Below the pieces are notes generated by a model. It worked only from the letters and a program-made list of their open reading frames with translations. It did not search any database and had not been told where the DNA came from. The position numbers and the translations under genes are program-made. From assembly GCA_965202585.1 (NCBI GenBank), contig OZ241831.1, positions 41,168,001-41,232,000 on the forward strand: DNA of 64,000 nucleotides, read 5' to 3'. The DNA is from Thalia democratica. Its lineage: Eukaryota. Every line of letters begins with the position of its first letter. The stretch's first letter is position 1. Below, in pieces: positions 1-64,000 of the stretch.

Positions 1-115
1 TTTAACGATATGACCAAAAACTTTTTAGGTTAAAAGGAGTTTACGCAAAGAAATTTTAAAATTACCAGAGAATTCCACGATATTTTATGTTATAGTATCA
101 TTTATGACGTCATAC

Positions 116-323
116 CTGTGTATATGATTTGTGACAAACTTCACAGGTGAACGGTTTCACGCTGCTGTGAATGTGCTGATGTTGTTTCAAACCGCTCGAA
201 GTTGCAAATGTCTTTCCACACTCCGGACACGCGTGAGATCTCGCTCCGATGTGACGCTCCCGGATGTGTTTCTGAAGAGATGACGAATCGGTGAATGTCG
301 AATCACAATGCTCGCATTTGAAC
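116..323 (-). CDS. Copy A exon 4 (208 nt): zinc fingers equivalent to EVI1 ZF4, ZF5 and first half of ZF6
   Basis: Acceptor tttcag, donor CAG|gtatga, open frame; [19 protein letters not shown] signature of the EVI1 family. Confidence 0.95.
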
Positions 324-1181
324 CTGAAATATAAAATTTGGTTTACATGAATTTTAAAGCTTAATTTTCTAACAAAAAAAATAACAGTTGTTTAACATTA
401 TTCTGTATTTTTATTAACTTTCTCTGTATCATAACTAGTTTTTTTTTACCAATTTTAAAAGAAGTCAATGTTTATACTAAAGCTCATGTTAATTTCTTAT
501 TTTTGAAGTTTGTTATGTTACAAGATGTAAATTTATTTTAAATATGTGTAAAAAATATGTTTTTTACAACAAACAAAATTGTGATTTTTAAACTTTCAGT
601 ACTTGGAATTTTCAAATTTATTAAATACATGAAACCAAAACTTTACACAAATATATTTCTTTATACAATAATCCTAAAAGTGTAATTAAATTTACGTGTA
701 TGTATTGTTTTCACATACTTGTTTGTTTAAACTGAGCTTTTAACTTATAGCTAAACTGTTAAATAAACACACGTTTTAAAATGGCTGCTATCGATTAGTG
801 AGAATATAGTATTATCCAAAACTAGAATTAAAATGATTATTATTAAGATCAAACTTACTTGTTGATATTCGATTGAGGATTTTGCACTGCATTTTTTAAT
901 TGAAATGGTTGTTGAAGTAAAAACATTTCATTTTCTAAGAAAGATTTGTAAACTTTACTAAATTTAGTGGTTTACAAAACAAAAAGTAGGATTTTTTAAC
1001 AATAACTAAGAAAAATTTCATAAAACGTGTTCAAAATTACTTAAAAAAAATGTTTATGCTTGTTAAAAACACTGTCAGATGTTTTTACAAAATTTTTGCA
1101 GAACTATTTTTAACTATTTTAGTTCTATTTGTTTGCCTTTATAAACTGACACTTAACTTCATTACTCACTTAGGTTTACAT
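116..1181 (-). CDS. MECOM-like: Copy A (partial; 3' part lies before base 1) of EVI1/MECOM-PRDM16-like C2H2 zinc-finger gene: exons 1170-1181, 859-934, 116-323
   Basis: Three exons with AG/GT boundaries in consistent phase translate to ..[98 protein letters not shown]. Functional status unknown. Confidence 0.8.
859..934 (-). CDS. Copy A exon 3 (76 nt)
   Basis: ttcttag|...|gtaagt; one codon shorter than the 79-nt exon in B/C/D with the same phases; open frame; contains an in-frame ATG at 924-926. Confidence 0.8.
1170..1181 (-). CDS. Copy A exon 2: 12-nt microexon ATGTAAACCTAA
   Basis: ttacaag|12 nt|gtgagt; same length, phase and flanking intron conservation as B, C and D. Confidence 0.7.
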
Positions 1182-1403
1182 CTTGTAATTTAAAAACTAC
1201 CTAATATCATGACAAAATAAAAAGCCTATTGAAAACCAACTGCGTAATATAAACTGTAACTAGTATAATAAATCAGTCAAAAAATTTGCACTCAAATCAA
1301 AATTGCTTATCAAAAACAACAAATTGTTGAATTTAAACTCAAAATTCTCCGAAAAATTAAATAAATAAAGTATATTTTAGCTGGTTGTACTTTGTAATCA
1401 TAA

Positions 1404-1513
1404 CTATCTTGTAACAAAACTTCGCTTTATTTTTGTTTGTTTTAAAAAAAAAAAAATTATTGTTGCAATAAAGTGTTGTTGTTGTTATGAATTTTATTAC
1501 ACTAAGCTTTCAT
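1404..1513 (-). pseudogene. Decayed remnant of copy A first coding exon
   Basis: Aligns loosely to copy C exon 1 (AAAATG start, AACACTTTAT, ACAAACAAA, ends CAAG), but reads ATG AAA GCT TAG, contains a poly-T insertion, and the donor reads AT instead of GT. Confidence 0.5.
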
Positions 1514-3054
1514 TTTACCGTTTTTGTCACTAAAAGTTTTTTGTCAGTTTTAATTTTGTTTAAAAGTTCGTAGTTTTTTATCAACTCGTAACCTAGAAAT
1601 TGTAATGTGATTATAAAAAACACGGTTTAGAAATAAGTTTTTTTTTTCTACATATATAAACATATCGACCTTAGTTTGTATTATTATTAACAATAAAATG
1701 AGTAGACTATTATTAGTATGTCGGTTGTGATGTAATACTTTTTCTTTTTAATTTGAAAAAAATTAAGCTAGGTAGGTAAGTCTAAAATAAGTAAGTAATA
1801 TAGCAGTAACAGCTCTAGCATACGAATAAATCAAATTTTTAAACAAAATAAAACTTGTTTTAATCAAACAAACATAATTTAATAAAATTGAAATATGTTG
1901 TTAGCAATCGTTACATATTAGTTGATACTTATAAATACTCAACCATTAAGTCAATGACAACTAAATGTACATATAAACTATTAAGTAATTGACTAATTAA
2001 CAAACTTGTTGTAACTTTAACAAATAATTCTAACTGAAACACGATATTTCTTTTTGAGTGTTAAATAACAAAAATGAAATGATTAGGAAAATTGAAATAG
2101 AATACTGAAACTAAAATCCTTCATTAATTAAGTTTAATTTATCAAAGCTTAAACAGCTTTATGGCAGGTAACACCGCATTTGACTGTAAGTACAGAAAAA
2201 CCGTGCTATAATAAGTTTTCTCTCAAAGCTCGACCTTTTTTCTCTTGTCTTTTTTTACCTTTTTTCGAAATGTATACAAATAAAAAAAAGAGGTTTAGTT
2301 CTAAAATTTTTAAAATATAATATTAGACACTTTTTTCATAACCTGTTACACAGTTCTAAACATTTATTTAAATATAATAAAAGCTCAAGATAATAAAAAA
2401 GGAAAAAAAAACTTAGAGCTTAAAAAATTAAAAAACTTACTAAAACAAAAATTGTTAAAAAGCAAAACATATATACACAATAAAACAAAACAAGTTACTA
2501 TGTTTTAATTAAACTTTTAAATTATGATTATATTATTTTTTAAACTACCAGAAAAATTTTTAAAGAAATTTGTTTAAACTGAAGACAATATAAACTTCTG
2601 AATTTATTAAAAATATATAATTAAAAATTTTACACTACTTAAATAGCTTTATCCTAAACCATTTTCTTTAAATTCACATTACAATAATTTAAAAAAGTAC
2701 CAGTTTTGCGTTAATCACGATTTTTGAGCTCTGTAAAGTACAAAACATAAAGATTTAGGTTTTTTAGAAAAAAATAAACATTAAGTTCTAGCTACATAAA
2801 ATTTGAGGTTTTATTCATATTAGGGTCCAATACTTATGTTTTTATAATATTACTAAACACAACAGTTTACATATGATCTAAAAAGTGACTTCAAAAGTTC
2901 ATATGTGGCTAAAAAAAACCTTTTTTGTAAATCTATAGTTGTATTATTACCAAATGATAAAGTGGTTACATTAGAAGTGATATCGAATGTACAAAATTAG
3001 CTTAGAAACACTTTTTAGTAAATATCCATCATTTAGTTTAACAGGAAAAAAACT

Positions 3055-3455
3055 AATGTTTGTCAAATGGGCGGTCTCTCTTTTTAAAGTTTTAATAGTC
3101 TAAATAAGCGTAAGTAGCAACAATAAGAATTTATTTGCTAAATAAGTTCAGACTTTCGTGCTACTTCTGTCATTCAGTAGTTTAAAAAAATGCACTACTA
3201 ACTTATATTTAAATAATAAATATAACATATTTAAACAACTGTATTTTTTTAGATTCGTTTCGTTAAAGGCGTAGTATACTTTAAAGGTGAAAAAATGTTT
3301 AAAGTCAACAATATATTTTTTAAATGTTTTATTTACTTAAGAAAACTCAGTATACTGGTCTCGTTTGTCATTTCTGATAACATGTTGCTTTTCAAGTGAG
3401 ATTTTCATTTCATTTCAAGAACACTTATCCGACTGAAGATGTGATTTTAGCAACG
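3055..3455. repeat. Upstream non-coding block shared by copies A and C (homologue at about 38950-39315)
   Basis: Shared GGTCTC..TCTAAATAAGC and TGAAGATGTGATTTTAGCA segments; not seen upstream of B. Confidence 0.6.
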
Positions 3456-6400
3456 AAAAAAACGTGATTTTTATTTTGCGTTTGTTTTGCTTGTATGACA
3501 TTGAACATTTCGTCGGCAGGTATCGAAAAGTAGTTTGCAATAAAAATATCTGTTTAAATTAAACTCTTTTTTTTTATGTAGAAAAGTAATGACTAGTTTT
3601 TCTTTTCTTAAATAAAGGTTTATAATTCAAACTTAAGCTTAGGCTTTAAATGTAAAATCTTGTGAGCAACAAAAATAAAAAAAATAGCGTTTAAAACAAA
3701 ACTCGGTTTATCACACTTTCTTAAAATTAAATTTTAAAAAACTTAATTTATAAATTTCTGCTCAAATAATTGCAAACAAATGCTTGCGAAAAGTTTTAAG
3801 GTAGTAATTCTTGAAGTTAATTATAAGCTTCAAAGTCGACAAGTGAAAAAGCAATGCAGATACAAAACAGAAGCTTATTTACTTGTTGACGTATACTCAT
3901 ACTTGTTTTACTGGAATAATTTTTAGCTTTTTATTTTAGAAACTGATGCTAAGTTTTAAGAAAGTAGTACGTTTCAAGGTTTACATAATAAAATATGTGT
4001 TCCTTTTTTATTTAAACTAGCTCTAAGAAGGGAAATTTCTATAGTAGGAATTTTCTTTATACACCAGAGCGTTACGTTATTTAATGCATATTTTTTAAAC
4101 TGTTCATTAAAAGGTAATTAAATGATACGCTTACTCTAAACTTTTATACATATATAAAAGATTTTTTATTCTTTACTGATATAAAAAAGTTTTACAAAAT
4201 GAACTACAAAAACTCACGACTAACAACTGATAATAAACTGTAAATTCGAATAGATAAAATGACAAAACAAATTGTGGGTTTAGTTGACGAATAAGCTTTA
4301 TTAATCGCTTGCTGCTAACTTAAGGGTGGTCTTTTCACTCAACAACTATAAATCAGTTGAAATGTAAGAAATTTTTTGCGTTTTATGGTTTTTTAATTGT
4401 TTTACGAGGTTTTGTTTATTAAATCTTTATTAAAAGCTTTATTTTCTATAATTTGTATCATAACTCTATTAAGAATAAAAAACTATAAAAAATCAATAAA
4501 CTATGATACCGAAAACGATTAAGTCTTTAAAATATTTAAAATAAAACAATGATAACATTGTTTCGTGCTTCGTTTTAAAATTAACTAAACAACATTTGAA
4601 AAGTTGTTAATAAAATAAGTGAATTGTTTTATTTATAACTTTTCAAACGTTGTTTAGTTAATTTTAAAAGTTGTTTGAAGTTTAGTTTAAATATTTAAAC
4701 TCTTTACAGATAAAACATTATTATTTTTTGTTTAATATTCAAACTAAAACACAGTTTATTTAAGCAAACTCGCATATCAAATTTTATCAGTTTCTAAACA
4801 ACACCAAGTGTATTTTCACTTCAATATTCTATTTGTGTTTTATTTTATACTTCACGCTTACTTCAAAATAAAATTAAGCAACTGAATTTTATTTTTAGAC
4901 TTGGTTATTTTTTTGATATACATCTAAACAATTTGAATACATAACTTTTTTTTCTTGCTTTTTGATAATTAAAAAATAAATAAACTTTTATTCATAAAGT
5001 TATTTTAACATAAAGTATAAATTCTTATATAAAAAAATTACATTTTACTATAAAAATTTAGATGATTTTTATATCGACACTTAGTTAGAAGCATTCATAC
5101 CAGATTTATCTCAACTAATTCAAAATGAAACAACAAACATGTTTTACTTTATCTAGATAGAGTTTTTGTTGTTAAGTTTGTGATACATCTACTTTATATA
5201 CGCTAAAGTTAGAAAAATTATGATAATAGTACTTTAAGTATATTCTAAAATGTTAAATTACATCTAAGTTAATTTATATTAGTTTGTTTAAGCTAGCACA
5301 TTTAATAAAATAAACAGTTAAAAAATTTCGATACACTAATTTTTTTTTAAACTGAATTATCAAAATCAACAGTTTGCTACAAAAACAAATAAATGAATCT
5401 TACGCGGTTCATGAAGGGTTATTTAAGTTTATTAACATAATAAATTTCTAAGTTTTGACGACTTTGGCCTATTTATTTTAGTTATAATTTGTATGCAAAC
5501 TGTTTGAAATAAAAATAAAGTTTATAAAAGCTTAGAGCAATTTTTTTTCTTTATCATCTTTTAAGTCTACAACATACTGTAGTAAAATGTACATTTAAGC
5601 TTTGAACACAGCTTTAAAACCTAAAGTTTAAAACCTTTATTTTAAATATTAAATTGGTTGATTTCGGACGTTAAAAATATTCTAAGATTCTATAAATTCT
5701 AAAAAGATTTTTTTGCTTAAAAAGTTATATTATCCATTTTTGTTTGTAAATTAACATTAGATGTGTATAAATTATAGGATTATTAGCCTAAATCTACGTC
5801 ATAAGCTAACATAAAAGCATAATTAAAAAAAACTACATTGTATGAACAATCTATGCTTAATTTAACTTTATCTAACTATATTTGTATGAATTTATTAAAG
5901 AATAAGCTGTAGATGAAAAACTTAACAAATAAAATACTTACAACCATTTGGATGTGAAGTTAAAAGTACAATAAGATGAACATAAAAAAATAAGTGGTTT
6001 AAGTAAAATATTTTAAACTAAACATTTAAGAGCGATGATTTACTCAACAAAACCATCGTGAACAGGTTTTGATAATCTTTTTGTTTGAATACTTGGTGTC
6101 TATTTTGCATTAAACCAGTAAATATTTTTTGATTTCATATAAAGTATGTCTGTATTATAAGTAAAACAACAATATTTTTTTTTGTATACCACGAAAATCT
6201 AAAAAAACAGTTTTTATTTCGTGTTCACAATATTTGTTTAACAATGTACAAAGCATTTCATTATTTAACAAAAATTATTCTTGCTAGTTTTTATTACTTC
6301 AATCAAATGATTGATTAAAGTTTTGCTAATATATCTGAAACTTTTTGATAAAAACTTAAGAAACTTTTAACTGACAGTTTCGTGCCGTATAACAAAACAG

Positions 6401-8641
6401 CGTTTATTTGTTGTTATCACAAATAGTACATTGCTTCTACTACTCTTGATCATAACAAAAATGTTCGCAATTTAGTATAATTGTTAAGATATCAAATTGC
6501 TAGTTTACTTTTACAACAAAGCTATGTTTACAAAAATTTAAAAACATTAACAAGTTTATAGCTATTTTAGTACTGTTTTAGTTAATAAACGTAAATTCAA
6601 AAAAAAAAATTAATTTGAGTTATAAATACTAATTTGGTTTGTAAAAAGAGCATAATATTTTGTATTTGTAAAATTCGAAAGCAGGAAAAAATAGTTTCAA
6701 ATTAAGTTTCCGACACGAATAAAGTTTAAAGTTGTTATCTTATATGACAACACAGTAACAAACATTTTTTTTAAATTATTCTTTGAATATCTTTTGAACA
6801 TAGTTACAAAATACCTATTCTACAATTTTTTTCAATTCAACACAAACATAAATGATTGATAAAAAATATTGTTATTGTTATAAATTTGTTATTGTGCTAT
6901 TTGTAATTTAATTTTTTAATTTATTTATTTACAAGGCAACAATGTTTCTCCCCTAAGGGATCTTCAGGCCTTATTCAAATAGAATGTAATTATTTTGAAA
7001 TTATTATTTGTAATTTAGGAAAAAAATTGTCAGAACAAGTAATTAAAACAATTATAATTAAAAATGTATATTAATTGAACAAACAAATAAGAAGCTAAAG
7101 TAACTAAACTGATAAAAAATCTGATTGTGTGAATATATGCTTAGAAAAATTTGAAACTATTCAATGACCAGATTTGTTCATCCCCTTTCTCAAGTGTTTC
7201 CAACTGAAATAACAAAAGTAGAAATCGTCAAGATTGTGATACATCTTCTATACATGCTTGAGTTTTATTGTTGTTTTTTGTGTAATTGAAAGTTAGTCTT
7301 TATTGTGTTTAAGCAGATTATTAAATACTCAAACCTCGTGTTTCAATTTGAAAAATTTAACAAAATTAATCGAAGTTTTAGTTACAAAGTCTTAGAAAAT
7401 ATTAACCTTTAAATTCTTTATTATTCTAAAACTCGAATAATCGTTTTCTAGTTAGTTTCAAAGTAACTTGCAAAAAATTTAATACAAACGGAGCATTCAA
7501 CTTAAATTAAGTACTATAGAGATTAATTATTTGTTACTACAAATACATGTTAAAGCCAATCAGTTTATTTAAACAACTTAAATTGACCTTTTTAATATTA
7601 CTTTTTTAATGAATATTAATGTTTAAAGTTTTATCATGTCTTTTTATTAATTAATTTATTTATTTTATCTTAAATAACTTGCTATTACGTCGAAAACATT
7701 TTACTTTATTTTATAAAAGAAGTAAAGAATTAATCTACTTTAACTGACTTTTATTATTATTTATGTTCAGTTTTATTTTTAGTAGACTTTTATATTTTAT
7801 CTATGTATTAAAAAAGCTTATTTTTCTAATTAAGACTTAAAGAACTTTTCTTACTTATAATTTAAATATTTAAAAAGTGTTTTACGGTTCATTGTAACTG
7901 AAAATTTCAAACTTTTACGTTTTGCTTTAATGTAAAAAATATCAAAGTTTATTATTTTTTTTATGGAATTTTCAGTTTCATTACGTACAATATTCAAACA
8001 AGAAAAGTTTACGAGTAAAGGTTTGTTAGTGTTAAATAAGTTATTGAATTTTATAACAAACTTATAATTATAATATTAAGTAGATTTCCTGTTTAAAAAA
8101 AGTTGTTTTATAAATTAATATCTAAATCAAAATAAAAAAAAACTGTAGTATCTAAACTTTTAATTATGTAGTTGCCCAATTTACTCTTTTTAACTAACAA
8201 TCTTTTTATAAATTTCTGCGACTTCAAACCTTTTTATGTACATTAAACATTATACGTTTGATTTTTTTAATAAAGCTATAGTTTTAAAACAAATATTTAG
8301 ACATAACTTACTCAAACTTTCTTGTACCCCTAAAGGGCATAGATTTCTTTGATATTAATAAAATACTTGAGTAAACTATACCCATTGCAATTTAGTAAAT
8401 TTAAACATTTTTAGTTGACATAATAAATTAACCTCATTAATTACATAACATTATGGAAATTTATTAAATTCATATGTATAAGATAAGTAGTTTAAATGAA
8501 ACTAGTTTACTAACTTATATTTCAAAATCTTAATAAATCATTTTCTGTTCACATAATTATTTATAACAAACATAAGTAGTCTTTTTCTAAAGATCTATTG
8601 TAAAATAAAGTCAACATATTATCAATTAAATCATGTAATGA

Positions 8642-8790
8642 TTACACCCAATAATCAAATAATGCTTTATTTGCTTCCTAAGTTGCTTTGTCAACGTAAT
8701 GGAATTGTCCTTTGTTAAACTTTAAAACTTTCTTTTTAAACATCACTACTGGTGAAAAGCATCATCTTTTTTAGTTAGCACTAAGCAAAC
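8642..8790. repeat. Conserved non-coding module (homologue at 26580-26730)
   Basis: ACACCCAATAATCAAATAATG ... ACTACTGGTGAAAA..ATCATCTTTTT. Confidence 0.65.
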
Positions 8791-9110
8791 ATTAAAATAA
8801 AGAATTGTTTATTGTTCGTTTAAAACTGCCATTATACTTTAAAAGGATAAAAAAAACTTCTTCTTTTTGTTAATTAAATTTTAGTAGGATTAATTATCAA
8901 GATTTTAAAGTTTTTTGTTTGTTTTACTTACTTATATAAAATGTACAAATTTAATGAGAAAACAAAACTAAAGAAAATAATTAAAATCAGTTTAAGTACA
9001 CTATAATATAAAATAACACACAAAAACAACACTTAAAAAAAAACATATAATACTGTTTTTTTTTAATTTTTTGCTTTCATTAACTAGTAACTTCATTTTA
9101 TTTTTCTTGC

Positions 9111-9316
9111 AAGTACTTGAAATAATGGTGAAAAACAACAATACTAAATCTTATGATTAAGAGCCTGTAATATTTAAGTTGGAAATCTTGAGGCAGATAT
9201 TAACATAAAAAGAATGATATTTTTCTATGACATCACATTGTCAGTTGTTATTACAAGTTACGGTGTTTAAAAATAATATTTTCGTATTTTGATTTTACAA
9301 GTGTTTTTTATTATGA
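9111..9316. repeat. Module M5 (TGACATCAC core), copy 1 of 5
   Basis: About 205 bp; also at 24396-24605, 27148-27358, 48412-48623 and 52969-53181. Confidence 0.8.
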
Positions 9317-9735
9317 TTATGTACTTTTTTTCTAAGCAGGGTTTAGACCTTTTAAGGATGCTTTTTTAATGATAGTGTGCATGTTTAACTTTTGTACACT
9401 TTCAAATAGTTTTGAATAAATGACATTGAATTAATTATATCTGTAATATATAAAGAAACACAGTTTTATTACTTATTAACTTGATAAGTAAGTTTTTACA
9501 AATACTTAATTGATAACTACGTGATGATAAACAACACTTCTAACTATTGAAAAAAACTCTAACTAGTAAAAATAGTATTATCAAAAAACAAATTAAGCTA
9601 GTATGTTAACATCATAAAACTATTTGGTTTAAGTTATAAGGTTTATTATAAATACTATAAGAAAATAAATTCGTTTACGTTTATTTTTACGTTTTACACT
9701 TAAAAGCAAAAGTTTACCGCAGTATCAACAAGTAT

Positions 9736-9806
9736 TATTAGGGAAGATCCATTTTAACGTCAAAGTAATAAAATTGTGTTTTGTCGCGTCAATACCACTT
9801 GACTTT
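9736..9806. repeat. Module M6 (ACGTCAAAG..TTTGTCGCGTCAA), one of 4 (others at 23621-23690, 27750-27820, 47201-47265)
   Basis: About 70 bp, recognisable by eye in four places. Confidence 0.7.
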
Positions 9807-10664
9807 GGTAGTAATATTAACAATTGAAAAGTTAAATAAGAGGTCAAACTTTATTTGCTATTAATGTTTGAATTTTGTAAAAGTTGGTTTACTTTTAAGT
9901 TAATACGTTTTAGCTCTGTTTAAATATTTATGTTAGTACAAAAAAATATAAATAAAAAATTTTTATTTTGAATAAATATACATTTAAAAACGTACTTAAA
10001 CTCCTAGAAATTGCTTTTAAAATACTTTCATTTTTATTAATCATAAACATTAAACGATAAAAATTTACTGGAATTATATATATTTATAAAAGCTAGTTTT
10101 ATAATTAAATTTTTTTCAATAATTATTTTAACATAAATTAAAAACTACAACTTTTTATTTAAAAACAAAGTTGTACTCTTATCTCCGTAAATTAATAACT
10201 CCAAATAGTTATGGGAAAGTTTAAAGAGTTTTATTAAACTTATACTATTAAATTAAACCAAGATATTTTTTATTCTTATTTCAAACACTTAAGTTGTATA
10301 GCAGCTAATAGTAAGCTGTCTATTCAAACGAGAAAAAATAAAGATTTTAGTGAGGATAAGCTTCAGATATTTTAGCTTCAGATAACACTGGTTTTAAAAA
10401 GAATATCTTTAAAGGTAAAATACAATAAAAATAGCTTGTCTCACATTCGTTAATTACTAAGACAATTTTTTTTTAAAACTTGAGAGTTTAAATTTAGTAG
10501 ATTTAAAGTTTATTTAACACTGACAGCATGATTACTTTATTTAAATTCAGTTGTATATCAAATAGATAAGTTTGTAATTAAAGTAGTTTAAGAAAGTTGT
10601 TATATAACTTAAAAAAATAACATTAATAATTTAACTAATAGTTGCTAAAAAAACAGTACCACTT

Positions 10665-11906
10665 ATCGATAATAACAGTAAAGCAATGAACCAAATATAA
10701 AACTAAACAACACGTAGAAAATATCGAAAAGGATTAAAACTCTAATTTTTTTTATTATTACTTTGTTAAAATCACGAACTTTAACCTATTATCATGTTGT
10801 TATTGCTAATCGAAGGTATTTACTGACAGAGATATGCACTCATACTATGTTGATTTTGACAGTTCAAAAGTACATGTTGTTTTTGTGGACTAAGTTTTAT
10901 AAATAGACTTCGAAACGAACTTTTATTGTCATAATGATTATAACAACTAAGGTAAAAAAACCTAGAGCATAAACTTTATGAGTTTAATTTTTTTTAAATC
11001 TATAGAATTAATTTCCATAGTCTACTTCTAAGTTAATATGTTATTAGACTGCAGTTTTTTAGCAAAATAAAACATTGCTTATACTAAACTGAAAACAAAT
11101 AAGTTTAATTTTCACTTAACGTCAATTGATCATGACAATCCAAGCAGATTGTAGTATTAACGCATATTGAAATTCGCCTTGTAAATTTTCTTGCTTTTTT
11201 CAGTTTGGTTAAAGATGCCCTCTTCACTTATGAGGTGGTTAATAAAAGCAGTCAGTGTGAATTAGTAGAATTTCTCACGAAATAATGTTATTTATTGATT
11301 ACAATAATAAAGCAATAAACCGAATATAAAGTAAAAAAATAAATAACACGTAGAAAAGTATCAAAAGGGGTAGACACTATAATTTTTCCTATATTTATTT
11401 GTTAAAATCACAAACTTTAAGCTAGTTTCATGTTGTTATTGCTAAATAGAGGAACTTATTACCAAAGATAGACTCTCATACTATGTTGATTTTGACAGTT
11501 CAAAAGTGTATTTTGTTTTTTTAGAAACAGCCTGTTCAAAACGAACTCTTATTGTCATGATGATTATAAAAACTAAATTAAAATCCTTGAGTAAATACTT
11601 TATGAGTTAAACTTTCTTTAAATCTACAGTAATAATTTCCATAGTCTATTTCTAAGTTAATATTTTATTAGTTTGCAGTTTTTTGGCAAAAATACATTGC
11701 TTATATTGAACTGAACAAATAAGTTAAATCTGCACTTTACGCCAATTGAACGTGTTAACTCACAGAAGTTGTAGTTTTTACGCAAAGTTAAAATTCACCT
11801 TGTAAGTTTTCTTGCTTTTTTAAGCTTAATCAAAGATGCCCTCTTAACTTGTTGGGTGGTTAATAAATAATCAGTGTAAATTAGTAAAAATTCTAACGAA
11901 ATAATA
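10665..11906. repeat. Local tandem duplication of ~630 bp (10665-11290 / 11295-11906) carrying modules M8+M9 twice
   Basis: Both units have CATACTATGTTGATTTTGACAGTTCAAAAGT and AAAGATGCCCTCTT in the same order. Confidence 0.85.
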
Positions 11907-12223
11907 CTACTTGCTTTTATTTCTTGATGTATGAACAAAATGTTTTAGTAAACAATTTGTGTAATAGTTATTAATAGAGTAAAAAACAAAAATGAGAAAT
12001 AAGTGTCGATTTTTCCTTATACATTACATCAAAAAAATTCTTTATGTTTAGAGATAATATTTTGTGAATTTTAGTCGGAAAACAGATTTATAATATACAT
12101 TCAAAAATATGTTTATTCATAAAATTTTAAAAAAGGTATTGATAAAAAAATATTTATTGAACTTATCTTTTCCGTGTAATTGTAAGTTTTAAGTGTAAAA
12201 TTGGAAGTTAATAAACAAAGCTT

Positions 12224-12470
12224 TACCATAGTCATTATTACAAATGTTGATATTAGTTAAAGATCAATCAATTTTAAATATAAAAGAATATAATTCTTGA
12301 TGCTTGTCTACTTTAACTAGCAAACGGCAGTAACTTTTGTTCAAAGAATTGTAAACAAAAAACTATCCTTGAACTAATACAAGACTTCTTTTAAATAAAT
12401 GATCAATCAAAAATAACATCCATTCAATTGTAAAGATAGAACCGTTTGTTTTCCAAGGTCAATCATAAGT
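12224..12470. repeat. Module M10, copy 1 of 4; candidate enhancer
   Basis: Also at 29879-30108, 53612-53808 and 56246-56489; two ATCAATCA motifs and TGTAAACA in every copy. Confidence 0.85.
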
Positions 12471-12916
12471 TAACTTCAAATTTTATAAAAAGCTAGAAAA
12501 ATAGAAAAGTTTAACTTCATGAACATAAGGAAACATTAATTTAATATTCTAGTAAAAAATGGATATAGAAAATTAAAAAAAAGTTTATTTAAGTTTTTAA
12601 CGATTTTTTTAATAAGTACTTGAAGTTAGTAATTAACTTCAAAGTATTCTAAACGAGTAGTGTCAAACCAGTTTAAAAGTAAATATTTTAAACAAGTATT
12701 TTTTATATTAAACATCCTCGTTTAGGTGTTTTTAAACAATAAAAACCAAAATAATCCAACCAAAATGGTCAGTAATAAAATATTCATCATTTATTTAAGT
12801 CTAGTCAAAGAGTATACTTTGAAAACTATAAGAACCAAGGAAATCGAAAGTTTATAAGCTCCCAACATTTATTTTATTAAAAGAAGCCAGTCTACTGTAG
12901 CTTTAAGGTCAATAAA

Positions 12917-13045
12917 GGATATACCAGTGCCTACTATCAGGCTAATTACAACAAAAATATCAATAAATTACAAATAATAAATATGCACGCCACGTACTCA
13001 AGTACTTCCAAATGTTAACAGTACTATAAGTTTAATGATACAAAG
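12917..13045. repeat. Module M11 (CGTACTCAAGTACTTCC), copy 1 of 3
   Basis: Also at 30531-30670 and 54148-54288. Confidence 0.8.
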
Positions 13046-14734
13046 ATAAATTTTAAGATTTTTGTTAAAAAACTTAAGGTTAAGTTTTTTAACTGTGAAT
13101 GTTTTAAATATTTTTGTCATTAGTAAAAAAAACTTGTAGTAGTTATACATAGTTCTTTTTATAAGTTTAAAGTTTTAATTATCAACAAAGTTTTCAAATA
13201 CGTTGTTCAAAAAACTTTATTCTGTACAAAGTTTCCATGTAAAGTAATTTTGAATAAAAAAAACGTATAGATAATATAGAAAATTTATATAACGTTTATT
13301 GTTATCTATTAAGTGAAAGTTTTTCAAGTAAAAGAAATCTCCTTTATTAAATATAACTCAGTAGACATGCTTTTAGTAAGGAGATCAAAAACGAATTGAA
13401 AGATTACACCTTATAAACAGACATTTACATTCTTTAAAAGTATTGTTAAGATAATACCGAGTTTTGCAGAAAATACCATTTTATGTTTTGTTCAACTTAC
13501 AGTAAAATTAAACTGTTTGCTTTATTAAAGGTAAAAAAGGTTTTTTTTCATATAATTCTAACTTATTTTTTAAGTTCAAAATGGCTTAACTAATGTTGTT
13601 TTATTTTGAGAACATGCTAAACGTTAATATTTGTTTAGTATCAATTATGATAATTGTTATTTCTTGTTACAAAGTTTATATTGCTTTAGACTATCGCGAG
13701 TTTTTGTTTTTTGATAACAGTATAAATTAAAAAAAAAATCAAAACAACAAAATAAAAAATTATTGTATTTTGTCAAAATTGGCTAAAAAAATGTTATTTA
13801 ATTTATCAAATAAATACATGAACATATTTAAAAAACTTTCATAATGTTTGTTTGAATAAAGTTAATTTTAAATACTAAAAGCTTGTTAGAAAGAAATTAT
13901 ATGAAATTATTAAAACAGTTATATTGTAAGATAAAAAGTTTAATGCTTTAATAAACTGTTATAGTTTATAAGTTAACTCTAGTTTTATAAAAGTTCATAA
14001 AAATCGTAGTGTATTTAAAATGTTTTAAATTATTTTTTGTGAGATTTAAATATAAGTTAAATACAGTTGTGATAAAACAATTAAGCTAAATAACAAAAAT
14101 TCTTATTACAATGTCAAAATATTAAAACAAGCTAAAGGAAAAACAGTACAAAAACTGTATTGCAAGAAAATAAAAATCAAAATTCAAACCAAACTATGAC
14201 ACATGTATAAATAGTTATTGCAATAATACGATTAGTATGTACTTAAGTATTCAATTAATTACTTAATAAAAATATATTTTAAGTATGTTTCAAACGTTTT
14301 TATTTATTTACATCTTATAATGTTAAAAAAACTTTACTGTAAATAACTTGCAAACAAAGGTCGTTTGTAAATAACGAGCGAAGTCATACTTTTACAATAA
14401 AAATTGCAACTACAATATGTTGTAGTAAAATTTTTATATATTAAATTTTAAATGGCTTATTGCCTTTTGTATTTAAATTTAAAGTATAGTGTATAAGATA
14501 TAACAAGATATAACAAAATACATATTAAAATTGAGCAAATAAGCTTGATAATAATAAAGTATAAGTTTATATATAATAAAATCATTGACATTGAAAGTTT
14601 AAAAAAAAAAGTTAAAAAACACACATAAACTAGTTGATACTTTTCATTAAACGACAAAATTAAAAATATCTGACCCATAGCTAATATTTTTGAAACATAT
14701 TTGTATACTTCAGAAATATTTATAGCATATAAAG

Positions 14735-14848
14735 TTAGTAATGACAGAATTTTTGATTCTGGTAACATTCGTGCTTCTTCAAATGTCGTTCTAAATTTGC
14801 CGCTTGTCCAAATGACCTACCGCATATATCACATGTAAAAGGTCTTTC
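14735..14848 (-). CDS. Copy B exon 7: ZF10 and stop
   Basis: ttttcag|GAAAGACCT; [27 protein letters not shown] matches the last EVI1 finger. Confidence 0.92.
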
Positions 14849-17800
14849 CTGAAAAGTATTGTAACTTTTTATAGTGTAGTAAGTATAATTATTTATGTTT
14901 TAAATTTGTATGGTTTACTATTTAAACAGGTTAAAAAATAATTAAAACTGTTTTTTGGTTTTCTAAAGTATTTTTTATAAGAAAAATAAAGTATTTTTTC
15001 AACGAGTCTTAACAAGTAATTAATAGCTTATAGTTTAGACTAGTTTATAGAAAGGGCCTTTTCAGAGAAATTAGGTTATTGGTTCTGAGACATATAAGTT
15101 TAGCCTTTATAATACCTTGTTTTGTTACAATATTTACTTGTTTTATACACTAACCTTTTTGTGAATATTTCTGATATGGCGTTGCAAATTAGAGGAAATT
15201 GAGAAACTACGATTGCACAATTTACATTTGTAAGGTTGTTCCCCCGTGTGAGTCCTCAAATGTCTTGTCAAGTTTGCACTTCGGGGAAAAAACTTTCCAC
15301 AAAACTTGCATTTATACTTTTCTTTGCTGCTTTGCTGCGTTACTAAACGGTTCTTATTGGTGTTATTTGGAAAGTAATGCTTAAAATTTGCATAAGGATG
15401 AGAAATAACTCGGTTTTTAACCTTATTGTGTTTCTTTGTTTTAAATTGCTTTTGACTGTCCAAAAAATTTGGTTCTGAATCATTAGCGTCTGAGGACACT
15501 AAATTTTCAGATGACTGGTTCAGGGCACTTGCATTTGAGCTGTAAGAACCTGGGTCAGAAATCGGTGGAGAAAATAAAAATCTTTGTTGCTCAGTTGATT
15601 TTATTAAACTGTCTGTTGTATTGTTAAGTTTGTATCCAGATGAACTTGCATTTTCAAGCAATTTTGAATTATTCATTTTATCAAATCTTTTAAACCCTTT
15701 AAGTTGGTTTTCACTCAAGCTTTTGTTGTTAAATTGAGATTGAAAACTATTTTGTCCTTTCACTGTGTCCATGTTAGTTTGAATATTTTTAAGTATTTGA
15801 CTGTACATATGAGGATACAAAGTAGCCATGTATTGAGCTAGAAGCAACTGGTATTTGTATAAAGACATTGAGTGTTGTAGACTTTTATTTTGATAAGACA
15901 GAAAAAAAGGATAGTTTTTATTATATTGGTTGAAAGAAGCTGGATTCTGATACAACGAATTTGCACAAGGGTTTAAGCTAGATGAGTTATTCGAAGTATT
16001 ATAATTGTTTTTCAAGTTTAAATTTTGATAATTGTTTTTAAAACCACACTTAAGGGTATTTAAGCTAAAAAATTTGCTTCGAATATGGTTTTTTGGTAGA
16101 TTTTCATAAATTTCTGGTTGGTTCTTCTTAAAATGCGATGAATTATGATTACCAGTTGTTTTAACAGTATAAAAGTCAGTTTGAACAGACTTATCTAGTT
16201 GGTATATATTTTGAACAACTATTGTTAGAGACTGTTCAAAACTTTTTGAATTTGCTTTTAAAATATAGGGATAACTAGAGGATGTATTTGGAAAACCAAT
16301 ATGCAGTTCTTTAACAGAAAAAGCTGAATCAGAAGAATTGTTACATTGTACTTGAGCATGAGCCATTGTTTTCTTACTTTTTTGTAACTTATTAGCACTT
16401 GTCTGTTGAGTTTCAATTGATGCTGAATCAAATGGAGAAACATTTGTTTGAAAAGGGAGTTGAAAAAAGTTGTGATTATTTTCATGTTGAACGAAGGAAG
16501 GTAAATGTGACGCCAGAAGTGGAAAATATGCTGATGTATTTTGTTTGAAGAAATCTAGAAAATAACAAACATGTACTTTTAGAAAAAAAATACATTGTAA
16601 TTATCATATGTTTTAATATAATAAGCTTTATTATCGACTTAAAAGATAAGAATACTTTTTTAGTAAACAATATATATTTGTTCGATTAAACAAGTATCGT
16701 TGATTTATGCGTGATGTTACCATGAGTTTAATTTGACTTATAAAACAGTTGTATATATTTAAAAAAACTTGCAACTTGAAACTTTTTTTTTTCTTCAACA
16801 TTTTGTTAAGTTTAAAGCTTTTTTAATCTTATCTCTAATTCTTTTAAAAACATAAATGAAATGTTAATTAGTTTCGAATATTGATATAAAATTTTAAAAC
16901 TAATTATGATGTCGTTTTACTAAGCTATAAAAAATATGATATTTAACCGAAAATTAATAACGCTTCTTTTCACTTTAAAAATGAGTTAGAGATAAAATTA
17001 AAATAGCTTAAAGTTTACAAGTTTTAGAAAATCAAAAGTATATTGTTGTTCATTTGCAAATCGTACTTTGATATAAAAAAATTCTTTCGACCATAGAATT
17101 AATAATAAGAGTTGTATATATAAATGTAATTTTATTTTCTGTTGAAATTTTTTTATACTATGACTTGATTTAATGTACTGTAAAAGTTAACGAAAGAAAA
17201 TTTTCAAGATAAATTTAGTTAATTAATGAATCATGTAATAAGTTTTGTAATATTTTCACAAAACTCGAATTTAATTAGCAGAAAAACATAGTTTAAGCGT
17301 AATACAAAAGAAAAATAGCGATGTTCAAACAAAAAGATAGCAAACAATATTGTTTTATCTGTTTCTGTAGAAGCCTTTATTTTATCACTTATCACTGTGA
17401 ATTAGCATTTTTAGTTTCTTGATTTGGGGAGTGCTTTGATGAAACAAAAATAATTTATGTTACTGATAAAAACTTAAATCTTATCATCGGCACTGACTGC
17501 CGGTATTTAGTAGAGCAGTTTTTGCTGCATAACTTAAAGATAAAAACTGTTTTGCTACTTTGAAGTATAAGCTTTACGATTTAGTTTTTAACAACCTATT
17601 ATATTACAAATAGTAGACAAATAATTGACAAAGTAACTTTTTATTCGTAATACTTTTAAGCTCTATAGTTAAATTTAGTTGTTTGAAACTAAATGTATAA
17701 AACTTAATTAAACTAACTGTTTTGTAGCAATTGTCCAAACTTATTTTTATTAGTTTTTTCACAAAATCTGCGATGTTTCGCCAATGAACTTGAGTTTGAA

Positions 17801-20531
17801 AATATTTGATTGCAATCAACACATTTTGTTTGAGTTCTGCATTTTACATGCATTCGTTTGTGACGACATAGATTGCTAAACTGTTTAGAAAAGAAAATTT
17901 CATTATTATAAAATACTATAAACTAGCATACTTGTATGCTATTTTTATGTACATTTGTTGTTATTTTAAAACTCTTTCGTTAGTAGACTAAAGTTATGTT
18001 ACTATTCGTTACAAAAAACTGCTTTACTAAAAGTTTAAAAATAAAATGCTTAGTAGCTTTAAACATAATATTATAAAGTTATTGTTTACTTAATATTTTT
18101 AAAAACTTATAATTTAAAATTTTGAAAAAATAGCTGTTTTGATTTTTAAAGTTTTTTTTTTCATGCTTTTTATTATTGTTATGTGAATACTGTTATTGCT
18201 TAACAAAAATGCTATCAAAGCAAAATTATTTGATGACTTCAAACAAATTTTGGTAGCCCTTTCACTTGATATTTACTTTGTATCGTTTTCTTTACAGAGA
18301 ATACAAAGCTATGCTAAAACTTGAAGGTAAGCAGTTTTTTTTTGATTACTTTGCATTTAATGTCTCATTTAAGTATTAAGTTAAAAAATCAACTTTAAGA
18401 TAAAATTTTCTATACTGAAACTAAACAAATGAAATTAATATTTCCAAATCTTTTTAGAATATAAAAAAATATCAAAACTTTAGTAATTTTTATTGTTAAT
18501 TGAAACAACTTTATCAAATCAATTTAAACAATTAAAAATTTTTAGTCATTTTTTATTTTCTGAAACTTAAAATTGATATAAATTTTTAGCGACTCAAAAG
18601 TTTTTAATTCTGTGTTTTTACTTGTAAGAGCAAAAATAAAAACAGCTTTACAAAATTTATGATCAAGCTTTAGATACGTATTACATGGTTATAAATCCTA
18701 TGTTTTATGTATTCCAAATATAAGTAACAGTATACCATGATAAAATTAAAAGTTATTTTTTTTAAATGTTTGTAAACTTAACACATATTTTTTTGTTCTA
18801 AAGCAATAAAGTTTATGTTTAAAATGTATAAGTTTATAAAATTTTCCAGAGTTTAATGTTAGATTTTTTTTTCTTGTAGCAATTTCTTATGACGACATAC
18901 CTGTGTATATGACTTGTGACAAACTTCACAGGTGAACGGTTTCACGCTGCTGTGCATGTGCTGATATTGTTTCAAACCGCTCGAAGTTGCAAATGTCTTT
19001 CCACACTCCGGACACGCGTGAGATCTCGCTCCGATGTGACGCTCCCGGATGTGTTTCTGAAGAGATGACGAATCGGTGAATGTCGAATCACAATGCTCGC
19101 ATTTAAACCTAAAATATAAAACCTTAGTTTTGTAGGTGTTTTATAAGCTTCATAGTACAATACAAAAAATAATTGTCAGTTAGACTTTTTTTATTTGAGT
19201 TTTTCAACATTACTTATAATGTTATAACTGTGATTCAATATTTATATGACCATCAAAACAAAACAACTTACAAATTGCATTTTGTATATTTGTTAGTAAT
19301 TCATCACATGTTTTAAAACTTTAAAAAACATTTATAGTTTTAGATTTTTTTTTGATTTCAAGGTCTATAGATTATAATGTTTAGGTTAAAGTGTTAATCT
19401 AAAGCTCTAATAAACATTTATTTCAATTTTTATTAATTAAACTTTTTTTAGTTAAAAGGAATAAATTTGTAAAAGTTATAAAAGTACTGTTTCGTAATAA
19501 AATGTTTAATTATTGTTAATAGTAAAAAAAATGACTGTAGCGTACTTAGATAAAATTAATAAATTATATTATGAAATCTTCTATTTGATGTTAAAAAAAT
19601 TTGTTGTTGTAAAATAAAACAGCTCTTTCACTATGAGTTTAACAAAAATTTACTTATGCGAAATAGTTTTAGTAGTGTAAACATTAAGAATTATAAACTA
19701 CTATATGATTACATGTACTTTTAAAATGGCTGAATTCGATAAGTAAACACATATCAGTAGCATATACTTATCATATTTCTCCATATAAGTTTGTAAAACA
19801 AAGTATAATATTGTTTCCTTATTCAAAACTATTAGCATACTTACTCGTTTAAAGTATTTAGATGGAAATTGGGTACAGCAGTTTTTGGTTGAAATGTATA
19901 TTGAAGTGAAATAGTTTCTTTTTCTAAAATATTTGTTGTTGGTAAATAGTAAACTTTAGTTTTTCAAAACCAATAACAAGCAAATTTATAAAAACTGCTG
20001 TCGATTTTCAAAAAGCTTTAGATTGTTTTTAATCTTTAGATCACTTTTTTACCTTTAGATTATTGCAAAATAAGCAACTAAGACATCTTGAACATAACGT
20101 AATTTTAACTACTTATTTATTAAAGTTTTTTGGTTTGATTACCTTATTAAACTGACACTTAATGTCATTACTTACGTAGGTTAGTATCTAGTGATCAAAT
20201 ATACCAGTTGTTATGACAACGTAAATAACCTATCAAAAGATCAATTGCGCAATCAAAGTGTTATTGGTAATTTATCAACAAAAAATTAGTCAAAATATTT
20301 GTCACTCATAGTATCTAACTTTTTTTCTTACAAATTATTTTAAACTATCTAACATTTGTAGAAAATCGTAATCTTTGTCTTCCTTGTATTAGTTAATGTT
20401 TTTAAATACTTGAATTAATGAACTTAACTACCTTGTTTTTGAATTTTAACTTCTTGTTTATTAGTTCCATAAGGTATTTGATATTTTTGCATATTTTGCC
20501 AAGGAGCAACTTCTGCATATTTTGCTTCCAT
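14735..20531 (-). CDS. MECOM-like: Copy B: 7-exon PR-less EVI1/MECOM-PRDM16/Hamlet-like zinc-finger transcription factor, 691 aa; ZF5 zinc-ligand His replaced by Tyr
   Basis: Exons 20432-20531, 20176-20187, 19845-19923, 18901-19108, 17718-17880, 15155-16554 and 14735-14848 sum to 2076 nt with all phases compatible and GT-AG introns. Starts [17 protein letters not shown], ends [37 protein letters not shown]. Confidence 0.9.
15155..16554 (-). CDS. Copy B exon 6 (1400 nt): N/S/Q/K-rich spacer plus ZF8-9
   Basis: Includes ORF 15143-16366, and the frame stays open up to acceptor ttctag at 16555; donor AAG|gttagt; [10 protein letters not shown] and SISSNLQRH helices. Confidence 0.93.
17316..17560. 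promoter_or_regulatory. Conserved non-coding element X in intron 5 of copy B
   Basis: Aligns to 33884-34110 and 60877-61125; invariant core ACTGCCGGTATTTAGTA; clustered TTATC (GATAA) motifs. Confidence 0.65.
17718..17880 (-). CDS. Copy B exon 5 (163 nt): end of ZF6 and C2HC ZF7
   Basis: aaacag|[45 protein letters not shown]|gttagt. Confidence 0.93.
18208..18335. other. Conserved non-coding element Y in intron 4 of copy B
   Basis: Aligns to 34708-34835 and 61756-61885 (GTAGCC(C/T)TTTCACTTGATATTTACTTT ... AGAGAATACAAAGCT), while the rest of the intron is diverged. Confidence 0.65.
18901..19108 (-). CDS. Copy B exon 4 (208 nt): ZF4-6
   Basis: ttttag|..CAG|gtatgt; 4 nt differences from copy A, including LKQH->LKQY and HIH->HMH. 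Confidence 0.95.
19845..19923 (-). CDS. Copy B exon 3 (79 nt)
   Basis: ttttag|..|gtaagt; [26 protein letters not shown], open and in phase. Confidence 0.82.
20176..20187 (-). CDS. Copy B exon 2: 12-nt microexon ATACTAACCTAC
   Basis: tcactag|12 nt|gtaagt; adds DTNL in frame. Confidence 0.72.
20432..20531 (-). CDS. Copy B exon 1 coding part
   Basis: [33 protein letters not shown]; donor CAAG|gtagtt; in-frame TAA 14 codons upstream; strongly conserved with copy D. Confidence 0.78.
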
Positions 20532-20586
20532 TCCACACTTTTGGTTTTGTTTTAAAGATGATTCAGTCGTTTAAGATTTAATACAT

Positions 20587-20594
20587 TATTTATA
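20587..20594 (-). promoter_or_regulatory. Candidate TATA box of copy B (TATAAATA)
   Basis: GTTATAAATA lies 56-63 nt upstream of the ATG; the same motif sits at nearly the same spacing in copy D. The AT-rich background lowers specificity. Confidence 0.4.
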
Positions 20595-22314
20595 ACATAT
20601 GAAATCTAGACTATTTAAAAGTTAACAGTAAACATTTTCAACTAAAAATATTATTGGAAATAATGATAAGCTAAGTATATTATTAGTTAAAACATTGTAT
20701 CCACATACATATAGTTTCATTTAAATTTATATCATAATGCAATCCTTTGTCTTTCTTTAAACTTTTATTCGTTTTATTATGTTGAAGTTGTTTCTACTTA
20801 GGTTACAAATAAAAACTAAATAAACTATACTGTTCTGAAGTGAATGTCATTTAGAAAAAAAAACGTAAGTTTTCTAACTATTATACTCTTAATAAAAATC
20901 TGAAGTCTTAAATTCTTAAATATCAGGAAGTTCTTAAATTGAAACTTTTAAATGAACTAATTAATAATTTATATGTTAAATACACTCTGTACGACTTAAA
21001 AAACGTTGAAAGTTATATATGATAGGTGTTTTTTTTTCAATTTCTGTAAAAAAAATACTATTAACTAATAAAAATTAAAGTTATACACTAAAACAGAAAA
21101 ACAATTTTACAAGCTTTCCTAAATCTAAAACAGTCTTACATCAGCTTTAAACCCATTTAACTGTTAAGATTAAGTAAATCGTGTTTAAAAATGTGTTCTC
21201 TCAGTTGTAGCCTTTTTTTTTTCGAGATGGCGACGTTCGAAAAAAGAACTTTTTTTTGTCTTAAAACTATCATATTTGAATAAAACATTTGACTTATTTT
21301 TTCAAGCTACTTAATTATACATTTTGATTTAATTATATTAATAAATTTTACTGTTTAGTCTTTTAGTTAAAACTTTAAAGAAGCTAAATAAATTATACAG
21401 CAAAATAAATGTTAATTAAATAATAGCTTTACTTAGAACCTGTATTAAAAATGTATTATTTGCTATTAAATAAATATAACTGTTTTAATGTTAAGATTTT
21501 TTTTTGATATGCTTAGATTTTGTTTATTACTTAATGTTTAACAATTTTAAAAACACATATATACTAACTGATCAAATTAACTTTTATTGAAATATTTTCA
21601 GTTATTACTTTTAATTTGGTTAAAGCGCCGACTTTTTACAGTATTTACACAATTTATTGGAATTATTAATCTAAGTTTTACTTACAAATATACAGTTACT
21701 ATTCCAAATAAAATTAAATGCAATGTTATTGAATTAAACATATAAAACTTTTAATACAAAAAGTTTAAAAACAAATATTTCGAACTAAACTAAAATTTTA
21801 ACTTAATTCATAGTTCAGTAATACTTCATAAGTTCTTTTTTGATTTAAAACTCAGTGTTTAAAATTTAATACAATTCAAAAATTACTTTTTATTACTTAC
21901 TTGAGTTTTTTGGTATAACATACTTAAATTATCATTGAAAGCTTAAATTGATAAATTCTCTTTTGTTTTAATTTCAAAACTTAACATTGAAAGTTTACAT
22001 GTATGCTCAAACAAGATGATGTTAATAAAAAGAGAAACGAAGTTTTGATTACAACTAAAATCAATTCTTCGTCTTGTTATATTATCTTTAGCTATTATCA
22101 TAAAACATTTTGTCAATTAAAAACTTTAAGAACTGTTTTAAACTTTAAAACATTTGCATTTTCGTTAAGATTAAACTAAAAGGTATCAGAATGTTTTTTT
22201 AACCAAACCTTTAATATTATAACACGATAATAAGGATTTATGCAAACTTAAATTTTGTAATAGTACTATGAAGTTAGTTAAGCTGCTAGCAAAAGCGTAT
22301 AGCGATATATAACG

Positions 22315-22440
22315 AAAAACCTTAAGCTTGTTAGTCGGCCTTTTCAAAGATGAAACAAAAAAGATAGATGCAAAACAGAAACCTCAAGTTAATTTGACGA
22401 TATATTATGTCATTTTTATTCTGTGTAACATCAAAAACTT
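22315..22440. repeat. Conserved non-coding module (homologues at 43368-43495 and, weaker, 3825-3895)
   Basis: CTTAAGCTT..AAGATAGAT(G/A)CAAAACAGAAA..AATTTGACGA..GTCATTTTTATTCTG. Confidence 0.65.
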
Positions 22441-22896
22441 AACAAAAATAAAAAAATCAACTTACGAAGCAAACTATAAAAAATATTGTAAAGTTTGTTT
22501 CAAATTTAACTTTGTACTAAAATTATTAATCGTAAACTCAATATGTTCTTAACTTATTAACTTGTTTATAACTTTAATAGATCAAGCTAATTTATTTTAC
22601 AATAATAAATGAGTTTTTTCAAGTTGCATAAAAAATCTCAAAGTTTAAACTTATAGTGTTCTGTTACAATAGTCAGGTTAATTGATTTTAAAAATTTGAT
22701 TAAAATATTTTAATTTGATAAAAACAATAGTATAAATATGGTTTAAAATATCTAAGGTAATACTTATCTGTTGTAAACAAAGAAATATTGTTAGCTTAGA
22801 AAGTCTAGATTAAAACAAGATAAATCTGAAAAACGAATACAAAAATTACTTAATTAATCATTCGATAGTTTAATAGGTTATCTTTAACCAAATTTA

Positions 22897-23316
22897 AAGA
22901 AGCACGAGTATTTACGAGGTGAATTTTAGTTTGCATAAAAACTACAATTTGTTTGAGTTGATGCGTTCAATTGGCATAAATCGAAAACTTGAACTCTCAT
23001 TATCATCATTTAAAATATATTAAATAAACACTGCGCTTAAAATTAAAACAAAAGCCACAAAAATAACTAAATTTGGTAAACTCAACCTAACTTAGTTTTA
23101 TTTATACTTAAATTCATATGATAATGAGTTACTACTAGTTAGTTTAGTACTTTTGGTTTGATTCCAGTTCTTTTTTTTCTATACTTGTTTGATTTTCAAT
23201 TTGGTCAATTTAAAGGACATGTACTTTTGAATTGTTAAAATCAACATACTAGAGAGGCCATCTTTGTTAGTAAATAGCTTCATTTAGCAATACCAACATG
23301 ATAATAGGTTCAATGG
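22897..23316 (-). repeat. Inverted copy of modules M9+M8
   Basis: Reverse-complement matches, e.g. AAAATCAACATA..TAGCAATACCAACATGATAATAGG. Confidence 0.75.
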
Positions 23317-24395
23317 TGTCATCTTATAAAGAGACATTTGAAAATACAAAATTTTTACCTTTTAGTAAAATTTTATGTTCAAAAAAAATTAACCCAAGCA
23401 AGTTTGTTATTTAAAGTTATTAAAAAGAATCACATTATTATACGATGACTTTTTCTTTTTGCTATAAATACATTATTAAAGTAAGAGTGACATATTTAGC
23501 TATTAAAAATGAATTTGTTAAATTATCTAATTTTGGTCTACCGTATCAAGTAATATATCAACAATCCTTTTTTAATTTATACGCAAATAAATAATAAATA
23601 ACCGGGTTTTCAACAACTACTATAAGGGAATATTATTTTTAACGTCAAAGTAATAAAAATGTATTTTGTCGCTTCAAAATTACTTGCTTTTGAACGTAAA
23701 AGGTTGAATTTAGGAAAAGTTTTATTATTTTTAATAGAGTAAAAAAAGAATCATTATGCGGTGTACAAAAAAAATAACTAAGTTACAAAAATGTACAAGT
23801 ACCTCTCAAAACTGGTAAAAAAGTAAAAAAAAAAGTTAACTAATTAAGTTCACGTTAGAAATAAAGCAAATATACGTCTATTTATATTCAAATACGTAAA
23901 CTTTCTAGTACCTTATAGACAAATGCTGTCGATAGGTGCAATTTGAACAGGAAAAATTGTGTTTCTAAAAAGGACAAACTTCGTCTTTTCTACTAACGCT
24001 GGTTATATAGCGATGTCTCAACAAGTTAAGACAACAAAAGGTTACTTTTCTCACGTTCGTGGCTTTTAATTATTCCGTTTGTTTGTATGTTTTAACATAA
24101 TTTGCTTTAATTATCTGAACAAACTTGTTACACTTCTGTATAAAGTACTTTCACTCTTAATTAAGTTTCTAGTAAGTAAGTAATTATATCTATTTAATTT
24201 TTTTTTAATTATAAGTAACAAAATCAACATAACTTATTAATATCTTTTACTTTATTATTTTCAGTTTAAATTAAAACTGGATTTACTTTAAACTTCTATA
24301 AAATATTTTAAAGTTTAAACTTTTAAAAACGTTTTCAAAAACAGTTCAAATATTATTTTAAAAACAGTTTGACTAGTAAGTTCAATTCTCTTATG

Positions 24396-24605
24396 TGTAC
24401 TCGAAAAAATGGTGAGAAAAAACAACAATAAAATCATCTAATGATTGAGCACTCGTTATAAGTAAGTTGAAATCTTGTGGCAGATGATAACAAAAAAGGG
24501 GATGATATCTTTCTATGACATCACAGTGTCAGTTGTTATTATAAATTCAGGTGTTTAAAGATAACGTTTCCGTGTTTTCACTTTACAAGTGCTTTTTATT
24601 ATGAT
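24396..24605. repeat. Module M5 copy 2
   Basis: CTATGACATCACAGTGTCAGTTGTTATT..CAGGTGTTTAAAGATAA. Confidence 0.8.
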
Positions 24606-26787
24606 GCATCTGTTTTATTCTGAGCAAAGCTTTAAAGTTTAAAGCTTTAATATTTTGTAAAAACTGTATATCTTCAGTTTTTAGACAGATTTTAATTATA
24701 TAAGTGACAAAGTAATTAGAATCAAAATTTAAGTGCAAACACAGTTTGAAAATACTTATTAACTTTTTACTAAACAAAAATACTAAAACTTTGACCGTTA
24801 GATTTATTAAATCTAGTGTTTATTTCTACTTTGAATAGCTCTCATTTATACTTATTTGTTTTATGTTTAAGTTAGATACGTTCAGAAACTGTTAAAACTT
24901 TGAGTTTTTTTTTTTAATTACGATTCTAATTTTCAAAAGACATTTTACTTGAACTTCAAGTACCTTTTTAAGCTCGTTTTAATGGTTATAATAAGTACTA
25001 GTAAATTTTAAACGAAGTTGATTTTTTCAAAAGCCCATAACTTTAACTTAAAAATCTACTAACACAATGTTAAAAATACAGTGAATATGAAGTGCTATTG
25101 TATAGATATTTGGTGTAAATTCATTTTCTTACAACAAATTTCTAAATGAAATGATAAATCGCTTTTATAGATGCTGTATGAAAATATAAATATTTAATTA
25201 AGACTCTTTTAAACAAAAGTCAATATTAGTTATACTTTCTTTTAATTCATCTGTTTATTTTTTAACATTTGCGCAAAAAGTTTAATTTGTTCTTCAAGTA
25301 TATCAATTGCTGGAAGTAATAAAAATTAAATTATAGTTTTAAAATTCTCTATTTTATCATTTTATTTGAATAATTAGAAATTAATTTTGTAAGCGTTTTT
25401 TTTTTCTTTTAAAACTACATTTTTGTGTCAAAATCGGTAAAAGGTTTCAAGTTATTAAGGCCTCTTTATTTTATATTTTGAAATATCTGATTTCGTCTTA
25501 ATTTTACAGAGTAAATCCCTAGATTTATAGAGAATAACGTTTGATTTCTAATTGCAAAGAAAAATTTTAGGATAACCGAAAACTGCAGAATCACATATTT
25601 TATTTTTCCTTTCTAATGTGATTTCGAAAAAAACAAAATAGAAGCTTATTTTTTTTAGTTTTACGACTAGCAAGAACTTTTTCTTAATAAGTGCGTAATA
25701 CTTACATGGTTAAGCTTCAATGTTATTTTGTATGTGTAGTATGATGATTATTGTAATGTTGTAAATTGTTAATATATTGAAATAAATCTAAACTAATTAA
25801 ACTAAAAAACTACCTAGCATATATAAAAAAATTGTAACTCTAAAAACAGTCTTTTAAATAACCTAACAGATTTAAATTATATAAAATAATTAAATCAAAA
25901 ATACATTACAGTGACTGCAAAAAATATTTATTTTGTTGTTTGAACGAGTGAACTTAATGCTATTTTATTAACAAATTATATAATTTAATATTAGCTACAT
26001 TAGCATGCATCTGAAAAGCAATTTTTTTTTTGAAATATATTTACTCTTAAACACTATATTGTTGTTTCAATGCTTAACGTATTCATTATTATAGTTATTT
26101 TACACTTATTTACTAATAAAATCTTTATAGTATGTACGTTGAACGACTTGTTGTTATACTTTGTAAAATTAGTTTGTTAAGTCCTAAAAATGAAAGTTTA
26201 ATAGTCTTCTGAAAATATTTTCTTACAAAACTTGTTTGTATTTAATGCACGCTAACTACAATTGGTTTGTAATATTTTTAATACTTTGATTTTTTATTTT
26301 ACAAACACTTATTTTATTATTTTACCAAGCAAAACTTCGTTATGACAAATAAGTTAAATACTTAAAAAAACTAGTTCTAAACAAAATCTATATATCAGTA
26401 GAGAAAATATGTAAATATAGGCAGATATGTATACAAGAGTATATTTTTGAGTTTTTATAGATTTTAAAAAACATAAGATTATACAAAAAAACGTTATTCG
26501 TGTCTTTAAAAGCTCTACTGTTAATTCATATTATATTCAGAACAAAAGCTAAAATATGATCAATTAAACTTAAAAATGATTACACCCAATAATCAAATAA
26601 TGTTTTTGTGCTTTTAAAATTATGTCGTCAATGTAATGGGTTTACCTTTTGATAAAAAAAGTTCTAATCTATTCAAACATTACTACTGGTGAAAAATATC
26701 ATCTTTTTCTGTTAGTTCGTAGCAAACACAAAGGTAAAGAAATTGTGTGTGCCGTTAAATATTGTCATTTTAGGATAGAATGAGAAA

Positions 26788-26985
26788 ACCTTCTATTGTT
26801 AAAATCTAACCCATCGTATTTTATTGTATTGGAGAGTTTGTTAACTTATAAGTTTATGTTTAACATTTATGCTTCTACGATGGAAAGACACCATTTTATT
26901 ATAGAATAAGAAAACTTTCTTTTGTTAAGATTTAACTCATCGTATTTTTTATGTATTGGAGCGTTTGTTAACTTAGAAGTTTAGC
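26788..26985. repeat. Short tandem duplication of ~70 bp units about 125 bp apart
   Basis: TGTTAA.AT.TAAC.CATCGTATTTT...GTATTGGAG.GTTTGTTAA occurs twice. Confidence 0.7.
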
Positions 26986-27147
26986 ATCTAGACTTGTACA
27001 ATGCAAAATTTACTAAAAACAGTCAACGAAAAGTTAATGACTAATTTTCATTTAACAAATTTATAACAAAACTAAAAAAATATTAATTCTAAAAAAAAAG
27101 CTTTTTTTACAAATAAAAAACTCAAAGTTTTAGGTTATTTTACGTGT

Positions 27148-27358
27148 AAGTACTTAAAACACTGGTGAGAAAAAACAACATTAATACTATCTTATGATTG
27201 AGAGCTTGTAATATGTAAGTTTAAAGTATTGTGGCAGATGTTAACAAAAAAGGGGTGATATCTTTTTATGACATCACATTGTCAGTTGTTATTATAAGTT
27301 CAGGTGTTTAAAGATAAAGTTTCTGTGTTTTGACTTCAAAAGTGCTTTTTATTATGAT
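27148..27358. repeat. Module M5 copy 3
   Basis: Same core as 9111-9316. Confidence 0.8.
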
Positions 27359-29066
27359 GAATTAATTTTACTCCAGAAAAAGCTTAAAACTTTAAAATTT
27401 TCTTTAAACTGTAAGTCTTGACTTTTTAGACACTTTTAATTATATGTGTAAATTTAATGTAATCATCATCAAACTATAAGTATTTACACAATTTTAAAAC
27501 ATTTTTTAATCTCTTAAGAAGGTACTTTAAATAGTAATTGTTTTTTTTAATTTACAAAAGAGCAAAATATTGAATAAAACTTTTAAAATGTGTTTTCATA
27601 TTATATTCAAAAATAGTTTCTTTATAAATACAATAACACTATTTATAAGGTAAATTGAAAATATACTTTTATACTTAAAAGAAAGACAACAACGTATTCT
27701 ACGTATTACGCAAAATAAAACATTATATAACCAACTATAAACAATTATGTATTAGGGAAGATCCAAACTTTACGTCAAAGTTATAAAAATGTACTTTGTC
27801 GCGTCAATACTACTTGACTTTTAAAGTATTAGTACAATTAAAAGGTTAAGTTTGAGGTTAAGTTTCCTCTATCTTTAGTATTTAAAGTTAGGTAAATCCG
27901 ATTGACAAATGTATCAACAATTTTATCTCTATTTATATAAATTAGTACAAAAGTTTTTAACATCCTTAATTACTTTTATAGTAATGATTATAATTATAAT
28001 AGTCTGAAAATAAGAGAAAAAAATAATATTTTTGTACAACACTTGAATATACCTTTTTCCAAGTTTAGTTAAAATATTTATGCAAATTTAATGCCTTAAA
28101 ACAGTATTAAAAAGTTGACTGAGTTTTAAACTTAAATAAGTAAAATTATGTACTACTTAATTAAGTTTTTAGGTAAAAAACTTGATTTTGTGCCGTTTTT
28201 TATACATTATTTCTATTGTACAGATTTTTTTTTTTAGTAGAACTAAATTTTATAATCAAAAAAAAATATTTAAACTTTAACTTATATATTTTTCTTTCCA
28301 TCATAAATCTAAACTTTATCTTAGAGATATTCGTTTACTTTAAAAATCAAGCAGAGTTACGTGTAAGTTGCGTAGTACCCGATAGTAAGCTGTCTATTTA
28401 AACCAGAAACTTGTGAATGTAACAACGACAGGCTCAATTAATTATTTAAAAAAATGTTGATTAAACAATTCGATCATCAGACTACAAGCTTCGGTTGACT
28501 AATGATCCAATTGGTATGGTAAATCCTTTTTTTAAACTTAAGCTTGTCTCACGGCATACGAAAGTCCAGGCTTCTGTTCTGCAGACTTTTGTCGATGTTT
28601 TTGTTGATTACTTATTAAAATATTATGAAAGAAACAAATATCATATCAAGTAAAGTATTACAAAAGTTGCTTTTATCGTCATAAAAAAGAGCTTTTTATC
28701 AAAAAAAAATCTTAAGTAGAATTGATTTAGAATTTATATTTAAGAGCATTTAAATAGTTTTTTTGCTGCAATTAAGCTTTTTATAAAAATTTGATGAAGT
28801 ATATTAAATTAACACAGTTATTAAATAAAGATTTATTGTAATATTAAAATAACTTAACACAACTCCTTAACTTTTTCAAAGTTGATGTAACAAACTATTT
28901 TCAAAGCCTAAACAACGTCCGATTATGTACTAATATCTATTAATTAGGTAAATGTTTTTGTTTGTTGTGTTTTTATTTGTTTTAAGTATATTAATTTTTT
29001 AGCAATTTGTTAGTGTACGGTAATAAAAATTCAAACGCTTCTATGCTATTAGTTGTAAGACTACAC

Positions 29067-29548
29067 CGTTGAACCTGTAATCATGTTGTTATTAAAGGTT
29101 TAATTCACAAGATGCTTATTCATAATATGTTAACTTTGCCAGTTCAAAAGTACATATCAATTTCAAATTTTAAAGTATATTTAATATATACAAAAAAAAA
29201 TATTTTAAAACATAGCTATTTAATTATCAACAAGTGATAAAATTTAACAAAATACAAGTAAAGTACACTTTAAAAATAAAACTAGCCATAACATAACTTT
29301 TATCTTTGTTTTTAATAGTTTTCTAGCATAATATTTTCATTTATAATTTTGTTTGATCAACAACTCATTCTGTCGTTTAAGGCCAATTGAACGCGTCATT
29401 TCAAGCAAACTGCAGTTTTACGCAAATTGACTTTCACTTTATAAATATTCTAGCTTTTTAATCCTGGTTAAAGATGCTCTCTTCACTTCTTAGGCGGTGA
29501 ATAAAAACAACTAGTGTGAATTAATTTATTTTTTCTCACGAAATAACA
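29067..29548 (+). repeat. Forward copy of modules M8+M9
   Basis: ATCATGTTGTTATT..CAGTTCAAAAGTACAT..GGTTAAAGATGCTCTCTTCACTT. Confidence 0.75.
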
Positions 29549-29878
29549 CTATTTACTTATATTACTAAATACATGAATATGCTGTTTCATTTAAAATTTA
29601 ATCGATGATTTAAAATAATTCAATCGATATTAAAAAAATCTTAATTTTTTTAATGAACAAAAATATGGAATACTTTTTTCGTACCGTATACCTATACTAT
29701 TTTTTTTTAATGTTTAGATAGAGTTAATATCCTATAACAGTCTAAGCTAAACCTTTAAAAATGTATTCAATATAAAGTAAAGCGAAATAGAAAACTAGAA
29801 GAAATTTAAAACATAAACACAAAATAAAAGCTTAAAGTTGCAAGTTTAAGATTTAAAAATTGTTTTAACAAAAATATT

Positions 29879-30108
29879 TTACCATGGTCATTATTACAAA
29901 TATTAGTTAAAGATCAATCATTTTTAAGTATAAAAGATTAGAAATCGTGATGCTTGTCTACTTTTACTAACAAACGGCAGTCATATTTGTACAAAGAATT
30001 GTAAACAAAAAACTATCCTTGAACTAATACAAGGCTCCTTTTAAATAAATGATCAATCAGATATTATGTCCTTTGTAAAGATAGAACTAAGGTCAGTTAT
30101 AAGCTAAC
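29879..30108. repeat. Module M10 copy 2
   Basis: TGATGCTTGTCTACTTT..AAACGGCAGT..TATCCTTGAACTAATA core. Confidence 0.85.
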
Positions 30109-30530
30109 CTGAAATTCGATAAGTGGCCACAAAGTTATAAGGAATTAGCTCCAAAAACTTAACTTGGTAGATAAATATCTTAAAATTTTCTACCACTAGT
30201 TTCTTCTTTTAAGTAGTTAAATCTCGTACTTACGAAATAATCTTAACAAATAAGGTCAAACTAAATTAAAGGTCAAACTAGTATAAAGAGTATTTTAACT
30301 AGTTTTTTATGTAACACATTATTTTAAAATATTTTAATTGTTAAGAACAATAGTAATCAACACAATAATTGGTAGTAAACTAGTTATTGTTTTATTTAAA
30401 AGTTTACAACTAGTCAAAGCAAAGACAACGAAAACTATAACAAAGTTTGATAATTCTAAAAAGTATAAGCATTTTAACTTAAAAACAATTAAAAGAATTC
30501 AGTTTATTTCTTATATTTAGAGTTCAAGAT

Positions 30531-30670
30531 AGGATAGACCAGTACCTATTATAATGCTAATTATAACAAACACAACAATAACTTACAACTAATTAAGATG
30601 CCCGCCCCGTACTCAAGTACTTCCGAATGTTAACAATACTATTCATTTAATGATACAAAAGTTAAGTTTA
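30531..30670. repeat. Module M11 copy 2
   Basis: Same core at 30608-30624. Confidence 0.8.
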
Positions 30671-31784
30671 AGTTTTAAATTATGAGTTCGCAATACAACA
30701 GTGTTAAACAGTATTGAATTAATGAGCGAAGGTTTAAAAATAATTTAACCACAATGAATTAGTTACGACGTTAGTATTCAAAGTTTTAAAAAAAGATTAT
30801 AGATTTAAACCGTAAAGGAAAACTTTAAAATATGTTAGTGCAGTACTAAAACGATATTACGCTTTCTTATAAGCTTTTAACGTAGAGTATAAGTAAAGAA
30901 GAAAGTATTAATTTTCAAGACAACCGAAAGTTAGTAAATCTTGAATATATTTTACTCAACAAAACCTTTATTTTAATCAAAGTCAGTATATTAGTGTTTG
31001 CTTTAAGTGGGGCGATCAATTAAATAATGAAAAATTACACCTAAAAACAAACATTTATATTCTTTAGAAGTATTGTCAAGATAAGACCTTAGCTTTGCAT
31101 AAAGCATAATTTTAGTTATATTTAAACTCTCGATAAGTTAGGAATTTTGTGCTTTTGAAAAACTATTAAAGGTTTTTTAATTTTTAATGGTTTTTTTAAC
31201 AAATAAGCTTTAATTGGTTTGTAATTAAACAGCCTATAAACTATTTTAACGGATTGTTTTACCGATAAAACTTTTTTTATGTTCTTAAAGTTTTTACATT
31301 TAACATTATTAACATGTTTTTTTTTATTCTTTGTATGTTGTAAACTTAATATAAATAAAAACTACATTGAATTTAATTTTTGTTTTAGTGAGATTAAAGC
31401 AAATCAAAAAATAAATTTTGCAAAGGCTTTATTACGTTTGGTTAAATAAAAAACATTAGTTACAAATAAACTAATAAAAATATCTAAAATAAAACTATTA
31501 AAAAATGTCAATTGGATAAATAAAAACAAAGCTATAATGCGAAAAATACTTTGATTATACGCTAAAAATATTGTAAAAGCACGATAAGTAATATATACGT
31601 TAACATTCTGAGGAAAAAAATGTTGAATTAAATAAAAAATACATTACAAACATACAAAATTTACTTGAATACATATAGAATTTATACAATTACTAAAACA
31701 AGGTTTTTGTTTAATATTAATGTTGGTTTAACTTTGTTTTTAAAAATTTTGAAAGTCTGAAGCTTTATAGCTAGACTAATTCAG

Positions 31785-31898
31785 TTAGTAATGACAATTT
31801 TCTTGATGTCGTTGACATTCATGCTTCTTCAAGTGTCGTTCCAAATTTGTCGCTTGTCCAAATAACCTACCACATCTATTACATGTAAAAGGTCTTTC
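31785..31898 (-). pseudogene. Copy C exon 7: ZF10
   Basis: [37 protein letters not shown], intact. Confidence 0.88.
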
Positions 31899-32136
31899 CT
31901 GTTAATTATTAAATTTAATTTAGGTTGTATTTTGTTTTATGGTTAGTATACTAATAGTATAATAAACATAATTTATTTGCATGTTAATACCATTAATTTG
32001 TTTTTAATTTGTTATTTTTTGTATATGAAAAGATAAACAATTTGCAATTTAAATCTAAAGTTTTTTAAAAGTATTTAAAGGAGTAAAATACAGTAATGAT
32101 TGTTCTGTAAATGGTCAAATTCAGCAAAATGCATTA

Positions 32137-33501
<1,365 letters not shown>

Positions 33502-33883
33502 CTGAAAATAAGTTCTATAGAAAATTGTTATCATTGGTATAAATTTTTTAAAGTATTTTTTTAAACAGCTGTAAATATATATACTATATATTATTAGTAT
33601 ACCTAGAGTGTATTTTTTAAAGAATTGAGTATTTTAGTTAAACAGTTTTTTTTTTAAGTTTAATTTAATAATTAAGCAAAAATTAGATAGAAAGATGAAA
33701 TTATAAATTAACTGTATGTACTCTAAATCTGTAAAACTAAATTACGAATTAACTAATAAAATCCAAATCTACTTTTGGTAGAAAACCTATTTAGGTAGAT
33801 TTTTTGCTTATTAGTCTAATTTTCAGTCGTTTATAAGTATTATACAAAACATTCAGAGGTAGTTTGCAATGTTTAAAATTAAA

Positions 33884-34110
33884 AGACAGCAAACAATAAT
33901 GTTTGATCTGTGTTTGTAGGAGTCTGTGTTTTATTACTTATCATTGAGAATTATCATTTTAAACTCCTTGTTTAGGGCGTTATTTGATCAAACAAAGTTA
34001 ATTCAGTCACTGATAAGTATTTTTGAATTTTATCATTGAAGTAACTGCCGGTATTTAGTAAAATAAAAATTTTAGCTGCATAATTAAAAGAACAAGTTGT
34101 ATTTTGCAAT
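33884..34110. promoter_or_regulatory. Element X in intron 5 of copy C
   Basis: Homologue of 17316-17560. Confidence 0.6.
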
Positions 34111-34262
34111 TTTAAAGTAAACATTTAACTCATTTTATATTTCTAATGATAACATATGTTTCGACAATATAATATTTAAGTTTGTAGCATCAAAATAGCT
34201 TCAAACTAATTAGTTAAAACTACTTTTTCAAAAAAGACTTTTTAATATTAAAATAAACTTAA

Positions 34263-34425
34263 TGTTTTGTAACGATGCAACAATTTTATTCTTGTTAGTT
34301 TTTTCACAAAATCTGCGATGTTTTGCCAATGAACTTGAATTTGAAAATATTTGATTGCAATCAACACATTTTGTTCGAGTTCTACATTTTACATGCATTC
34401 GTTTGTGACGACATAAATTGCTAAA
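34263..34425 (-). pseudogene. Copy C exon 5 with lost donor
   Basis: [17 protein letters not shown] is intact; the homologous donor position reads AAC A|TTAAG instead of A|GTTAG. Confidence 0.88.
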
Positions 34426-34707
34426 CTGTTTAAATTTTTTTTTAAGAATAGAAAATTTTATATACCAGCAACATTTTGTATGATAGCTTTTATATAACAT
34501 TCGTTATTTATTATTACACAACATTTTTTGTATAATATTTTGAATTTGTTTTTTTATTTTTTGCGATGTTTTTAGTTTAACTGTAAAATGTTTTTTAGTT
34601 TTTAGTATATAGTCATAAATTTTTTGACCATTCAAGTAATTTTTAATAAAACTTTATCTTAATTTTTATAATAAAAGTTTGGTGTGAATACCGTTAATAA
34701 TTTACTT

Positions 34708-34835
34708 AAATGCTATCAAAGCAAATTTTTTTGATGACTTTAAAAAATCGGTAGCCTTTTCACTTGATATTTACTTTATGCGGTTTACTCTAAAGAGAAT
34801 ACAAAGCTAGGTTATTAATCAAAAGGTAAACGTTT
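34708..34835. other. Element Y in intron 4 of copy C
   Basis: Homologue of 18208-18335. Confidence 0.62.
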
Positions 34836-35295
34836 TTTATTTGCTTGCTTTGCGTTTAGGTCTTATTATTTTTACTTTAGTTCAATTTACCTTAAAACAG
34901 CTTATCAGCTACTTGATTTATTTAAAACAATTTATTTTATTTATTTTTAATGTATGAGATATAACAAAACTATTATAGAGTAAAAAGTAAAAAGTTTAAA
35001 ATAATTAATAAATTTTATAATGTGTGTAAAAACAAATAGTTTGAAAAAAAGTATTTTTTATTCCTTAAACTTAAACTTTTTTAAATATTAAAATAGTTCT
35101 AGACTTTTAAAGTTTCTAGATGGGGTTTTTAATATAGCTTGGTTTTTAGTTTAATTCAAAGTTTTTAATTCGATAATATTTATTACATAGTTGTTCAATG
35201 GTATATACAAACTACATTGCAGGTACATTCAAAACTACTTATTTGAAATTTGAGAGATTTTTTATTAAATCTAACAGCATATTATGACGTCATAC

Positions 35296-35503
35296 CTGTG
35301 TATATGATTTGTGACAAACTTCACAGGTGAACGGTTTCACGCTGCTGTGAATGTGCTGATGTTGTTTCAAACCGCTCGAAGTTGCAAATGTCTTTCCACA
35401 CTCCGGACACGCGTGAGATCTCGCTCCGATGTGACGCTCCCGGATGTGTTTCTGAAGAGATGACGAATCAGTGAATGTCGAATTACAATGCTCGCATTTG
35501 AAC
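35296..35503 (-). pseudogene. Copy C exon 4 (ZF4-6), sequence intact
   Basis: Only 2 nt differ from copy A; AAG acceptor; donor gtatga. Confidence 0.93.
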
Positions 35504-37084
35504 CTTAATTTGTAAATTTTATGTTAGTTAAAACATTTATTTTGAAATGTTTTTACTAACCATTGTATGATAACATTCGTACTAGTTTACTCTGAGATTT
35601 TTTTTAATTAAAGCATTAAAGTATTTAAAACAAACTATATTTTAAATCTATTTAATTTCATATAACTTAATTCTTTTGAAATAGTTTACCGCTGACGGGG
35701 GAACTTCATTAAATATAAGGAACAATTTAATATGTTCATATGTTAATTTTAAAAAGCTTTATTTTAAAACTTTACAAAATTTGATAAGTACTTTCCTAAA
35801 TTTAACTCGTACAAGCAAATATTAAAACCGACCAAAATAACCAATCTCAAAGTTTCAAATTTTTATAATTATTGGATTTTTTAAGCCTAATTAAAACTAC
35901 GTCACGATACGATAGTTGAGTTTTTTTAAACAGTAAAAGCAGTAATTAATTATAATGTGTTAGTTGCAAGAGTTTTTTTTTTTTGTTTACAAACTTTACA
36001 AGCCTGCTGATTGTATGTTTGTTTGTTAGAGCTTTAAAAGTTATGATAACATTAAGTAGTTTACAATGTTTTAACATAAACATTAACTAACTTAGTAATA
36101 TTATATTTTTCTTAAATTAATAGTTTTAAACTATAAGTTTTATTTTGTTTGTTTTTTACACATAAATGTATTTAAAGTCTAGTCTAATATCTTTTTGCAT
36201 ACTAACATAAAATTTATACAGATGTTATTCAACTGATGATCGGGTTTTATTTGATTCAAACGAGTGAAATACTGTTTTATTATCAAAATATAAAAATTTC
36301 GATTTAATCATTATCATTATCCTCATTATCAAATAATTTTATTGTGATCTATTAAGTAAAAAGCACACAATTAAATATAGTTACAAAATAGTATATAAAA
36401 TAATATCAGTTTAAAAGTTTTTTTGCTGTTTATTTCTTACTTGTGTTCATTAAAAAACCATAAAACTTGTTTAAATTTAGTTATAAATTTAATAACAACA
36501 AACGACAAAGACTATACTCGAACTAAATTGTTTTGAAATAAATTAGTTAATTGTTACAAGTTTTAATTTTTTTAGATTTTCGACGATCGTAGCACAATTT
36601 TATGTTGTTACAAAGAAAAAGATTTGAATATGTTTCTTAATATACTCGAGCTGAAATATTAATAATTTATAGGTTTAATTTTAACTCATAAACTTTTAAA
36701 TGTTTTTGAAAAAGAGTAGAAAACGTATATTTTTATTAAGAATTCTATATTTGAATGGTTTGGTACAGTTTTTCATAAACTAAGTTTTAAGATTTTTTTT
36801 TAGTTTTAGTTACTGCCGTAAAAAATATTGAATAAAGTTTAGAAAAGGAGAATAAACTTAATTTAAACATTTTTTTTTGTAATCTTTTATGTTTTTTAAT
36901 TAAAAGAAGTATTTGTACACCACAAATTTAAATAATTTTTTTTAAAGATTTTGTTTGTGCATTTTTGATAATTTATTTCATAAAAATGGCTGCATTCAAT
37001 TAGTTTATAAGTAGTATGAAAATGTCAATCATTTTCTATTTTTAGTTATATTAGATGTAATAGAACATTATCTTTATTACGTAC

Positions 37085-37163
37085 TTGCTTTGAACATTCG
37101 TTTTAGGATTCGATACAAAAGATTTTGGTTGAAATGGATTTTGAAGTAAAATTCTTTCACAAT
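37085..37163 (-). pseudogene. Copy C exon 3 (79 nt)
   Basis: tttttag|CERILLQNPFQPKSFVSNPKTNVQSK|gtacgt, open. Confidence 0.8.
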
Positions 37164-37329
37164 CTAAAAATGTTTAATTTTTGTTGTTATATAACTATAT
37201 TGTTGTCTTATAATTAATTTTAGCTTAAATAAGTTCAATTTATAAGAAAAACTAAACATAAATTACCCAAATCCTTAAATTTTTATGTTTAACTACGTTA
37301 TTAAACTGACACTTAATGTCAGTACTTAC

Positions 37330-37341
37330 GTAATTGCTTAT
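37330..37341 (-). pseudogene. Copy C exon 2: 12-nt microexon ATAAGCAATTAC
   Basis: atcattag|12 nt|gtaagt. Confidence 0.7.
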
Positions 37342-37630
37342 CTAATGATTAAAAACTACCTACTTTTATGACAACGTTTAAAAATTTTTGATAGCAATGC
37401 AAAATTAATACTTACTTTGATATGGTCAAAAACGTTGTATTTTAAACAATTTAGTTTTTTATAAACACAAATTAGTTGAGTTCAATTTCAAGTAAGATTT
37501 TAAGATGTTCGAGCTTAAATATTAATAATTACTAGCTTTTATTCTACTACCAAAAAATTTCAAAACTTTCGAAAAAGAATTGAAAACATTATTTTTATTC
37601 TGTATTTTTTTTTTATATTTAAAAATCAAC

Positions 37631-37724
37631 CTTGTTCTACGATTTTACTTCTTTGTTTGTCAATTCCATAAAGTGTTTCATACTTTTGTTGATAATTCCC
37701 ACGACTTGCAAATTCATTCTCCAT
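37631..37724 (-). pseudogene. Copy C exon 1 coding part
   Basis: AAAATGG start; MENEFASRGNYQQKYETLYGIDKQRSKIVEQ; donor CAAG|gttgat in phase 1. Confidence 0.68.
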
Positions 37725-40700
37725 TTTATATTTATACTCACTTAAAAGTATTTCTAGTTTGAATTTGTTTTAATTTGAATATTTTTATAATTTTGTAACA
37801 ATATAAGACTATTCTAAAGTAATAAAAAGCTATCCATGAATTAAAATAACTAGTTTCTAAACTTTCTGAAAAATTGTTTCATGAAAAATACTTGATAATG
37901 ATTGGGACAAATATTGTGAACTTTTTTTAGAAGCATGTTGTATTCTAATTTTAACATAGCTTTATTTTATTTTTTATCCTTTAGGTTAGTTTATTGCTAA
38001 ATAATCTTAACAAAATTAAAAAAAATTTGATAAAGTTTCATGTTCCTCAATTAACAAAATTACAAAATATTGATGATACCTACAGAATAAACTTTTATAA
38101 AAATGATACAATGTTCTAAAATACTCAAACAGCTTTATACAGCTATTAGCTAATTTGACTGTTAGAAGTAAAATTACTGTTCTATTAAAATGTATTCTCT
38201 CAAATATCGAACTTTTTTCTTTAAGTTTTAATGTAAACAGACAAAAAGTTCTATACGTTTAATAGACGAAGCCCTTTTGTACTAAATTTTTAAATGTTAA
38301 AAACTTTCTTACTATTAATTTTTAGTAATTCAAACATGGAATAAAAAAAAATTACTTATTTGTTAAGTTAAGGTTAAGTTATTTAAATGTTTGTCTATTA
38401 AAATACTTTGAAACTTTTGTAGTCAAATAATAAAATATATTTATACAAAATATCACATTTACAAAATATTTTCTACTTTTAGTTTTAAATTATTTTTTTG
38501 AAACTTTAAAAAACTATTCTCGTTTCTTATTTATGCATAAGTTACAGCGTACATTCTAATTATACGCTTTAATTAATGCTTTGATTATCCGTTACTTGTT
38601 TTAGTTAATAACAAAAAGTTAATAATTTTAACTTAACTTTTATAGAATATTTTAAATAAACGATTAAACTAATGTTTTAAGAAAACATCAACTTTTAAAC
38701 TACAGTTTTATCCATAACAAATGTAAATAATAGTTTTATATACAACTCTAATAAATAAAATTATTTAAAATTTAGAGTTTAATATAAATAGTTTAAGTTT
38801 TGTATTTTATTAATAATTACACAATATAAAGACACATTATCACAAAATTCTGTCAATCAACAATTGACTTGAAAAATTTACGGATTTTTCAAAGCTTAGT
38901 AGTTGTAATGATGCATCATATTTTTAACAGGAGTACAAAACCGATGTTTGTTAAACAGGTGGTCTCACTTCGTAAAGTCTTAATGGTCTAAATAAGCTTG
39001 AGTGTTAACAAAAAGACTTTGTTTGCTTAATATATTTAAAATTTTTTGTAATTCGTTCTACTAAGTTTTAAATAACTAGAAATTTGCTATTTTTTATAAA
39101 TTATGGATCAATTTACGTATGAAAAAATCTATAATCTTTTCTTAATAAAATATATCAAGTTTCTTAAAAAAAAAGAAAACTTAACTTGTTTCTAAAGTCT
39201 AAAAGACTGTTCACGTATAATTTTAGTTTTTTATGAAATGTTTCCTTTCAAATGAGATTCAATTCACTTCAAGTGTACTTATCATGTTGAAGATGTGATT
39301 TTAGCAGCTAAAATGAGGTGTCGAATGTTTTCTATTTTGGCTTCGAATGTCACTTAAAACGACAGGTTTGAACAAGAAGTTGTATTGATCAGTTATGTTT
39401 TTTTGAGACGGTAACGTAATTTCCTAAAAAATAGTAGTTGAATATTCTTTTTCAAAGAATAATAAAAATGATTTTTTAAACTCACAAAAATATTATACTA
39501 AGTACTTACAGCACCACCTAAAATTATGAATAAATTAGCTTGCTCTATTAAAGGTAAAGTAGTCCTAATTTTAAGTGCATTTTTTAAAAATTCAAGGTCG
39601 CAGGAAAATATATTAATTTAGTTAGGTTTCATGAAAAGCTCGTAATTAAACTAGACGTTTTGAAGTATTATAAAAAGTAGCATTGGAAACAACACAAAAC
39701 ATAGCTTTTAATCAAAACAACAACATAAAGGGTAGACTTTAAAAGTACATGAACATATTTTTAAAATAGCTTATATAAATAGTTAAAAATACAAAAAAGA
39801 AAATTAATCTTAAATAAATAGAAAACAAGTAATATCTTTTAAATGATATCTTTATAAAGCAAAAACTGCCAAAATTCACTTTTCTGTGATTTTTCTTCGA
39901 ATCAAACACTTTAAAGGTAATTTAAAGATAGATAAATTGTACCAAACACAAAAGATGCTTTAATAGATTAAGAATAAAGTAAAAATAACTACTTTTCTTA
40001 TATAGATTTATATTTATTTTTTTTTAGTTTAGTTTAAACACATGAACGCTACCTATGAAACTAAAAACAAGTTTACACTAAAACCTTAGATGCTATTTTT
40101 GAATAGCAGATTTTTAAATATACATCTAAAAGTTCTAACAGCTTTACTTGCTAAATTTTTTGTTTACTTTTCAAACACTAATATTAATAAAATAATTTGT
40201 TAATTTAAACTAAGCTACTCATATTAGTTTAAACAACTAGAATTTCTAAAAACTTAATACGGAACTTTAAAACTAACAACTAATAATTAACAGACAATTC
40301 AAGTGACAACATTTATAATACGTTTTTAGACTTTAGCACAAAGATAGCTATTTTTTTTTCCTTTTTGCCAATTCAAAGTTGGTCTTTTTGACATCTAACA
40401 GATGAAGTTAACAAATAGACAAGATACTACTAACTATCATATTTTATTGGTTTCATAATTTACCAACTTTATACGAATAATAAGTACTATGCGTTTTCTA
40501 TCCTTAATATATGGCTTTTTATTTGACCAAAGAACACTGATATAATTTTTAATTTTTTGTTTCTGTTATATAGTTTGAAATGAAAGGAAATGTTTTTTTC
40601 AAAATTTTTAAAAAGCTTATTGTACTCGTTAAATATTGTTTGGAATTTTTTTATCAACCAAAGAAAATGTTATCTTAAAGTTTAGTCTAAATAACTACAT

Positions 40701-43700
40701 TCTTTATAGATAAGAACACAACTAAAACTGATTGATACATTTTTTAGTTTAAATGTATAACTTCTTATTAACTGCTAGTATAACAAAACAGTATGTTTTT
40801 AAACACTTCTGTATTGTTTCTTTGTACATTTTACATTTTATCTACGTCGTCGTTTCCGTAATATAGTTTATAAATTTCGAAAAAAACAGTATTTAGTTAG
40901 GTTTTCAACTAGAAAAATATAATACAGAATCATAACGAAACAGATTTTAGAAGAACTTAATGACAATTTATACCACATAAATTACTTACTTTTTTATAAC
41001 TCAATCACAATATATTCTAACAAAACTATTTATAAACCCTATATATAAGTTCTATAACAGTTTAGTTCAAATAATGGTTACTAGATACAATTGAAAAAAA
41101 TTATGAAAAGTTTAGTGTTTCTGTCCCTCTTTTTTCAAGTTTTTCTGACTAAAAAAACAATCAAATGTAAATTTGTCAAGGTAAATTGTCAAGGTAAATT
41201 AACTTATTTGGACAAAGTTTTTTATAAAAAAAACTTTACACACAAAACATTTATAGATAATTTATTCACATATTTCGGCTAAAGCTTATCTATTATATCT
41301 GTTAGCAACTAAAATTAAGTAAATTGCAGTAAGTTACAATTTAATTAAGCATAAAACACAATTAAATGAAATAAACAAAACGAAAAACTTATAATAGTTT
41401 ATACAGGTATGGTTTAATTATATAAGAATTTTTGTTCACACAATTTAGGTTTAGACGTCTTAGTAAACATAAATTTTAAAATAGTTCAGCTACAATAAAT
41501 TTACAAAAATACAAAAAAAAGTTGACTTTTAAAGTTAAACTAGTTTTTCTAGTTATATAGTAAATTGATTTATTTTAACAAATTAAAACTTGTCAAAAAG
41601 TGCTTATATTTTTGTTATTAACAGAATTTTAAAAGTATAATTAATTAATAATGACTTTGAACATGATTTTTTTCAGTGATGTATTAGTCGTATTAATTTG
41701 CATACATAAACTTCACATTTTTTATTAAAACTAAAAAAGCTACTTATAGAGTAAACTTTTATCAATATTTTTTTTTAAGATTAAAAAAGTAAAAAACATT
41801 TGCGTTATACTAAAAAAGGTTATAAAACCTTTAATTATAGATAAAAGATAACAAAAATGTTTCATACTTAGTTGTCTGTATTTTATCATTTATCAAATGA
41901 CATCAAAACTTAGCGCTTTTAAGATATCTGTTTGAAGGTTCTTATCTATAAAAGTAAAAATTTTTAGGATACTTTTCTAGTTTTGCAAATTTTTTATTCT
42001 ACTTTACTTAAAAATTCTATTAGTAGTTTTCTTGCCATTTTTACCAATTTTAACCTATACTCATATAATTAAATCTTTAGTAAACCATACATTTAATAGA
42101 GAGCTTTAATACAAATACTAAAAAATTTAAAAACTTTAAAAACAAAATAAATACTGTTAATAAGTTTTCTTTTTCTTTTTATGCAAAACTTATTTTCTTA
42201 CTAAACAATTGAAAGTTTATACGTGTGATATACGACTCGTAACTGAAAGGTTCCTTTGTACCACGGGTCCTTAGACCAAACTTTTTGAGCGCTTTTTTAT
42301 CCTTCAATAAACAATATGTAACTAGATAAAGCATTAAATTGAGATTTTGATGAAATTTATTTGACTTTGAAGTTTTAATAAAAGAATAAATTGAATAGAA
42401 GGTCTTTATATTACTAACATTAGTATAAAAATTTGTTTTTTATTTTGAAACAAAATGTTGCAGCTTTAAGCAATAACAGCAACTTTAACAGCAAAAATAT
42501 AAAATAAGAAATAACTACAAAAATAATAACAAATTTTACTTGATTATTGTGCAAAATATAACAAAACAATTTAGTATTTAAGTTTTAAAAAAATAGTTTA
42601 TTTAATTTGCACAAACTTATGATAAATTTTTTGGTTAATGGTAGTTTACAAATTTATTTACATAAATATAACACAAACTGGTTACTTTATTTTCATCGTC
42701 GCTACTAAAGTGTGTTGTTTTATATGTCTGAATTATGTTTGTTAATAAAGATTTTAACCTGTTTTTTTTATTTTAACAACAGTTATGAAATTAATTAAAA
42801 ATTTTTTAGTATTTTAAACATTTTTATATGTCTTCTGATAAGAATTTTTTAAGCCTACTTAACTACTTTATTCACTTGTAGTTTTTAATACTTTTGAGAC
42901 TTTGACAAAACATTCATTCTTAGTTTTGTGAGAAAACTTGCCTTTTGATTGTAAATTACTGAGTTTAGCTAAACAAAGTTTATAGAGAAGCAAAGTTAAT
43001 GTTTATTTTTTAAAGTGTTTAATTTATATTATAGTGATTTAAAATTAGAATCAATATTTTGATGTCAGTTCAAAGCATTTAAAATAAAAATTAATTTTAT
43101 AAATTTATATCACAGATTCAATACAGTTACAAATTTAAATTAAAAGGTATTTATTATTTTATAAAAAGTAGCACTTTTTTAAGTATTTCTTTTATGTTAC
43201 TACTTTTAACCTGCTTCAAAAATAGAAAAAATTAAAAATTAACTTGATTTATATGCATTATTTTGAAACATATTATATAACATATTGTATAACATATTTA
43301 TATATCAAATATATATAATAAAAGTTACTTTAAGTAAAGCTTATAAAAGTTATACAGTGAGATATGACGAAGACCTTAAGCTTAAAATTCGGCTTTTTCA
43401 ACGATGAAAAAAACAAGATAGATACAAAACAGAAATCACAAGAAAATTTGACGACGGATTGTGTCATTTTTATTCTGTTTAACATCAAAATCCTCGAAAT
43501 AAACATTTTTAAATTATTTACTTTATAGTACTTATTTGTTTTTTACTTTTTATTACAGAAATACTAGTATGAATGCTAAAGAAATTAGACTTTTTTGTTA
43601 ATTTGTTTAGGCTAATTTATTTAGTACTTATAACTTTGTTTAACTTAATTGCATTACAAAGCTTACCGTGTTAAATCTTTAAAGAAACAAAAAAAATTTA

Positions 43701-46544
43701 ATAAAACAAATAATTCAAAAGTAGTTTTGAAACCTTGAGTTTACTTAGTTTATCTTGCGTTTCTCTTTTTCGCTTAATGTTTTATATTTTAAAATAAAAT
43801 TTCTTATTCAACTTGTTGTTTTTCTTACAAATTTATTTAAAACTAAAAATATTCTACAAAATTTTTTGACATAAAAAATCCAATATAAAACAAAACATTC
43901 TATTTTTTAAAAACCTTTTCATTTAGCAATTCTAAATCTTAACTTTTATAAAGTACTATGATTTATTAGGCTTATTATTTTGTCAAATTTTATTTCTGAT
44001 TAGTATGTTTGTGTGTAAAATAAGTTTCTAAAAGCATTTAATAAAAGAAAAATATTTTGCTTTTAAATTTCTATATAGTGCAAAAAAGTACTTAAAACAA
44101 AAATTTATTGATAATTTTATTTTCAAGCTCTTTTAAGTAAATAAAAAAGAAAAGTTACAACCTGCAAAAAGGTAATACGCTGTCAACTCAAAAAACGAAT
44201 AAACAAATTATGATATTCTTTGAAAAATAAGCTTCAAGTTTCGCTGTATACAAATTTAAGAGTGTTTATAACACTTAACAGTTATAAAAACAACGTCGGA
44301 ATGATTAAAATTTAGCTTAATTGTATTGTTTAATAAACGATGAAAAAGCCTTCCAAAAGTTTGGTCTTAGCATCTTATGTACGTATGAACTTTTGGATTA
44401 CCGAGTCGCACACAACATACTTATAAAATGTTTTACGAGCTAATAAATATAATTTTTAAAACTTTAAATTTTTAAACTACACCAAACAAAACAAATACTG
44501 AAAAGGAAGAAAAAAATTACATTTATTTATCTTTTATTTTTAAAACATTTAAACATTTAAAGTTGTAATTTTTCAGAGTGTACTTATAAAATAAAAATTC
44601 AAAAGATGTTATTTTACATTAAAAAAAATTATTAATAAATAGTTAATAATTAAAACTTATTGTGTTTTTTTAGTTTAAAATGTACTTAATTTTGTGAGCT
44701 ACTTGAAAAAATAAAAAACAACAGTTTTTGTTACATTATCATAAACACAAAACAATCATAAATATTTTAGCTAAATTACTTCGATTGCTTCAAGATAGTA
44801 GTTGAATAAGTTAACTGTTTAAAATTTTTCCAGCATTCTGCTTTTGATAAAAATAAAAACAATAGAAATTGTTATTTTGTTTTAAGCACAAAAGTGTCAA
44901 TCATTTTTCAATTTTATTTTTATTTTAAGAAATTCAGTATTCTACCAAACTTCAAGCTTATCTGATATAATTTATAAGACTGTATAAAACATTTTTTTTA
45001 GATAATTGTAATTACTAATTAATATATATTAATATGAATAGTGAATACTCAATCTGTAAACAATTGGCTAAAACAAATATAAAATCTAACAAAAACCCAG
45101 ATGCTATTAATTGATGCCAATGGCTTCTATCGGAGTATTTCTAGTAAGCTGCTTGAAAAAGTAAAACTGAAATTTATATAAATATATAATTTAAACTAAA
45201 TTGTAACAACAATCTTAAATTAAAACTTTTAGACAATTTTTTTAAACAATTTTGTTAAACAACAGCTTTTACATGTTGTTCTTTAAAATATTTTTTTTTT
45301 TGTTTTTGTTTTAAGTTTTATTTTTCTAGCTATATTAGTCTAGCTTTAAATTTAATTTGATTTAGTTGACTGCTAATTTAGTTTAGATGTTTATATATTA
45401 ATAAAAAGTTCACAATTGTTAAAATATTTTAAAGTTTGTTTCTTTTTTTTTGTAAATTTTTACTTAATCTTTTTTTTAACCTTAAGTAGGATTTTTTCTA
45501 AGAACTATACGTTTTATCGAACTATGTTAGACGTAGCATATAGTTATATTAAAGTAGTTGGCTGAAAGAATAGTTTCAATAAATAAGAAAATAGTTTTAT
45601 AATAATTTTATAGAGTAATTTAAGAGTTATTACACTTTAGCATAACTATAAGACTTTGTTTGTATTCAATTTATGAATATGAAAAATTATTTGAATATAT
45701 CTTACAATAAGTATTACACAATTGATTTAAATATAGCATGGTAGATTTTAAAATTTAGTTTTTTTTACAACAGTTTTTGAAAAGTTTTAGAAATTGTTTA
45801 TTCACTCTTTGAAATGGGTATTAAAATAAATGATCATAATCGTATATAATACCTTGAATTATTTCAGTGATAGTCTTTTTTTATAACATTGACTGCTGTT
45901 TGTTAGTAATAATACAAGCATCATTATTTATAATTTTTTTTAAATATGTATTGGTCTTTTAACTAATGTTTACAATAATAAAAATGGTACATTTTGTTTG
46001 TTTAAATTCTTACTTAACCATTGAAATGTGAAAAATCTTAAAGTTTTGGTTGAGGAAAATAATAGTATACATTCGTTTAGTCTCTGATTTACAAAGCTTT
46101 AATCAATGACACTTTTTAACAATTTTTTTGACTAGAGTAAGTGACATACAAAATTAAACAACAATTTTTTTGAAAGTTTAAGCTGCTATGATACCTATAA
46201 ATAACAGGTCAAAAAACATATCGAAGACAATGTTGAAATTTAAAACTAACCTCAAAGTATTAATCATTTTATAATTAGTATCAAATAAATATAGAAAAAT
46301 CAGGTTGATTTTGAAAAACTTAAAATGTCTTTAAAAGTTAAAAAACTTCATAAACGTTTTCTAAAAGCAAAATAGTAATAAAATATATATTACAAATGTA
46401 TGTTTTTTACTTATTTACGTTTAGTTTTAATGATAAGATAACAAAAATTGTTTATGTGTATAGTAAAATTGAAGATTCTTTATATCAAAATTTAAAATAG
46501 AATAAAATATAGCTGTTTAAAAAATTAAAAAATGAACATTTATT

Positions 46545-46670
46545 GTTTTTATTACCCACCTCACAATTAAAGAGGGCATTTTAACCAAGCTTAAAAAATA
46601 CGAATATTTACAAGAAGAACTTTAATTTGCGTAAAAAACACATTTTTCTTGAGCTCACGCGTTTAGTTTG
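46545..46670 (-). repeat. Inverted copy of module M9
   Basis: AAGAGGGCATTTTAACCAAGC..AATTTGCGTAAAA. Confidence 0.7.
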
Positions 46671-47270
46671 AGTAGAATTAAAACTTAAATATTTTTCACA
46701 AGAGTGTCAGAATAATTGTTCTTAAGAGCTAGTGTACGAAAGTCTTTTTAAATATTGAGCGTACAGTACACCGCAATGTTAATTTTTACATTAACCCATT
46801 ATCCGTTTGTTATCAATTCAGGTTAATGTATCTCTCATAGGTAATTCAGTGATGAATACTTATTTGTATGTAAACTTTGTTATTAATAGTATTTTTTCGA
46901 GAAAAAAAATTTATGTCAAAAAGAACAATATGTATTTAAAAAGTATCGAAATGAACAAAGTATACATATTTGTATGGGATTTCTATAAACATTAAAAACT
47001 AAATTTATTTTATGTAAAGTGTTTGATCTTTGTAAGCTAACACGAAAAAAAATGTATCTCAAAGAATTTTAAAAATCGAGAGTTTAAATTCGCGTTTTTT
47101 TATTACGCTTAAACATTTTACTACATTGTGTAAAACTTCCACGACTTGGTTTATTACGTATGTATAAAAACAGCTAGTTACCGGATAATTACGAACAACC
47201 TAATAAGGGAAATCTTTTTTACATTCAAAATGACAAAATTTAATTTTGTCGCGTCAACACTACTTAATGG

Positions 47271-47560
47271 ATGGATGTCAAATTTACACGAGCGTAGAAA
47301 ACTGCACAAAAGACAAAATTGCACGAAGACACTTTAGCACGAGCAAACAATTTTTTACGGAGACATTTTTGCATGGGTAAAATTCTATTTTTAGTTTTAT
47401 TTTATAGTTTTTTTATTAATTTTAATTTTTTCTAAATTATCACTGTTACCCCTAACCTTCACCCTCGATCTGTAACTTTTTGTTTTATTTATTTATTTTC
47501 TAGTTTCTTTTTTGTTTTTTAACTCAAAAAACTCTTTTAACCAAAAGTGTAAAAAGTGTA
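47271..47560. mobile_element. Truncated MITE/foldback-like non-autonomous element (left arm plus core)
   Basis: Tandem (TG)CACGA repeats followed by TATCACTGTTACCCCTAACC..ACCCTC, shared with 54471-54886; absent from the homologous M6-M7 intervals elsewhere. Confidence 0.6.
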
Positions 47561-48411
47561 TTAGTAACTTTTAATTTTGTATTTAATCGAAGATACATTT
47601 TTATGATTACTTCAAACAAATAAACTTGTTAGCACCTGTTACTAAGCTATCAATTCAAACCAGAAGTAATTGTGATTTTAGCTACGATAAACTCCATTTA
47701 TTTAAACTCATACTGGTATATAAAGGAGATATCCTAACAAGTAAAAGGCAACAAAAATTAACCTTTTCTCACGTTCGTGATATTTTAAACATCTTGGTAA
47801 AGTTTACTCTATTTTCTTATAGATAAGTTTGTTATGTTTTTGAAGAAAAAAAACTGTTTTTGTTTAGAGATTATAAAATATTCTTTCTTTAAGTAGTATA
47901 AATTTATTTCTGAAATAATAAAAAAATTCATATTATATTTCAAAGATATTCTTCTAAAAAGTTTTTAACATTCAATTCTAAAGTAGTAACACAAGTACAC
48001 AAAATTTCATAAGTGTAAATTATTATCTTTTTTAGCAGTAAAGTAGTTTTTATAACTAAAGGTCTTTAAAAATACCAAAAGACAGCTAAGGAAATAAATG
48101 ATATGTAGTTATAAGCAAGTAATATATATAACTCAGACAAAAAATTAACAAGTTATTATTTTAAACTAAATGAAGAAAGTTTAATTTAAAAAAATAATGA
48201 ATTAAACGCACCTTATTTAAATCGATATTAAATGGTTAAAAGTGTTTTAATTTTAAAATATATAAATGTGTCTTAAACTTACTTTAAAACTATAATTGCT
48301 TTTAATTGATTTCTCATTTAAAAGTCTTAAGTTAAGAAATTATGAATACTCTAAAAAATATGATACACTTTTTATAACATACACATTTACAAATAATTAA
48401 AATCTTCTTTT

Positions 48412-48623
48412 AAGTACTTGAAAAGATGACGAGAAAAAATAACGATAAAATCATCTTATGATTGAGCACTTGTAATATGTATGTTGAAAATCTTGCGGCA
48501 AATGTTAACAAAAAAGGGGGTGATATCTTTCTATGACATCACAGCGTGAGTTGTTATTATAAGTTCAGGTGTTTAAAGATAGCGTTTCCGTATTTTGACT
48601 TTACAAGTGCTTTTTATTATGAT
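48412..48623. repeat. Module M5 copy 4
   Basis: Same core; lies inside a ~0.9 kb duplication 47740-48650 / 52175-53190. Confidence 0.8.
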
Positions 48624-49595
48624 ATATCTATTTTACTCCGAGCAAAGTTTAAGATTTTAACCTTTTATAGAAATTGTGTATCTATAAAAGTTAAATTTTT
48701 AGACACTTTTTATTTTAATGAAACACCTTAAAGTAATCAGAATGGAAGTTCACACAAACTTTGAAAATATTTGTTTATGAGTTAGAAAACTTTTTTTACA
48801 TTTTAATTAATAATATTCGTAGTGATTAACAATACTGAAAAATATTGGATAAAACTCTTTTTAGTACGACTTTTAAATTTGATTTTGAATTGAATCAAAA
48901 CATCTGAAAACATTTTATAAAACATATACTTCAAAAAATTAAACATTAAAGATTTACAACCAGCTGAGAATAAAACCTTATCGCCTTAAATGATAACTTG
49001 ACACAACAAGTTGTGACTTTAGTTGACAAATAATAATCATTATCTATTTGCTGCTAATTTAAGGGTGGTCTTCACACTTAACAACTATAGAAGCAACTTT
49101 ATTACTTGTTGTAATTTTAAGAGATGTATTCTCAATGTAAAGACACAAAACATTCTACTGTTTATTTAACAATAAAAGAAAATCGCTCAAAAATTTTAGT
49201 CTAAATACCTGGTGTATGAATAAATCTATCAGTTAGAGAGTGATACATAACATTTTTACACTTAAAAAAAGTAAATTAAAAAACTTAATTTAATTTCTTA
49301 AGTATTTTTTCTCTATTTTTAAATACGTTGATAATTTTTAATGGTGCATGTTTGTAGCAACAAAAAAGAATTAGTTATAGTGTTCTGTTACAATATTCAA
49401 ATTAATTATTTTTTTAAATTTGTTTAACATATTTTCATTTGATAAAAATAGTAATATAAGTTATTATTGATTTCAAGTATTTAAGGTGGTAATACTTATT
49501 TATTATAAACAATATCGAAACTTTAGAGAGTTAAAAAAAATCTTTTAAACAAAGAAAAAAAACTGCTTTATTAATCACCACACGAGCGAAACACG

Positions 49596-50035
49596 AGTGA
49601 AGAGGGCATCTTTAACCAAGCTTTAAAAAGCAAGAATATCTACAAAGTGAATTTCAATTTGCGTAAATACTAAAATTTTCTTAAACTGACCCGTTCAACT
49701 GGCGTTAATTGAAACTTAAACTTTTATCATTATCATTTAAGATATAAGAATTAAACACTGCGCTTGCAATTCAAATAAAAATCCAATAAAATAATTAAGC
49801 CTGGTAATCTAAACATAACTTAGTTTTCTTTATACCTAAATTTATAAAAAGTACGTTACTGAAAATTAAATTGATATTTTGAATTTAATTTAATTTTTTT
49901 TTACTTGTTTGATTTTCGATTATTCATCAAAAAGGACACTTTTGAACTGTCAAAATCAACATAGTATGAGAGGTCATCTTTGTTAGTAAATAGCTTCATT
50001 TAGCAATACCGACATGATAATAGGTTCAATGGTGT
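49596..50035 (-). repeat. Inverted copy of modules M9+M8
   Basis: GTGAAGAGGGCATCTTTAACC..TTTTGAACTGTCAAAATCAACATAGTATGAG; block 49370-50080 matches about 22650-23350. Confidence 0.8.
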
Positions 50036-50379
50036 CATCTTAATAAAGAAAAACTTGAAAAGACAATTTTTTACCTTTTAGGAAAAAAATATAAATTTTT
50101 CTTAGTTTAACTTTATGACAATCTAGTTTATAGAGTACAAAGATAATTTTTTGTTATATACTTTTTTTATGAGACTAATAAACAGAAAGAAAAAATTATC
50201 CTAAATATGTTTTGTTAAACATATCTAGTTGAAGCTTAGGTTTGAATAATTTAAAGGAATAGAAATAATTAATCAAAACAGTTTATGAGTTTTCATTCAG
50301 TCAGTTCTAAGAAATTTAATACATTATGGTTAAATATACTTTTAAATTCAACTGATATCTTTTGTTAAGCATAACAATA

Positions 50380-52200
50380 AGTTAGCAAATAAAAATTTGT
50401 CTTTAGAAACCTTTCTCTTTCAAAATTTAAAAGCATTTTCACTTTGAACTGACTTCAAATAAAATATTTCATTGTTAAATGCTTTGTATTACAATAATTA
50501 TGTTTGATTATGTTTATATCTTATACAATGGTAAAAATATTTTCATTTTACTGAACAAATTTTTACTATTATAAGATTTAGTTTACACAGTTTAGCCTTT
50601 TTTTTTGTAGATTTTACGAGAAAACTCGGTTTTAGTTACATTTTACTATGTGAGATTATTAATGGTTGTTCCCAATTATATGTTATAAAGTCTTATCATA
50701 ATACATTTTAGTAACTTGTTAGTTTAACTAACGCAGTTTAGTAAAACTATTCTTTTGTAACTGGTATCTTTAAAACAATTAAAATCTAAAAAATTTGATG
50801 GATAAAAAATAATTTAGAACAAATATGTTTTATGCATGATAATTTTGACTTTTTGCTCTGATGTTCATCAAATAAAGTAAAAGTGATGCTTTTATCTATC
50901 ATAAATTAAACAAAAAAGTTTAACTACTCTTATTTAAATTTTGTTCAACATAACTAATAAGTAAGTAGACTCTTTTTTAAAATAACAAGCCAGATTAAGT
51001 ACAATCGAATTTATATGGAAAAATCTACGCGGGTTATCGTAATTTATAATTAAAAGAAAATAGTTTTTTAAAACGAAATGTTATTATATAAGAACTAACT
51101 TAGCATAAATTCTTTACTTAAGTGTTGATAATGTCTGTAATTAACGAGGAGCAATAATTTACAAAAAATGAACTTTTCTTTTTTTTAAACATAAATTTTT
51201 TTAGTTTATATAAAGTTTTTTGCGGGCAAACGCGTTCTGTCTAGATTATAAAATACGAAAATAATTCAATTTTTTTTTTATTTAGCCTAACAAAACGTTA
51301 GCAAATAAAAAGTTTTCTATAAAAACATTACTCTTCAATATTTAAAATTATTTTCACTCTGAACTGACTTAAAACTTTTTTTTTAAATACTTAATACTAC
51401 AGTATTAATGCTTGAATACGTATCTTTTTAATACAATAGAACAAGTATTTTCGTTTTAAGTACATCATTGTCACTGAAATAAACAAATATATACCATATT
51501 AGTATTCAGGTTAAACAGTTAAGCCTTTATTTATAGCAGTTAAAAAAATCTCGCTTTTAGTTGTATTTTACTTTTAGAGATTAAAGCTATTTCTAGTTGT
51601 ATCATAAAAAAATAAAACTTAAGACAATAAAAATTAACAAAGTACTTAGAAACATGAGTTAAAACTACAAAAGCATAAAAAAATGTTATGAATCTAATTC
51701 AAGTTATAATTTTTTTTAAATCAATAGCAAAAAATGAATATTTTTATGCAACTTTATCGAAAAGTTAATCTAACTAAAATTATATGACTATTTGAAAACG
51801 TTTAAAAACCTAGCTTAGTTAAACAAACATGCAAGTTAAGCAAAACATTTGTCGTAAACTGGTATCTTTGAAATAATTAAAACCAAACACTCTCGTTTAT
51901 GTATAAAGTTATTTAGAACATTTAACTTTTTTGCATGAAAACTTTTAATTTTTGTTGTGATGTTAATCAATTAAAGTGATCGTGACGTACTTGTCAAAGG
52001 TTGAAGTTTAATTATAGCAACCTTTTTAAGTAACGAGCTAGATTTGGTACAGAAAGTTTTTTTATATGAAAAAATCGTTCGCGGGCCGTCGTAATGTAAA
52101 ACTAAAAAAAGAAAGAAAAGCTTTATTCAACTTTTCTAATTCTAGTCTTTGAAGGAGCAATTTAAAAAGGTTAATGATAATAAAAGACAACTTTTCTCTC
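50380..52200. repeat. Diverged tandem duplication of roughly 0.9-1 kb (50380-51280 / 51295-52200)
   Basis: GTTAGCAAATAAAAA..TGAACTGACTT, AACTGGTATCTTT and CGCGGG..TCGTAAT anchors recur in order. Confidence 0.7.
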
Positions 52201-52968
52201 GTTCGTAATTTTTTTTAGTCTTACTGAAGTTTCTAAACTATATTTTCTTGTACACAAATTTATCACGTTTTTAAGGAAAAAATAAAATGTTTTTTAAAAG
52301 AGATTATAAACTATTTTTTCTATAACTAGTATAACTATATTTCATAAAAAAATATAATATTTCACATGTTACTTCAAAAATATTCTTCAAAATAGTTTTG
52401 AAATTGTATCTAAAGAGTAACACAATTACACAAAATTTCACAAGTGTATATTATTATTTTAAATAAGTACTAAAATAGTTTTTATAACTAAAGGTCTTTA
52501 AAAATACTAAAAAACAGTAAAGTGAAATATATAATATGTTGTTAAAAGCAAATTGAAAATACAAATTATACACAAAAGTAACAAGTTGTTGTTTTATTCA
52601 CAAAGAAAATTTAAAACAAAAAATATGTTCACAAAAATTAACAAAATTTTTCAAACACTTTAAGTTCATAATCTAAGGAACATTGTTTTTCAAAAGTATT
52701 AAGAAAAGTTTTAAAAATAAATTAAAACGTAGAACGTTTAATTTCAAAAAAAAAAGAAACTATAAGCACCTTGTTCAAATCGATATTAAATAGTTAAAAG
52801 TGCTTCGATTACTTAATGTACAAAGGTGTATTAAACTTACTTTAAAATTAAACTTGCTTTTATTTGAAATTATTAAAAGTTTTCAAATTTAAAAAAATAT
52901 GAAAACTCTAAAAGTAATAAAATAGGTTTCATAAAATACACATTGACAAATAAGTAAACTCACCATAT

Positions 52969-53181
52969 AAGTACTTCAAATGATGGTGAGAAAAAACAAC
53001 AATAAAATCATCTTATGATTGAGCGCTTGTAATATGTAAGCTGAAAATCTTGTTGCAGGTGTTAACAAAAATAAAGGATGATATCTCTCTATGACATCAC
53101 AGTGTGAGTTGTTATTATAAGTTCAGGTGTTTAAAGATAAAGTTTCCTTCCTTTGACTTTACAAGTGCTTTTTATTATGAT
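52969..53181. repeat. Module M5 copy 5
   Basis: Same core. Confidence 0.8.
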
Positions 53182-53611
53182 TAATCATTTTGAGGTTTTT
53201 TCAATTTTAATAAAAAAACTATAAAAAGCTACATTTTTTACAAATGTTAAGATTCAAGAAGGTTCGTTTAAAGTACAAAAAGGTTGGCTTATCAAAATGA
53301 CTTAAATCGTATATGATTAAAGTAAACACAAAGCGATATTTTCATATCTTTTAACTATATAAAGTTATAAGCTAGTATATTAAAATTATTTAAATTTTGT
53401 TATTATTATTTAAAATTATACGAACTATATTTGTACTAAATAAAAACATAAAGTATAAAAGTTTTCAAAAGTACTTTAAAACCAAAATGAAAACATAATT
53501 TGATTTTTTTAATAAATAGCAAAACTTTTAAGTTTAGGTGATTTCGATAAAGTTATTATACTATAAATGCTTTAAAAAAATAAGATTGCTTGAAGAAACA
53601 AAAACACTTTT

Positions 53612-53808
53612 GTCATTATTACAAATACTATACAAAGATCAATCAACTTTAAACAAAATAGATAAGAAAGTGTGATGCTTGTCTACTTTTACTAAAAAAC
53701 GGCAGTCATTTTTGTAAAAAGAATTGTAAACAAAAAGCTATCCTTGAACTAATACAAGGCTTCTTTTAAATAAATGATCAATCAAGTCTTATATAGTTTG
53801 TAAAGATT
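53612..53808. repeat. Module M10 copy 3
   Basis: Same core. Confidence 0.85.
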
Positions 53809-54147
53809 GAGCATTTTAATACAATTTTCAATCGATGATTTTCTTTTTAGTCTACAGTAGCTAAAAGAAAAATTAAAAAAATCAAGGTTAACTTTAAGCT
53901 AACATTTTAAAACGTTGTCGTTAAACTGTTTATTTGGAAAGCTCAAAAAAAAATTTAAATTCCTAATTTTTTCATAAGATTTTGTTTAAAACTACGAACG
54001 AGCATTCGTCAAATTTTAATTTTAAACTAATCACAGCTATATTAACTGAAATCAAAATCAAAATACATAACTGTCAAAAGACTTAGAAGATAAAAAACCA
54101 AAAGTCATTAAAATAATGCAGTTCATTGTAAATATAATTAAAAAATT

Positions 54148-54288
54148 GGATAGACCAATGCCTACTTTTAGGATATTTACAAGAAACACAATAATAAATT
54201 ACAAACAATTAAGATGCCTGCCCCGTACTCAAGTACTTCCGAATGTTAACAATACTATTTATTTGATGATACAAAGGTTAAGTTTAAG
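54148..54288. repeat. Module M11 copy 3
   Basis: Same core at 54224-54240. Confidence 0.8.
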
Positions 54289-54470
54289 TCTTAACTTATA
54301 AAGTTTTTGATACATTTTATTAAGAAGTATTGTATAATTGAGTGCATATTTTTTTTAGCTTTGAAATAAAAATTAATTAAGTGTTACTATATTAAAAAAA
54401 AATTAAAATAAAGTTTAAAGTTTTAATTAACAAAAAAAAATCAAATTTATACACTATACTAAAGGGGGTA

Positions 54471-54886
54471 GCTGTCAAACTTGCATAAGCGTACAAAACT
54501 GCACGAGGGGACAAAATTACACGAGGGCACAAAGTTGCATGAAAATACTTTTGCACGAGGGGATTTTTTTGCACGGAGATATTTTTGTACAGGTTGAACT
54601 TTTTATTGATTTTAGTTTTCTTTTTACTATCACTGTTACCCCTAACCCTTACCCTCAGTCGGTAGCGTTTTTTTTTCTTTTTGTTTTTTTATTAGTTATT
54701 TGAGGTTATTTTAATTTTTCTTAAATATATTTTTTCTGTTTTTTTAACTCTCGTGCAAAAATGACCCTCCGTATAAAATTGTTACTCGTGCAAAATTGTC
54801 TTCGTGCAATCTTGTGCCTTCGTGCAATTTTGTCTTCGTGCAATTTGTTAACCTCGTGCAATTTTATCTTCGTGCAATTTTGACCC
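54471..54886. mobile_element. MITE/foldback-like non-autonomous DNA element with subterminal inverted repeat arrays
   Basis: Left arm has repeats of TGCACGAG, right arm has ~6 repeats of (C/T)TCGTGCAA; ends TGTCAAACTTGCA / TGCAATTTTGACC form an imperfect TIR; no ORF; target-site duplication not clear. Confidence 0.7.
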
Positions 54887-55417
54887 GTTTCAACTAAAAG
54901 GATACTAATTTTTCTGATAAAGTGTGACTAGATAAGAAAATATTATTGTTGAAACACAATAGAAAGTCTGTAAATATAGCACTCGATAATAAGCTGCCAA
55001 CTCAAACAGAAAAATTTATGATTTTAGCGAGGACAAGCTTTGTTCACTTATTTGCAAACGAAGAGATATTCTAAAAGAAAAAATACAACAAAATAGCTTT
55101 TTTTTTCACGCTTTTATTCTTTTAGGATATTAGTATGTTAGAGTTTTATTTTGTTGTTAAATATTTATAGGACTGAAATTACATTTTTGGTAGACATTGT
55201 TAGAAAACTAGTTTAATATTTTAAATGATTAAGTTTCTTACGTAATCAACTTGGTTAAAAAAAACACTTTAAACTAATACTAACCAAACATACATTTATA
55301 CGTAGCTATAACAATGTGAGTGCAATAAGCATTAATCAAGTTTAAAACTAAGTACTTGTTGGAAAATAAATATCTTTGCTAAATTGTTTTTAATATTTTT
55401 TCAGTGTTTTTTACAAA

Positions 55418-55840
55418 GATGACACTATTAAACTAATTATCATGTTTTGTAAAACAAAGCTATTTGCTAACAAAGATGTTCTGTCATCAGTTGTTGATTT
55501 TGACAGTTCAAAATTTTATATCGATTTTTTTAATCTTATTTTTTGTAGTATATTAACTTTAAAAAACGTTTATTATTAGTAAGAATAGTAATACGAGTAT
55601 ATACACTAAAACTTAAACAGATTTAGAGAACAACTCATAAATTAAACTAACCATAAAACAAAAATGATTTTTTTTTATGGTTTTTAATAGAAATAGAATG
55701 TTTATAATGAACTGTTGTTAAGTTTCAAGTCTTCACTTTACGCAAATTGAACGCGTCATTTTCAGCAGTTCGTGTTTTTTACGCAAATTAAAATTCTTCT
55801 TTTTTTGTGTTTTTTAAGCTTGGTTAAAGATGCTCTCAAC
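55418..55840 (+). repeat. Forward copy of modules M8+M9
   Basis: TGTTGATTTTGACAGTTCAAAA..CAAATTGAACGCGTCA..GGTTAAAGATGCTCTC. Confidence 0.75.
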
Positions 55841-56245
55841 AATTGTTAGCTAGTTTATAACAACATACATTTTCATTTGTTTTAACAAAAACAGGTCTTA
55901 ATAAACTCTTTAACATTTCTGTTTTTAAGATAGTGTTCAAAAAATGCTGTATGCAATTAAAATTTTTAATTAAAAATAGGGTTTGTTTAATTTAGATAGA
56001 AACTTAGTTTTTACCACAGATTTGGTATTATATACTTTATAAATATTTACACGTTAAGATATTAACTCAAGGCGACAAAGCAAAAATTCAAAATATTATT
56101 TTAATAAGTGTTAGCCGAAGTATAGATTAAATGTTTAAGAAAAAAGACACGTAAATATTGTTTTACTATGCAAGAGAAAAAAAAGTTGTAAACATTTACA
56201 CCTAAGTGATTTATTTGAAACAAAAATCAAAGAAACAAAACACAT

Positions 56246-56489
56246 TTTACCACGGTCATTATTACAAATATTAGTTAAAGATCAATCAATTTCTCAATAT
56301 AAAAGATTAGAAGTCGTGATGCTTGTCTACTTTTACTAACAAACGGCAGTCACTTTTCTACAAAGAATTGTAAACAAAAAACTATCCTTGAACTAATATA
56401 AGACTTCTTTTAAATAAATGATCAATCAAGTCTTATATTCATTGTAAAGATAGAACTGTTTGTTTTCCAAGGTCAAACGTAAGCTAACT
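56246..56489. repeat. Module M10 copy 4
   Basis: Same core. Confidence 0.85.
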
Positions 56490-58567
56490 TAAACATGATA
56501 AGTAGCTAAAAAAAGAAAGTTTAACTCCATAAACTTAAGGATTATTTTCTTAGTAAAAAATGTATTTGAAAAACTTGACAAGTTTCTTAAAAGTTTTCCC
56601 CATTATTTTCTCCTTTGAAAATTTTAAAAACTACTGAAAGTTCGTAATTTCGAAATATTTCAAATGATTAATTTCAAATCTGTTTAAATGTAGTTTTTTC
56701 TAACAAGTTTTTTTGTATATTAAACATAAACAACAAACATTGTTAATAAATTTATTGTTGTTTTATCTTAAATTTTCTTAGGTATAGACAGTCAAAATAA
56801 TGAAAAAACTGATAAAATCGAAGAACTATAAACTCTTAAACTAGTAAATAATTTAAAGAATCTAATTAATTAAAACTGAATGTTTAGCCAAGTTTTAGCC
56901 AACAAACAGTGCATGCTTGAAATATGTTTGTCGACAGTAAAAAGCTCTTACATTTATTTTGCTTGATGTTTTTGACAAGTTTAAAGTTTTAATTCTCAAC
57001 AGATATGCTTAAACTAAAAAAATTGTTTGATCTATGGTTATCATGAAAAGTACTTGTCAATAAGAACAAAAAGTAAAGTATAAAAAACATGAAGTTATAT
57101 AAACTCTATTATTATTCATTAAGTTAAAGTCTTTTATGTAAACGAAAACTATTGTATTAAAGTTCAATAATAATGTAAAAATATTGTATTTTAGTAAAGA
57201 AGTCAAAAAGGAATTTAGAGATCACACCTAAAAAACGAATATTAATATACTTTAGAAAAACTGTCGAGATACGACCGAGCTTTGTACAAAACATATTTTA
57301 AAGTTTTGTTAAACTTCCAGTAAAATTAAACTGTTTACTATGTTAAAACTAAACAAGGTATATTATTTATTTTACATAAATCTAACTCGGTTCTGAGTTT
57401 AAATTGGCTAAACTACCGTTTTTTACTTGAAGTTTATGCGGAAAAATTTGCTTATTTAACTTAAAGTTATTTACAATTATTAATATTTTTAAGTTTTTTT
57501 GAAGAAGTTTTATTACATAATAATATCGTTAGAAACTTTTTAAATTGTATTTTTAAACTGTATAAACTTTAAAAACTCAAAACAGTGTTTTCAATAAAAA
57601 AAAAATTAAACAGGCTGAAGAAGAAGTTATTGTTTTATCAAAGCAACATATAGATATATTTTAAAAACGGTCATAATGTGTATAAAATAACATTTATCAT
57701 TAATACTTAAAGCTTGTTATTAACAACTAAAATAAAAATACTACAACAGTTGCATTGCAAGAAAAAAGAAATGTCTTGAAAAACATTTTAACAATGATTC
57801 AACTTATATAAAAGCCGTTTAAAAAAAATAACATGAAAAATGTGTATATTTAAAATATTTTTATTATTTTTTTGTGACAAAGGAGTAATCAAAAACAGTT
57901 GCATTATAATAATTAACCGAAATAATAAAACTCTTATTATAGTTGAAAACTTTTAAAATAAACTAAATTAAGATTCTATAAATGTTATATTGCAGAAAAA
58001 TTAAATAAATTTAAGTGCAACAAAACTATGAGACATGTATGAAAAAATATTGCAATGTTGCGATAAATATGTACGTAATTATTTGATCCAATATATAGTT
58101 AAAAAACTACTTATAAGTATATTTCCAACGTCTTTTGTTATTTATTTTTTTATAGTGTTAACAAAACAAGTTTCTTAAACATTTGTTTCTTAAACAAGCG
58201 TGTAAATAATTTCAAAAACATGTCGTTTTTAGATAACGAAAGTAGTCATACTTTTACAATTAAAATTGCAATTTAAAAATGTTGTAGTACAACTTTTATA
58301 TTTTAATTTTTGAATTGCTTAATGCTTATTGTAATTTAATTTAATATCTAGTGTATAAAACATTTTAACAATATACTGAGCAAATAAGCTTGATAGTAAA
58401 CAAATATAGGTTTATATATGATAAAAAGCTTTGACGTTGGAAATTCTAAAAATAAATAAACTGTAATATTTTGTTGATATTTTTTTATAAAACAATAGAA
58501 ATATTTGTCGTAAAGCTAATGACTTGAAGAATTTGTTATACTTTAGAATTATTTATAACACATTAAG

Positions 58568-63920
<5,353 letters not shown>

Positions 63921-63978
63921 TTTACAGTGTTTTGATTAACTTTTACAGATGAATCAGTAGTTTAAAATCTACCATTTT

Positions 63979-63986
63979 TATTTATA
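63979..63986 (-). promoter_or_regulatory. Candidate TATA box of copy D (TATAAATA)
   Basis: Lies 59-66 nt upstream of the ATG; conserved with copy B. Confidence 0.4.
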
Positions 63987-64000
63987 ACTAACCAAACCTT

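Follow-up and report, generated by a model that had tools for sequence, protein, structure and literature searches.

A 12-nucleotide segment in the 5′ region of a family of zinc-finger genes of the pelagic tunicate Thalia democratica is, with a probability of about 0.6, a real microexon (exon 2), which would be recognised across two short introns by means of an optimal donor. The segment lies between an AG and a GTRAGT and is the centre of a ~115-nt conserved block. By counts of substitutions, constraint within this block is strongest at the splice-signal columns. The window, meaning the whole stretch of 64,000 nucleotides that was analysed, contains four copies of the gene, referred to below as copies A to D.

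Host Genes and Lineage

The host genes form a lineage-specific family of zinc-finger genes that are MECOM/EVI1-like but PR-less. There are 17 tandem copies on C7, which fall into three subfamilies (types I, II, and III), and several of them are decayed. Pfam zf-C2H2 matches are found on exons 4 and 5, on the large exon, and on the last exon, and among named proteins MECOM/EVI1/PRDM16/hamlet match best, the C-terminal fingers being up to 88% identical. The likeness to MECOM/EVI1, PRDM16, and Drosophila Hamlet resides in a four-finger block that matches EVI1 fingers 4–7 (translations read by eye), and the likeness to the MECOM/EVI1 family also includes the C-terminal finger pair, with a third C-terminal finger on the last exon. 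Unlike that family, the salp genes have no PR domain, in which they resemble the PR-less EVI1 isoform, and they also have no fingers 1–3. The PR domain model PF21549 has 49 matches genome-wide and none in C7:40.86–41.30 Mb. The salp genes further differ in their N-terminus (exons 1–3), which is novel and fast-evolving, and in their expansion to 17 tandem copies.

The sequence-only reading had considered that the segment would gain interest in a non-bilaterian host. This premise is false, as the host is a tunicate and thus a bilaterian chordate: the best named matches of its mitochondrial HSP70 are from Clavelina, Phallusia, Ciona, Botryllus, and Styela, at 84–87%. A search for glycosyl hydrolase 6 gave no match and is uninformative on the taxon.

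Anatomy of the 12-Nucleotide Unit

All four AG/GT-bounded segments proposed from the sequence are present, and all are on the minus strand. In copy B (type I), the candidate microexon is ATACTAACCTAC, at positions 20176–20187, with ag before it and gtaagt after it, and its phase-1 reading, (G)AT ACT AAC CTA C, gives DTNL. The corresponding units are ATACAAACCTAC in copy D (type I; 63582–63593; DTNL), ATAAGCAATTAC in copy C (type II; 37330–37341; DKQL), and ATGTAAACCTAA in copy A (type III; 1170–1181; DVNL). Each is preceded by ag; the donor is gtaagt in copies C and D and gtgagt in copy A, in agreement with the proposed GT(A/G)AGT. The four differing peptides are likewise as proposed, except that the reading in copy A is meaningless, its exon 1 being dead.

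In copy B, coding exon 1 (33 codons plus G; 20432–20531, minus strand) ends in the phase-1 donor AAG/GTAGTT and is separated from the unit by an intron 1 of 244 nt. An intron 2 of 252 nt then leads to exon 3 (79 nt; 19845–19923, minus strand), which has the phase-1 acceptor ttttag/AA and the donor GTAAGT. Copy D has coding exon 1 at 63821–63920 (minus strand; donor AAG/GTAACT, phase 1) and a 79-nt exon 3 at 63279–63357 (minus strand). Copy C has coding exon 1 (MENEFASRGNYQQKYETLYGIDKQRSKIVEQ plus G) at 37631–37724 (minus strand; donor AAG/GTTGAT, phase 1) and a 79-nt exon 3 at 37085–37163 (minus strand). In copy A, only an exon-1 relic remains (1408–1513, minus strand), which reads MKA* and has four in-frame stops, and its former donor GT is now AT (1406–1407). 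The 76-nt exon 3 of copy A (859–934, minus strand) holds an in-frame ATG, which is likely the start codon of type III genes. In type III the unit itself begins with ATG, but this codon was rejected for the role because in L010 its frame does not match that of exon 4 and in copy A it is followed by an immediate TAA.

The proposed 1-1 phase is therefore borne out in copies B, C, and D, where the exon-1 donor and the exon-3 acceptor are both phase 1, but not in copy A. Similarly, the unit is present in all four paralogues, as had been claimed, but with exon 1 dead and its donor lost it cannot be coding in copy A, and copy C looks decayed, with a frame break in the large exon and a zinc-finger Cys>Phe change.

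Across the family, every type I and type II cluster copy has a phase-1 AAG/GT as its exon-1 donor, and three external contigs have a phase-1 CAG/GT or AAG/GT; no exon-1 donor was found on external contig L037. Exon 3 has phase-1 acceptors. Direct joining of exon 1 to exon 3 in frame, also proposed earlier, holds for copies B, C, and D, in which the inclusion and skipping frames are both open. The unit is always 12 nt long and lies between introns of ~126–302 nt (198–302 nt for intron 1 and ~126–252 nt for intron 2, where measured). The frame is kept in types I and II and not in type III. None of the 20 copies examined has an in-frame stop within the unit, and several of the differences inside it are synonymous (ACT/ACA, AAC/AAT, CTA/TTA, AAG/AAA). 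In types I and II, inclusion of the unit would insert D-[T/K]-[N/Q/K]-L between an exon 1 of 31–33 codons and the 79-nt exon 3, with all junctions in phase 1. The N-terminal exons are weakly constrained (dN/dS of 0.65 and 1.08), so strong selection for four added residues is not obvious.

Two other ways of reading the unit were considered and rejected. A longer exon that uses the next GT (AAG/GTAATC) as its donor meets an in-frame TAA when the sequence is read directly, and a recursive splice site (ratchet point) does not suit an AG and a GT that are 12 nt apart in a combined intron of only ~0.3–0.6 kb.

Conservation across Copies and Species

The unit occurs in 16 of the 17 copies of the C7 gene cluster, and the 17th copy is without its entire 5′ end. 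Every cluster copy with a 5′ end (16/16) has both AG and GTRAGT, as do all external lineages (4/4) that carry the unit on ENA/Tara marine-metagenome contigs (L034, L037/38, L039, and L043–45). In L016, a relic outside any gene, the AG is lost.

Fitch counts over 20 copies give a single change in the eight splice columns defined a priori, compared to a mean of 1.6 changes per flank column (permutation p=0.0007). The sole change in the splice columns, an A>G at +3, is compatible with the donor consensus, and no ungapped hexamer window other than GTAAGT is limited to at most one change.

The unit and ~45 nt downstream of it are conserved above coding exons 1 and 3, both within and between species. 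Within types, the unit and its flanks differ by 5–10%, compared to 8–17% for exons 1 and 3 and 14–36% for the remaining introns. Between species, the microexon differs by 7–20% and the downstream flank by 7–18%, while the upstream flank differs by 31–33%, exon 1 by 20%, exon 3 by 25–28%, and other parts of the introns by 39–62%. The introns around the block have diverged too far to be aligned from one subfamily to another, and yet the block itself is 81–85% identical among the three. Gene conversion among paralogues was rejected as the sole cause of this similarity: the block is also conserved on the contigs of other lineages, which gene conversion cannot account for.

Type III behaves differently. 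In the two intact type III genes, the divergence of the block is 19/127 (15%) against a neutral rate of 12.5%, and the conserved region is instead the 160 nt directly upstream of exon 3. If the function of the block depended on exon-1 transcripts, its present neutrality in type III is what would be expected. In the comparison of L010 with L011, which postdates the death of type III exon 1, the block differs by 13% against 26–66% in the surrounding introns.

Flanking Intron Elements

In copy B, the donor GTAAGT and the conserved 45-nt downstream flank (GTAAGTAATGACATTAAGTGTCAGTTTAATAAGGTAATCAAAC) span 20131–20175 on the minus strand; no other stretch of the 5′ gene region is as well conserved, either inside a species or from one species to another. 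The acceptor cacTAG and the conserved 70-nt upstream flank span 20188–20257 on the minus strand and include TTGTCATAA at about −30, where a branch point would be expected, and the palindrome ATTGCGCAAT at about −65. Read by eye, the flanks contain a perfect ATTGCGCAAT palindrome, three TGACA/TGTCA cores within ~60 nt, and TACGTAA. The type I copies of this cluster and other species have the palindrome in perfect form. The plus-strand flank motifs noticed earlier, AAACTGACA and ATGACAA, are seen in all four copies of the window. The upstream flank also contains TGTCATAA, and the downstream flank the cores ATGACA and TGTCAG.

Some properties of the flanks are less favourable to splicing. With about 50% Y (41–65% pyrimidines at −20 to −3), the polypyrimidine tract is a weak one, the type III acceptor is AAG, and the flank motifs are of a DNA type; these three points count against a microexon. 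Pairing of the TGACA and TGTCA cores, either as a hairpin after the donor or with the element upstream so that the exon is looped out, was rejected as unsupported, since mutated arms have no compensating change and there is no covariation. An Rfam search of the block gave no match at E≤1, the fold of the copy B block is not significant (z = −1.7, single sequence), and an alignment fold of the block produced 3 trivial pairs without covariation.

Searches for Spliced Products

Three sequencing runs that contain the locus were found (X1–X3). All are DNA contigs with evenly covered introns, with no RNA run among them, and therefore their coverage is silent on splicing. A search of 1.84 billion proteins with an exon-1 profile returned only unspliced genomic read-through ORFs, and a protein-library search with the large exon returned no spliced form and a single relative, P0005, which is a genomic ORF from a Tara contig. 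A first inclusion-junction pattern was too degenerate to be informative; the inclusion-junction pattern searched in JGI metagenomes gave 3 unrelated chance matches. A search for retrocopies in the salp's own genome was at control level or empty.

Alternative Explanations

The main alternative, though unlikely, is that the ~115-nt block represents a cis-regulatory DNA element conserved within the intron, either an enhancer or a promoter-proximal module, of a developmental transcription-factor gene. Exon 1 would then join exon 3 directly, the AG...GTAAGT would be incidental, and TACGTAAGT would be part of a bZIP-like site. The palindrome, the three cores, and TACGTAA all fit such an element, although these motif matches were made by eye only. 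The block is conserved above the coding exons while the N-terminal peptide is nearly neutral, introns 4 and 5 of the locus carry further conserved non-exonic blocks, and the direct junction of exons 1 and 3 is in frame. Moreover, AG-N12-GTRAGT is by itself a common pattern. In these respects, the block resembles the conserved non-coding elements in introns of developmental regulators, being ~115 nt under purifying selection in paralogues and in other species, with motif-like palindromes and other such blocks in the locus. It differs from them in that its centre is a splice unit in the correct phase, free of stops and divisible by three in length, with AG and GTRAGT as its least variable part. 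The A>G change at +3 points the same way, as it preserves the donor yet breaks the ACGT core of the bZIP site. In addition, the 12-nt length is invariant while the upstream flank takes indels; in L005, a 7-nt insertion recreates TAG at the exon edge. The unit also matches the phase of both neighbouring exons and has stayed open in 20 copies. Type III cuts both ways: the block stayed conserved after exon 1 died, a point in favour of the regulatory element, but the intact type III genes no longer conserve it, which is odd for a needed enhancer.

It is quite improbable that the donor alone is functional. In such a case, the block would provide an alternative or replacement 5′ exon, beginning at a transcription start or at a spliced-leader (SL) trans-splice acceptor, whose GTAAGT splices to exon 3, and exon 1 would not use the AG 12 nt upstream as a cis acceptor. 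Trans-splicing of SLs is known to occur in tunicates. Type III gives this explanation its main appeal, since the ORF and donor of exon 1 are destroyed and yet exon 3 keeps its acceptor and in-frame ATG in intact genes. In the aligned stretch, no conserved donor other than the GTRAGT of the block was found ahead of exon 3, and cross-species constraint is centred on this donor and the next 45 nt, the upstream flank being far less conserved. Type II also has a TATA-like CATAAAAG ~30 nt before the unit (by eye). However, exon 1 is still intact in types I and II and its conserved phase-1 donor requires an acceptor, and type I exon 3 has no ATG, so that a transcript initiated in the block would be without a nearby start codon. 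The AG is invariant in 20/20 gene copies at a fixed spacing of 12 nt, neither of which a start site would need, and what type III genes conserve is the sequence adjoining exon 3, not the block.

That a splice-like string arose by chance in neutral intron and is common to the paralogues through recent duplication is effectively refuted: 12 instances of AG-N12-GTRAGT are found in the window where 3.25 would be expected (~3 per 64 kb), 8 of the 12 being unrelated to the four units, and copies B and D are ~78% identical throughout, but the signal lies in the conservation and position of the unit and not in the bare pattern, which is not rare, and the block is kept where subfamily introns no longer align and in lineages whose introns have diverged widely.

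Proposed Recognition of the Candidate Microexon

On the preferred reading, the unit is a microexon spliced between exons 1 and 3. We infer its inclusion in mRNA, and the mechanism of its recognition, from the conservation, from the constraint on the splice signals, and from the anatomy of the genes. Because the introns are short, splice sites would be paired across introns (intron definition), and the size limits of exon definition would not apply. Recognition would be aided by the donor GTAAGTA, which is an optimal U1 match and far stronger than the exon-1 donors (GTAGTT, GTTAAT). The ~70 nt upstream and especially the ~45 nt downstream, which are under purifying selection, may represent the branch-point region and intronic splicing enhancers.

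Exons that depend on the eMIC domain have a cis code of UGC, a UCUC tract, and AG exclusion (bioRxiv 10.1101/2021.02.24.432780). Judged from its flanks, the unit is without this signature. The earlier statement that no TGC lies immediately upstream also proves correct beyond the window: in all 20 copies, none is within 30 nt, and the nearest is at 44–109 nt or absent. No UCUC run is visible by eye in the aligned flanks. The nearest upstream AG is at 14–15 nt in types II and III, 41–42 nt in most type I copies, 5 nt in L005, and 14–79 nt on the external contigs. A six-frame genome search for Pfam SRRM_C (PF15230) gave 0 matches at E≤0.1, a weak result because the model matched no control genome and introns could hide the domain. 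The candidate microexon may thus be eMIC-independent and would be recognised without any eMIC/SRRM4 cis code.

The unit resembles the SRRM3/SRRM4-dependent neural microexons in its length (within 3–27 nt), in preserving the frame, and in its unusually conserved flanks. It differs from them in lacking the UGC and the UCUC-rich tract, in the short AG-free stretch of most type II, type III, and external copies, and in its host gene, which encodes a transcription factor and not a synaptic or cytoskeletal protein. The constitutive, intron-defined microexons of insects, fungi, and plants share with the unit its short flanking introns, a near-perfect donor that offsets the tiny exon, and a position and length that are fixed across paralogues and species. 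They are usually without 45–70 nt of strongly conserved intron on each side, unlike the salp unit, whose flanks, conserved above the neighbouring coding exons, are more typical of regulated exons.

The candidate microexon may be either constitutive or a cassette. It is rather unlikely that it is a regulated cassette under a new intronic code, which would consist of the ~45-nt downstream element with its paired TGACA/TGTCA cores together with an upstream TGTCA, conserved above the coding exons and retained in salp-like species, in a chordate lineage with no detectable eMIC.

Implications

As it stands, the unit is a well-supported candidate in an unannotated genome and no surprise for the splicing field. 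If RNA confirms it, the family would provide a clean 12-nt exon without the SRRM4/eMIC cis signature, present in a 16-copy family and in several pelagic-tunicate lineages, and held in place by intron flanks that are conserved above the neighbouring coding sequence. The series of copies is a natural mutagenesis panel for what a tiny exon needs of its flanks, with intact types I and II, type III with a dead exon 1 and a decaying block, a relic without AG, and a 7-nt insertion at the acceptor. Should the exon be a cassette under such an intronic code, it would represent a second, independent route to switch-like control of microexons in chordates, by which four N-terminal residues would be toggled in an expanded family of EVI1-like transcription factors.

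The 12-nt unit and its splice signals

The four copies (A, B, C and D) of the EVI1-like gene family in the window each carry a 12-nt unit between exons 1 and 3. These are the four AG/GT-bounded segments that the sequence-only reading had described as microexons, and they are read on the minus strand. On that strand copy A (1170-1181) reads ag/ATGTAAACCTAA/gtgagt, copy B (20176-20187) ag/ATACTAACCTAC/gtaagt, copy C (37330-37341) ag/ATAAGCAATTAC/gtaagt and copy D (63582-63593) ag/ATACAAACCTAC/gtaagt, which in phase 1 encode DVNL, DTNL, DKQL and DTNL, respectively. The plus-strand flank motifs named earlier are found in 4/4 window copies. The further proposal that the unit is in frame, in phase 1-1, in all four paralogues holds for types I (B and D) and II (C), and fails for type III (A), as discussed below.

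All type I and II copies have an exon 1 that ends AAG/GT in phase 1 and a 79-nt exon 3 that starts in phase 1. Inclusion of the unit and direct joining of exon 1 to exon 3 both keep the frame, so skipping is possible, as had been suggested. In these copies intron 1 measures 199-289 nt and intron 2 156-252 nt, while the unit is constantly 12 nt; variation within it lies at middle positions, includes synonymous changes and produces no in-frame stop. The donor at the unit, GTAAGTA, is indeed strong, far nearer consensus than the weaker exon-1 donors (GTAGTT, GTAACT and GTTAAT).

The window is very AT-rich (23.5% GC), and the bare pattern AG-N12-GTRAGT occurs in it 12 times against 3.25 expected, four of the 12 being the candidate units. 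Because the pattern is this common, position and conservation carry the case for the unit. Another AG-N12-GTAAGT string (AGTTTAATTTTA..GTAAGT, minus strand, 13495-13514 and 52835-52854) is found 3' of both copy B and copy D, within conserved non-coding modules.

Host genes and family

Copy B was modeled from an ORF listing, three-frame translation and Pfam, and all of its exons are on the minus strand. Exon 1 (20531-20432; MEAKY...KQ plus G, donor AAG/GTAGTT, phase 1) is followed by the candidate microexon (20187-20176), exon 3 (19923-19845; 79 nt, phase-1 acceptor), a finger exon that is near-identical among all copies (19113-18887), a second finger exon (about 17887), a large low-complexity exon with two fingers at its end and then a GTAAGT donor (16600-15146), and a last finger exon (about 14899-14738). 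Among named proteins, MECOM/EVI1, PRDM16 and hamlet are the best matches, reaching 88% identity across the C-terminal fingers, and no PR domain was found in or near the cluster. The host genes are PR-less and EVI1-like, without fingers 1-3 and with a private N-terminus.

A genome-wide search with the unit and its flanks finds 17 places, 16 of them at C7:40.86-41.30 Mb; the remaining one, at C7:53.065 Mb, is an isolated relic. The cluster, which includes the window (1-64000), comprises 17 tandem genes arranged as two oppositely oriented blocks, and its copies form three subfamilies: type I (n=8), type II (n=5) and type III (n=3). The cluster has the conserved finger exon 17 times, counting an extra copy at C7:41.148 Mb (L019) that lacks exons 1-3. 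In the window this first zinc-finger exon lies on the minus strand at 18887-19113, 102-336, 35282-35508 and 62402-62617. Its DNA in copy B is 96-97% identical to copies A and C, and its protein is 90-96% identical over 17/17 cluster copies, against differences of 20-50% elsewhere in the genes, which points to either gene conversion or extreme constraint.

Stops or frame breaks are present in at least five cluster copies. At C7:41.251 Mb stops interrupt exon 1 as well as the large exon, and at C7:40.904 Mb and C7:40.987 Mb they interrupt the large exon; the large exon at C7:41.065 Mb is in two blocks and may carry a frameshift, and in copy C the frame is broken and a zinc finger has a Cys>Phe substitution. 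The relic (L016, G000:C7:53063790-53066844) is a type III 5' region of upstream sequence, unit and flank, in which the acceptor AG is now AA; the 10 kb on its gene side contain no family exons. In the type II gene at C7:41.277 Mb (L009), a GC-rich insertion of CCGGATCCGG-like repeats in intron 3, located about 290-460 nt 3' of the unit, stretches the distance from unit to finger exon to about 3.7 kb.

Other lineages and the host organism

Close relatives of the family are confined to contigs from Tara Oceans and other marine metagenomes. A profile of exon 1, built from twelve peptides and searched against 1.84 billion proteins, recovers seven short read-through ORFs on ENA and Tara marine-metagenome contigs of 20-25% GC. 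The unit is present on every contig that reaches far enough downstream, as AG/ATACAAACCTAC/GTAAGT in three type I-like lineages (L037/38, L039 and L043-45) and as AG/ATAAAAAACTAC/GTAAGT (DKKL) in a type II-like lineage (L034), each time followed by a matching downstream flank. Exon-1 donors are in phase 1 on 3/4 external contigs, and exon-3 phase-1 acceptors are found on L039 and L034.

The intron-poor mitochondrial HSP70 gene is closest among named animals to Clavelina and Phallusia (87%), followed by Ciona (85-86%), Botryllus and Styela (84%) and insects (~81%), with further matches of 90-97% in JGI, ENA and Logan records. By HSP70 and the marine relatives, the host is a pelagic tunicate, a bilaterian chordate, and not the non-bilaterian that would have heightened interest in the unit. 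The HSP70 gene itself (L049, G000:C8:34073137-34074717) is a 561-codon uninterrupted open frame, 97% identical to a protein in JGI and ENA records, and is a useful species marker for plankton data.

Where constraint lies

Introns of different subfamilies can no longer be aligned; the exception is a block of 81-85% identity that spans about -70 to +45 at the unit. Mean pairwise difference, within types and between species, respectively, is 6-7% and 7-20% for the unit, 5-10% and 7-18% for the downstream flank (+1 to +45), 7-11% and 31-33% for the upstream flank (-70 to -1), 13-17% and 20% for exon 1, 8-17% and 25-28% for exon 3, and 14-36% and 39-62% for the remaining intron. The pattern extends across species and so cannot be put down to gene conversion among paralogues. 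In Fitch counts over a 20-copy tree, the eight splice columns chosen a priori (AG and GTRAGT) show one change, A>G at +3, compared to a mean of 1.6 changes in each flank column (permutation p=0.0007), and GTAAGT is the sole ungapped hexamer window with at most one change.

Several features complicate the microexon reading, as do the type III genes described below. Protein-level evolution is almost neutral (dN/dS 0.65 in exon 1 and 1.08 in exon 3); by these comparisons, selection acts on the nucleotides and not obviously on the four residues. The flanks hold a perfect ATTGCGCAAT palindrome, three TGACA/TGTCA cores and TACGTAA. Conserved blocks of introns 4 and 5 (17332-17760 and 18182-18369, minus strand; 76-79% between types I and II over 190-570 nt) lie outside the coding model. 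The palindrome, 10 bp long and C/EBP-like by eye, is about 65 nt upstream of the unit (20240-20252) and is retained in type I copies and on L037, L039 and L043, the genome being 23% GC.

Such features would be expected of the main rival, a conserved intronic regulatory DNA element with edges that are merely splice-site-like; the concentration of constraint on the splice columns makes this rather unlikely. A donor-only alternative 5' exon would use the near-invariant GTAAGT and leave the invariant AG unused as an acceptor for exon 1, and is quite improbable. Chance origin of the unit is excluded by its conservation.

Type III genes

Exon 1 is defunct in type III, reading MEA*/MKA* and interrupted by several stops, and where its donor GT stood the two intact copies have AC or AT; the third copy carries these lesions too. 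The unit therefore cannot be coding in type III. The large exon, 465 residues long, is nevertheless intact in two type III genes, and these also keep an ATG in frame in exon 3. Between these two genes, about 160 nt directly upstream of exon 3 (copy A, 935-1112; L010:1609-1767) are conserved, differing by only 5.7% against a neutral divergence of about 12.5%, and may be a new promoter or 5'UTR gained after exon 1 died.

Between the two intact genes the block diverges at the neutral pace (15% against 12.5%), which fits a lapsed role once tied to exon-1 transcripts. Along the older split between the type III stretches L010 and L011 the block is still conserved (13% vs 26-66% for the introns around it), consistent with a role that does not depend on exon 1. 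SL trans-splicing is known in tunicates, and trans-splicing to the unit acceptor would reconcile these two opposed observations.

Proposed recognition of the unit

Bilaterian neural microexons depend on eMIC, a domain of SRRM3/4. The cis code of eMIC-dependent exons consists of a UGC near the acceptor, a long AG-free zone and a UCUC-rich tract (bioRxiv 10.1101/2021.02.24.432780). The lack of a TGC directly upstream, remarked on earlier, extends to 30 nt from the acceptor in every copy; the tract before the acceptor is only ~50% pyrimidine, and in types II and III an upstream AG comes within 14-15 nt of it. The described code is thus absent at the unit. TGCATG is absent within 200 nt downstream in every copy, Pfam SRRM_C has no match in a six-frame genome search (a weak negative), and the block matches no Rfam family and shows no conserved RNA structure.

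The three sequencing runs that contain the locus are DNA, with introns covered. No spliced product occurs in the protein libraries searched, and the inclusion-junction pattern has only chance matches in JGI metagenomes and yields no retrocopy in the genome. We put the probability at roughly 0.6 that the unit is a real 12-nt exon, constitutive or cassette, without the eMIC signature, which would be recognized across two short introns with the aid of its optimal donor and conserved intronic flanks.

With a bilaterian host, the higher interest foreseen for the unit falls away.
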